Below, piece by piece: positions 1-64,000 of a DNA stretch of 64,000 bases (positions within the stretch are counted from its first letter, which is position 1; every line of letters starts with the position of its first letter). The position numbers were made by a program, and so were the translations under genes. The DNA is from Selaginella moellendorffii. Its lineage: Eukaryota > Plantae > Lycopodiophyta. The notes under the pieces are model-generated. The model saw only the letters and a list, made by a program, of their open reading frames with translations, ran no database searches and had not been told where the DNA came from. The stretch spans positions 575,614 to 639,613 of the forward strand of contig NW_003314334.1 in NCBI RefSeq assembly GCF_000143415.4, written 5' to 3'.

Positions 1-2500
1 CATGTTCAAAATCTCTAGAAACTTTTGTAGAAAATCAGCTTGCCCTTGACCTAAATACAATTGTTTCGTCCAATTTGAGCAAATTTATCAAAATTCTATT
101 GGCTATATATGTCATAAATGTGATTGTAGGTATTGAAAGTTACTTGCCAACAAGTCCTTTTAGATATTCTTTTATTATTGCTATAACAACAAGAGATTGG
201 TATTATTAAACACTTTATCAATTTTTATTGTGCTAATGGAGTTAACTATTAGACAAACATAAGGATAGAATTTCTAAATATTATTAATTAAGCATACTTA
301 GATTAGTTAGGAGTTCCTGTCTTATTGTGTTTTGCATTGTTTAGTGACAAAAACCCTTGTGTATTGAGATTAATCTCTCAATATCACTATATGATAGCTT
401 ACCATTTCCATCTTGCTGTCATGCTCTATATGTTAATCTTATTTGGTCCTATTGATTATTTATAGAAAGTGTCTAAATCTGCTAGTAAGGCATATCTATA
501 TAATGTAGAGATTGTCTACATTTATATATGCTCTCACATTTAGATTTAAAATCTAACATCATTCCATATTTAATAAGCTTTCATGATTGTCCTAAAGTCT
601 AATTCCTAGACCCAAAGTGTGCATTTATATGAGTAAATGGGTTTTAAATGTATAGTAGAGATAGTGGGTAGGTTTAGTATAGCTAACCAATCTAAAACAT
701 TGTCTACCTCCTTGTTAAGTGTATTTATTTTTGTTTTATATCCAATTTGGGTTTAAACCCACAATCTATACCATGCTAGCTAGTAGAGTACCTATATCCT
801 CACGTATATTAAATAACATTAAACTTTATTTGGCTCCATTTTATATGTTGGTTTTAACATTGGGATGTTAGATATTCTAAAACTATTCTAATGTCAATTT
901 GTGTTTTTGTTCCTTAGTTGTATACTCAAAAGTTGCTCTGCACTCTAGTTTTTTTGTTCTTTAGTTACATGCTCGAGAGCTTGGCTCTATCCCTTCGTTT
1001 AGTGGCCTAAGGCACTAAAGCTCAAGTCTTGCTCCATTGCCCTTGGCACATGTACTTAAGGGTTAAGTTCCACTTTGTGGTTATTTTATTGAAAACCACA
1101 TATACTACAATATGCTTTTATGAACCATATTATATTATTTAGCTATCATTTCTCTCAATTTTATCAAGCTAAAGAGAAGAAAAATTTTGTATAGCCCCTT
1201 TTATTCAAAAAAGAGAAAAGGTGAAAAAATGCTAGCTTCTTTCATTCTCCACTACCATTTTAACCATAATGAACTTTATTTTGTTTATAATAGAGCAAGG
1301 GTCAAATGCACAATTCAACACCCCCTTTTATTAAGGGTGGCCTCTTTACTTATTTGGAGTTGCATTCCTTGTAAATCAACTTAATGACTTAGGATATGTT
1401 TTAGTATATTACTTTCAATTATTTAGTATTTAAAAGTATAAAATATGTACTTTTTATTCTATTTATATAGCTTAATATGACTAAGATAATACTAAAGAGA
1501 ATGAATAAAAGAAAAAATATAAAACACAATAAATAAAAACCTTAGATTATATATTTATAAATTACAACCATGCATCATTGTTGCAAATATGATTGCAAGT
1601 ATCTACCAATGAGTCCTTTCAAATATTCTTTCTTTACTGCTATGATGGTAGGAGGTTAATATTACTAGACCCTTTTTCAATCTCTACTTAAGTTAGTTGA
1701 GAAATTGGTCTTTGTGTGTGCACTTGGTTAGATAAGTATAGAGATGGAATTCTTAAATGCTATTAGTCAAACAAACTTGACATAATTAAAGAAATTCATT
1801 TATTGGTTTGCACTTGTTAATGTTGGGAACCCTTGCAATATTAAATTTAGTCCCTCAATACTTACTAAGTGATAATTTATTATGTCTACCAAGACACTCT
1901 CACTATCATGCTTCATATGTGTTTGTTTCATTTGGTCCTAATGGCTATTTATGAAAAGTGTCTAAATCTGTTAATTTAGTATATTTACAAAATGTAGGGA
2001 TTGTTCTGAACACGATAGTATTATTCTCGTGTCCAAATTCACAATCTAACATCATTTTATATTTAGTAGCCCTTGTCATTTTGCTCCTTGGGTTATATAT
2101 TCAAGAATCATTCTGTGTTTTACTTCTTTCACTTTTATACTCTATGATTAGGAGTTTAACTCTATCCTTTCGTTCAGTGGCTCAAGGTCTTGAAACTTAA
2201 GTTCTCCACTATCCTTAAACACATGACAGCATATGAAAGGTTAAAGTTCCATTTCATAATTATAACATCATAAGGTAAAAAGTGAAAACCATATATGCTA
2301 CAATCCTAAAGTTAGTTGTTAAGCATTTCACTTATGCTAAGTATAATTGAGCATGATGCAAAGCACTAAGCCATGGAAGGAGCAAGGAGTGGCAAGGGGG
2401 TAACCACTTAAGAGAGAGGAGTGTTGGATTGTGCATTTGTTCCCTTAGTTACATTTAAACCATTGAAGAGTAAGAGAGAGAAGAAAGAACAAAATTATTA
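1..2500. mobile_element. Nested, degenerate LTR-retrotransposon remnants
   Basis: AT-rich, CpG-depleted, no credible ORFs. Diverged direct repeats at ~340-560 vs ~1820-2060 and ~985-1110 vs ~2160-2305. Two PPT + LTR-start junctions of one family lie in opposite orientation: minus strand AAAAGGGGG-TGTTGAATTGTGCATTTG from 1320, plus strand AGAGAGAGGAG-TGTTGGATTGTGCATTTG from 2422. Confidence 0.65.
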
Positions 2501-2848
2501 TCTATAGCACATGTGAAACGGTCAGATCCACGCAAACTAAAATCAAACACAGAATGTTGATTGAAACTTTCAAGGCTCAGGTTTCTTCAAAAACAATCAC
2601 TCACAAACTTTATGTCCAAAAGCTGGCTACCTCCTTTGTCCACCATAGTTAAGGACTTCAGAACTTTCAACTTGCACATTGACAAGGAGCTGGGCACAAC
2701 TCATGGACTATGGATTCACACAGAGTTCATGAATCCAAAATTTTGGGTCAGCCAGAGAATGCGAATTCATATTAGCAATTAATATTGTATTTGTATTTTA
2801 TGAATTGTGTTATAACAGAATATTGAGTCCAATGATGCTCATGTTTTC

Positions 2849-4410
2849 TTACTCAGTCCCACAGACAATTGTATCAATTTTGCAGAGAGGGATGGCTTCC
2901 AGCTTCTTTGCTAAGGTCACAGTGAGTCCATACTTCTCGCTGCTTGTGTCAACATGCACCACTTCAGCAGGCAGTGTCCAGTGAAAAGCATGTACCAAGT
3001 TGGCCAGCGCCAAGTGAAGTATGGAGAACGCTATAGATATTCCAGGACAGGCTCTGCTTCCTGCTCCAAATGGAATAACGTCCAAATTGTTGCCACCAAC
3101 ATCAAAGCAGCTGTAATCCAAGAACCTCTCAGGTTTGAACTTAAGGGGCTCCTTCCAAACTTTCGGGTCTCTTCCAATTGCGTATGCATTCACCATTAAC
3201 GTAGTAGCTTCCGGGATTTTGTATCCCATCACTTCGCAAGTTTTGGAGCATTCTCGAGGTAAGAGCAAAGGTCCTGGTGGATGGAGTCTGAGTGATTCTT
3301 TAACAATCGCTTGCAGATAGGGAAGCTTGCTAATGTCCCTCTCTTCCACCATTCTGTTGGAGCCAACGACACTAGCAATCTCATCCTGGACCATGGACAT
3401 GCAGGCTGGATGATTTATAAGCTCGGCCAAAGTCCATTCCAGCGACACGGATGAGGTATCAGTTGCAGCTTGAAGCAAGTTCTGTTAAACACTGACCAAG
3501 TTTAAAACCAGATGAATAACAGCTATATACGACTTACGATCATCAAGCCCCTGATAGTGTTCCGTTGAAGAACATCCTCGGTGCTCCTGAGCTTCAGCAG
3601 CAACCCAAGAAAGTCATCCGAACATGTTGGCGATCTGAGCTCGTGTTCCGTGATAATCTTGTCCACAAATTGACGGCTTCTAACAGACAGAGTCTTGATC
3701 CGGTCATCTTGGTTCATATTCAACCACTTGACGAAGCTGTATGGTAAATAGTCACTGACGGGAAATGCACCGGCCAAGCTGAACGACTCCTCCATAAGGT
3801 ATATAAACTCTTCTGCTTCTTTAGCATCAGTAGTATCACCTTCAAAATAGCGCTTGCTCATAAGCATTCTTGTGATGATATTGAAGGTCAGATGCTTGAA
3901 CTTGGTGCGAAGATCCAATGCCGAGTTTGGAGACGCTTCACCAAACGCCTGAATTGCTCTCACCAGGCTCCTCACCTCACTCATCCTCACATCTGCGAAG
4001 TTCCTGGCCGTGAAAAGCTTGGTTGTGCAAAGTCTACGGAGCTGCTTCCAGCGCATACCATATGGAGCAAACACCATATCTTCCCCGTCGAAGCCAAGCA
4101 GCAACCGACCAGCTGATAAGAACCGTGGCCTCGACGTGAAAACTTTATCTTGCACCTTGAGGAACTCCACTGCCGACTGGCTACTCGAGACCACCACAAC
4201 CGGAACCACACCAAATCGCAGAAACAGAACTGGACCATACTTCTCCGCAAGAGCTTTCAGCACGACATGAGGGTGGCCTTTTAACAGCAAGTGCAGATGC
4301 CCGACAAATGGTATAGCCAGTGGGCCTGGAGGCAGAATGTTATTCATGTTCCTCGCCCGCAGGAAGAAGCCGAAAGTGATCACAACCAGCAGCAGTAGAA
4401 ACACTTCCAT
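2849..4410 (-). CDS. Cytochrome P450, A-type (CYP71 clan); 2 exons (4410-3538, 3481-2849)
   Basis: N-terminal anchor plus PPGP hinge, I-helix AATDTSS, ExxR (KESLR), PERF, and heme motif PFGAGSRACPG. The 56-bp GT-AG intron 3537-3482 joins RGLMI|NLLQAATDT in frame. Confidence 0.95.
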
Positions 4411-4787
4411 GATACAGGCATAGAAAGATCAGGTGGGTGAAGAAGAACCGATTATATAAAAGCCTGATCCGTGATGACTACGGCATTGGAAATTTGGTAG
4501 CTGTCACTGTCATCTCGACCTGTCTTACGAAGGTAGTCAAAGTCTTTCTCGTCGCTTCGACTACAGGTTCTCGAGCCGGTTCTTCACATTTTTAAAGTAA
4601 TTCGAAACATTGACTAACTGGCGACGATGCCAAGGCTTGGCCTATGTTGGACGCGCATTGTTGAACGGTAGTGATTCTTATTTCAAGTCATTTCACTCGG
4701 AAGGGGGCCCAGAAACTTTGAAACGGCGTGTTAGTGGAAGCTGCTGAAAGATGGTTCTGAGTCGACTGTTCACCATGTTGGTTCAAC

Positions 4788-6437
4788 TCAGCAGTTGTAG
4801 CACTTCGCAAATAAGCGCAAGTCGTCTTTTAGGCTGAGAAGGCTAACCATATCACCCCATAGTGCCAGCCCGCATTCCACAATAACAACCCACAGTATGA
4901 CCCCAAGATTCAAACTGAAATCTGTCACCCAGCCAAAAGTTGAGAGTGACTTCGACTGTTGCTGCACAGTACGTGACCAGAACACCAGGTTGTAAGCTGC
5001 GCAAGGAATCACATAGAAGTTCCATATAATGAAAGTGGCGTCCAAAATTTTGCTGATGATCCCAAAGAACGGAAATGCCAAAGCGGTCAGCCAGAAGGCT
5101 AGGAATACTGGGACTCTGGATAATATCTTCTTGCCATAGCTCGGTGAGTCGTGCACACGCAGTAGCTTCTCCCACATTGCATACACGGCAAGGGAGTACA
5201 TTCCAAAGTTGATAAACTGCAGATTCTGTGGTAAATTGCAAGACCATATATGGACATACTGAACGGTCGTACCAGGTGCACCAGCAAGAGAATTATGGCG
5301 GTATCACGGAACTTGGAACTCGGAAGCAAAGACAGGGCATTGGGGTGCTTGAGGAGGATGTCCCCAAATCTGCGGTTCATACTGATGCTTGGAATCATGG
5401 TGACCAAGAGAATGTAGATCACCGAATAGGCATTGGCCATCGAAAACTCTTGAGGCTTCCACATTGCATCCATAATTTCTCTGCCATTACCCCGAAATTA
5501 ATTAAGAAAATCTAGCAAGTAGATCAAGAAAAATCTCTTACACAGGGACAACAACATGTCCAAGGATTGTCAAGCCGGAGAGACCAGTGAAATACTCCTC
5601 GTAGCTGTGAGGCGTTGTGTATTTTACACCTGCAACCTACAATTCCACTGATTATATTGTTGAAATCAATGTATTTCTTGCCTTTTCATGAGCTAGAGTC
5701 GCTACTACCAAATATGCAGCAACGTAAGTGGTTGTAATGACGCCAAGGAAAGACCAGATCCTATAGTTGTGAGCATTTGGAATAAAGATTGTCAGAGAGA
5801 AAACCGCAGTAAACACAGACGTCCAAGTCCTTTTGTCCAATGTTCTGTTGAGGTTGTAGACAATACTGCACAAGAACAAACTTCCTAATCAGTGTTTCAG
5901 AATGATAATAAATCTTACTTGCTGCAAGCAACAAGCTGGAGAGAGCATACATAGAAGACACAGACAATGTTTAAGACAAAGGAGACTGCTCTCCATCGAG
6001 GGCCGAGGTGCCCACCAATGACTTCATGAAGCTGGAAAACAAATAAGAGAATAAGTAGAACAATATCAGTGGCCACTGATTCTACCTGTGTCGTTGTTGT
6101 AAACCTGGTCCTGTCTGAAGCACCTGACTGATGGTGCAATCTGTATTTCAAAAACAGAATGCCGATTACATGTTGAACCCACGCTCCCATTCCTCCCTGA
6201 AACAGTTGATAAGCAATGGCAGAGGGTAGCCCCATTTGTGCAGTTGATTGTGGCATCGTGAGTAGCCGTGAAGCCATCTACGAATCATCAAATTATATCA
6301 GTCGAGCAATATACAATGGGAAAGAAACGGAGATTCCGAACCTTGACCGATGAAATGTTTAACCAGGCATCGAATGTGGAGCCTCCATGCCATAAGACTC
6401 GAAGCAGGAAATCATGCCAAGGATGTCTGCTGCCCAT
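4788..6437 (-). CDS. Divergent AUX1/LAX-like amino acid/auxin permease, multi-exon, apparently intact
   Basis: Spliced translation gives LWHGGSTFDAW, LLTMPQS, LDKRTWT, HNYRIWSFLG, EIMDAMWKPQ and C-terminal LFAKCYNC, all AUX1/LAX hallmarks. Exons join in frame, with one GC donor at 5681. Confidence 0.88.
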
Positions 6438-6995
6438 TGGAAATTCTTATTTTGCATATCCCCTCCAAGAACAATCGCTCAATTGCTCTAGGCGCTCAAC
6501 TAAACGCTGAAGAGAAAACAATTTCCTGCTCATCGAAGTTACAGACGCTGCCAAATACTCAGCCATAAGAGCATTGACGTCTACAGCTCTAGAGCATCAA
6601 GAACGCACTTCTTTTCTTATTTTTATTGTTTTCCCTGACATTTTTTTGCAGGAGACGTCGTTGAATCTTCTTGAGGAACTTCCAAGAACCCCCATTCTCC
6701 TCCTGTTCTACCACCAAACTGCTCTCCAGCAAGTCTTGGTTGCAAATCTGGATTACTTGGAAATCTAACATCTCTCAAATTTCTAGAGACCTTTCTTCAA
6801 GCTTTATTTATTTTATTTTATTTTATTTGGTCTTCACATATATTCTTACAAAACTTACACTCCTGAAGGCGCGTGCTATTTGAGGGAATTCTGTTTTCTT
6901 TTAATTTTTTTTTTCTTGTTTTTGTTTTGGTTTTTTCTTCTTAGTTTATCGCTCTTTGATCCTGTTTAATCTTTAATGCGCAGTAGGATGAAAGA

Positions 6996-8049
6996 CTAGA
7001 ACAAATCACCGTAACTTACAGTGTCCCTTCCTTCGGGAGCTGGAAAACTGGGAAGTTGTTCCCCATCTTCGTCTTTCACAGCGTCAAGATCAAATACTTC
7101 ACCCCTTTCGCCGCCTTCGTTTTCGTCCAATTCACCTTCCTCCTTCTCACCGCTTCCCGTCTCCGCTTCGCACACTTTGCTGCGCTTCCGCCGCCCTTCG
7201 CTAGGATCGTTCTTGTCCATTTCCCTCCTGCGTTTTGCAAATTCCACTGCTTTCTTCTGCAATTGGAACTTACTCAGAAACTCTAGAAACGTTTCTAGGA
7301 GATGAGCTTACTCTTGAGCTGGAGACGATCGTCTTGTATAGCTCCGGCTCTAGCCGCAGCTTGAGCAGATTTAGCAGCACACCACCGGGTGTACGCCTTC
7401 GTGAGCCATCCTGAGTCATTTGGCCACCATTTTTCTCAATCTCGTCTACCTGAAGAGAAGAACGAAAGCCCAGTTAGTCGCTCGAGCCACAAACTCTGTC
7501 CAGAAAAGAGAAGAAGTAAAGGAAAAAGCTTTGCCTCTTTGACAAGATCGTTCACCATCTTCATCCCCAGCATTTCCACTGCCATCCCGACCACGAAGAA
7601 CTTCGTCTCGTTTAGATGCTTACACACTGCGTCGACATAACTGCGTGAAGAAGAAGAAAAAGAAGATGAGAAGCCAAAGTAGAAATCCAGGAAAGAAAGA
7701 AAAAGAACCACTTACGTTTGGAGATCGCCTTGGAAGCTCTCAAGGTCGCCGCAAGAATTTCTCCCATCGGAAGAAGAATCTCTCTGCGCCTTCCTCCGTG
7801 ACTGTGCCAATCTCTTCCTCTTGCGATGCTTAGCTGCACCTGATAAACAGGGAGCATACGTGAGCTTACCATTGAAGAGCAAGAGAGAGAAGAAGAAGAG
7901 CAAAGACGATTATCCTATGGCGCACGCGAAACGGTCAGATGATCCACACAAATCAAAATCAAACGCGTACCAGCTTCGCCATCAGCCGATGTTGATCGAA
8001 GCTCCATTCCAGGCCTTGGATCGGCCTCCATAGACGCACTGTCCTCCAT
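6996..8049 (-). CDS. PHAX: PHAX RNA-binding domain protein (snRNA export adaptor), multi-exon
   Basis: Spliced translation: VDAVCKHLNETKFFVVGMAVEMLGMKMVNDLVKE|VDEIEKNGGQMTQDGSRRRTPGGVLLNLLK, the PHAX RBD motif GxRRRTPGGV. Ends VSYGDLF. GC-AG intron 7534-7450. Confidence 0.8.
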
Positions 8050-8133
8050 TTCTTTTCCCCTAGCAAATTAGGGTTCATGCAAAACAAAGTTCTATCAATC
8101 AAATTTCTGGAGCTGGAGCTCCATTTGGATTGC

Positions 8134-8736
8134 TCATTTTTTCTAGTTTTGCTTGTAGCTTGGCAGCGAGTTGAGCAGCCTTGGCATTCTTCTTTTGCAG
8201 CTCCTTCCCTGGAAAGAAAGAAAAAACGATCTTAGATCTTCGTTTTTGCTAGAACAAACTTACTTTCTTTCCGTCTCGCTTCAGATCGAGCAAAAAACTC
8301 CGCCCACTCGTCCGAGAGCACAAACTGAGGTTCTTCCTCCTCCACATCTTCTTCCAGTTCTTCAGCGTGATTCCAGTCCTCCACCCTTCAAGCCAAGCAA
8401 AAACTCGAGAGATCAAATCAATCTAGACGCAGGAAAAGAAGTAAGATACCCTTCGTGATGCTCCTGAGCAGTGGAGTGATCTTGAAAGTTTGGAGGAAAC
8501 GCTGGACAAGCATGAGAATGCTGGGTGTGTGTAGAGATTCCTTGAGCATTGGATGGATAGTAGTAAGGTGGAAGATAGCAAGGATAGAAGGCAAAATTCT
8601 GGGGAGCGGCAGGGAAGCACCCGAATCCCGAATGAGAGTGACCTGGATTGGCTCGCGCCGCAAGCGCAGCTGATGATGCTATCCCTGCCGCTGCCTCCAC
8701 CGCTGCCGCGATCGTCGAGGGGATGGCGCTGTCCAT
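8134..8736 (-). CDS. Uncharacterised small protein, 3 exons, acidic tract plus FVLSDEWAEFFARSEARRKER motif
   Basis: ORF from 8736 splices through GT-AG introns to EDWNHAEELEEDVEEEEPQFVLSDEWAEFFARSEARRKE|RKELQKKN...LEK*. The motif resembles a conserved plant hypothetical family. Confidence 0.7.
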
Positions 8737-9224
8737 CGAAGAACATAAACCCTAGAACGCTTATTTGGTTGCATTCCATCGCGGTCAGAGAACCCTAAAA
8801 GTTGACTAGCTCATTCCCGCCCAGAATGTTCCAGGGGCCCGCCTGGAATGTCCAGCCTTTTCAATTACGCGCCCCATGCGATGGCATCGCTTGAGGGCGA
8901 TGAGTAGAATGGAGGGTTTAGGAGGCTATGGATTTTGCTCAGCTTGGAATCGGCATTGCGACGAGGATCAGTGCCACGAGCTTCGCGTTGCCAGCGATCG
9001 CCAAGCCGCTGCCATTGCCGCTGTCGCTGCCGCCGCCGCCGCCGCAATTCGGGAGATTTTCGGAAGTCTGCCAAGATCGTGGGGAGCGCTTAGGGTCAAT
9101 GCGGCGCTTCCAGGATCCAGATCGGGTAAGCAAGCGCGGATTATCCCTCTCTTTCGTCATGGATGGATGAATGGATCTTTATTTCCTTTGCTGAGTAGGT
9201 CTTTGAAGGTGGGCACGCTTGAGC

Positions 9225-10115
9225 ATGCCTCCGAAAAAGAAAGGCAAAAGAAAGAAGAAGAAAGCACCCGCGTTTTACACTGACATTGATGATCTTCTAC
9301 CGTTTGGCGTTGTCCGGGTATGTATCAAATGTCTCCCTTTCCTCCTTTTTTCTCGATTCCCTTCGTGAGTTAAGAGTCACATACATTTGATTCATTCGTC
9401 AATGCAGGCTAATGAACTTATCACTACTGCTCTTGGAATCCAAGCAACAGTTCTTGGTGTCAAGTAAAAAATCCACCTCGCTAGTTTCGTCCATGCAAAA
9501 AGAGGTCCTAGACATTTTTTTTGCTTGCTTGCACCATCAGGTACAAAGTTAAAGGGGACAAAGACAGTGGTCGCCTGTGGGTCCAATACAAGTGTGGATA
9601 TCAGTGTCCTCTGGAAACGCAGCTTGAGCAGTAAGCTCGTTGTTTTTGTTTTTTCTTTTCTGCTTGTGTTTCTCTTCTTGCTTTTCGTTTTACTGGTTCT
9701 TAAGCTTTTGTTTTCTAGGCACAAGAGGTGTTCCGAAGGAGCTAATGTCTGGAAACCTGTGGCTGAGCTACAAGAGGTAATTGGCTTTGTTCTCGTAAAG
9801 AAGTTTCTCCAAGCTGTTTTGTTCCAATTCCAGAAGCAACGAAAGGAAGACGAAGTACGTGCCAAAGTCGACGATCTGAACCGGAAGTACCGCGCGGGGC
9901 AAGAGGCCAAGAACAAGAAGAAAAAAACCAAGCCAAAGAAACCAAAGCCGCCAGCTGATGCGACGGTGCCATCTCCGGCAGCTGCAGCAGCTCCCGCTGC
10001 TACCCGGGCGTCAATCTCCAAAACCCCCGCTGCTACCAGGGTGTCCATCTCCAAAACTCCCGCTGCTCCAGCGAAATCAGCAGCCGCGGCAGCGCCTTCT
10101 CGTTCCAGAAAGTGA
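9225..10115 (+). CDS. Uncharacterised basic protein, 5 exons, with Lys/Ala/Pro-rich tail
   Basis: In-frame splicing gives MPPKKKGKRKKKKAPAFYTDIDDLLPFGVVR|ANELITTALGIQATVLGVK|YKVKGDKDSGRLWVQYKCGYQCPLE...|HKRCSEGANVWKPVAELQE|KQRKEDEVR... with canonical GT-AG sites. Confidence 0.75.
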
Positions 10116-10584
10116 CGAGGTGCGTGAAAGTTTCGGTGGAATTTTTTTCTTTTTCAAGCAGATAGCAGAATCGAAAGAACCAACGAACGAACGGCCTGGA
10201 TCGATTGACAGATTGATCGAGAGGTGGTGGCCTACCAGCCATGCCGTGAAGCTTTCTAAGCAGTCCGGCTTTCTAGTGCGTTGACAGGACACTCGCCACT
10301 GATCGAGACTGTGATCTTCAAATGTTTCATAAAGAGAAACAAGCTTACTGTTCTAAGAGGAAAAGAAAAACTCGTGCCATTGACAAGGAAAAAGGAAAAA
10401 GCTAAGGAAAAAAGAGCTTTCGAGCAACCGCTTCCTTGATCATAGAGAGGGTCCCTCTTTCCACTCGAACGAACCAGAAATCTGAAAATATCCGCGGGAT
10501 CCTCCCTTCCGTACACGCTATAGTCAAATTTGGCAAGGGGATCGTGTGTCCGTACAGGGGATGTAAAGGGGAAAAAATATCCGT

Positions 10585-10786
10585 CCACGTCACTCATGTC
10601 ATAGCCCACCAAACCGGTGTAGTGGAAGTGTCCACGTGGTGCGATGTCGCGGTCCCCTCCCTCGTGATTATCACGTGGGCCTGTCCCACCCGGCCCAGGC
10701 AGCACCAACGTGGCAAGCTGCCATTGGCCCACACTTGCGATTGGTGCGCGCCCACGTGAAGCCCTGCAGGGATGGCCGACGCGTGG
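10585..10786. promoter_or_regulatory. Dense G-box/ABRE/CE3 cluster
   Basis: CCACGTCA 10585, CACGTG at 10633, 10672 and 10753, ACGTGGC 10708, and ACGCGTGG 10779, all within ~200 bp upstream of the hydrolase-like gene. Confidence 0.55.
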
Positions 10787-11329
10787 CAAAGCTGACGGCT
10801 GAGATCCGGCTATTGGATTCCAGACTCCAGTAGGTTCCATTGTTCTTCCAGTGAAGAAGAAGTCCCTGTGATCTATCAAGACGTGATCTATGAAGAGGAA
10901 GATTTTCCTGGCGAGAAGATATTTTGCTAGATTCATTAGATCTTATCTAACCTCTAAAATGCCTGCGCATAGAGCAAACAAGAATGCTACTGAGAATTCT
11001 CACTGCGTAAGTGATTTTGAGAGGCTCTAGAACGATCCATGATAGCTGGTGAGTGATCTAGAAGTCAAAATCCTAAAACGCTCTGATCGATTGAAAACTC
11101 TCTTGTTTTGCAGATCGAAGCACAGATTGAAAACTCTTCAAAGATTGAAAAATCTTTTCTTTTGCAGATGGAAGCATAACGCTCACCTTCTCTCGCGCCG
11201 AAGCTAGCCACGTAGAGCTTGAGTGATTCGATGATACGGTAAGTCTCTAAACCGAGAGCTCAATCCAGTGATCAATCAATCGGAAAAAAAAAACTATTTT
11301 TTGGTTTGTATCGCCAGATCGAGAAGCAA

Positions 11330-12313
11330 ATGGAAGAAGAGCGAACGCCATCCCCGCCACCAGTGGTGATCTTCACGAGCAGCAGCAGTAGCCACAGTCG
11401 CCAAGATCACTGGGCGAGCAGCGCTCCAACTCACGAGCTACTCGAAGGCGTGGAGCTGGTGTGGCAAATCCCGAGCTCTCCACCGCGCGCAATCCTCTTC
11501 ATCGCGCACCCGGGCTGTGGATCTCCCGGCGACTTCTTCCCGCCCCACCGCGATTGCGCGCGCTGCAAGGGCCTCCCGGAGCACAGCGCGATCACCCAGC
11601 GCGCGATCGCCGCGCGCTACGCCGTGGTGGCCATCAAGAGCGCCAAGGACTACTGGCAAACCTGGCCGCTCGAGGCCTCCCAGGACGCTTTCAACGTGGA
11701 GAGGATCGTGGATTCTTGGAAGAACAGGCACGGGATGGCGAATCTGCCGCTGGTAGCTCTCGGCTGCGCGTCCGGCGGGAGCTTCGTCTCGGCGCTGGCG
11801 CTCCGGATCGAATTCGCGGCGCTGGTGATCATGATCTCGCACGGCGTGACGCGAGCTTTCCAGCGAGCTACGAACAGATACCCGCCGACGCTCTTCGTTC
11901 ATATGCCCAAGGACTCGCTCACTGCCGCCAAGATCGAGCGAGAGATCCGAGCCTTGCAGAGCAAAGGGATCCCCACGGAAGAAATTGCCTGCCTCGACTT
12001 TCCCGTCACTTCGGAGATCTTCCGCGGCCTCTTGAGCTCCCACGGCGCCTCCAAGCTCTTCGCGGCGCTCGTGATCCACGGCGTGATCAACGGCGAGGGG
12101 TTTGTAACTTCGGCCATGCAGACGTCGGAGATCCGGGAGCTGTTGCAGCGCGCGGATATTTTCGGCGAGGCGGACGAGGACGAGAGAGAAATGGTGGTGG
12201 AGAGTGTCAACTGTTTGATCCGGGTGGCCGAGGCGCGGCACGCCGTCACTGCTCGAAAGTGTAGCGAGATTTTCGATTGGTTAGAACAATATATCATCAG
12301 AAGGCACCTCTAG
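11330..12313 (+). CDS. Alpha/beta-hydrolase-fold protein, single coding exon
   Basis: Long GC-rich ORF with ILFIAH(P)GC, CxGLPE, LPLVALGCASGGSFVSALA and YPPTLFVHMPKD motifs of an uncharacterised plant hydrolase family. First ATG at 11330. Confidence 0.85.
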   Translation: MEEERTPSPPPVVIFTSSSSSHSRQDHWASSAPTHELLEGVELVWQIPSSPPRAILFIAHPGCGSPGDFFPPHRDCARCKGLPEHSAITQRAIAARYAVVAIKSAKDYWQTWPLEASQDAFNVERIVDSWKNRHGMANLPLVALGCASGGSFVSALALRIEFAALVIMISHGVTRAFQRATNRYPPTLFVHMPKDSLTAAKIEREIRALQSKGIPTEEIACLDFPVTSEIFRGLLSSHGASKLFAALVIHGVINGEGFVTSAMQTSEIRELLQRADIFGEADEDEREMVVESVNCLIRVAEARHAVTARKCSEIFDWLEQYIIRRHL

Positions 12314-12465
12314 ATCGCAGGGAGTTTGATTTCATCAGTGTCTGATTTGATCGTCGTCGCTCGCGAGCACGAAACTTCTTTTTTTATTTTCTCGTTCGTT
12401 GAGCGGATTTGGAAGAACAAAACTGGTTTTTTTGTTTCTATCTCTTACCTCGCATTGTGTGAGTT

Positions 12466-13407
12466 TTAGCTGGACCTTTTTCGTGCCAAGTATGCCCGAT
12501 GTTTCAGCTCGGCTCTCTTCCACTTGACAAGAAGCTTGACGAGCGTTCGCAATGTGTTTACCTGCGCGAGCGTTGAGTCAAAAAATTGAGAGAGATCTTC
12601 TAAACTTTTCTTTTTCTTACCAGGATGACTGTCCCAATCAGTAACAGAGGGCCCGACCATACTGTTGATACGAACACTCCATCCCGGTCAAAGTATGGCT
12701 TGCGTGAGAACCTTTCCCAATTCCTGGCGAGCAGGGTATTGATTTTTTCCGCAGAATAGACGCTCAACACTGTCAATCATAATGTCGGTAGCGAGTTAGT
12801 GAAAGCAAACAATAATCACGACATATTCATGAGAAACCAATCTCGAAACATTCGATCAAAAACTGTCAAACAAAGTTTCGGTCGGGACAAAAACAAAGAG
12901 AAAGCAGAAAAAAAACACAAGAAACCGCATGGCAAATCAAACCAAGCGACGCGAAAAGAAGAAACAAAAGACGATGAACTTACGTCCAAATGTGAATAGC
13001 AACATTTGCATGTTGTTGTTTTCTCGCGTCCGAATCGCCACTGTGAGCAAACCAGCGTGGAAAATTATGAGCAGCAGCAGCCATGGTTCCTGCAATTCAC
13101 AGAAAAGAGAGAGAGAGAGAGAGAGATCTTTTAGATCACAAAAAATTATTTTGCAAGATCGATGCCGATCCAATTCATGAAGTAAAAGCAAAGAAACTGC
13201 GAGTATAGCGAAGCGTACCATCCAATCCACGGCACGAAGAAACGAGAAGACGGGCCCCAAAAGCGCTCCATCCGGGGCGCTCGCGACGTAGTCCCACTGC
13301 CGCCGCAATTCAATGCTGAGATCTTCCACCATCCCGGCCATACCATCGATCGACGCCATAGCCGCCGCAGCTGCCTCCGCCACTGCGCCTCCCCTCTCCT
13401 CTTCCAT
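12466..13407 (-). CDS. TMEM18: Transmembrane protein 18 homolog, 4 exons
   Basis: AVDW|EPWLLLLIIFH...VYSAEKINTLLARNWERFSRKPYFDRDGVFVSTVWSGPLL...|VNTLRTLVKLLVKWKRAELKHRA. Confidence 0.9.
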
Positions 13408-15656
13408 CTGATCTGATTGTGCCCTAGCCGCTCCACCCCGGAATTGAGCTCTCGATCGTTTTCAAATTCAAATTCTAGGGCAACGGTGAAAAATAACTAC
13501 CTTGGATTCTATAGTTGCTGAAAAGTAGGTACGAACATATGGTTTGGCATTTCCCAAACCGCGAATCAAGCCTTGGGCCAGCCGTACACAAAAAAGTTTA
13601 AGACATGGAAGAATCTAACAAGGATTTGGTGCACGTGTAGCCAAAACATTATCATATTTCGTGAAATAATTCCTTGCCACGTGTCAGACAACGAACTCTT
13701 GTCAGCTGAAGACGAACCGGCAGTTGCGACGAATATCCTGCCCTGATTCTCCAACGGCTAGGGCTGGTTCGAACCGCCGACCGATGCGCGCGCGCGCGCA
13801 TGCCAACCATGGAAAAGGACGCCATGACCTTCCCCGTGAGCCTACGGCCGCTCCATGTCTTCCGTACTAACACGCGCGGTCCCAAAATTTAGCATTTTTT
13901 TCAGCGGCCCATTTCACACACCAGCGCACTATGGTAGCGGTCACAAATTTACACGAGAGACTGCACGGCAGCGGTACCACAGCGCGCGTGCTAGGCTCGA
14001 GAGCAATGGCGTGCCGCCACGTTGACAGCGACGTGTATTTCGGGCGGCTTTAAGGCGGCATATACTAAGGGGGGAAAGGGGGGAGCCCTAAATATTTCAT
14101 TTTCCGCCACCCCATGCGAAGGAGCAGCTCCCGACATCAATCTTTGCATGCCGACCGAGATGCGATTAGAATATTTATATTCCTCGAGAGCCCACATGCA
14201 GACGAATGCGAATGGCCACCCAAAAAGGATTTCTGCCCGCGTTTGAAAGGAATAAATAAATGTGTTGTTTGGTTGTGGCTTGTTTGGGTTTGTTAACTCG
14301 ACAGCATTATTCGATTCCAGGACACTTTAGGTTATGATACAACTCAAAAGTGGACTCGTTTGCTTTACTTTACATCTCTTTCGATGGATAGGGTTCCAAG
14401 GAAGTAACAACAAGCAACAGCAACATCGCCCAACAGCAACCTTAAGCGACTATTAAAGAAAACTCACATGTGCGGTTTGTCAAAGCTATGCATAGAATTA
14501 TACTGCTTTTCCAAAAGGTGGCGGGGTTCTATTGTTGTCAGTTCTTGACTTTTAGGCTTAGTGATTGAAAGAAAACACATACATTAGCTTATCAAAGGAT
14601 TTGTGATGTTGCTGCTATCGCTTACACGTTCGGACCGCAAAACCCATCCCGGCATTATCTAAAACAATCCATATAAAACTAATGTCTAGTTTTAATCAGA
14701 GGAGAATCTAGAATGTCGATTTGTAGGCTTGCCGCTCAAGCATTGCACTCTCGCATGGGACCACTTTGTGCAATTCACCAAGTTAGTGCAAAGGAGGCAT
14801 CCAGCTTTTCCCTAAACAATGGCTGTCGACTGTGACTTTGGAGGGGCTGATTGAGGCTGACCAAAAGCGCTATACGTTTTTAGGGCACGACACAAAGTTG
14901 ACACATGAATCTAGGAGAGACCCACAACAACAACAGGCAGAAACATTCCAGCAAGGGGCGCACAAAAACAAAACAAGAAACGAAACCATATAAAAATAAA
15001 AAAATCATTAAAAACTTTTGCAAATAGCGTACGTTCGCAAAATACTAAAATTGAAAAATGGAAAATATTTAGAAAAACTATCCAATGCGACAACGATGTC
15101 CGCCCAGAAAACAACCCTCCTTTAAACTTGAGCCCAAACAAGGGAATATCTCGCGCCGCATTGAATGCCAGCCGTACGATGCAAATCGCGTCGCCGTTCG
15201 ATCCGCGTCACCCTCACCAGTCAATTTTGTTTTTACCCAGAGGTAATTAAAAAAGGGTTTTGCCCCGTTTTACCGCAACCTATGAGCCGCAATGCCGTAC
15301 CGGTGGTTTCCCAACCTCAAACGGCGGCGCGACGGGGAGAGGCCGTACGCTTGTCTGCATGGTGGTTGCGCAGGGACCACGTGGAGTGGTCACAATTTTC
15401 GTACGAGAAGTGGCCAGGCCCAAGTATTTAACGTGCGTACCCACCATTTGCTAGGGTCTCTCCCTCTATTCTCATTTAGAGTGTGGTGCTAGATATGGCC
15501 AAACGGGGCGGCGCTCGACCGCTGATCTGGACGGATCGACGGCCCTGCTTCGCCCTCTCCGCTCGCTTCATCGGCATAGGAATCGTCGGGCCGGCGCCTG
15601 GCGCTCCGTGAGAAGGGAGGTGAGAATCTTTGCCTTGCTTCGGTGAATCGCCCCTC

Positions 15657-15801
15657 CTGGATCGCGATCCTGCATTTCTTGCCGAGAAATCGAGATACTT
15701 CGGGCTGGAATCGCGATATTTCGAGCGGAAGCATCGATTTCCCGAGCGCTGGATCGCGATCCTACATTTCTTGCCAAGAATCGCGATGTTTTTGAGCTGG
15801 A
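15657..15801 (+). repeat. Two diverged ~53-bp direct repeats in the probable 5' leader of the F-box gene
   Basis: CTGGATCGCGATCCT(G/A)CATTTCTTGCC...GCTGGA at ~15657 and ~15750. Confidence 0.7.
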
Positions 15802-16254
15802 CGCTGAGAAGTGCTGTTTTCCTTCCAGACGCCGGGGATGGTATGGAATCGGCAATCTGGAATCGTGCCGCCGCTTGATAGATGCCCTCTTTTCTCCCTC
15901 GATCTGATGCCGAGCAAGCAGAGAAAGGGGCCGAGATTGAAGAGTCGGCTGGAATAATCCTCTCTGCTGCGGCTGCTGTTCTTCCATGGTCGTGCATTAT
16001 CGATTTGCGCAGAGGTATGGCATCTCTTCCTCGGTCGTCCTTTCATCCCCTTTTTTCGCTTCGAATTTATAGGGGGATAGGTAGCGTCACCGCAAAAGTA
16101 AAATTTTCATTTGTTTGCTTTCTTTCTTTCCAGATTGCTCGATCGATCGATCCCGAGCGGACGATTCTAGATTCATTCTTCGTTGATCTCGAGAACGAAC
16201 AAAGGTACCTCCAGAAGGGAGAGGTAAAAAAAAAAAGAGATCAGGCAGGATAAA

Positions 16255-17781
16255 ATGGATGGGCAGTGGGGATGGATAGGTGGAAGTGTATTCGCCACAG
16301 CCACTGGATGGTTTGGAAAGGAGCACTATGGCGATCAAGGCTACTGGTGCCACCACGATGTTGGTGTGCCGCAAATCGGTGCCTATGGTCTGGTCGAGCA
16401 CGGGGGGATTGGATGGGGCAGCCCAGTACACATCGAAGAACAGGAGCAATGCTTTTGGGACAAGGACGGTAGCAACTGGGCTGTGATGCTGGCTCACGGC
16501 AGCGGCAAATGTGGGTGGAGCGAAGCCGCTGCTCCAGACAGAGTACCGGTGATGACCATGACTCACGCTTTTCCGAGCCTTCAGCTGGCCCCGGAATCGC
16601 GTAGTTTTGGCAGCAGCGGCTGGAAGAGCGATGGGATGACTGCTACTGCTGCTGCTTCGTCCGCGACTGCGACTTCGGCTACCGCTTCGCCGTCCTCGGA
16701 CGACGAGTTTAGCTCCCTCCCGGACGATCTGCTCGAGAAGATCTTCGCGGCATTGCCTCTGCTGAGCCTGTTCCGAGCCCGGGCTGTTTGCAAGCGGTGG
16801 CATGGCATCACCACCTCCAAGTCCTTCATGGCGCTGTGCGCGCAAGTCACGACTCACAAGCCGTGGTATCTCATGTACAAGGACTCGGAGAAGATGGTCG
16901 GGGTGGCATTCGACCCGACGTCCCGGAAGTGGCACAACTTCGTCCTCCCGCCGCTCGACGACCCCTCGGCAAGCTTCGTGGCCTCGGCCGGCGGCCTGGC
17001 GTGCTTTCTCGACAAGACCAACTCGGAGGTGGCTTACGTTTGCAACCCGATGACCAAGGCCTGGCGGCAGCTCCCGCGGCCGCCGGAGAGGCTGAGCTCC
17101 GACTACTGCGCGGTGGCGATGTGCGTGCAAGGCGAGGACTACAAGATCGTGGTGGCCAGGTCCACGCCAGTGACGAACGACTACGCACAGTGGAGCTTGT
17201 CTATCGAGGTGTATGATTCCGGCCTAGCGGCGTGGAGGAGCCCGAGGTTCAAGCTCTTGCAAGGCTGGAGACCTGGGGAGGAGAGCAACATATGCAACGG
17301 GGTTTTCTACTGCGTCACGCACTCGACTGTTGGTGCCGGGCATGATTACTCGCGGCATGGACTGATTGCCTACGACATCAGTCACGGGGCGTTCCAGGAC
17401 TTGATACTCCCGATGCCGTGCTCTCTTTCGTGCGTCCGGTTGGTGAACTGCTGGGAGAGGCTGGTGATGGTTGGCGGCATTGGGACGTATGACTTCATCA
17501 AGGGGGTCGGGGTGTGGGAGCTCCAGGGGGAGTGGAAGCAGATTAGCAGGATGCCGACCAAGCAGTTCCATGGATTTGCGGGTGGCCTGGACGACGTTTT
17601 CTCGTGTAGCGGCCACGGTGACTTGATCTACATTCACAGCTACGGCAGCCCCCAGCTCATGGTTTTCGATATCCCGCAAGGATCGTGGACGTGGGCGAGA
17701 GCCTGTCCGGTGCTCAAGCGTGACCCGTTGCATCTCTTCACGGGATTCTGCTTCCAACCCCGGCTGGACGTCTCGGTTTGA
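16255..17781 (+). CDS. HWS: F-box/kelch protein, HAWAIIAN SKIRT ortholog
   Basis: F-box LPDDLLEKIF...RARAVCKRW, then PWY, QWSLSIEVY, GWRPGEESNICNGV, RHGLIAY, PMPCSLSCVRLVN, LIYIHSYGSP and C-terminal LFTGFCFQPRLDV, closely tracking Arabidopsis HWS as recalled. The true start may be a downstream ATG. Confidence 0.88.
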   Translation: MDGQWGWIGGSVFATATGWFGKEHYGDQGYWCHHDVGVPQIGAYGLVEHGGIGWGSPVHIEEQEQCFWDKDGSNWAVMLAHGSGKCGWSEAAAPDRVPVMTMTHAFPSLQLAPESRSFGSSGWKSDGMTATAAASSATATSATASPSSDDEFSSLPDDLLEKIFAALPLLSLFRARAVCKRWHGITTSKSFMALCAQVTTHKPWYLMYKDSEKMVGVAFDPTSRKWHNFVLPPLDDPSASFVASAGGLACFLDKTNSEVAYVCNPMTKAWRQLPRPPERLSSDYCAVAMCVQGEDYKIVVARSTPVTNDYAQWSLSIEVYDSGLAAWRSPRFKLLQGWRPGEESNICNGVFYCVTHSTVGAGHDYSRHGLIAYDISHGAFQDLILPMPCSLSCVRLVNCWERLVMVGGIGTYDFIKGVGVWELQGEWKQISRMPTKQFHGFAGGLDDVFSCSGHGDLIYIHSYGSPQLMVFDIPQGSWTWARACPVLKRDPLHLFTGFCFQPRLDVSV

Positions 17782-19192
17782 GAGGTGAGAGACGAGAAAG
17801 TACTGCTGCTTTGGTTTGATAGTTTTGCGAATTTTCAGGTGGTGGCGGCTGGGAAAGCACGAGATTTTTACTACGAAGTACGTACCTTTATAGGAGAATT
17901 GGAGATTTATTATATGGAGTGGTGGTTGTGGGGGATCGGGATCGAAAGGACTGGTCTCTCTTCCGCTCGCATCGCTCGTATGCTTAGAAGAACCCGAGAA
18001 GGAAGAACGGACGAGAGGATTAGAGCAACCAACGCACGGATCTCTCCCTCTAATGTTGACGGGTATGTTTTTTCTACTTTTATTTTTTAGCTCGGATCCT
18101 CTTGTCCTGCGGCTCTTGTTGTTAAGATTGATTGGTTTTTTCTTGTTGTTCGTCCGTAAGTTATCGCTTAAGTTTAAAGTCCTTGCTCTTGCCTCGATTC
18201 GATTTCTCTCCGCCTCGTCCGTCGCATTGTCCTCGTTGGTTTCTGGTTGTTTGTTTGCTGTGCATGCATTTCGCAACAGTCGGACAGGACAGGCTACGTT
18301 TTGATTGCAGCAACGAAACTGAAAGTCTAGATAGATATTATAGATCGAGTGAGTCGATAGTCGAGTGACGAGTCGAGAGAGAAAAAGGAGAGAGAGAGAT
18401 TGATAGATTGGGAGGAGATGGATAGAATAATTACTCATGGCCGTTTCTCTCTGTGTGTAGTGGAGGCTTTCATATATATTTTTTTTCTTGTTCTTCCTCT
18501 TTGTCGCTAGTTATGAGTGTTGGTTTGTTCGTCATTAGCTTTCTCGTAGTCGCGACGCACACATACAGTGTGTCTGTCTGAGAGGCCAAATTGATGGCGC
18601 CAATGAATGATGGATGGATGGAAGGATTTCTTTTTTTTCTTTCCTCTGCTACTTTGCTGGAAAAGTTTGTTTGTTTATTTATTTTCTCAGCCTGGAGCTT
18701 TTGATTTCCTGTTTTGATCTCGCTCGCTGGCTGGCTTTGCTCACCTTTCGTGCGTAGCTCCAGATTATGATGTCTCGAAGAAGCGAAAGTTTCTCCTCTT
18801 TTTTCTCTCCTCCCGTTTCTTTCTCTCCCTCCTCTCGTCTCGTCGTGCCAGGCTCTCGGACAAAGGTGGTGTTGATTCCTATGTCACGCAGCCAGCCAGC
18901 GAGCCAGGAGCAAACATCCATCCTCCCATCTCTATACAACTTTCGCCCCATCTCGAGAAAAAAGGCGGGGCGAGCGAGCGAGCGTGGAACTTTGTCTAGA
19001 TTATCTTAAAAAGTAGATCGCAAAAAGAAATCGCCTATTCATCAACCAAACTTTAGACATGAACTTACACAATGATTCTGCATTATTGAGTGTGTTCGAA
19101 TTATTATAGCCATCCGAGACAAGGAAATAAAAACAACGGCAACCAAGCAACGGACTCCAATACAAGCGGAACGAAACAACAACACATCCAGA

Positions 19193-19193
19193 T

Positions 19194-19226
<33 letters not shown>

Positions 19227-19236
19227 GCAGCAGCAA
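19193..19236 (+). repeat. (GCA)n microsatellite
   Basis: About 14 GCA units with one GCG interruption. Confidence 0.95.
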
Positions 19237-20020
19237 CAAAACAGAGCAAACAACCAAAAAGAATGAAAAAAGGAAAGCGATGAAAAGATACAAACTATAA
19301 ACCTGTGATCCATATGAAGGAAAGCTGAAGTTGGCAGACAGTTTTGTACATGCATACGTAATCGATCACTAGGATACGTACGTTTGGACCGAACTTAAGT
19401 AGAAAAGATGAGGGTCAAGCAAAACGTCTACAAGAGATTACGAAACCATGAAACGTGAAGCTCCTGTTTTTTTGTTTTTTCTTCCCGGGTGAAATCTCCA
19501 ACAGACAAAGCCAATAACAATCCATCATGAAACATGATCTCACAACAACACAATAATTCCGACCGCAAGCATTACACTGCCCCTGCGATGCGCGAATTAT
19601 TGAAACTAAACAACAAGAGCGCAGTGGACTCAAGCCAGGAAGAGACAAGCCAAAAGGAAAGAACACAAATTCTGGCCAGATGCAACAGCAAACAAAGGAA
19701 TGAAAAAAACAGTGAAAAGAAAAGAATGGGACTTAATACTTATCTGGAGCATGCTACGGCCGCGAAGATTATAACACTCAGCATTTTTAATCGCGCTACC
19801 CGTCCTTCCTTGCATTGCTGCTGCCTGTCCACGAGAAAAGGAGCTGAGAAGGAAAGGCCAGAGAGGAACTAGAGAACGATACCTTGCTTTTTATATTACT
19901 GCCTCGCCCGGCATGCAAGCTCGTGGCAGTACCACGCCGACTGGAGAGTAAAAGACTGCCGTGTGCGAAAAAAGAAAACGTATCTCCGTTGCTACAGTGA
20001 ATATTTCCCTTACAGAGGAG

Positions 20021-21227
20021 TTAAGAGAACTGGACAGTGAAGAAATACAGCTTCATCAGAAGTCCCAAGCCAAGCTGCAAAACGAAGCAACCGCAAACGA
20101 TCAGAAACCATCTCTCGCTTGCCGTTTTTATGTGCGTGCGGAGGTTCAAGGCCAGGAAGGTCGCCGAAAGTCCAGCCGCGGCTGCTACCACGGCCCACTT
20201 GAATTTCTCTACGGGAACGACCGACAAGAACTGGAGAAGTTTGAGCACTGATTAGCAAAAGCAGGGAATGAACTGTATGTACGTTACCGAGGTAGGAATG
20301 AAAATGAAAAGCGAGTAGCCGTATAGACACCACAGCTGGACGAGCCCCGTTGCAACTCCCAGGTACTTGAGCACGAAATACAAGCCGAGCGGGAGAAGTC
20401 CAACGTAGCCATAGAAGAGTCCCGCGGACCAGCTGACTTTGTTTATGTCGTAGTGCCAGTGCGTGTCACCAGCCGAGCTTGTCTTGTGAGCCAGGTAGGC
20501 TGCAAAGTTCCCCAGAGCTGCCGTGACAAAGATCAAAGTCGTGCAGATCCAAAACGGCCCGTACCTGCAATACAGAGCTAGAATCCAAAACCGGAAGAAA
20601 CCAAAAAACTCTCACTCACATATCAGGATTTGTGGCCGTCTTCTCGACGAAATCTCCCTTGAAAGGAACCAAGCTATCCCCCACTCTTTGGACGACGTCC
20701 GAGGTGTCCACGTTGAAGTATGGTCTGTAAGAGAGGAGATTGAAGTAGCCATGCCAGCCGAATTGCTCTGGCTCTGCTGGACGCGAGAAGGTATCTGGAA
20801 TTACAAAAAAGAGAGAGAAAAGAACAAGCTCAGACCACGCAAGGACGAAGCAAAGAAAGAAGAAAAAAAATGTCTGAGCTTCTCTAAATTCTTTAGTTCA
20901 TACCATCGGCGTCACGAGGCGGTTTGGACGAACCTGTCAGCTTCCCTCGCGCATCTGTAGGTGGAAAAGTCTGTAAATTCGAGTCTGCAAGCCAAGTGTG
21001 AGCTCGAAATCGAGAAATCTCACGCGCGGCGGAGCGGACCAACCTTGGAATTGCAGAGCTACGTGATCTGCTCCAGCGGCTGCCTGGGACATCGAAATGC
21101 GGAAATGCGCATCAAATTCTGGATCACAAAACCCTACCAAAGAACCAGATCTAGAGCGACTGCTGGATCGGAATCTTACCGGCACGGAGCCCGAGACATC
21201 GCCTCCAATGGTGCTGTATCCCGACAT
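20021..21227 (-). CDS. Yip1-domain protein (YIPF1/2-like), multi-exon
   Basis: YRPYFNVDTSDVVQRV, NPD|xYGPFWICTTLIFV, LWCLYGYSLFIFIP and hydrophobic C-terminal helices, with GT-AG introns. Confidence 0.92.
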
Positions 21228-21368
21228 CGCGTCGTCGATCCGGCGCCTCGCCTTCTCCCTCGCGCGCGCTAACCTAAATGTGGATACCCTAAAACCAGAG
21301 CCCTATAAGTATTTTAGGGTTATTTAGCGCTATAAGTTTATATGATAGGGTTCCTGAGAGCTCGCGAA

Positions 21369-23158
21369 ATGGGCTTTCTGGCTGTGGCGCCAGAGCTCAC
21401 CCTCTCCAGCAGGAATGGCGAGGTTTCTATGCAGACACTGGTCGGGGCTGTCAAGCTGAGCGCGGAGCGGCACTATGTGATGAAGACGCTGGTGCTCACG
21501 CTTTCGCACAAGGTTTGAGCTTTGTGGATTGCTGATAAGAGCTAGAGAGTGCTTCTTGTTGTGTCACAGGTTCCGTCGCTTCTCAAAGACCTGCGCGCTT
21601 GCATCCAGCATGACAAGATCGCGGGGAGCTTGTCCGAGCACGAGTGGATGGATCCGTGCCTCGACTTCGTGGTCGCCACCCCGGACGAGGCTTGGGCCTT
21701 CTGGCCATCCAGCGGCACGTTTATTATTCTCATCGATGCCATAGCTTACCAGGACGATCCTGGTTTCCAAAGCGGCGCGCTGCAGCTGGCTCACACTCGC
21801 TTCGAGACCGTGAGCCTTCCAACACCGGAGTTCAACTTCCGCCAGGACGAATGGTTCGCTCCCGCTCCACGGGCTCGTGCCAGCGACACTTTCCAGCGTC
21901 TCGTGGCTTCTGCTTTGCCTGGTGAGCGCTCCTTCCAATGCTTTCTCTCGCTCGTCTGATCTTGCTGGTTGCAGAGGCCTGGTCTTGCCCCGGACGGCTG
22001 GATGGGGTCGCCACCCAGGTCATGCGCATGTTTGCTGATCACGACAACGTTGTGTGCCAGGGCTGGTCAGGCGTGCTCGCCTTGCTGCCCTGCCTTGTTC
22101 GGGATGCCGTGAAGCACGCAAGCAACGAGGCAGCGCCACTGCTGCTGGCTCCTGACCATCACAGGCTGCTCGCGCTTACTCAGCTTCTCGGGTGTTGTGC
22201 GCAGGAGATGGGTGTCTCTGTGAAGGTACTCACTCTCTTTTCTTTCTCACGTTGCTGTTACTACGATGATCTCTTGTATGAATTACAGATCGGGCCAGGA
22301 GCGCATTCCGCTCTTCGCGTGGAGAAAGTGGGAGATGTGGAGCCTCCAGTCTCTGCTTCTCGAGTAGTGGTTGTTGAAGCCGACAGCATCCTTGAGGCAC
22401 ACCCCGAATGGGCCGAGGTATTCTTCCAAGAACTTGTTGCATGGTGAAATAAACTTGTGCTGTGCAGTTCATTGCCTCATTTGGCGGCTGTGTCGGACTG
22501 CACGTCACACACATGACTGGCGCTGTCGAGGGGGTGCACAAGCGCTTTGCACGCAAGGCCTTTGTGCCGAGGCCCCCACGAGTGACGCTGGACGTTTGCC
22601 ACTTCTACGCTCTGGCGGAAGGCAAGAAGAAGCTCGACTTGGTGTGCGACCTGTGGGAGCAGCTGCGGAGGGGTAAACCAAACAAGTTCTCTGTCTTCTG
22701 CAACGCGGCCGAGACGGTGGCCGAGGTTGCCAAGGCGATGGTGGAGCGCGGGCACCTCGCCTATGCGATATACACAGCCGGGGATCCCATCCTCCAGGTA
22801 AAGTCATGAGTCGATAGCACAAACTTTGATATCATCTCTGGCTTGGTTCCAGGAGGTTTACAAGCGCTCGCTGTCGATCGTGGTGACCAACGTGTACGTT
22901 CGGGGCAGGCAGGACGTGATCAACTACGATCTTCCGGCCTCGGACGAGGACTACTTGGAGCGGGTCGGGATTGATCGGAACCATGGCAGGCGATTCAGGC
23001 TGGTGATCAATCTCGCCACCCGTGAGGAGCTCCAGCAGGCATTGCCTGCTTCGTTCCAGAGCATGGTGCCACTGCCTCCCATTCGCCGTGATCTCTGCAA
23101 GAACATTGTCATCCAGCGTGTGAGGATGCAGCAGCAAGCCAAGGCTGCTGGGTGCTAA
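21369..23158 (+). CDS. Degenerate eIF4A/DEAD-box-like protein with an unrelated N-terminal region, ~6 exons
   Basis: C-terminal half aligns to eIF4A: VVVEADSIL (cf. VLDEADEML), KKLDLVCDLWEQL (cf. KLETLCDLYETL), SVFCN, and VINYDLPASDEDYLERVG (cf. VINYDLP..ENYLHRIGR). Exons join in frame if the donor at 22418 is used. Confidence 0.65.
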
Positions 23159-24035
23159 TCGCAAAAACGAGCTTCTTTCCTTCTTGTTTTGCTTAAGCTT
23201 GTATAGAACTTCTACCTTCGAATTTGGCCTCTATTTTGTGGTCAGAGCTTAGAATCGGTATACACTGATAGTATCCTAGAATTTAAAATTTAAGCAAATC
23301 AAGGTAGCGATATCCAAATCGGTCTATAAGCTGTCAAAAGTGAAGAATATACTAAGAATAATTAATCACCTTTCACAAAATAGGATCCACGTGGACGGAT
23401 AAAGCGAATACGTGGAGCTCCACCTCACTTCACTAGGCGCACCTTTTCATAGCCGAGGAGAGTTTGCCGCTCGCGAGTGAAGGAAGAGGAAAAAAGAGTT
23501 CCACCATTTCTGGAAGAGATGGTGAGAGCACGAAGAAGCAAGCCTCCGGCGATGCGAAGGAGGCGAAAGAGATCGAAACAAAAGGTCTCCATAGCATCAC
23601 ATTTTCACGCAAAAGCAAAGAACTTCCATTCATTCGCCTGAGGAAAAAGAAAACAAAGAGAGAAAGGATGAAGTTTACAGAAACTTTGCTCTACAGAGAC
23701 CAGGAAGAAGAAAGCACCGACGAAGGTATCGACGCGGAAGGAAATCAAACCAAACCGAGGCTCAAGACAACACGAACCTGGAGAACTTGGCAGCGTCGTC
23801 TCCGCCGAGATCACCCAGCAACGCTGCGTCGGTGCAGTTGCCAGTAGCAGCGAACCATCCGAGCAGCACGGAGCTTCACCACCACCGAGAAATGCGTGAT
23901 GAACGCGACGACCGCGATGAAGATGAGGAGCTCCATCACCACCAGCATCAGCTAAAGCAGCGAGACCAAGGCAGCGAGGGACACGGTCCGGAGACCAAGG
24001 AGCACAACATCAGCGCGATCAACAACGACCAGCAA

Positions 24036-24392
24036 CAGCTGCACGGATGAAACAAAGAACCAATCACATCGAGCAACAAAAGATTAAAAAATAGCTTTCC
24101 ACAGACCTTGAGCTCGTGCCTGTTTCTGCTCGGTTCAGTTTTCCAGTAGCATTGCCTGTACATAAGTAAGCTTGTTCTTCGCGATCGAAGAACTATAATA
24201 TGCACAGCAATTATCTCGAGAAAGGAAAGCTGCGTTTCAGCTGCACGGATGAAACAAAGCACCATCAGATCGAGAACAAAAATAAAGAGAATCTATCTTA
24301 GACCTTAAGTTCGTGCCTGTTGCTGCTCGGTTCAGTTTTCCAGTAGCATTGCCTGCACATAAGTAAGCTTGATCTTCGCGATCGAAGAACTA
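24036..24392 (+). repeat. Tandem ~200-bp duplication
   Basis: CAGCTGCACGGATGAAACAAAG...GCTCGGTTCAGTTTTCCAGTAGCATTGCCTG...CTTCGCGATCGAAGAACTA occurs at ~24036-24196 and ~24238-24392. Confidence 0.9.
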
Positions 24393-24758
24393 CACAACAA
24401 TCTTTCACTAGCCAGGATGAGAGAACAAAAAAGAGCTGCTTTTAAGTGAAAAAAAAAAAGCTGTGCTGTTCCCAGTTCAGGCAAACACCACCTACAAATA
24501 AGCTGCCGCATAGGAAAAGAAACTGCGGAATTCACACTACCATAATCAAAGTGTACTAACCTTTACATTCCAAAATCATCATATAAACCACCCGAACTTC
24601 GACCGTGTACCTTCGCTTGGGAATAACTTAGCTTGATGTTAGAGAAAAGAAAAGGCACGGCTGATTCGTTGAAAAGCTCCAACACCCTGCGAGATCATTT
24701 GGGAGTAAGAACCACGATTTTAAAAAGCATGAGCTGAATCACTAACCACTTTCGTGGA

Positions 24759-27605
24759 TCACAGGATGCGATCGGCGTACGACGGGAGCCTCCGGAAGAA
24801 GTTCATAGGTACCGGAGGCACGCGGTTGCGGAATCGAGGATGTCGAAGAGCGTAAATCCCCAGCAGCACCGCCACGACTCGGAGTGGGATCACGTACAGC
24901 AGAATAGCAGCGACGAGGCAGAAGGTGATGAAGATAGCCGTCGCACGAGGGTCTCTCCAGCTGAGGAGCGCGTTCAGTCGCTCTCCCTGCGACGCTAAGT
25001 CCCCAAGAACCGACTGGATCCTGCTAGCTACCATCCGGAGGCGTTCGTAGCGGTGCTTGACGATGTCAGGACTCTTGGACGTCGGGAAAGTGTCAAACTC
25101 TTCGTCGAGCTCGTCGTGCTCCACATGCTCGGCCTGAGAGAGCCTGGCATCCATGTAAGGTGGAGCACGCGGACGGAAGCGGTAGTGCCAGGCTCCAATG
25201 AGGAACATGTAGAGGAAAAGCGTTGGCAGGATCAGCTCCGGGTACCAGACCAGGATCAGGAACAGTATGTGAACGAGTACGGTTGTCAGCGGATTTTTCC
25301 ACTGGCAGATGTCGGAGAACCACTTGGTCACGGCGATCGCACCGGATAAAACTCCAAGCATTCTGTAGTAGTTCACCTTGCTCCTCCTCATGCTCCACAT
25401 GTTGGAGTCCGTATCCAGCATGTAGTGCACCACCTCCTGGCGAAGAGGAGGCTCCGATCGAGCGAGTCTCAACGAGACGATCCGGATAGCAATGTTCCTC
25501 AGCTGTTCCAGCTCGATCACTCCAAGCGGATGCAGGTAGTGCATCTTGGGAAGTGGTGGCGTGAAGTAGATGTGCATCATGTTGAGGACGGAGGTGCAAG
25601 AGAACCGCACCGCGAGCTCCAGCTCGCCAGTCTTCTTCACTCCACTTCTCTGGAGGACGAGAAGTGGATACGAGTTTGTGTAGACACGGTCGCTCTCGAG
25701 TGTGGACACGCGGATTCTGACTTTTCCAATCGGGTTATCTCTGCCACTGCTAACTTTCTCGCCAGGCTCGTCCTTGGTGTGGCAATTGTCGAACACCCCG
25801 ATCGTCAGGACTGTGCAGGGATCGTGGACTTCCCAAGTATACTGCTCGTGCCAACGAGGACTGAAGGAGTCCATGCACGTCCTCGTCCTCACCCATTTCT
25901 GGCCGTACTTTGCAACGCAGTAAGCATCGGTGGTGCTCCTCCCGTCTCGGCTTTTCATTGGAACCAGGTTCTTCGCGCTCAGGATTCCAATCTCCAGGAC
26001 GCCCATGCTGGCCTTCCAGAGCTGCTTCGCAGTGGGACGAGTGTCGCTGATATGGTGAGTGGACTCGTCCATGACGTGATATCCTCCATCGAAGCAAACC
26101 CGCAAATGCAGGCGTCCGCGAAACGGTTTCTCTCCATTCTTTTCAAGGTTGAACCAGCGGGTGTTCACGAGCCTGTGGTCGATTCGGCGGTCAACTTCCT
26201 TCAGCGGTATCTTCACCACGCCGAGAACTTCTTCCTTGTTCCCGCCAACTCTGTCCTCGACGGTCAAAACCAGGTGCTCCTCGAACGGCTCGGCTGCTAC
26301 GAACACCATGTCCTGATTCCAAAACGGACTGTTGGTTCTGTTTGCCGATACTTTCGTCTTGTACACCTGAGTCCCTCCGAGTTGGACTCTCACGCTGACT
26401 TCAGGCAGACGATTCTTCTCCGACGGTATCAGGTCCTGTGCTTCGATCACGTTTACGCGTAAATACCACAGCTTTGGCGACATGTACACTTTCGCCTTGT
26501 TGTGGTAGTGACCGCCAGAGTCGGATTGCCAAGCCTCAGAGAACGCTTCATCTGCCTGAGTACCCCACCAGACAGCCAGCATTATCTCACCCCTCACGTG
26601 CACGTCACCCTTCCTTCCTGGCTCGAGCTTATACCACTGAGGCGCGAGAGGACTCTCCGGCGGCACACGCTTGGATATCTCGGTCAGGTCGAACTGCACG
26701 AATCCTAGAAAGTCGTCCTTGCTCACTTTGTCAGCGTCCCAAACCGTGATCTCCACTGTCGGCCCCTGGATTTTGTCCTTGCCGAATGCAAAGACTTGGT
26801 TCCACACCGGGTTGACGCTCCTCTTCCGGATCTCTGTCTTCGCCGGGTAGCCTTCGCCAACCTTCACCTTGACGTATGGATCACTGCTGCCGCCGAGGTC
26901 TTTGGCAACCAGGTCTCTGGCCTTCACCACGCGGACGTAAAGGTACTGCATCTTCTCCACCAGGTCGTGCGAGATGTGCTTCTCACCGACATGTCCGAGC
27001 ACCGGGGACGTGTCCTTGAGAGCGAAGTCCCCAGGCGGCAGCATTGTTGTCGGAGCAACCATCTTTTTTCCCTGCCCGTGATCGTCCTTGATCTTTTCTT
27101 CCTTCTTCAGAATAATTCCGTGGTCGTGATCCTTGAGCTTCTCGTGGTGATGGTCCTTCACCTTCTCGTGGTCCTTCACATGAGCCTTCATCGACATCCC
27201 GGAAGACTCGTCCACGTAGTAGACCTTGATCCGCAACTCTCCCTTCACAGTCGACCACAAGTTCTTCTTCTCCAGCGGATGATGAGTGATCGCCTCTTCG
27301 CCGTGCTTCACGAAGCTGCTACCTGGGATTCGAACCTTGCCGAGGAAGCCATCCTTTCCAGAGCTAGCATTCTTCTTCTCCGTATGGACCCAGATATCCA
27401 AGCTGTCCATTCCCATGTTGATAGGATCCGAGACCGGGAATTCAAACTTCTCATTCCAGACGGGATTGAGGTCCTTGACCTTCACCTTCGTCTTCCTCCT
27501 CTGTCCATCGAAGTCGATGATGCAGTACGGATTTGCCGAGCCTTGTCCATCCTTGGGCATCAAATTGTGGGCGCTGAGAATCTCTACGTAAAGCTTTCTC
27601 CCCAT
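24759..27605 (-). CDS. MCTP: Multiple C2-domain and transmembrane protein (MCTP; FTIP/QUIRKY family), intronless
   Basis: 948-aa ORF with four C2 domains (LMPKDGQGSANPY, DLVEKMQYLYVRVVKA, SPKLWYLRVNVIEAQDL, TTDAYCVAKYGQKWVRTRT) and PRT_C (ELDEEFDTFPTS...LLSWRDPRAT...NFFRRLP). Confidence 0.97.
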   Translation of the reverse strand: MGRKLYVEILSAHNLMPKDGQGSANPYCIIDFDGQRRKTKVKVKDLNPVWNEKFEFPVSDPINMGMDSLDIWVHTEKKNASSGKDGFLGKVRIPGSSFVKHGEEAITHHPLEKKNLWSTVKGELRIKVYYVDESSGMSMKAHVKDHEKVKDHHHEKLKDHDHGIILKKEEKIKDDHGQGKKMVAPTTMLPPGDFALKDTSPVLGHVGEKHISHDLVEKMQYLYVRVVKARDLVAKDLGGSSDPYVKVKVGEGYPAKTEIRKRSVNPVWNQVFAFGKDKIQGPTVEITVWDADKVSKDDFLGFVQFDLTEISKRVPPESPLAPQWYKLEPGRKGDVHVRGEIMLAVWWGTQADEAFSEAWQSDSGGHYHNKAKVYMSPKLWYLRVNVIEAQDLIPSEKNRLPEVSVRVQLGGTQVYKTKVSANRTNSPFWNQDMVFVAAEPFEEHLVLTVEDRVGGNKEEVLGVVKIPLKEVDRRIDHRLVNTRWFNLEKNGEKPFRGRLHLRVCFDGGYHVMDESTHHISDTRPTAKQLWKASMGVLEIGILSAKNLVPMKSRDGRSTTDAYCVAKYGQKWVRTRTCMDSFSPRWHEQYTWEVHDPCTVLTIGVFDNCHTKDEPGEKVSSGRDNPIGKVRIRVSTLESDRVYTNSYPLLVLQRSGVKKTGELELAVRFSCTSVLNMMHIYFTPPLPKMHYLHPLGVIELEQLRNIAIRIVSLRLARSEPPLRQEVVHYMLDTDSNMWSMRRSKVNYYRMLGVLSGAIAVTKWFSDICQWKNPLTTVLVHILFLILVWYPELILPTLFLYMFLIGAWHYRFRPRAPPYMDARLSQAEHVEHDELDEEFDTFPTSKSPDIVKHRYERLRMVASRIQSVLGDLASQGERLNALLSWRDPRATAIFITFCLVAAILLYVIPLRVVAVLLGIYALRHPRFRNRVPPVPMNFFRRLPSYADRIL

Positions 27606-30319
27606 CTGAGCTACGCTATCTGATGATCAGCTCTAACCTGCGAGCACTAAGAAAAAATCAGTCCCGACCGTAGCATAGCTACATTCGATTCACGCTTACC
27701 TGAAGAACGAGCAGAGCCCTTGGAAATGAAATAGAGACGCGTGGTTACATAGAGATACACCAGCTGCGACGAAGGAACAAGAGTTAGCGATGCCGCGCAA
27801 AAAACGAAAAACATAACAATCGTTCGCTCCTACTTCTGGGCAAGCGCACGTCACACGAGCACACCAACAGGAAGAAAAGAAAGGAAAAAAACAAAGCGCT
27901 GCGCTGATTATTTCCTCACAGACACGGGGAGAACAGTACACTGACAGACAAGCTACAACGGCGTTTGGAAACCCTCGTCAATCTCACGGGCGCATCGAAA
28001 TTTCGGCGATAGACCGGATCAAGCAGGGCATTTTCTGACCAGGAAACACGGACATCGACCCCTCACATCGCTGGCGTCGACCAGAGATTTCTTCATACCT
28101 GGCGCTCGCGCTGGAAGAATGAGGCGGCGGCGGCTCGCGCTTGCACAGCGCCACGGCCCGATCGATTCTAGCGCCTCGGTACCGCGAGTAGCGAATCCCT
28201 AGAAGCCGCAGAGCTCCGGAGCAATGCAGGGGGATTCCTTGCTTCGCGAAACCTACAAACAAAACGCGAAGAACACCTCGAGCAAAAGGGACGGGGTCCC
28301 AGGAAGAGGGGGGAGATTTTACTTTTACCCCTTACGCAGAGCAAGGGTAAAAAGGGACGGACGCCGGCCGGCCGGTGACTAGACGGTAAATACCGCGTGA
28401 TTTGACAGGAGGTGGATTTCAAGAATCTCAAATTTTTACCGTTAATGTGCCCCCGTCCCCCACTGGTAAATTTTGAAAATTCTCCTCGGGCCACATAATT
28501 ACCACAAGCTGGCTATTTTACGTACGCCACAAACTAAAATCCCGCTAGATTTGCCGCAATAATTCATTCTTACCACTCTGTAAGAACCCGCACCAGTTAC
28601 GGTGGTAAATCTAGCGGTGAAACATTGGGCGAAAACATCCGAGACGTTGATTTGGTGGCTATTCCCGCATCCAAGAAGCGGTGGTTTATACTGGCCATTC
28701 CGGCGTAGAATGCCGGGGGGCTGACACAATGCCGCGTGTCACAAACTTAAAAAATTAAATAATTCTAGGGCTAGTGAATCGGACAAACACAACATTAGAC
28801 CCCATGTATGACCTGTCCCTAAAGCTTTGCGCTAGGCGCAAAAAATCGTATACTTGTCTCACTTCCATGGAGGATGATTTTTTAACTTTTTAACTTGGTC
28901 CCACGTAACGGGCACATTCTGCCGTACCCCCTAAAGATACCAGTACGGAATTAGACAATGGTTTTGTTTAATCGAGAAATAGTTTTCTCTCTTAAAGAGC
29001 TTGGACCCCACTGCGAGCGAGCGAGGAGGCGGCAGCCTTTCACTAGCGCAAGTCAAATCCCTTTCGTGGATTCTTTCGCGATGTGGCAACAGCAACGAGT
29101 TTCTCTCGATCGAAATCCTATCCTCCTCTTTTGTTTTGTAGCTCAAAGCCCAGTGATGGATCAAACTAGCGGGAGAATAGCTTTTGTCGGCACGGAACTT
29201 TGATCCACAGTGAACAACACACACTGTGGCAGAACTTGGAGAAGACGAGAGCGAAAACCTTTCACGCTGGTCCTGCTCGAAGTGGGAAAGCTTTAAAAAC
29301 ACAAGACGAACAAACAAAAGAGACATGAACGAACCGACAATGGCGATAGCTTGTTTGGAACCGCCTCTTTGACGCTTTACGACTCGATCTGGGAGTTAAA
29401 AGCAAGAGACAAACTTGAGGTGCGAGCAAGCAGAGAAAAAAAAACACTACCTTTTCTGAGCAATGAGTCAGATAGTCGGTGGTGGCGAACAAAACTCAAG
29501 TTTCTTCCAATCGCCACGAGTTTCACACTACGGAAACATTGATCCTGACAAAATGCTGCAACAATGACGTTCCCAAAGACGAAAAATCATCTTTTTAAGC
29601 CCAGGGATTTCCAGACATACCGTTCGAAACTTTAGAAGGCAGTAGCATGGCCACCACGATGAACTCCAGTGATAAAATGATAAACTTGTTTCCTCTTAAA
29701 GGCCATAATAGAAAAGCTTCACTTCTCGTGTCAGTGCTATCTCTCCGGCCTTCTTTCCGGCTTGAGAAAACACAAGTCCTGCGAGCTGCAAAGTTCCAGG
29801 CTCCAGAGGCCAGAAAAGAATAAGCAAAACTTGTAACAATGAGAGATATGAGAAACTATTACCGGTCAAAATCAGCGTGCCGAGACAAACGAAGACAAGC
29901 TAAACGTCCATCCATCCATCCAGATTGCCGGAAAAACGAGTAAGATAACTTCACAGTATCTGTTCCACTTCTGTCCAGTAAACAGCAATAGACAAATCGA
30001 GTTAAGAACACGGATTCGCTGAAACGAGAGAAGAAAGTAAAAAACAAAACAAAAACAAGACCTCTGTTGTGTCAGCGACAAGGTCGATGTCTGTGCGAAG
30101 AAAAGATTCGTCCGCTGCAATTGAGTCACCGGGAATTGGTTAGACAATTCCAAAAGCTTTTAAACTTATCTTCCAGAGATGTCGCTCTCCGCATATGAGT
30201 GATGGAATCACTCTGAGCATTCAGAACTAAAAAGCTGAAACCCGGACTTTCCACAAGAACAAAGAACGAGTTCCCAGTGCAAAAAAAATAATCTTACTTT
30301 TCTTTGGTGCTTTTTCCAG

Positions 30320-31258
30320 CTAGTCCTGCTTTGCTTCCAGTTTCTCACCGGAAGAGACTTTAGCTTTGAAAGCAATGTCCAAGTTAAAGGTAGCGATGGA
30401 GCACAGAACGGCGAGCGAAAACATTGGTAGAAGATGAATGCTCGGGTCCGTCTTTCCTGCCGTGTAAACATACCAGAGAACTACGAGCGTACCTGCGGGG
30501 CTCAAGAAAGTGATCCCGAAAGCACTGAGGAATGCTCCGAGAAGGCAAGAAAAACAGCCAGCGACGAAGACGAGCCCCAGAGGATCGCTGCTCTGTTTTG
30601 GTTTGCGTTTGAAGTCCCGGAGAAGATTTTTCCAGTCCGGGAGTGAGAAGCCATCGTTAGAATCTCCGAGGACAACTTCGGCCTTGACGAGGAACGCGCT
30701 TGGATAGAGGAGAGCTTTCACGGCTATGTCGCTGGCGAGCTTCTTGGAGTAAAGAAAATCCGCTACCACTTCCACGGGGCTGGAGCATGAGCCTTTGGAG
30801 CATGGAACACTGAAAACGTTGCAGCAGTTTAGCGAAAACTATAGGGAAAACGAGGAAAATCTAAACGCATCTATCAGCCAGACATGGCGGAGATTTCTAG
30901 TGCTTAACAACGCGCAATATAAACGGAGAAAATGCACTGCAAAGTTATGATCCGGACAAAATCTCTAAACAGCTGACGATTCTACAAAGGCGAGGTTAAA
31001 AAACATCCAGCAGAAGACCAACAGTCATACAGATTAAATCTCGGCAACTGCCAAACAAGGAGAGCGAAAATTCACTAGATCTCTCACTCACGGTCATGGT
31101 AAACGAAAAACAAAATTTTGGGCAGCAAGAATGGAAGCAAAATCTCGCACGAAACTTGGCTTATCTTTTGACAATGCTTACTTGAAGAGCTGCAAGCCAA
31201 AGACGATGATGAGGAAGAAGAAGTTTGCTGCTCTAAACCTCCATCCTTCAAGCGCCAT
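30320..31258 (-). CDS. Small conserved plant membrane protein, 2 coding exons
   Basis: MALEGWRFRAANFFFLIIVFGLQLFN|VPCSKGSCSSPVEVVADFLY...VKALLYPSA... with several hydrophobic helices. Intron from a GTAAGC donor (~31181) to a TTTCAG acceptor (~30810). Confidence 0.7.
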
Positions 31259-31449
31259 GACCTTAGGTCTTCTTTCTACTGCTAAAACCCCAACTTTGAT
31301 AGGACGCGCCGTGCACACTTGACTGGGCCAGCGGTCACAATCTTCCGTACAATAAATTGTTCTTCCTCCAGGCTTTTAGAAACAAATATAAAAGGTTAAA
31401 GTAAAAGAAAATCCAATTTACTAGCAATTAACAAAAGATATCTGAAAAA

Positions 31450-34300
31450 AATGGCAAAATTTAATATATTGATCAATAAGCATTGTGACTCAAAACTTAT
31501 TAAACCTACAATCTTATATTATCCCATGAAAAAAAAGGGATGTCATCAAAGGAAACAATATAATTTAAAAACTTAACCAAACCTTTATGAAAATAATATT
31601 TTTCCAACATTACAAAAAATTCATGGTGTTGAAAGTGTTTGGAGAAAGTGAACATAATGGTTGTGCTTTTTTGAATTTTAAAGAAGATAAAATTGTTATC
31701 AAAATAAATGATAATAAATAAATCAAGAAACTACTTTAAACATCATTTGCTATATATAACAGGGGTGTATCTCCGTGTACTCAAAATAACAATAATAAAT
31801 ATGAAAATTCTTTTCCATTCATCACCCTCCCAATATGAGTGAAGTATAATCACCATAAATTATCTTAGTAAAAAATTAGACTTTAGGCTTTAATATCTCA
31901 AAGATTAATATAAGTGGGTATTAATTAGGAATGGTGACTTTGTTTAGGTTGTAATAGTCAACTATGAAGAAGCCTATCCTTTTTGGATACAAAGAAGAAA
32001 GAAGATATGTGTACTAATTAAAGACTAAAAATGCCCAACCAAAACCTTTTGAAAATTTATTTTCAATATGTCTAGTGATTTCCCTTTCACAAGATCAAGG
32101 GAATAATCATAATGTCAATATATTGGCAAGATGTCAACTCTCTTTTTATTGAAAACATCCTCGAAGTAAACATATTTGGAGGGAGAGTTAGAACTCATAT
32201 AAAGAAATATGAGAAATTTAGATTGGAATAAAAAAAAAATTGGAAAAAAGAGAGAATTATCCAATTAATATCATGCCACTTCCAAACATTATTAACTTCA
32301 CCACATCAAACCAAGGAAAACTAAAAATAATGAATACCTTTGGGATGAAAATAACATCAAAGGAGATGCAATCTTAAATATTGTTACTTCTACCAACTCT
32401 ATAATGAATTTGAAAGAGATTTATTGACTGTCCACCACATCAGCATATTTATTTTTGCCATTATTGTTGATGATAGGATTTGAACCTCAAACCTCTGCTT
32501 ATGAAATTTAAACTCAAGACATATCATGCACATCCACATATAAAAACATATAAAAGCATAGTTTTTTACTCTAATTACCTTGATATTAATTTTGAACAAC
32601 CCTATAAAAGCATGATCTTTTACTTAAAGTGTTATTTGAACACTTTGATATTCATGGCTTCCCTAGATCTTCTTCTTCAGCTCCAATGAAATCTTGATGT
32701 TCTATAGAAGTCATATTAAATGTTAGAGCAATCCAACACAAATCTTTATTTAAAGCTCTAATGGATTGTTCCAACTCCTTTTCTAACTATTTCATATGTG
32801 GTGGATAATTAATTGATACTTGTACTATAGTCAAACAATGAATTCCCTAGTTAAAACTAAGTCATATACTCCCTTTTTTTTTCCACTCTAAAGCAATCCT
32901 TACTCTTGATCCACTAAAACCATGATCATATGTAAACAAATCAAAAGCAAACTTTACTTCTAATGAGTAAACTTTACTCCTTAGTTTAGGCTAGAGTGAT
33001 CTTGAAGTTATCCATTCAAATACTACTAGACTTTTATTAGTTTTTATAATTTCTATTTTGGTTTAATATTTGATTATTTTATTTGACACCATATATAACA
33101 TTCTCAATTTTTTAAGGATTGAAGTTTGCTTTATCAAAGTGAGTGAATACATAATACAAGATGAAAATGGCAATTTCTTGGTAGGAAAACCCTTTAAGGC
33201 TATTTTTATTTTTATTTATCCTTAAAATTTTAAAGATCTATGGTGATAGTATATTTAATTTTAATTTTATAATATTACATTAATAAAAAAATTATCCTTT
33301 TTTCCAAGTCTTTTTTTTGTTTATTCAATCTAAATTTTCATATCTCTTTGATTGAGTTCCGAGGTTTTAATGCACCTGAATTTAAAGTTAAATTCCAAGC
33401 CTATTACACTACAAATAAAGGTTTAGTATACACTCAAAATCCTTTATAAACATTAATTCCTTATATCTATTTTTTTTTTAAATACTGTCAGATGGTGTTT
33501 AATACAATTTTGGCATAACATGAAGAGGTGGTTACCGAATAGCATGGAATTTAATTTGAATATTTATATAAACTAATGTTTTATAGTCATGCTTCTAACC
33601 ACTATCCTTACTATACATTTGGAATCCTTATGTTATTTTTCACTCTCAAAACTACATTTATACAAAGATTAATTATGATATTTCTAATAAGAAACTCTCT
33701 GCAATTATGGATTCTGTTAATATTTAATGTCATTTTCTTGAAAGTCCTCCCCACTTGCTGTTTACAATGATTATAATAAATTTCAATATTTCTTTTTAGC
33801 ACACATCCTCAAGTAGTTTTAAACTCAGTTATAACACTATCTTATTTATTTTGGATTTCCTCCACTAACATTGGATTAAATATATTATTTATATTAATTT
33901 AATAATAATTTATTGCATGTTGCATGAAGCAACACTTTGTTTGTAGTATCATCTTTATTTATTAATCCAATTGTTTAAATGGAAGTTTATAATTCTAAAC
34001 ATGTTTATAATTTACAAACATAAAATTAATCTTATTACACACACCATTAGAATAGAAAACATTATACTAAAAAGTGAATTTTATAAATTATAAACATATT
34101 TATATATAAATGCAAGATTAATCTAAATAAATAACAACCATTAGATGGTTGAATATCTTAGAATATCAAATATTCTAAGTATATTCACTATCCCATGGAT
34201 CCTTTTTTTAGGAGGCCAATTATTAAATTAGAAGCCCACCTATAGCTTCACCTAAAAAATTAAAACATTTATGATAATTTCATTTAAATTTTTAAAGATT
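31450..34300. mobile_element. AT-rich, CpG-depleted decayed repeat/transposon block
   Basis: Abrupt compositional shift, near absence of CG, no credible ORFs. Family not identifiable by eye. Confidence 0.45.
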
Positions 34301-34404
34301 CTAGATGGTTCATAAAGTCTTAGTTATTGTTAAACCTATATTGTTGTTGAATTTGAGTAGTATTTAAAGAAACTTTTATTTTGATGAGAAACAAATTAGT
34401 AACT

Positions 34405-34671
34405 ATGAAGCATATAATGTTTTTTGTTGTTCTCTTTTGTTTTCTGTTTGTTAGCAAAGCAAGAACTCCACCTCCTCCTGATTTTTGTAACAAGCTAATT
34501 AATGATTGTTCCAGCGGTTTCATTGGTACACCTTCAGCTACATGTTGTGCTTTGGCAAAGTCAAGTACAAGTCAAGCCATTTGCAAATGTGTTCCTTGCC
34601 AGTATAGATCTCTTGCTGGAAGCCTTGCTAACAAATGCTCTGGTGTTAATGTCACCTGTGCTGCTTGCTAA
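34405..34671 (+). CDS. nsLTP/prolamin-superfamily small secreted Cys-rich protein
   Basis: Signal peptide followed by a C-C-CC-CxC-C-C (8CM) scaffold with extra cysteines. An alternative ATG lies at 34384. Confidence 0.8.
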   Translation: MKHIMFFVVLFCFLFVSKARTPPPPDFCNKLINDCSSGFIGTPSATCCALAKSSTSQAICKCVPCQYRSLAGSLANKCSGVNVTCAAC

Positions 34672-34721
34672 AAATCATAAGCAAGTTAATCACTTCGAAT
34701 AAAAGGCATAAAACCACTGTG

Positions 34722-34840
34722 AGTATAGATCTCGTGTTGGAAGCCTTGCTAGCAAATGCTCTGGTGTTAATGTCACCTGTGCTGCTTGCTAAAAATCATA
34801 AGCAAGTTAATCACTTCGAATAAAAAGGCATAAAACCATT
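34722..34840 (+). repeat. Tandem duplication of the nsLTP 3' coding end and 3' UTR
   Basis: Near-identical to 34601-34720. Confidence 0.92.
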
Positions 34841-35072
34841 GTTTAACATATCTCTCATTCTTTGTAGTGCAGTTTATTTTAGAGATTCCAGAATTGCAAA
34901 ACCGTGAGCTTCAGAAACCAGGTTCGCTTATACATGGTCTCGCCCCCCTTCAAGAAATATAACAAGGATTTAAGTATGCTGTACCGATATGAGAGATGTC
35001 TGGTCACCTCCCCTTCAAGGGCGGGCTGTGTTTAGGTGGTTTTGAGCATGGGGAAAAAATTGACAATCAAGG

Positions 35073-35145
35073 CGACCTCACTGGGGATTGAACCCAGAAT
35101 CTCTGGTTCCGTAGACCAGCGCCTTATCTGTTCGGCCATGAGATC
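35073..35145 (-). tRNA. trnR-ACG: tRNA-Arg(ACG), possibly decaying
   Basis: GATCTCATGGCCGAACAGATAAGGCGCTGGTCTACGGAACCAGAGATTCTGGGTTCAATCCCCAGTGAGGTCG forms a cloverleaf with anticodon ACG. A T6 Pol III terminator follows at 35059-35054. Confidence 0.88.
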
Positions 35146-35379
35146 AACAGACAAAGTTCACAAACTTAACAACGTAAGAATTTCAAAGAATATCCTAGAG
35201 CACCGGAATAAACGAAGAAAAGTTGGAAAAGAAGTTCTCCAAAAAACCGGCGAGGCTGAGGAGAGTTACTCAATCTAGTAAGATCAAGGGCAGCATTGAT
35301 TTATTTCTTTCTTAAAGTTAGACCCCACGAAGGCAGCAGCAAGTCAAATTACTTCAACCGTTATTTCACGATGTGACGA

Positions 35380-37235
35380 GTTTCCTCTAGTCTTTGTTTT
35401 GTAGCTCTCGATGAAGCAAGAAATCAACGTCACAGGAAAGGGAGAGCCAAGCCAAACCTCAGAGCTCGCTGGTCCTGCTCGAAGTGGGAAAGCTTTCAAA
35501 ACCTGGACGAACAAACAAAGGAGACATGGACGAACTGACAATGGCGATGGATTCTTTCTGCTGTTTGGAACCGCCCCTTTGACAATTTTCAAGAACACTG
35601 ACCGGATCTGAGCAAGAAACAAAAGAAAGAACATTTTTTACTCCCAAGCTGACTAAAAAGCAGGGACGAGTCCGGTGGTGGCGTGCAAAACTCAAGCTGG
35701 ATTTCGCAAGTTTGTATGGAAACTTCAAGCCTGGAGAAAAAAGGCTAAAGTTCTGTAAAAATATAGATACCATAAAGCTCCCTCCACTCCAGTCCAGTGG
35801 CCAAATGACAATTTTTCACCTTGTGCTTTAAAATAAGAAAAAGAATCACGAAGCTTAGAAATCAGAAACTATTACCAGTTGAAAACCGAGACCAGGGTTG
35901 CAAGATTCGCTATCGGTCCTTTGCGCTTACAATCCTTTTGACAATTGGTTGTCGAAAAGAAACGGTTTTTCCCCAACATCTGTCCGGTAAACAGCAATAG
36001 ACAAACCAAGTTAGAAACGAATAGCAGCACGGTTTCTAAAAGAAAAAAGCAACGGAAAAAAATGAACCAAAAACAAGAACTTGTGTGTCAGCGACAAGAA
36101 GGATGTCTGTGTGAAGAAAAGATTCGTCAGCTGCAATTATGTCACCGTGAATTGGTTAGACAATTCCAGAAGCCTTTAAGCTTACCTTCCAATGTCACTC
36201 TCCACATTTGAGTGGTGGTATAACTTTGATCTTTCAGAACTAAAAGCTGAAACCTGGTCTTCCTTTCCTCCACACCACAAGAAGAAAGAACCGAGTTGCC
36301 AGGGCCAGCAGATCTCCTCTCTCCTCTTTTCTCGCAAATGTTTCCAGCAAGATCATTTATAGTGTGCCAGTTCCAGTTTTTTCAAGGATGAGGCTGTAGT
36401 TTGCTTGTGACAAGCGGTGATCAAGTTTAGAAAACATAGAGATGAATGCCAGAAGACGAGAATTGTTAACATGTTTTGGTTTGCGTTTTGGTTTGCGATT
36501 GAAGTCTCGGAGACGTTTTTCTGGTCCGGGAGTAAGCCATCGGTATCCACCAGGACTACTTTGGGCACGCGTTTGGAGTTTTCAAAGCTGTATCGCGCTG
36601 AAACATGAGCCTTTGGAGCATGGAGCACTGAAAAGTTGTAACAGCTTTAGCAAAGCTATGAGGAAACGAGGAAAGAAAACTAAAGAAGTACTCACAAGCA
36701 ATTATCAGCCAGGCATGGCAGTGATTCTAGTGCTTAACAGCGCAAAATAAAAAAGAAGAAACAAAACACTGCAAAGTTGACTGCTTGAATTCTAAAAGCA
36801 GAGAGCATCACACTCAGGCAGGGATCAAGACAAAATCACTAAAAAGCTGACAACTTTAGAAAGGGGAAGTTAAAAAACCATCCAAGAATCATACAGAGAT
36901 TTGAGTTTCGGCAATTGATATACTCAATGCCAAAAGGAAGTGAAGAAGAAATATGCCAAACCAAGGACAACTGTAAGAAAAGGAAAAAAACAGAAAACAA
37001 AACTTCTTTGACAAAAAGTAGCAGACATTCGGCCAGAAATTCACAAAGATCTCTCACTCTGCAAAGATGCACGGCAATAGTAGAAAAAAATGGAAAATGT
37101 GTTGGGCATCAGAGCAGCACGAGAATCTTTCGTGACAAAGCTCTAGATTCACGAAGAAAATCTTGCAACTTGATCTATCTATCTAATCTATGCTGCAAAC
37201 CCAAACCTCCGCTCGAGGGCCATGCCCTTAGGTCT
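35380..37235 (-). pseudogene. Pseudogenised duplicate of the 29.2-31.3 kb membrane-protein locus
   Basis: Collinear homology, e.g. CGCTGGTCCTGCTCGAAGTGGGAAAGCTTT at ~29265 and ~35466, and CATGAGCCTTTGGAGCATGGA at ~30786 and ~36604. First exon reads ATGGCCCTCGAG...GCATAG (early stop) and the second exon is degenerate. Confidence 0.8.
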
Positions 37236-40200
37236 TCCTTCCATTCACTCACGACGAAATGATAAAATTTCGGTGGGAAATTTATCAAGAAAAACGATAA
37301 GCAACAAGTTGACGAGTCTTTTCCTTGAATGAGGTGTCAATGCGGTCACCGGTCTGAGTTCATCAATATTACACAAGCCGTGATCGTCAACGCTAGATCA
37401 TCATCCAGATCAAACTTTGTTTCTCTCTTCTCCATTTTAAATACTTGTCACTGGATCCCAGTGCATTAATCTTTGGATTGACTTCCGAATTGTAAGATCA
37501 ATGTCTGAGAGTGATCGTCAGTGTAGTAGCGTTTTTAGTGGTGGCGTCTTTGGGGACCGACTCACTGACTCCTCGCATTTAGATCGCGAAAACGACCTTG
37601 GTGATTTGGTTCATGCGTTTCGGGTCGCGTCCTACATAGCACTTCGATTTCATACTCGCTTTTCTCTCTGGCACTGGATTTATCTTCGCTCACGCTTCGT
37701 CCATCGGTGATCTACAAGGATCCAATCAATCGCCCACTTCAACGTCATGCCAGTTTATAAAGGCTATGATCTATGGATCCCTCGCCTTCACAGGGACTGA
37801 GGGTGGCATCTTACCAAACCCAAGGCGAAAAGCCGCGGGAGATTCGCGGAATCTTTTGGGCAGTAAGTGTTGATCATAGCCTTTCAAGGGCGGCATAAGG
37901 TGACAACGGTGGCGAAGAGGATAGCCCGTGTAAGTCGATAAGCTTTCGTTCGTTCGAGGAAGGTAGGTCGAAGAAAAAACGCATGAAACTCTTTAAAGGC
38001 TATATTTCTCTTTTTTTGCTATCGTTTCTCTCACTCCTTTTTTTTTTTTCCAGCTTTTTGCCCATTTTCCTCGAATGTCGCTTGCACCGACAATCTAGTC
38101 CGTGGGGTAAAGTTGGCGGAGCTCCTCCAGGTTTGGATGTATCCAAATCAATACCGCTCCTCAAGTACGCGGGCGGATCAGTCAGGAGCACAGCAACACC
38201 ATACGGTACAAACGTACGGTCGATCACTCAACGTCACGGTACCTCGGTGCGTGCATTTCGGGGGCGTGAATCGTGATTGATAAGCCCGGGGAATTATTAG
38301 GGTTGAGTGGGACGCCCGGATTGCCAGTGGAGGCCATGCGTTGGCCGGGTCACGGTTTCAACCACGAGAATTAAAAGCTGATGAAACCAAGAAATTGGAC
38401 GAGCGAGCGACGACCATGCATGCAGTTTATAAGGGGGTTGGGATTAAATGTGGCACATTGATTCACACCACTCACAGGAGGTTGCTTAAATGGCAAGGTA
38501 CCTAAGTTGGTAACTGGAGGATGTCCCATGGATTCCTAGGGTTTTGTGAAGTGAATAGGGATGCAGACGTCTATCCCTAGAGTTTGAAGTAAATGCCTTT
38601 CAGTGTCCAATAACGTTGAAAAGGAAATGTTTTATTCATGGGAACCATAAAGAAGTCATTAGTTACCCTTGCATTGTTCTACGCGTGGAATATTCTCCGG
38701 CTTGTTTTGTTACGCTTGGGAGTTTTTGCGCTAAGAAACAAAGAGATAACTTCTCTGCATGCTTTGACGACGAAGATTCCAGAGGGGGGAAAAGTGGGTT
38801 GAAGAAGTATAGGTTGGAAGCATGCGCATGAAAGTTAGTAATCGAGAAAAGCATATTTCATGTGAAAATTGCTGTCCAGGAAAGGAGGGATCTTGTGTGT
38901 TTTGTCCATGGATCCTTTGGAAGCTCCAAAAGGCCCCACTGTCCACTACATCATCTCCCTAAACTTATATAGGCAGTCACCCAAGCGACTGCTCTCCAAA
39001 AAAAGAAGAAAAGTGAAAGACATCCATCCATAGAAAGCAACGTTGCATGATTCCGCAACTCGCATCACGATTGCAGCACTCGCCGGATAATGAAAGTGGA
39101 TTATGTCTGCTTTGAGTTGTTTAGTACTAAACCGCGCTTCCGGGAACGTTCTAAATGTGGATGGAGATCGTCCTCTTTGGGTCGATTCCAAGAAGTGGAT
39201 AGACACTAGAAAACATTCTCTATAGCTGGGACGTGTCCAGCCCTAATTTCGCGCGTGAATTTTTGACACCCATCGCGCCCATTACGTGAACAAATGTGCC
39301 ACCATTTGTCTAATGTACGAGGGGCGAAGGCCTGCCCCTCATGTTTGACCACCAACCTCCGTCCCGAGATTCTTTAGGGTTATAAAACTTTCTCGAAATT
39401 TTAAGATGCCACCACCCTTCGCTTGATCGAAGCACGTGTTGGTTTTGTCCTCATGTCATTTGTACCCTTTGGACATGCTCGATCGCTTCCATCGTCGGTT
39501 TGTTTTTCACACAGTACCCACATGAAAACCAAAAAGGTGACGCAGAAAAAATACATATGGCCAGTGGTCTTGTTTTGCAGAATTACTGGATCATGTGGAC
39601 GAGCGGCAGAAGTGGACTCATACTGGCATCAACCAAATCAATCTTAAGGAAACTAAGAGATCATAAACCGAATTGAAAATGGATAATCCCCTGCCACCTT
39701 CCAGATCTTTGATTATCCTTGGCAGCCAGGGCGAAAAGCGGCATTGTTTCCTCCAGATTTTCAGGCCAGAAGAGGTTGGGGGCATGTTGTGTGAATCAGA
39801 ATGGATGCCAAGCAAAACAAATGTCTGGGCCCTCAGAGCCAAAGAGGGAAAGCAAAAAAAATCTCCCAGGGCCCTGGATTTGACCTAATGCTATCGAATA
39901 TTCTATTCCCATGACCGAATATTCTAATCTCGTTAGTTAATCCGCGGGGTAGCCGTTTATCGGCCGCCACGTGGCTGTCCTGTCCACACCACGTTGACGG
40001 CCGGCGGGCCCAATGGGGCTCCCAAGAAGCGGCAGCGTGCCAGGTGTCAGCTTTGACAAACCAGTACTACCGGTATAACGACAATAAACAAATAGCGCCT
40101 GTACTAAAAGACTGTACATTATACTTGCATTTCTGGGGCGTGGCCATGTATTTACTCGTGTTGTGACATGCTAATAAAAGGAGATGGTGTTAGCGTTACT

Positions 40201-40891
40201 CTAGGTAGGGCTAATATTCCGTAGAGGTGAGTAAATACGCGAGGGGAGGGAGGGCCCAGGGGTAAAATACATTTATTTTGAATCAAAGCGGCTCCCTGGA
40301 ACGTCTATATATACTTGCAAAGGGGAACACGAGGGGTGTTAAGGACACTTTTTGCCCCAACCCTAAGGCCGTTCACACTGCCTGCGTTAAAGTGTGTCCT
40401 TGGCTCAACGCCACATTTTTTTTCTTCTGGTTGGTGTTCCAACGATCGAACTGCGGTGCTTGCTTTGCTCGCATCGTGTTTTTTCCTTTTTTTTCCTTGC
40501 TTAGAGCCAAGGCGCTAGGGTTCTTGCGGCGCGCCCGGGGGCTGGGCTGGATCGAGCAGCGGTGGGGGCGGAATCGCGGGCGGGGGAAGCCATGGTGGTG
40601 ATCTGCGGCGGTGTGTGGGCGCCATTGCGCAGGGCGACGGAGAGCGCGCGCGAAGAATCGCCCGCATCGGCGCGGGCGTGAAGAAATCAGATTGGGGCGT
40701 GGCGCCGGATCTCTCACTCGTTGCCGCGCATCTGGATCGGCGATTATCGCACTATTATATTGCTAGTGCCAGGTTGTGCTTGGCGAAAGGAGGATGCGCC
40801 TGGGCATTGGCATTGGGATTTTCTAATCCTCCTCCAGCGGCTTATAGGTCATGGCGGCTGAATCGCTTCCTCGGCTCCTAGACTAGCAACG

Positions 40892-43716
40892 ATGAAGGGT
40901 AAAATCCATCTCTCTCTCTCTCTCTCTTCCTCATCTCTATGTTCTCACTCTCATCCTTGTTTTTGTGGTTTTCCAGTCGCAAACTCTCACCAACACGTCA
41001 GCTCCTACGAGGATGGCTTGTATCGATCGCACTCCATCACCGATGTCCTCAACTTTTTCAAGTGGCGATCGCGGACGAGGGCGGTGGCTCCCGAGAAGCT
41101 GTCATCGGGGAGCCTAGTTGCGGATGATGAGGGATCGCCGGATGGAGAGCCCAAGAAGGCAGCAGACGAGCATCCATCAATGTCAGAGAGCGATGGAGGG
41201 GAGTTTGATCATCCGAGCCTCCGATTCGCCACCACGAATGGCGAGCGAACACTTTCCAATGGCGACTTTTATGCTGGCTCCTGGCAAGGGAATCTCCCCG
41301 AAGGGACAGGCAAGTACTTATGGTCGGATGGCTGCATGTACGAGGGGGAGTGGGGGAATGGGATCAAGACTGGGCGGGGAAGGATCTCCTGGCCATCGGG
41401 TGCTACTTACGAAGGCGAGCTCCTGTGTGGAAATCTCCATGGCCGTGGGGTTTACACCGGAGTGGACGACACCACTTACAAAGGCTCCTGGAGGATGAAC
41501 TTGAAGCACGGCGAAGGTGTCAAGAGCTATGCCAACGGAGATGTCTACGAGGGGTTCTGGAAGGCTGGCTTGCAGCACGGCGATGGGAGATACATTTGGC
41601 AGAATGGAAACCAGTATGTGGGGGAGTGGAGGAAGGGAGTGATGAACGGGAAAGGAGTTTTGAGATGGAGCAACGGTGACACGTACAACGGGCAGTGGCT
41701 GGATGGGCTCGAGCACGGCCATGGTGTTTACACTTGGACAGACGGTGCGTGCTATATGGGAACTTGGAGGAAAGGTGTCAAGGACGGGACGGGGATCTTC
41801 TACCCGACTGGATACTTTCCGCCGAGATCACGGCGGTCTTTTGAGGCGCCAGCTGCGAGCGAGCTTTCGGGCTCGGACTGTCCGGCGTCTCCGATGGAGA
41901 GGCGATGGAGTCTCGAGGGTGGTTTGGATTTGACACACTCGAAAGAGTCGTCGCAAAAGAAGTCAGCTATCGACACGCCTGTGCTTGAAAGGGAGTACGT
42001 GCAAGGGGTGCTGATCAATGAGATAGTCAAGCAAGGAGATGCCGCGTCACTTAAAGTTTCCAAGCGTCGGCAACGTCGGCCGGCCAAGCGGCCTGGGGAG
42101 ACTGTTATAAAGGGTCACGGGAGTTACGATTTGATGCTAAACTTGCAACTAGGAATAAGGTGAGTTTTTCCTTTTTGGCTTTCTTTTATATCGTTTTCAT
42201 AGTAACGTTGTTGAATTGAAACAGGACTAATGTAGGTAAAATGACGCTTGACACTGCTCCAGACGTCTGCCCGCAGGATTTTGGGCCACGATCGGTTTTT
42301 GTATTGAAGTTCCCGAGGCTAGGCTCGCATCTAACACCTCCGCATCAGTCACTCGACTTTAAATGGAGAGACTACTGCCCCAACGTTTTCAGGTGTGACG
42401 ATAAACACGAGCGTTTCCGTCTGATCATTTTCGTATGCCTGGCAGGTCTCTACGTAAAATGTTTAGAATTGACTCCGCTGACTACATGATGTCACTGTGC
42501 GGCAATGATGCACTGAGAGAGATTTCTTCCCCAGGAAAGAGCGGAAGTGTCTTTTACCTCTCACAGGATGACAAGTTTATGATCAAAACCATGCGGAAGG
42601 CTGAAGTAAAGGTTTGTTTCTTTTGTATTTTTCTATTCCGAGTGCGGGTCTAAGATGGTATGTTTTTGCAGGTTCTCTTGGAAATGCTTCCGAGTTATTA
42701 TGAGCACGTTCAATCGTCCTCTAACACTCTAATCACGAAATTTTTTGGTCTTCATCAGGTTGAACCTCAAGGTGGAAGGAAGGCAAGTTTTTCTAAATCT
42801 ATATGTGCTTTTACGCGAGTCTCATCTTGTGTATCATCTTGCAGGTTCGTTTTGTAGTGATGGGCAACGTGTTCTGCACTGACCTTCACATCCATCGGAG
42901 ATTCGACTTGAAAGGCTCTTCTCAAGGCCGATCCACTGACAAAGTTGAGATCGACGAGAATACAACTCTAAAGGACTTGGACTTGAACTTTGTGTTCCAT
43001 CTCGAGGCATCCTGGCGGCAGTGTCTACTCAAGTAAGAGCACATTAACAGCAACGTTTGATAATCAGACTTTGTTGCTTGCAGGCAAATAGAGCAGGACT
43101 GCAAGTTCTTGGAATCACAAAGGATAATGGATTACAGCTTGCTGCTGGGAGTCCATTTTCGCGCTCCTCAGTGCCCTGCCGTCTTCTCTCCAGTTCCTTC
43201 ACTACCTCCAGACGCGGCTGCCGAATGTACAGGTAAGTTTTTGAGATTGATTTGTCCACGAGGACAACCTTATTAAACATTATTCTTATAGACGGCCTGG
43301 ACTCAAGCAAGCGAAGTGGAACTCTAGCAACAACGGAAGATCTATGCTCGCTCCCAAAGACTACAAGGTATAGACATATAGACATCCTCTATCCTGGAAT
43401 TTCGAGCTTACGAGTGTTGTGTTTTCTTTCTCGCAGGCTTCAAATACGACTTGGTGTGAATATGCCCGCCAGAGCCGATCGTTCTCACTGTGATGATGGA
43501 ACTAGCAGTGATGTCTACGACGTGGTTTTGTACTTGGGGATCATTGACATCCTCCAGCAGTATGATATCACCAAGAGAGTGGAGCACGCGTACAAATCAC
43601 TCCAGTTTGATTCTCAGTCCATCTCTGCGGTGGATCCGAGGCTCTACTCGAATCGATTCCAGGAGCTTGTGCGGAGAATTTTCCCCAGCAACGATACCAG
43701 TGTCGTCCCCAAGTGA
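40892..43716 (+). CDS. PIP5K: Phosphatidylinositol-4-phosphate 5-kinase with MORN repeats (type B), multi-exon
   Basis: MORN repeats (YxGxW..G..HGxG), [62 protein letters not shown] and [13 protein letters not shown] donor at 42784. Confidence 0.96.
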
Positions 43717-44318
43717 AAAGAGAACCAAATTGGCTGGCGGGGGGGGGAGGAAGAAGAAGCCGTCGTGTACAGTAAGTAGATTAGTGTTTAGCTAACCAGC
43801 TGGTTTTGGCTGCCATTTTGTTCTTCCAAGTGACATTAGGAGACTAGTCGAGCTATGTACAATTGGGATGAGAGAAAGAAACCAAGTTTTGGAGATGGAA
43901 TGTCTTTAATGCTTTTACTAAGTCGTATTAGCTGACTTGATGATCTTTGTCGAAGACTTTGACTAAGACTTTGACAACTCGGCTCGTGCCCGCTGAAGGA
44001 AAAGATTATTTAGTGCGGAGTTCTTTGTAAGTTTTGAACTGCCGATCTTCAGCCAAAGTGTATCACTTTTCCCATCGATTTGATAGTGATTCGATTCCTG
44101 GGAAAATCAAGTGATTCGTGGTCCGCAAACCTTGATTTGAAGGTTGGATGATTGCACTGACTTGGAGCAAACAGGAGCTTGGCCACCATTGAGCGGACAG
44201 AAAGCTAAGAGTTTTGTTGACACAAGCAACATGAAATTGTCTTTCTGGATTTGATCTCTGGATCCATAGCGAGCACGCAGCTGGGCACTTTCAAACTCGT
44301 CAGCATCTCTCGAGCCAG

Positions 44319-44430
44319 ATCCTTCCTAAAAGGCGCCAAGAGCAAAGACTTTTAAAGTAATATCATCAAATCCTTCCTAAAAGGTGCCGGAACAGCCTAA
44401 GAGCAAAGACTTTTAAAGTAATATCATCAA
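44319..44430 (+). repeat. Tandem ~55-bp duplication
   Basis: ATCCTTCCTAAAAGG...AAGAGCAAAGACTTTTAAAGTAATATCATCAA occurs twice in tandem. Confidence 0.9.
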
Positions 44431-44754
44431 CTATAAGCCCACCCGAAGGAACGAGATCTTTTGCTGAGGTATTTCCTTCCAGAACTTCTGATTTCCCGGA
44501 ACTTGTGCAGATTCGTTCCACACACAAGTGGACCCAACCGCGAGAAAATTTACTTCGAGAGGCAATCCAGTGCCGTCACAAACAAGGACTGAAGAGGTAG
44601 CTAGTGAAGAGGATGTTGTAGACACTACAATTTTGCGAGAAAATGTGCAAGAGATGTCAAGAAGAAGAAGATATCGTAATGCCGCCATCCGTGGCCAGGA
44701 TACGCTGCAGATATTGGTCAGGGCAGCAGTCGTAACTCGGTTGAAGACGAAGGT

Positions 44755-45974
44755 TCAACCTGTAGGCATCACATTGAAAAATGAGTAGACAAGATTGGGA
44801 ATACATAGCTGCCTTACCAGAGCTGTCACCGCCGCTGTCCCCGTTCGAATCCGAGCTGCCACAATTTTCCTCACCCAGCTCATGGCCGAGCCACATGACA
44901 AAGACGAACTCCTTGAGCCCTTCATTCTTGATGTGCATCTTGCAGAAGTTGCCGTCTCGATTGCCCATCTTCACCATTCGACCCTCCCATGCAACCATCT
45001 CGGAGTCGTTCGCGCCAATCTGTATGAGCATTGGCTGGAACCATTCGTTGTTCATGACGCCACAAGGCATGACAAGCTTGGGCAGTCGTCGGACGCGCCT
45101 CGCTCGCGCAACACGGTCGATAAGCTGGGCTTTCCCTTCCTGAAAAGATCACGGTTTACAAGCTGTTACAGCAATTGCTTTTCACCTTGAATTTCTTGGG
45201 CGCCTTGTACTCCACGAATGCCCGTCCATCGTCGTAGACGTTGCTGTCCTCATGTCGACAGTACGCAAGATCAACCCTGTGAAGGCCCGCTGTTGTCTTG
45301 TTCACCCAGATGTGCTTTTGAGGGGCAGAATATAAACCATCCAGCAGTGGAAGTATTTTCTCCATGAGCTGCTTCCCATAGTCGTGGGAAGTGAATGGAT
45401 ATACTTCTTTGAAGCATATCTCCGCACGAAATCCATTGCACCTGTCCTTGATGGCCTTCTTGTTTTCCCCCCAAAAGCGGTTGAATCCATTTTTCGCGAT
45501 CTGAATGTTGAGCGTTTCTTTAAAGCTCTTGAGCTCAGACCACAGATTCCGACACTCGTGCAAGTGACCCGCCCAACTCTTCATCAACTCTGACGTCGAC
45601 AAGAGCCTAGTTCCCACAAAGTTGGTTGAGTCCTCTGCCAGTTCCTCTGCCTCCGCCCGGGGAACGATCACAACCCTGAAAAAATGATGCGGCACAGACA
45701 TGTCAAGTGGAATTGCCGCAGTTTCATGCCACACTCTCGTCCAGTTGCGGCTTCCGTCGCCTGAGGAAAACACCAGCTGCCAGCCAGCGGGGATGACATC
45801 ATCTTCATCACTGGACAGTCTCGCCTTGATGGAATCCGCCACCTGACCAAGACTGACCTGAGAGTACACATGAAAGCTGTCATTGTCGATGTGAGCAGCC
45901 ACCAGAGACGGGTCCGGATCGTAGCGCTGCTGCGGGTCCCCGACCGCCCAGAAGTAGTGAATGCAAGTGTCCAT
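44755..45974 (-). CDS. Header domain + PD-(D/E)xK restriction-endonuclease-fold protein (Crinkler/CR-like), ~371 aa
   Basis: Exons 45974-45186, 45139-44818 and 44759-44755 are phase-consistent GT-AG. Motif HRVDLAY...RAFVEYKAPKKFK|EGKAQLI fits D...ExK...QL. The last exon is uncertain; unspliced, the stop would be at 44657. Confidence 0.7.
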
Positions 45975-45986
45975 TTAGGGTTCTGC

Positions 45987-47838
45987 ATGGCAAACGTGGT
46001 ATATTGTAAAATTGGCATGGTGCCTTTGCTGCCAAGCCCCGAGGCGGTGCTATCGCAGGAGGAAGTGGGCGAGCTTGTCATCCAGCCAGGCGTCCGCTTG
46101 GCGGATGTGGTGGAGCAGATCAGAGAAAGGGCACAGATACCCCCAGGTAGCTCATTTTCGTTTTTCGAAAGTGGGGATGGTTTCTGGCGGAGGGTTTTTG
46201 CTCCAGAGCGGGAGATTTGCATTGCTCCAGATGTGAAATACTACTTCTGTGTTCGTTTGAGACCCGACAAGAGGAGCCGCAACGAGCAAATAGAAGGAAA
46301 GCGGTGTTGCTTTGGAGCTCTTCATGAGAATGTGTCGAGGGTGATGGCCGCGCTCGGGCTGTTCCAGATACGTGCCGGCGCCTTTGAGGAGTTTGAAAGG
46401 AAGGATAGCACGCAGGATCTGGCTCATCAGATGCTGAAGGGTTTGGGGCTGCTGAGCTGCGACGATTTTGCTGCTCGCTTCAATCTGAGTTTGTTCCTGG
46501 ACGAGAAGTCTTTCCGGTAAGCTTAAGTTTTATCTCAGCACAAACTTCTCTCACGATCGTTTGCAATATGTATCCAGGGAGAAAATCCAGGAAGACAATG
46601 TTCTTCATGTTGCTCTTGTCTTTGTCGACAAAATACAGCGTTCTTTCCGTTCAATGGTGGCCAAGCCTCCGGATCTCGTTTGCTCCAAGTCGATGCAATC
46701 ATCCAACCGTCAAAAGAAGGTTTGTGGACCTTAACGCGTTGTCTAGTATCACTTGACTTCTTGATCTTTTCAGGAACTGGCATTCTTGTATTGGCTAAGC
46801 TGTCTAGTGGCGCTATACAACAGCGTTTGTTTCCCCAGCGTTCCAACGACGCTCGAGCTGATTGCTGGAAACAAAATGTCAGACACTCCGGACCTCAACG
46901 TACGAGTTGTCAGAAAACTTCGTACAGAATCACTATCAAACGCTGTCTTCAAGGTTGTGATCGATGGGAAAAGTGATCCACTTTGGCTGAAGATCGGTCA
47001 TTCTCGGAAGGCTCTCAAGACCGTTCACAACTTATGCCTTCCACCTATGCTGTGGAACCAAGTGAGTGCTGTAGAATGTTCATGCCTTATTACTGTGGTT
47101 TCTATTTTTGTATTTTTTTCTCGTTCCAGGTGAAAAACGAGGGCAGGATCTTGAAAAGATTGAAGTCGAGTGGCTGTTCATTGATACCAAACTTGGTATT
47201 CTATGGTCACTGGCATGGCAGGCCTGCTGTTGTCACACGGAACGAAGGAATTCCTTTCCTTGAGCAGTTTCCGTGCGACGCTGATGTTGGAACTGTGGAG
47301 AAGCTTTGCAAAGATCTAACAGAGGCGGTCCTGGTTTTACACGTAAGATGTAAAACTTCTGATCTCGTATATTTTTTCTCAACACTTTTTCCAGGACCAC
47401 AAGGTCTTACACTGCGACATCAATCCAAGAAACGTGGGAGTGTACAACGTAAAGACGGATCGATGGTTTTACCTTTACGACTTTGGGTGTGCGCTGGATC
47501 TGCGACGAGACGAGGATGCGTCCGAGGTGGTGGGGAACTTGCTCTTCAGCTCCTGCCGCAACCTGAACAGGCTGCAGCCGAATCTGGTGACCGAGCTCGT
47601 CTCAGTTGTCTACACCTGCTTGTATGTTGCGGGTTTGAAGCTGCCGTGGGAAGAAGCAGCAGCCAAGGGAGACTTGGACGAGTGCTGTCTCTTACGTGAT
47701 ACCTTTTTCCGGGAAGTTGACCTGTCTATGTTTTCTCAAAATATAGCAGGCTGGCTTCGCTTTGTTTTGCAGCAGCGAACTGATGCTCGTCCAAGGGATA
47801 TTGCTGCGAAGTATAGAGAGTATCTATGTGGTGAATAA
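45987..47838 (+). CDS. Header domain + degenerate nuclease-like segment + atypical protein kinase (CR-kinase/FunK1-like), 538 aa
   Basis: Exons 45987-46516, 46578-46719, 46774-47061, 47130-47342 and 47395-47838 splice in frame. Kinase motifs LWLK, VKNEGRIL, HCDINPRN, YDFG, GNLLFSS and LKLPW. Confidence 0.8.
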
Positions 47839-48354
47839 TATGTATTATTGCCAAGTGGTGGAGGCATTGCTGGATTTTAAGGCGAATCTCCATATATAAA
47901 AATTAAACATTATGGGTAGTAGCAGAGAAAGAATCTCCAGGCCAATCTCCAGTTCTTCATGTCTTGACAGCTCACATTAACAATTAACATTGTGAATTTA
48001 AACAACAAACCACTCTCCAATCGCGTGTGGAGCAGCAGCAAGCAGCTCGAGCACCAGAAAGAGCTCGCAATGAGCTTGCATGGAACAATGGTTAATCTGG
48101 ACCAGCGCCCTAAATTCAAAGACTATTGAGCACGTGAATTTCTGAGCATTTCCAGACGCGTTTGTAAGAAAGACAAAGAAAATAAAAATGCCACGGACTT
48201 TATAACATTCCCACACTAAAATTCGTCCACGAGAATTTTTATCGACCATCCATCGAATTCTATGTTCATGGCTGGAAATCCTGCCGCATTATTTCTTCCA
48301 GATGATACACCCCAATCTTTCAAGTAACTTACCACGCTGTGTTGTTCTTCACGC

Positions 48355-48858
48355 TTACCAGGGATACTTTGGAGAGGCCGGGGGAGAGGCCTTCATCTTG
48401 TTCTTCGGCTTCTTCTTCTCCCAGCTCGCGTATCCGCACAGCCCAAACTCGCACTGGCTGTGCTTGGAGCAAATATTGTCGCAGCTCCCACAGTGCTTTC
48501 GATCGCGGAGTAGATCCACGCACTTCCCCGCACAGCAGCTAAAGCCATACGTGCAAGGCTTGTTACACCCTCCACAGTTGCTGGGATCCACTTTAGTGTC
48601 GACACAGAACCTGTTCCAGCAGCACTTCGTCCCACCCGATGGAAACTTTGCCGGATCCTTGCAGACGCTGGCATTGTGAGCGCACCAAGTGAACTGCCAC
48701 TGCTGGCTCCCGGAGAGATAGTTGCTTCTCAAGAAGTTGGAGTGGCCGGGCTTTGGAGAGTCCCTCTCAGAGCCATCCTCATCCTCGTTCGCGGCTGCTA
48801 AGGCTGTGTTGTAGAAGATGAAAGCGAGTACCACCGACGTGCAGATTGAGTTTCTCAT
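48355..48858 (-). CDS. STIG1-family secreted Cys-rich protein
   Basis: Signal peptide plus CCWNRFCVDTKVDPSNCGGCNKPC...CCAGKCVDLLRDRKHCGSCDNIC...CEFGLCGYA (Stig1 domain). Confidence 0.92.
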   Translation of the reverse strand: MRNSICTSVVLAFIFYNTALAAANEDEDGSERDSPKPGHSNFLRSNYLSGSQQWQFTWCAHNASVCKDPAKFPSGGTKCCWNRFCVDTKVDPSNCGGCNKPCTYGFSCCAGKCVDLLRDRKHCGSCDNICSKHSQCEFGLCGYASWEKKKPKNKMKASPPASPKYPW

Positions 48859-49849
48859 CGCTGCTGCTGCTCTGCCGAGGAAAGCTTACGACCTCCTCGC
48901 GCATTTGCTCGCCAAAAATCTGCATCTGCCGGGAAGCATCTCAGATTCGTGAAATGATACGATTGAGAAGGACAAGCAGAAAAAGAAAGGACTATGCAAA
49001 GACAAAGCGATTCACAGAACTCTTGCTTTGACAAGAAAGTAAAGAGGGACTCTGCGGGACCAAAGAAAACCAAGGCAAACGAAGCCAAGCATAAGAACGC
49101 GGTGGTCCCAAAAACTAGACGTATGGAATAAGTAGATGCATATCTCAAGCTTACCTTGCATGTGCTCTTGGAAAGAGAAAACGAACCAAGCTCATCTTAT
49201 TTGACCATCTGATATCGGCGGGTCATCCCAAGGAGGCCGAGATAATTCTATCATCGCATGAGAACTATGTCTGCTAGGAAGTCAACCTGCAATGGCGAAC
49301 AAATGGAATCCAGTACTAGAAAACAAACCTCGTGTTTCATAGGCGAGAAGTCTGTGTGATTCTCCATTCGTGTTCACATGACAGCAGTATGACTTCTGAT
49401 CATCACGGCTGAATCTCCAGCTTCAGCACTTTATGATCAATCGTCAGCTCATAGGATAAACAAAAACTTACATAGCAAAAGTCTACAAGAGTGAGTACAA
49501 TATGAAGGACATTCTCAAAGCACGGTTGGCTTAGTGAGCAAAAGGGCTTTTCGTACTTAGCAGCGTGGAATCCTATCGAGAAATAATTTGATAATAATCG
49601 ATCACCCTAGTAAGAGATCATTAGCTTTTATCTCAAGGTACTTTTGGTAAGTGTTCTTCATGGCTCTTACTCTGGAAAGATACCTGTCAGCTTTTAACGT
49701 TAGTGGCACGTGGCAACATCCTAGAGATCCAGAGTCCACGCAAACAAGTTCGAGACAAGGTGGTGCTTGGGTAGCATGCAATTTGTGACTTAATTTATGA
49801 CTTGAAACGTATATTAGCCTAACAAAAGTGAAGACTTAACTTAAATTGC

Positions 49850-52800
49850 ACTTATGTCTATATTCCATTAGAGCCTATCACTGCTTAGACTTTAAAAATG
49901 ATCTTCAACTTGCCATATAACTAATTTGAGTTTATAATATTTGTTCATTTTGTAAGTTTTTAAATTTAAACTTAAGTGTAATATTATTAGGACATATACC
50001 CTTAATTAATTGGAAAAGGGGTGTATTCTTATTCATGGGCTCTTTTTTTTATATTTAAACCTCTATAGAATCACTTAACCCAGTATTACTCAAACCCAAA
50101 AATGCTTAATTTTAAAATCCCAATACCTTACTCGATTGGAAAATAGAGTACACTTTTATTCATAGGCTCTTTTCTTCTATATTTAAATTTTTATAAATTA
50201 TCTTTGAGTAAATAACCATAATTTTTTGTAAGTTCATGCCCTTATAACTCTCCTAAGAGCCTTGCTCTCTTTATACTTTTCGGATTGAGGCAAAGCAAAC
50301 GGAACTACCAAATGTCAATTTTATGTGTTGTGATTCCCCTAGCCAATCAAGATATCAAATGTAAGCTTTTAAATTTGGACTTTCTAGGAGGTCACTCATT
50401 ATTCAAACCCAAAAATGTTTAATATTAAATATCCCAAGACCTTTAACCAATTGGAGAATACTCTTATTTATTGAATTTTTTTTTTATATTTGAATCTTTA
50501 TGAATTGTTTCTTAAGTCGTTATCTTTAGTTACTTACATGATTTATATAAAGCTAAGAAATTTCTTCTTGTTGCAATATTATTTTACAACTTGAATATGA
50601 TTTATATCCAAATCAATAATATTAATATCTTGATGGCAAAGTTATAGTTGGAGATGTTAGCAACGACTATTAAGGATGTAAAGAAGAAAAAAAGAAGAGC
50701 TTTACCAAAGGTTTGCTCATACAAAATAGCTATTTTCATGGATCACACTTAATATATTTTTATAGTGCTAGGATATTTAAAAGATGTGTAGATCTACATC
50801 TAGCTTTCTATGCTGCATAATTGCATATAAACTTCATAAGCAAAATACTAGATTTAGAAAAGCAATCTTTGTAAAGACAAAAGCTGCACTATTTTGGAAA
50901 TTAATACTAACTTGAAAGAGGTTGTTAGATAAGTTTGGAGTTGGTTTTACAACTACTTAGTGATTAATATGTGATTTTGTGAAATTATTGATGAGAAGCT
51001 GTAGAAGCTATATATCGAATAGCTATCAGAAGATAGGCTACAATCACTTGCTTCTAAGTTTGAAATATTATGAAGGATTTTGCATATAATTGGAGTTACT
51101 AATTGTGGCCATATACCAATTATTGCTCCAAATGAACCACAACAATACTACAATTTGTGAGAAATAAATCCCTAAGCCCCAAAGTGGAGCCAAAAGTGTG
51201 CCATGTGGTAGTGGTCGAAGCGGAAGTTCAATGAGTATAACACATTTGGACAAAAAGTTCCAACTTGAAAAGTTGAGAGTGTGAGTGGAACTCCAAATGA
51301 AGTGCTCGAAGAATGAACATAAAGCGATTGATGAATGAGTCTATAAAAAGGGAAATAAGAAGGACTAATACATACAAATGTTATGACCAAGTCTAAGATA
51401 AAATCTGAGATGGGGTTTAAAGTGAAGCCTGAGGTCAAATCTAAGATGGAGACTAAAACTGGGTTCAAGATTGAGGCCAAAACCAAGACTGAATTCGAGT
51501 CCAAATACTAATATAGGTCAAAGCATGAAAGCCCAAAGCAATCGTCCCCCCCGGGGTGGGGGGGGGGGGTGTCCAAGGCTGCGGGGGGTTTTAAAAGTAT
51601 AGTATGGAGAGTGTGGGGGTTAAACTCTAGTAGAACTATTTTGGCTAGGAAAAGTTAATATTACCCAAGAAGGTTACACTCATATAGTGTATAATGATAT
51701 GACTATTGAGGAGTTCAAGGCTAAAGTGAATATAGACAGATTAATGGGGTAGCTTGGTGAAATGTTCAAGAGTCAATTCTAAATCCCTTGGGAAATTGAA
51801 TAGTTAATGCTCCTAATCCAAGTGTGGGTAGCACTACCTACTTGAATACTTGATATGGCTTAACAAAACCTCACTCTAGACACATGGCTAGGCACCTAAG
51901 GGCAAAAGGTGGGGAAAGTACCTATAAGGCTTATATAACGCTGGTATTTCGAATTGTTATCCTAAAGTTTCGGATTGTGGAAAGAAAAAGGAGTAATTTT
52001 TTTGTGTAATGACCAAGGACATGGTCATATGGTGAAGAAGTCCCAGATGTCAATAGGATTTAGTTGCCAAGTCTTTGAACTCTAACCCAATAACAGTATT
52101 GGTGAGTACGACTGTGGATGAAGAGGGATTTAGTAGGGACCGAAGTAGAGATATTGAAGAAGGGTGCTCTCTATATTTTTAGGCGTCTTAAGGATGCTAA
52201 ATTATGGTTATGGGATGACTATTCATGGACAGATGGCCCAGTTTTTGAGAAATAAGATTATGTTACAAGTGATCTTGAACTACTAATGAAACAAAGGTAA
52301 ATGAACATAACCTTAGCATAACGAGTTAATATGTTAATGGTACATTTGGGGTGTCTGTAATGGATTAGACATATGGAACACTTAGACCAAATGCAAAGGT
52401 AAAGTGGTATAAAAAACATTTATGGGGCTAGCAATTCCCTAAGTTAGGAATAAGGTTTATGAAGATTGTGAGTGAGACTCTTCCAAGTACTCACAAGTGT
52501 GGTTAAGTGACTAAAATAAAATAGAAAAATTAATCACTTACACAATTGAAAAAGTTTTTACTTTACTAAATGATTGTCTTAGCAAAGTGTATGATTTAGG
52601 ATTATAACTTTGGCTAGATATGAAGTCTTCATGATTGGACTATTGTAAAATACAAATCCTTAAACCCTAATGTGGAGCTGAAAATGTGTCATGTAGTAGT
52701 GGCCAAAGTAAAAGTTTAACAAATATAACACATTTGGATCAATACCAATGACTTGAAAAGTCGAGAGTAGAAATGGAACTCCCAAAGAAGTGCTCAAGGA

Positions 52801-54600
52801 ACAAGCATGAACAATTGATAAATGAGTCTTTAGAAAGGGATATAAGAAGGACTAACACATGGCAAGTGTCATGACACATACGTGAAAGTGTCAAAACCTC
52901 ACTTTAGCCATATAATTAAGGCACCATAAAGGCAGAAGGTGGGGAAAGTACCTACAAAGTTTATATTAAGCTGCAATGTTTTAAAATATCATCCCAAAAT
53001 CCCACACCATGGAAAAAAGAAAAGTGGTCCTTTTGTTTGGTGAGCAAGGGTATAATTATGTGGTGAGGATGGTGGGAATTACAAAATGGCCTTCAGGCTC
53101 TTGGCCAATGGTGGTGTTGGCAAGCAGTACCATAAACGAAGAGGGATATATATTGGGGGATAATGTTCCTCATGTTTTAGGGCATCTTAAGGATGTTAAA
53201 ATGTGGACTACTCATGGATAGATAGTCTAGTTTTGGAGAGATAAAACTGTTATGTGAGTGGTTTTGGACTATCAATAAAATAAGTGTGAATAAGTATGGC
53301 CTTATCATAATAGATTAATATATTGGAGGTACCTTTGGGTATCTATAGTGGGATTGGACATGTGGAACACTTGGGCTAACTTTAAGAGCAACTATAAAGG
53401 TTAGCAAGTCCCTTAAGTTGGATAAGGATGAAAGTTGTGAGTGATACTCCTTCAAGTGGTCAAAGACATCGTTAAATGACTAAAATAAAATGAAAAATTT
53501 AGTCATCTATAACCATTTTCTAGAGAATTCCAAGTGGTCATATCTTAGAAGGTATGCTTTAGTTGGCAATGTAGGTATAAGGATGGCAACTGAAAGAGAA
53601 TTTGGGATGTTGAAGGCTTATTTTAGGATTTTACTAAAAATAAATGACTCAATAATAAAGAATGTGAAGGATCAAATGTTTAATCCTCCACTACCTTTAT
53701 AAATTAGATCCTAATTCAGTTGATCAGGAATTAATAGAAAAAAATCATTTTAAAATAATAAATTTCACCATCAATCAAAGCTATGAAGTCACTAAGAGTT
53801 ATAAAAACTGCGAAAGCAGCTACTTATGATTCTCTAGGATTTGAGCAATAAATTAAGTAGTGGGGGGTGAATTGCAATGAGCCTTAGAAGGGTTTGATCA
53901 GTTCAAAAACATTAGTTAGCAACAAAAGCTAAGGTAAATGCCAAATGATGCAATGCATTAGCCTTAAGTCTCTTTATAAACAAATAGATTTAGAAGTGAG
54001 AGTTAGATTTCCTAAAAATCATTATGATATAGAGAGTGAAATGGATGTTAACTAAAAAGTTGAAGCTAATATAGAAAAAACTTCTTCTAAAGTACTATCC
54101 TCTTACTTGATCTTCTTCTTTTTTTGTGCTTTCTCCTCATCTTTGGATTAAAATTTGGGTTTTTTAAGTTGTAACAACTTGAGCATATGACTTTTCTAAC
54201 TTATGGTTTGTCACTAAAATGCTCATCAACCATACAACTTGAAAACAAACCATAAAATTTAAACTAAAATTGGTGAAAAAAATGTCACAATATCAGGTTA
54301 AAAAAGTCACCATTTGAAAAACAGTTAAGAAGTTTCAAGAATTCAAAACACTTACAACTTAAGCTAAAATACCCAGTTGAAAAAAAATACTATACTTATT
54401 ATTCCCAGATTTCTCTATTATCTTCCTTGTAATCTTTTAGATCAATTCTAATTTTTGCAAACACCATCAACACAAATTGAAGATATGAAGCTATAAATCA
54501 ATCCCTTGTTTGGGAGGCTTCTTGAAATCCACCTCTATCTCAACTCAAAGAGAAATCAAGTTAATCATTTAGTGATCTTTTCACTTTATACACTTGGTTT
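49850..54600. mobile_element. Degenerate LTR-retrotransposon remnants with internal duplications
   Basis: AT-rich and CpG-depleted. Duplicated segments ~51170-51390 vs ~52660-52870 and ~51865-52530 vs ~52895-53505. Zinc-knuckle-like remnant near 52000, poly-G tract 51552-51570, GGGGGGTGAAT LTR-border-like motif at ~53862. Confidence 0.55.
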
Positions 54601-54749
54601 TATCTAAATGCCTAGTACTTGAGATATTGACTGGTTACTGCCATTTACTCTTTCTTCACTAGTAAGTTCCCATGTGTATTATACCAAGTATTGAAATTAA
54701 GAAAAAAAAATTAATTATTAAATAATTTTTTTATCCTAATAAATTATTT

Positions 54750-55205
54750 GAAATGAGTTCTAGATATGTGTAAGCTTGTTTCCTCAAATTAATTCATTTT
54801 ATAATCAGTCAGATGTTTGTGAATATAAATATAACCTTTTAGATTTTTTGAGTCAAAGTAATACAAGGTACAAAGAATTTTCTCTTAGCAGCAATATAAT
54901 TGTAGCTATTGTTATTCAATAATATTAACCAAGGATTCTAATTAAATCCTTATAATTATGGAGGATTTATTTAATTAGATAACAGCATTACACACTATAA
55001 TATCTATGTTATAAGTTATTATATCCTAAGTTGCTGTGATTTAATAATAAGCTAGTACAAGGAGGCCTCAAAGATATTATCCTAGCATTGGCAAAGGGCA
55101 TCCTGGTAGTGGCTGCTGGAGTCAAAATGAGATCCTGCCTTCTCCTCTTGTCTGGGTTTGCCAAGTTGTACTACACATTTCTCATATGTAAATAAAATAT
55201 TTTTT
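54750..55205 (+). pseudogene. Decayed paralog of the 55784-56273 secreted-protein-like gene
   Basis: Collinear matches (GATGTTTGTGAAT, AGAATTTTCT, CAATATAATTGTA, CCAAGGATTCTA, CCTTATAAT..GGAGGATTT) with stops and indels. Confidence 0.6.
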
Positions 55206-55783
55206 AAATATAAAAATGTTTCACTAATTTAACACTTTTTAAATTTTATATATATATATATCCTTTCTAGATTTAATACATAAGAGCTTTGATCCCATGT
55301 TCGTCCTCTAGAGTAAACACAGGAGGAAAATGGCAAACTCACTTCATAGTGGATCTAAACAGAGAATTAGGTTTGGTAGACTCAAGAAAAGGACCATGAT
55401 GACTAGAGGATGATCATAAACAATTATACTTTAGTGAGGGGAAGATTGTTATGCACTAGGTTAGGATAATAAGACAAACATACTTAGTTATCAAATGCAG
55501 TTTCCTAGTTGCTTCACATCCAGAATATTCTAATATGTTTGTTTCGTTTTTGCTACTTTATGAATAGTTATAGGATCTAGATAAGTATTAAATCCTAGAT
55601 ATATCATCCCACCAAGTGGAAACCATTAAAAGTAGATATATGTACACTATTATTGCTGCTTGATGACAGAAACATATTTTAATCCTCCGGTCTATATATA
55701 AAAAGTTGATGAATGACTGAATAAATTATGTACTACTGGTCAGTGTACATATTCTTATTTTCAAAATAGGCAAATTCTGTAAA

Positions 55784-56273
55784 ATGATAATTAAATTTTT
55801 CCTAATAGTAGTTTTGTTATTTGGTTAATAAGATATCTGGGATGAGCACTACATATATAAAAGCTTGTATTCCTCTAGTTAATCCATTCTATAACCAGCA
55901 AGATGTTTGTGAATTTAAATATGACATTGTAGAATTTGTGAAGGAGAATAATACAGGCTATACAGAATTTTCTTACACCAACAATATAATTGTAACTGTT
56001 GTTGTTACATCATATTATCCAAGGATTCTAGATGATATAGTTGAAGCTTATAATATCATATTGGATGAGTGTGTAACACCTTATAATCATGGAGGATTTG
56101 TTCAATTCGATAATGGACAATTACATATAGCAATATCTAGTACAGGACCTTCTCATACTGATTTGTTATTAAACTATAACAATAAAAAGTATTATAACTT
56201 ACTACATAGTTTATATAATGTATGGACGAGATGTTCTACACATTTTTCATTTGTAAATAAAAATATCTGTTAA
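55784..56273 (+). pseudogene. AT-rich small Cys-containing secreted-protein-like gene with a frameshift after the signal peptide
   Basis: TATATATAAAA at ~55693. ATG 55784 gives MIIKFFLIVVLL, one base out of frame with the 150-codon ORF 55821-56273. Confidence 0.45.
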
Positions 56274-56516
56274 AAATAAAAAATAATTGTCATAGTTCCT
56301 AGCTTTAATAATTCTCAAGGAGAAAAAAGATCCAATTAAATTTAATAATAAGAAGAATATTATAAATTAATTATATTTTCTTGTTAAAATTATTAATAAA
56401 GGAAACAAAAAATAAAAATATTTTATAAAAAAAGATAAAAAGGAAAATGGTGATTAGTTTAAGTATATACTCTGAATATCCGTTGAATGATTCGTAAAAC
56501 TGAATTAAAAAAACCC

Positions 56517-56873
56517 TTAAGTTGTATGGAGAAGATTGCAAATCTCTTCCAGTGCGAAGGTGGCAGCATGGTGAGAGTGTTTGATTCTTCCACCATAAGC
56601 CCAGTAGACAGAGGGGTGGAGATCACGATCAAGAGAACGAGGATGTAAAGAACTGCTAATAGGTAGACAAATCCAAAGTTCTCCGGCGAATGCATGGCTT
56701 CCAAAATCTCTCTGGAAGATCAAGTTTCTATATGTTAGAAGAAGAACAAACTCTAGAATTGCAAGAACTCACATAGTTATACCATGTCCTCCAAAATCAA
56801 ACAAGATGGTTGTGGGACCCGTGAAGAACCCTCTCATGTTTCCAGCTCCTCAGTGAATGATGCCAAACTCCTG
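56517..56873 (-). pseudogene. AUX1/LAX-like gene fragment (two exons) with stop and frameshifts
   Basis: GIIH*GAGNMRGFFTGPTTILFDFGGHGIT|...LEAMHSPENFGFVYLLAVLYI.../SVYWAYGG.../SNTLTMLPPSHWK matches the AUX1 FTGATNILYTFGGH...AMWKP...VYWAFGD region. Confidence 0.75.
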
Positions 56874-57282
56874 GAAAGAAAAAAGAGTTTTTTTTAGCTT
56901 GACACTTCGAATTTGACCGTGGACACCCAGACCTTTTGCGCAAGAACGCCTGTTTGATCATAGATTAAAGTTCTACTTAAGCAGCAATAGAACCCCTTAC
57001 GCTCGGTAGTATCCGCAAATAGTTAATCCGGACCAGCTGATCTTGGCGCCCGATTAAGCTTTAGACTAATGTGAATTTCTGAGCATTTCTAGACCGCATT
57101 TGTAAAGAAAGAAAAAATTACACAGACTTGATAACATTCCGCACTAAAATTCCATAAGAATTTTCATCGACCATCCATGTTCATGGCTGGAAATCTGCCA
57201 GCATTATTTCTTCCAAGTGATTCCCCCAATCTTTCAAGTAATTTACCACGCTGTGTTGTTCTCACGTTGTTCTTCACGCTTA

Positions 57283-57739
57283 CCAGGGATACTTTGGAGA
57301 AGCCTTCTTCTTCTCCCAGCTCGCATATCCAGACAGCCCAAACTCTCACTGACTGTGCTTGGAGCAAACATTGTCGCAGCTCCGACAGTGCTTTCGATCA
57401 CGACTAAATCTATACACTTCCCGGACAGCAGCTAAAGCCATACGTGCAAGGCTTGTTACATCCTCCACAATTGCTAGGATCCACTCTAGTGTTGATGCAG
57501 AACCTGTTCCAGCAGCACTTCGTCCCACCTGATGGAAACTTTGCCGGATCCTTGCAGACGCTGGCGTTGTGAGCGCACCAAGTGAACACCCACTGCTGAC
57601 TCCCGGAGAGAGAGTTGCTTTTCAAGAAGTTGGAGTGGTCAGGCTTTGAAGAGTTCCTCTCTTGAAAACCATCCTGATCCTCGTTCACGGTTGCTAAGGC
57701 TGTTTTGTAGAAGATTGGCGTGCAGATTGAGTTTCTCAT
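57283..57739 (-). pseudogene. Frameshifted STIG1-like duplicate, inside duplicated block ~57020-58250 (copy of ~48080-49370)
   Basis: High identity to 48355-48858, with a deletion in the signal peptide and a frameshift near 57420 (CCPGSV*). Confidence 0.85.
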
Positions 57740-58306
57740 CGCTGTTACTAGGAAAGCTTATGACCTCCTCGCGCATTTGCTCGCCAAAAATCTGCATCTA
57801 CCGGGAAGCAGCTCAGATTCGTGAAATGATAAGAATGACAAGTGGAAAAAGAAAGGACTATGCAAAGACAAAGAGATCACAGAACTCTTGCTTTGACAAG
57901 AAAGTAAAGAGCGACTCTATGGGGCCAAGGAAAACCAAGACAAGCGAAAAGAACTCGAATGCAGTGGTCCCAAAACTAGACGTATGAAGCTTACCTTCCT
58001 GTGCTCTTGGAAAAGAAAACGAAGCTCAACATGGTTGACCATCTGATATCAGCGTGTCATCACAAGGAGACGAGCTTTGAGATGATTTTATCATCTGGAT
58101 TTATCGCATGAGAATTTTATGTGCTGAGCGAGGTAGTAACCTGCAATGCCAGACAATACAATCCAGTTTCGATGGAGCTTGGATTCTGGTAGACTAGAAA
58201 ACAAAACTTGTGTTGTGTAGGCTGGAAGTCTGAGTGATTCTCCATTCATGTTCGAGTCATTCCGTGATCTTCCGACACCAATGTTTGGGCCTACAAATTT
58301 CAAGAT

Positions 58307-58980
58307 CACTAGTAGCATATTTGACACTCTTTTATACCATTTACTAATGAAATTGCTTTTAATTGATCCTATAGCCAGGAAAAAACTACTAAAATCATTT
58401 GTAAATGAGCTATATAAAACATAGCCAATAGTTTTATTGTTTAAATTGAGGGCTTTGCAAATTAGAATTTTCTTTGACTTGACAAAAAGCTTGTTGGGGA
58501 AGCTCTCCCAATAAACATCCTTCTATTGGGAGGTCCCCACAAATACTTTCAATGGGAAAAGCATTTTTCGGGTGGGAAATTTTCTTTATAAGATCTCTAT
58601 TAGAAGAAAAATCTTCCCAACAGAATATTATTGGGAAAAAAAAGTATTGATGGGCAGCCTTGTTGGGGTTCATTTTTCCAACAGGACAATTTTCCATCCC
58701 TTCTGGCAAAAAAAAAATTAAGCTATTGGGAAATATTTCAACCCATCAGAAGGAAAAAAAACTCTTATTTTGGCAGGTTGAAGATTTCATTCTATTGTGG
58801 AAGGACCGGCTAATTTAGCTTGCCACATCATGGCTATGTAATCAAAGCAAATCTATTGAGAAAATCTTGTTCAGAAATCTCATGTTGGGATCTCCAATTG
58901 GGAAGTCCCAACAGGAATAGGATTGTGAAGTTAGTATGACAATCTAGCTACTCACAATGAACTCCCACAATTCACTCTCA
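58307..58980. mobile_element. Possible non-autonomous CACTA-like DNA transposon remnant
   Basis: Begins CACTAGTAG at 58307 and carries many TTGGGA/TCCCAA motifs in both orientations (58490-58915), resembling subterminal repeats. No matching right TIR or TSD found. Confidence 0.35.
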
Positions 58981-60624
58981 GCCACTGGATTAAGGATATG
59001 TTAGAATATGCCTCTTCAATCCAATGGTTAGAAATTTATGCCTTTCACGAGGTACCTTGTGGCCACAAGGAATAAACAGAGATTCAACTGAATATTTTCC
59101 ATTATATATATTCATTCTTAGCGTTACATATGACTTACCATATATCTTGGACACATGGTAGTTTGAGGGGAGGATGTTTTTTGGGACAATGGTGAAAATT
59201 TTCAAGTTTTCAGTATTATGTATGATCTAAGAGCAAGAGTTACAATTATATTGTTAGTGTATATCAACATAGAGAAAAGGGATAAAGAAAACTAAAATTG
59301 GAGTGAATGAAGAGATGCATAGGCAACGAGTCTGTTGTTTCAAGAGCATGGGAGAGTTTGATGCTCTGGCCGATTTTGGTGCTCGACATATTTGTCTCAC
59401 CTCGAGCCAGCAGTTATAATCCTTAAAGCCGGGCGCGTCTGCAAGCAACCTTGCACGCTCGCAACACCTCAGGGAAGCTGTGGCTCGCAAAACTGCCGGA
59501 CATCCAGATCCAGATCCAGAGCCATGCCACCCCTTGCTCTTGTATCCTTCAGTGGACGCTCTCCTCAATAACCAGGGCAGTGTTCAGCTTGATCATGGCT
59601 CCTTCTCCGTCGGTCCAGCGGGACACAGGTTTGTTTTCGTGGCGTGCGTGCTGGGGCTCGTGTGTGGGAGGCTGGAGAATCTGGACGAGGCTGGCGGCGA
59701 GGCTATGGCTTTAGCTGTTGGAAATCCACTGACGAATGCGTGGAGAGTCCTTCCCGGAATTTAGGTCGAGGAGGAGCCGTGCAGATACTTGATGATAGTC
59801 AAGAGGTCGGGGCATTCACGGTCAATACAAACCTGTAAGCAAGCGCCATCCATCCCGTAAAGGATGGCGTCTCTAGCTTTATACGATAACGACGCGACTT
59901 CGAATGATAATCCATGGCGAAATCCTCAAATCCGACAACCACATGGCAGGAGCTCAATGAAACTATTGGTTATCTTCTTGAGGGACGACCAATTGTATTT
60001 GGCGAGGCAACTATTTTGATGGCGGGAGCGTTCGTTCCTTCATGTAATGCCCTAAAAACGCAATGATCTGCATGAATCTGCTCGCATGAGTTGGCTTGTG
60101 GTTGCGTCCATGGAGAAAAGAAAGGACTAAGCAAACTTCTGCTTTGACAAAAGCATGTGTGTCCTTTTGGGAAAATGAACGAACCAAGCTAAACTTCCGT
60201 CTAGGATCGGTCCGTCCTTCAAGAACCGAATGACGAGTTTACATGAGAACATGAGAACTTTTGTCTGAGCGAGGAACTTCAGTGAAATCTGCAATAGTGG
60301 ACAATGGAAATCCAATTTAGATGGGATGTTGTAGACTAGAAAACAAACCTCGTGTTAGTACGACTTCTGATTGTCAGGGCAGCTGGAAGAATTATGTAGT
60401 TGCGAGGATAGCGCAGCACAACTGTGATCAACTAAGCTCACAAAATTTACCAGGAGAAAAATGTCCCAGCTGCACAGTTTATACAGTTAAACCCAATCAA
60501 CAGAAACTTACACGGAAAAATTCCTGTAGAAGTGAGTGTACTACCTGTTACATATGTGTGAGCACATATGAAGAAGAGTTTCAAAGCACGACAAGATCTT
60601 ACTTCTCCTCGCGCCACCGAATGT

Positions 60625-61808
60625 TTAAAACACCTCGTCCTTCTTCAACGCACCAGCTTTAACAGCCTTGATTATTGCGTTGGTGTCCGAAACGTAGTCG
60701 CCAACAACATCCAGTTGCCTCAAAGGGCTTGACTGTGGAACGTGATTTATTCTCGAGTTATGGCATACTCGGCCGAAAAGATTTTCAGCCGCCATGCAAG
60801 CCTGCACGAAAGACAGAATGAGAAGGGCCGAAAGAGAACGAAATACTGGAGCAAACCTGTCCCCGGACGAGTGTCTTCGCAGCAGAGATTTGCAAAATCG
60901 AATCCATCTTCTTTTCCATCTCAGCCGTCTCATGCTTCTTCCTTTCGTACGCTTGTTTCGCAAGAGTGACATCGTTTTCAAGGTTGAGGATCTCGCTGAT
61001 TGCGGACTTGTAGTACGTTTGCAGCTCTGCCCGCAGCGCTTCAATGGTATCTGTGCATTGCTCAACATGCGTTCGAAGATCTTCGTTCGTACTTAGCAAC
61101 GTAGAGTACCTGGAGAGGAGATGATGAGTATCAAGGAGAAAACAAATGCCATGTTGATCACCTTAGTAGAAGATCATTGACTTCGTGATACTCCTCCGCG
61201 ACCTCAACAACGGTCTCGAGGTACTTTTGATAAGCCATCATTCTTCCCAGAGCGTTCTTCGTGGCTACTTTTTCGTTCTGGAGCTGCTCTATCTTGGTCT
61301 CGATTTGTCTGATCTCTGCTTCCTAAAACCGTGTCACGAGAGTTTAGCACACATTTTTTCCCATGGATAGACAAGAGAGTAACTCACTTTTTCTGCTTGT
61401 AAACGAATCTCATCAGCTGCCTTTTTCTCCGCACGAATCCGCTTGATATTATTTTCCTGCAAACTTACAGACATGCCAACGATCGATCAAGGAAGGCGGA
61501 AAAGGAAGGAAAACAAAAAACGAAGTACCTGCAAGAACTTGGAGAATCCAATGAGAGAATCCTGTAACTCCCGGTCTTTGATCCGGAGGGCTTCTTCTCG
61601 TCTCGTCAATTCGTCTTCTTTGCTGCAATGCCAGGAATCTCGATGCATTCCACCGCAAAATCAAGAGAAAATACCTCGCAAACTCCACTTTCTTCCGCTC
61701 CAGCGCCTCCTGGACTTGGAACATGAGGCGCCGCTTCTCCAGAAGCCGCGTCGCCGGCAGCGCCTTGTCCAGCGCCACCACAGTCACCTGTCCACCACCG
61801 GTCGCCAT
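60625..61808 (-). CDS. CFAP73: CCDC42/CFAP73 (DUF4200) flagellar coiled-coil protein, 6 exons
   Basis: PATRLLEKRRLMFQVQEALERKKVEFAR...ELQDSLIGFSKFLQ|ENNIKRIRAEKKA...YQKYLETVVE...NDLLL|RYSTL, the DUF4200 signature. Confidence 0.85.
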
Positions 61809-61956
61809 TGTCGATCTATCAAAATCCCTCTCCTGGAAGACGAAGAACCCTAAATTTTGAAAGCGAGAGAGGGGCAAATTAGTCGCAGCTAGAGAGAATC
61901 GAACCCCGGTAGAAAAGTGAAATCTTTGTTCCAGGAGCTCGATCCAGGGCAAGGCA

Positions 61957-64000
61957 ATGGAGGCCGGGAGTGCTGTGGTGGAAGAGGCAGCGAGGAGAGC
62001 TTCCGCCAAGCTCGAGCTGCCGGCGATCGATGACGATTCCGAGGAAGGGAGCGCTGACACGGCGTCCTCCGCCGATGCCGATCGTCCAATGCCTACTGCG
62101 GAGGAGCTCTCCCAGTTCGCGATCGAGAAGCTGTTTGCGTCACCGCTCTTCGCTTCTTCGGTTAGTTCTCCTCTCCTCTCTTGAAATTTCAACCCTATTG
62201 CGATCGATGGATAGATCTGCATTGATTCCAGGATGAGAAGGCTGCGAATTTGGAAGAGCCTCAGAGTCAAGCAGCTGATCTCAATGCCACGGCTGGAGAT
62301 CTCACATTTGGCGAGGATTTCGAGAGGTATCCTTGTGGAAATCTTCGATCCTGGGATTGTTCTTCTTATGGTATGAATTGCAGTGAGGATATTTCGCTAG
62401 AGGGTTTGCAAGAGGAGCTAGAGAGCTACCAAGGCCGAGAGGTATGCCAAGAACAAAACCACGCATTACTGTGATTTATGTCTATGTTCTTATAGATGGT
62501 CGTCAACATACTAGGAAAAGGAAGCGAACTACGAGCTTATGCTCGCGATGTGGAGGAAAAGCTTCGTCAAGTGGAGCTCGAGTCTATACAGGTACTTCTT
62601 TCATCTAGTTTCTCGTGCTCTCTTTTTCATGATTTTTTGCTTTCACAGGACTACATCAAAGAGAGTGATAACCTGATGTCTCTCCACGCTCAAATACGGG
62701 AGTGTGACTCCATTTTGACACACATGGAATCGCTTCTTGGAGGTTTTCAGGTACTTGACTGTTACAGTACACTCTGGAGACATGATTTCGCATTCTTTAG
62801 GAGGACCTCGGATCCATCAGCTCCGAAATAAGGAGTCTCCAGGAGCAATCTATGACTATGGGACTTAAGCTACGAAACAGAAAGGTTGGTTTTCCTCTGC
62901 ATTCTAAGTGCTTTGTCTGAAGTACCATATACAGGTTGCAGAAGTTAAGCTGGCTAGGTTCTTGGAAGAGATTGTTCTTCCTCCAAACATGATTGATGCT
63001 ATTGTGGATGGAGAGGTATTTTGTTTTTATAAGCGAGCTATGATAATTTTTTTGTTTCTTATTTCTTTCTCCTTGGTGGTTTTTATTTTGGCAGGTCAAT
63101 GAAGAGTTTGTGCGGAATCTTCAGATTTTAAGCAGAAAGCTCCAGTTTATCGCCGAGGATCCTGGAGCTAAGGGCTCTGCCGCTCTGCGAGATGTTGAAC
63201 CTGAATTTGAAAAGCTACGTTTAAGATCCGTAGCGAAGGTACCTAAACATGCATTTTTGTTTCTCTAAAAGCTGATATTTCGTTTGTTTCAAGGGTCGTG
63301 ATTACATTATCCAGAGGATATATGCCTTACGAAAGCCGAAGACGAACATTCAAATCTTGCAGCAAAACGTTCTTCTCAAATACAAGTATGTAGTTTATTT
63401 TCTCTGTCTTAGCTCGTTTAACTTGAATTGATACGTGTTTTACAAAACTCTCATACTCAGGGGCATTACAGATATCTGGCTACTTTTTTACGTGATCATG
63501 GAAAGGAGGCTTATCAAGAAATTCGGGCGGCATACATAGACACGATGAACAAGGTTGTAGCTAACTTTGAATTCCTATTTGTTCACGTTCCTGTCCTGCA
63601 GGTGTTGAGTGCGCATTTCAAAACGTACATTCAGTCTCTAGAAAAGCTGCAGCTAGACATCGCTACGAGGAACGATTTAATCGGTGTTGAAGAGCGGGCT
63701 GGTATGTTTTCCCGCGGTCGTGAAAACATGAAAAACAAATCGGCTGTCTTCGCGCTTGGGGACCGTGCTAACGTGCTTAAGGTCTGTAAGTCAAGACTTT
63801 CTGTGGAAGGCCTAAACTTTCGCTTTTTTATGTAGGAAATTGATCAACCGGCAATCATTCCCCACATTGCAGAAGCCAGTGGTTCCAAATTTCCATATGA
63901 AGTTCTTTTTCGCAGCCTTCACAAGCTTCTCATGGACACGGCGACATCAGAGTAAAAGTTTTATTTCAAGTCTCATTTATAATATATTTACTGCAGATAT
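61957..64000 (+). CDS. VPS52: GARP complex subunit VPS52, multi-exon, truncated by the window end
   Basis: EEKLRQVELESIQ|DYIKESDNLMSLHAQIRECDSILTHMESLLGGFQ, ISSEIRSLQEQSMTMGLKLRNRK, LRKPKTNIQILQQNVLLKY, FPYEVLFRSLHKLLMDTATSE. Confidence 0.95.

What the first reader, a model, noticed from the sequence alone, without database searches (positions are those of the whole stretch)
44755..47838. Head-to-head Crinkler/CR-effector-like gene pair: header-nuclease opposite header-pseudonuclease-kinase
Seen: two divergently oriented, intact, spliced genes. Their N-termini are related: minus VSLGQVADSIKARL...IPAGWQLVFSSGDGSRNWTRV...HHFFRVVI vs plus VRLADVVEQIRERAQIPPGSSFSFFESGDGFWRRV...KYYFCVRL. The minus gene carries a D...ExK...QL motif (RVDLAY...FVEYK...GKAQL). 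The plus gene ends in a non-RD kinase (HCDINPRN, DFG). Established: a ubiquitin-like header followed by restriction-endonuclease-fold and/or kinase domains is the architecture of Crinkler/CR-type effectors, and head-to-head layout is typical of co-regulated sensor/executor NLR pairs. Inference: this is a two-component conflict module (toxin plus antidote or regulator, immune executor plus sensor, or a selfish driver) in which the partners may dock through their homologous domains.
Basis: partly seen in the sequence, partly recalled or inferred. Interest (0 to 1): 0.92.

Follow-up and report, generated by a model that had tools for sequence, protein, structure and literature searches.

The report
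Selaginella orphan nuclease-like/kinase gene pair
Two back-to-back genes known only from the spikemoss Selaginella moellendorffii probably share a small ubiquitin-like front end; one ends in a very divergent protein kinase and the other in a possible nuclease, a layout that recalls Crinkler-type effectors, but no sequence relative exists to prove kinship.

Summary
The window is Selaginella moellendorffii scaffold GL377638.1. The two divergent genes are real. Both are spliced with short GT-AG introns, use native codons, and are intact and in the same order on the second assembled haplotype. They are deposited as hypothetical proteins SELMODRAFT_427340 (minus gene) and 427339 (plus gene).

Confirmed:
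- The kinase catalytic core (HCD..N, DFG) is present. Pfam Pkinase scores E=3.4e-7, just under the curated cut-off.
- The D-x19-ExK...Q pattern is present in the minus gene.

Probably true:
- The N-termini are homologous: shuffle z=6.2-7.5 and hhalign P=0.004, but composition-adjusted BLASTP E=0.22.
- They fold as a beta-grasp. The AlphaFold2 model has pLDDT 66, and nearly all top Foldseek hits are ubiquitin-like, but none is significant.

Not supported:
- No nuclease fold could be shown. There is no profile hit and the structure model failed.
- There is no evidence for a 'pseudonuclease' in the kinase gene.
- No homologue exists anywhere for the minus gene (1.84 billion representatives scanned with its exon 1), so linked pairs do not recur.

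Between haplotypes the minus gene is constrained (pN/pS 0.27) yet unusually diverged at silent sites. The plus gene shows no constraint (2 silent, 15 replacement changes).

Verdict: a lineage-restricted pair with Crinkler/CR-like architecture split over two genes. The conflict-module reading is untested inference.

The parts
44755..45974 (-). Minus gene (allele of SELMODRAFT_427340). Exon 1 is 45186-45974 (263 codons). A 46-nt intron spans 45140-45185. Exon 2 starts at 45139. The 3' end is uncertain among three models. With a 58-nt intron (44760-44817) the stop is at 44755-44757 and the protein has 371 aa. Read-through to 44657 gives 423 aa. The database model runs to 43963 and gives 503 aa.
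   Evidence: The same exon 1/exon 2 junction is used in the deposited allele P0001. Codon-usage log-ratio is +0.20 to +0.27 in frame. pN/pS is 0.27.
45645..45974 (-). Minus-gene N-terminal 'header' domain (about aa 1-110), a predicted beta-grasp.
   Evidence: AlphaFold2 on alignment A1 gave pLDDT 66 and pTM 0.57, with strand-strand-helix-strand-strand-strand order. At least 45 of the top 50 Foldseek PDB hits are ubiquitin-like domains, but the best E is 0.09.
44876..45389 (-). Minus-gene C-terminal region carrying D...ExK...Q, a putative PD-(D/E)xK nuclease-like domain. It contains the 46-nt intron. The bounds are approximate.
   Evidence: There is no profile or PDB hit. The whole-protein model is unusable at pLDDT 34.
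45975..45986 (.). Spacer of 12 nt between the two start codons (42 nt if the plus gene starts at 46017). It holds a telo-box-like AACCCTAA on the minus strand, abutting the minus ATG.
   Evidence: The octamer occurs 9 times in the window against 1.9 expected.
45987..47838 (+). Plus gene (allele of SELMODRAFT_427339). Exon 1 is 45987 or 46017 to 46516. Then there is either one 322-nt intron, or introns of 61 and 54 nt around an exon at 46578-46719 with the next exon starting at 46774. The other exons are 46839-47061, 47130-47342 and 47395-47838. The database model starts at 46344 and so omits the header.
   Evidence: Exon arithmetic reproduces the 419 aa of P0003. Codon log-ratio is positive in frame for every exon.
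45987..46301 (+). Plus-gene N-terminal 'header', related to the minus header.
   Evidence: It is stop-free on both haplotypes. The in-frame codon log-ratio is +0.11, against -0.11 and -0.19 in the other frames.
46839..47835 (+). Divergent protein-kinase-like domain (exons 2-4). The catalytic loop HCDINPRN and the DFG motif are in exon 4.
   Evidence: Pfam Pkinase E=3.4e-7, 30.4 bits, profile positions 99-169 only. PDB kinases match at E 5e-4 to 4e-3. The N-lobe exons alone give no kinase hit.
44042..44323 (-). Truncated partial copy of plus-gene DNA 46414-46997. It lies downstream of the minus gene on the minus strand, is cut short at both ends and has two internal deletions.
   Evidence: Inverted repeats I1-I4 at 77-97% nt identity; blastn and tblastn. 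It is also present on the other haplotype, where the tail of the deposited P0001 model is read from it.

Best explanation
This is a lineage-restricted pair of real Selaginella nuclear genes.

Origin (likely). An old local inverted duplication placed copies of one small N-terminal beta-grasp (ubiquitin-like) domain head to head. Each copy is now fused to a different C-terminal module.

The two modules. The plus gene carries a very divergent but catalytically equipped protein-kinase core (shown). The minus gene carries a helical linker plus a domain with a PD-(D/E)xK-like D...ExK...Q pattern (a putative nuclease, not shown).

Proposed mechanism (inferred, by analogy with CR/Crinkler C-termini in which a kinase accompanies a REase domain). 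The minus product is an intracellular nucleic-acid-cutting or nucleic-acid-binding executor. The plus product is its kinase partner or regulator. The shared beta-grasp domains bring both to the same partner or to each other. The near-abutting start codons force overlapping divergent transcription, which would couple their expression. Neither protein has a signal-peptide-like N-terminus, so action inside the plant's own cells is more likely than export. Defence against invasive nucleic acids or selfish behaviour are both possible.
For: - Genes are real and native. The scaffold was identified and the neighbours are ordinary plant genes. The order STIG1 / kinase / partner / PIP5K is the same on the second haplotype. 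No stops occur in either allele. Codon usage is native and the introns are short GT-AG introns.
- The minus gene is constrained: 21 silent and 21 replacement changes, pN/pS 0.27, p=4e-5.
- Header homology: z=6.2-7.5 with 0 of 2000 shuffles; hhalign P=0.0039. The match is collinear from the N-termini and mirror-symmetric about position 45975 or so.
- Beta-grasp fold: pLDDT 66 with the right order of elements, and the top Foldseek hits are almost all ubiquitin-like.
- Kinase.
- CR architecture of a Ubl header plus REase and/or kinase, with the kinase thought to regulate the REase, and CR proteins present in land plants: PMC5289972 and PMC12957317.
Against: - No profile or structure match supports a nuclease fold. 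The motif is common by chance.
- No Pfam family of any kind matched either header at E up to 10. There is no LxLFLAK-type motif.
- Header homology fails composition-adjusted BLASTP (E=0.22). The Foldseek hits are individually insignificant (best E 0.09, TM no higher than 0.46).
- The plus gene shows no purifying selection: 2 silent against 15 replacement changes, with omega of 0.3 or less rejected at p=0.001.
- The deposited plus-gene model omits the header.
- Start codons 12-42 nt apart leave no room for ordinary promoters.
- The locus is single. There is no family and no recurrence.
- No expression data were available.
Confidence: 0.4

Rival explanations
1. The pair consists of ordinary lineage-specific cellular proteins with no conflict role. 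One is a beta-grasp-plus-kinase signalling protein, comparable in layout to kinases with PB1, RA or RBD-type ubiquitin-like adaptor domains. The other is a paralogue whose C-terminal domain is not a nuclease. The head-to-head layout is simply the scar of a local inverted duplication.
For: The Foldseek neighbours of the header include RA, RBD, DIX and other adaptor-type beta-grasp domains. No nuclease family is detected. The kinase retains its catalytic residues. The neighbouring genes are ordinary housekeeping plant genes.
Against: No PB1, RA or DIX profile hit was found. Signalling components are rarely species-restricted orphans. The kinase gene lacks constraint between haplotypes, and the partner shows a local peak of allelic divergence. 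That pattern fits conflict or decay better than housekeeping signalling.
Confidence: 0.25
2. One or both genes are decaying or are not expressed as modelled. The plus gene would be a relaxed, pseudogenising kinase whose upstream 'header' ORF is a relic lying in promoter or 5' UTR DNA, as the deposited model implies. On this reading the pair has no joint function.
For: The plus gene has pN/pS 2.2, with 15 of 17 changes being replacements, and is not distinguishable from neutral (p=0.21). It has weaker codon bias than the minus gene or the neighbours. The deposited model starts at 46344. The Pkinase score is below the Pfam cut-off, and the glycine loop and APE motif are missing. A broken partial copy of the same gene nearby shows that the locus is being rearranged.
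Against: All exons are stop-free and in phase on both haplotypes, including 119 header codons upstream of the annotated start. The catalytic D, N and DFG are kept. The in-frame codon signal is positive in every exon. The minus gene is clearly constrained.
Confidence: 0.2
3. An ancestral single gene of CRN8-like order (header, REase, kinase) was duplicated in inverted orientation, and the copies degenerated in complementary ways. The minus copy lost its kinase, leaving the fragment at 44042-44323. The plus copy kept a dead nuclease between header and kinase.
For: The order on the minus strand is header, nuclease-like domain, kinase-gene fragment. REase coupled to kinase is a frequent CR C-terminal combination (PMC5289972).
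Against: The fragment is 77-97% identical in DNA to the plus gene, while the headers share only about 27-31% of residues. The fragment is therefore a much later copy, not a relic of the same event. The fragment's axis of symmetry is near 45420, whereas that of the headers is near 45975. The plus linker has no similarity to the minus nuclease-like region.
Confidence: 0.08
4. The pair is cargo of a mobile element or a recent horizontal acquisition.
For: There are no relatives in any plant or other organism. CR C-terminal modules are thought to derive from transposon-linked prokaryotic genes (PMC5289972).
Against: It is single-copy at a syntenic site on both haplotypes. There are no terminal inverted repeats at the edges of the 43717-48354 interval, only internal gene-fragment repeats. 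Codon usage, GC3 and intron size are native. No bacterial or phage family hit was found for the minus product.
Confidence: 0.05

Closest known systems
CR (Crinkler-RHS-type) effectors with REase + kinase C-termini, e.g. the CRN8 type (as summarised in PMC5289972 from Zhang et al. 2016)
   Same: A ubiquitin-like N-terminal header sits in front of enzymatic modules. A nuclease-type and a kinase-type module are used together. One header is combined with different C-termini. There is no classical signal peptide. CR-type proteins are reported from land plants.
   Different: Here the two modules are on two separate, divergently transcribed genes, each with its own header copy. No sequence or profile link to CR headers or CR REase families was found. 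There is no LxLFLAK-like motif. It is a single locus rather than an expanded, recombining family. The host is a non-pathogenic plant. The nuclease fold is unproven.
Kinases and adaptors with beta-grasp interaction domains (PB1, RA/RBD, DIX, Ubl)
   Same: A small beta-grasp domain is joined to a kinase. Such domains typically mediate pairing with a like domain or with a small partner protein. These folds are the nearest structural neighbours of the header model.
   Different: No profile match to any of these families was found. The partner gene carrying the same domain has a nuclease-like rather than a signalling module.
Head-to-head paired NLR immune receptor genes (sensor/executor)
   Same: The layout is divergent with a shared, very short upstream region. 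One member is constrained and the other is fast-changing.
   Different: No NB-ARC, TIR, CC or LRR domain is detectable. The resemblance is limited to gene layout.
Fungal FunK1 kinases (Pfam Pkinase_fungal)
   Same: The catalytic loop is atypical and non-RD, of the H-x-D-I-x-x-x-N kind.
   Different: The Pfam match is only E=0.21, 10.7 bits against a cut-off of 24.1. It is not a member.

Membership tests
CR (Crinkler-RHS-type) effectors | N-terminal header with ubiquitin-like (beta-grasp) fold | tested here: inconclusive
   The header model has pLDDT 66 and pTM 0.57 with beta-grasp element order. At least 45 of the top 50 PDB neighbours are Ubl or beta-grasp domains, but the best E is 0.09 and TM is no higher than 0.46. 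Only the minus header was modelled.
CR (Crinkler-RHS-type) effectors | Sequence-profile relation of the header to CR/SSK1-type Ubl headers, including the LxLFLAK-type strand motif | tested here: not met
   No Pfam family matched at E up to 10 for either header. Exhaustive phmmer of minus exon 1 found no relative. No LxLFLAK-like motif is seen in the translations. HHpred against the CR profiles of Zhang et al. was not available.
CR (Crinkler-RHS-type) effectors | C-terminal toxin module of a recognised CR class (REase, kinase, and others) | tested here: inconclusive
   A generic kinase core is present. The REase is seen only as a D...ExK...Q pattern. No comparison with CR-specific REase or kinase families was possible.
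CR (Crinkler-RHS-type) effectors | Multi-copy family with headers and C-termini reshuffled among paralogues | tested here: not met
   There is one locus per haplotype and no paralogues. Only the two neighbours share a header with different C-termini.
Eukaryotic protein kinase superfamily (Pfam PF00069) | Catalytic loop H-x-D-x4-N and DFG | tested here: met
   HCDINPRN and DFG align to the catalytic loops of Nek2 and IKK-beta.
Eukaryotic protein kinase superfamily (Pfam PF00069) | Score at or above Pfam's gathering threshold over the whole domain | tested here: not met
   The score is 30.4 bits against 31.7. Only profile positions 99-169 of 263 are matched. The N-lobe exons alone match no kinase.
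Eukaryotic protein kinase superfamily (Pfam PF00069) | Glycine-rich loop, beta-3 lysine, alpha-C glutamate, APE motif | tested here: inconclusive
   A candidate K (in LWLKIG) and a candidate E (in VKNEG) are placed by position only. No GxGxxG and no APE are visible in P0003.
PD-(D/E)xK (restriction-endonuclease-like) nucleases | D ... (D/E)-x-K catalytic pattern on adjacent strands, with a following helix | tested here: inconclusive
   The pattern D234, E255-x-K257 and then Q is present and identical in both alleles. In the low-confidence model the D lies at the end of a strand and the Q in a helix, but at pLDDT 34 this carries no weight.
PD-(D/E)xK (restriction-endonuclease-like) nucleases | Profile or structural similarity to any known member | tested here: not met
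   No hit was found in Pfam, NCBIfam, PADLOC, PHROGs or PDB sequences.
Paired NLR immune receptors | NB-ARC nucleotide-binding domain with LRR or other sensor domains | tested here: not met
   No such Pfam hit was found in either product.

The most novel reading that the evidence does not exclude
A plant-encoded, split Crinkler/CR-type module. A beta-grasp-headed nuclease and a beta-grasp-headed kinase are encoded head to head with overlapping 5' ends and act as a two-part executor/regulator system inside Selaginella cells. The nuclease gene would be held as old, balanced alleles and the kinase gene would be under diversifying selection. It would be an endogenous conflict or immune locus of a kind not described in plants.
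Probability: 0.12. Interest if true: 0.75.

Novelty: new variant of a known kind. Interest (0 to 1): 0.4.

Why it matters
If the architecture-level reading holds, it would show that the 'ubiquitin-like header plus nuclease/kinase' design exists in a lycophyte as two co-located genes sharing a header. That design is best known from pathogen Crinkler effectors. Such a locus would give a simple natural system for asking what the header does, and how kinase and nuclease modules cooperate, outside any infection setting. The contrasting allelic patterns could also mark a locus under balancing or diversifying selection in an early-diverging vascular plant. Those patterns are deep silent divergence with constraint in one gene and almost only replacement changes in the other. 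If the reading fails, the pair is still a clean example of orphan genes born by local inverted duplication and domain swapping. It also shows that the deposited gene models at this locus need revision.

Tried and rejected
- **Word-indexed protein search, minus exon 1.** Nothing was found in the 145-460 aa length range.
- **Exhaustive phmmer, minus exon 1.** It returned only the other-haplotype allele P0001 and a chance Asp-box-like repeat protein, P0002.
- **Search with P0001.** It found only itself, so there are no paralogues.
- **Family and PDB sequence scans.** Pfam (E up to 10), NCBIfam, PADLOC, PHROGs and PDB sequence searches gave nothing for the headers or the nuclease-like domain. The TALE-repeat and phage decoration-protein hits are noise.
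- **AlphaFold2 of P0001 without an alignment.** It gave pLDDT 34 and was unusable. I therefore ran no fold search on it.
- **'Pseudonuclease' test.** Local alignment with shuffles of every plus-gene linker piece against the minus C-terminal region gave no signal.
- **Mobile-element reading.** No terminal repeats are present.
- **Bacterial-type promoter/terminator scan.** It is irrelevant for a plant and gave nothing.
- **Zhang et al. 2016 and the Selaginella genome paper.** Neither is held in the library. I used reviews that summarise them.
- **Joined-exon proteins.** Exons were searched one by one by reference, and the deposited whole models P0001 and P0003 (other haplotype) stood in for the joined products.
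Full report
**Where the window comes from.** A 948-aa C2/PRT_C protein and a STIG1-like protein encoded in the window are found letter for letter in assembly GCA_000143415.2 (Selaginella moellendorffii). They lie on scaffold GL377638.1, with a second copy on GL377655.1. That assembly holds both haplotypes of one plant (PMC3680112). The finding lies between a MORN-PIP5K gene (40892-43716, +) and the STIG1-like gene (48355-48858, -). This is plant nuclear DNA, not a pathogen, virus or human sequence.

**Gene models, minus gene.**
- The gene starts at 45974. Exon 1 has 263 codons.
- A 46-nt GT-AG intron (45140-45185) follows. It splits the ExK from the Q-L.
- Exon 2 runs from 45139 and ends in a low-complexity Ser/Gly/Asp tail.
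- Read-through would give 423 aa. The deposited models (503 aa here, 469 aa for P0001 on the other haplotype) run on into junk.

**Gene models, plus gene.**
- The gene starts at 45987 or 46017.
- Its last three exons are 46839-47061, 47130-47342 and 47395-47838. They are confirmed by the deposited protein P0003.
- Between 46517 and 46838 two in-frame models exist. One has a single 322-nt intron. The deposited model has introns of 61 and 54 nt around an exon at 46578-46719.
- The arithmetic of the deposited model reproduces its 419 aa exactly.
- The deposited model starts at 46344, so it leaves out the N-terminal 'header'.
Exons were searched singly by reference, and the deposited alleles P0001 and P0003 served as whole proteins.

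**Are they genes?**
- Every exon has a positive codon-usage log-ratio in the proposed frame and negative values in the other two frames. This includes the plus header. The reference set was the neighbouring plant genes.
- On the second haplotype the same four genes lie in the same order, and both genes are free of stops there.
- Between haplotypes the minus gene has 21 silent and 21 replacement differences (pN/pS 0.27). The excess of silent changes has binomial p=4e-5, so it is a constrained coding gene.
- The plus gene has 2 silent and 15 replacement differences. That is compatible with neutrality (p=0.21) and incompatible with omega of 0.3 or less (p=0.001).
- The two genes differ from each other (Fisher p=0.008).

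**An unexplained allelic pattern.** Silent divergence in minus exon 1 is 0.105. The values are 0.01-0.02 in the PIP5K and STIG1-like neighbours and 1.2-2.7% in flanking non-coding DNA.

**The shared N-terminus.**
- Composition-adjusted BLASTP gives E=0.22.
- A plain Smith-Waterman score of 55 lies 6.2 to 7.5 standard deviations above 2000 shuffles, and none of them reaches it.
- hhalign of the two allele pairs gives P=0.0039 over 78 columns at 31% identity.
- The match is collinear, begins about 15-20 residues from each start codon, and is mirror-symmetric about position 45975 or so.
- I take homology as likely (roughly three in four) but not proven. Nothing else in the two proteins is similar.

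**Fold of the header.**
- AlphaFold2 on the three-row alignment A1 gave a moderate model (pLDDT 66, pTM 0.57). Its order of elements is strand, strand, helix, strand, strand, strand.
- Foldseek against the PDB found no significant match (best E 0.09, TM no higher than 0.46).
- At least 45 of the top 50 hits are ubiquitin-like or other beta-grasp domains. They include ATG8/GABARAP, RA and Ras-binding domains, USP Ubl domains, RAWUL, DIX, DWNN and TBCE. Classing these as beta-grasp rests on my own knowledge.
- This supports a beta-grasp header, with moderate confidence.

**The kinase.**
- P0003 matches Pfam Pkinase at E=3.4e-7 (30.4 bits, cut-off 31.7), over profile positions 99-169 only.
- It matches PDB kinases (IKK-beta, STK17A, a CDPK, HRI, Nek2, CK1) at E 5e-4 to 4e-3.
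- NCBIfam and PADLOC give only generic catalytic-loop matches.
- The catalytic D and N and the DFG are present. The glycine loop and APE are not visible.
- The N-lobe exons alone match nothing.
- The match to fungal FunK1 is E=0.21.
- So it is a real but extremely divergent kinase-like core that belongs to no named subfamily.

**The 'nuclease'.**
- D234, E255-x-K257 and a following Q are present in both alleles.
- No Pfam, NCBIfam, PADLOC, PHROGs or PDB sequence match exists.
- The single-sequence AlphaFold2 model of P0001 failed (pLDDT 34).
- The nuclease fold therefore remains a hypothesis based on a loose pattern.
- The 'pseudonuclease' proposed for the plus gene has no support.

**Relatives and recurrence.**
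- A scan of 1.84 billion representative proteins with minus exon 1 found only the other allele (95% identity) and one chance hit.
- Word-indexed searches found no paralogue of either gene within the lengths searched.
- No exhaustive search was possible for the plus gene. The absence of relatives is established for the minus gene (exon 1 exhaustively; whole model P0001 by word index) and is weaker for the kinase.

**A later rearrangement.** Downstream of the minus gene, on its strand, lies a truncated partial copy (44042-44323) of plus-gene DNA 46414-46997. It is 77-97% identical, cut short at both ends and has two internal deletions. It is far more similar to its source than the headers are to each other, and its symmetry axis (near 45420) differs from theirs. 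It is therefore a later event, not the relic of an ancestral header-nuclease-kinase gene. I left it as it stands.

**The junction.** The start codons are 12 nt apart (42 nt with the second ATG). The spacer reads AACCCTAA on the minus strand directly before the minus ATG. That octamer occurs 9 times in the window against 1.9 expected, and it resembles the plant telo-box promoter element (my knowledge). If both headers are translated, each transcript must begin inside the other gene. That would couple or oppose their expression. This is inference.

**Comparison with what is known.** Reviews of Zhang et al. 2016 describe CR/Crinkler proteins as a ubiquitin-like header followed by enzymatic modules. 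REase plus kinase makes up about one sixth of C-termini, and the kinase is thought to regulate the REase. [quoted passage not shown] The Selaginella pair works like a split version of that design. It cannot be filed as a member, for three reasons: the sequence-profile criterion for the header is not met, the REase is unproven, and there is no expanded family. The likeness to paired NLR genes is one of layout only.

**Verdict.** No paper in the library mentions either locus tag. Interest is moderate at 0.4. The best chance of something really new is the split CR-like module with contrasting allelic selection, at a probability of about 0.12.

Noticed in passing
window 44042-44323 (-): A truncated partial copy of the kinase gene's DNA (source 46414-46997, 77-97% identical) lies downstream of the minus gene. 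The deposited gene models on both haplotypes read into it, which is probably an annotation artefact.
   Followed up: yes
window 45186-45974 (-) compared with L004: Silent-site divergence between the two haplotypes is 0.105 in minus exon 1. Neighbouring genes show 0.01-0.02 and flanking non-coding DNA shows 1.2-2.7%. Possible causes are old balanced alleles, conversion from an unseen copy, or mutation bias.
   Followed up: partly
window 45975-45982 (-), and eight other sites such as 40359-40366: The telo-box-like octamer AACCCTAA fills most of the 12-nt spacer between the two start codons. It is enriched in the window (9 found, 1.9 expected). One copy lies about 530 nt upstream of the PIP5K start.
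   Followed up: partly
window 44316-44430: Two short direct-repeat families (32 nt twice at 61-nt spacing, and 22 nt twice at 51-nt spacing) lie beside the kinase-gene fragment. This suggests local slippage or duplication.
   Followed up: no
window 46517-46838 (+): There are two alternative in-frame splice models for the plus gene. One has a single 322-nt intron. The other has 61- and 54-nt introns around a 142-nt exon. The second adds about 70 residues, including a hydrophobic stretch, and fits the short intron sizes seen elsewhere in the pair.
   Followed up: partly
minus header about aa 70-80, plus header about aa 60-68: Both headers carry an S-x-D-G...W turn resembling an Asp-box. It drew the only non-self hit of the exhaustive search, the repeat protein P0002 at E=6.6e-4, which I judge to be chance.
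   Followed up: partly
P0001 aa 184-222 (window about 45320-45430, -): This stretch resembles one TAL-effector repeat (PDB E 0.007-0.03, with no stretch passing on its own). I judge it a chance similarity.
   Followed up: no
window 35071-35145 (-): A tRNA-Arg (ACG) gene lies in an AT-rich stretch.
   Followed up: no
window 1-2000, 32001-34000, 50001-56000: These blocks are AT-rich (GC 0.27-0.35), whereas genic DNA has GC 0.45-0.57. They are presumably repeat or intergenic DNA and were not examined.
   Followed up: no
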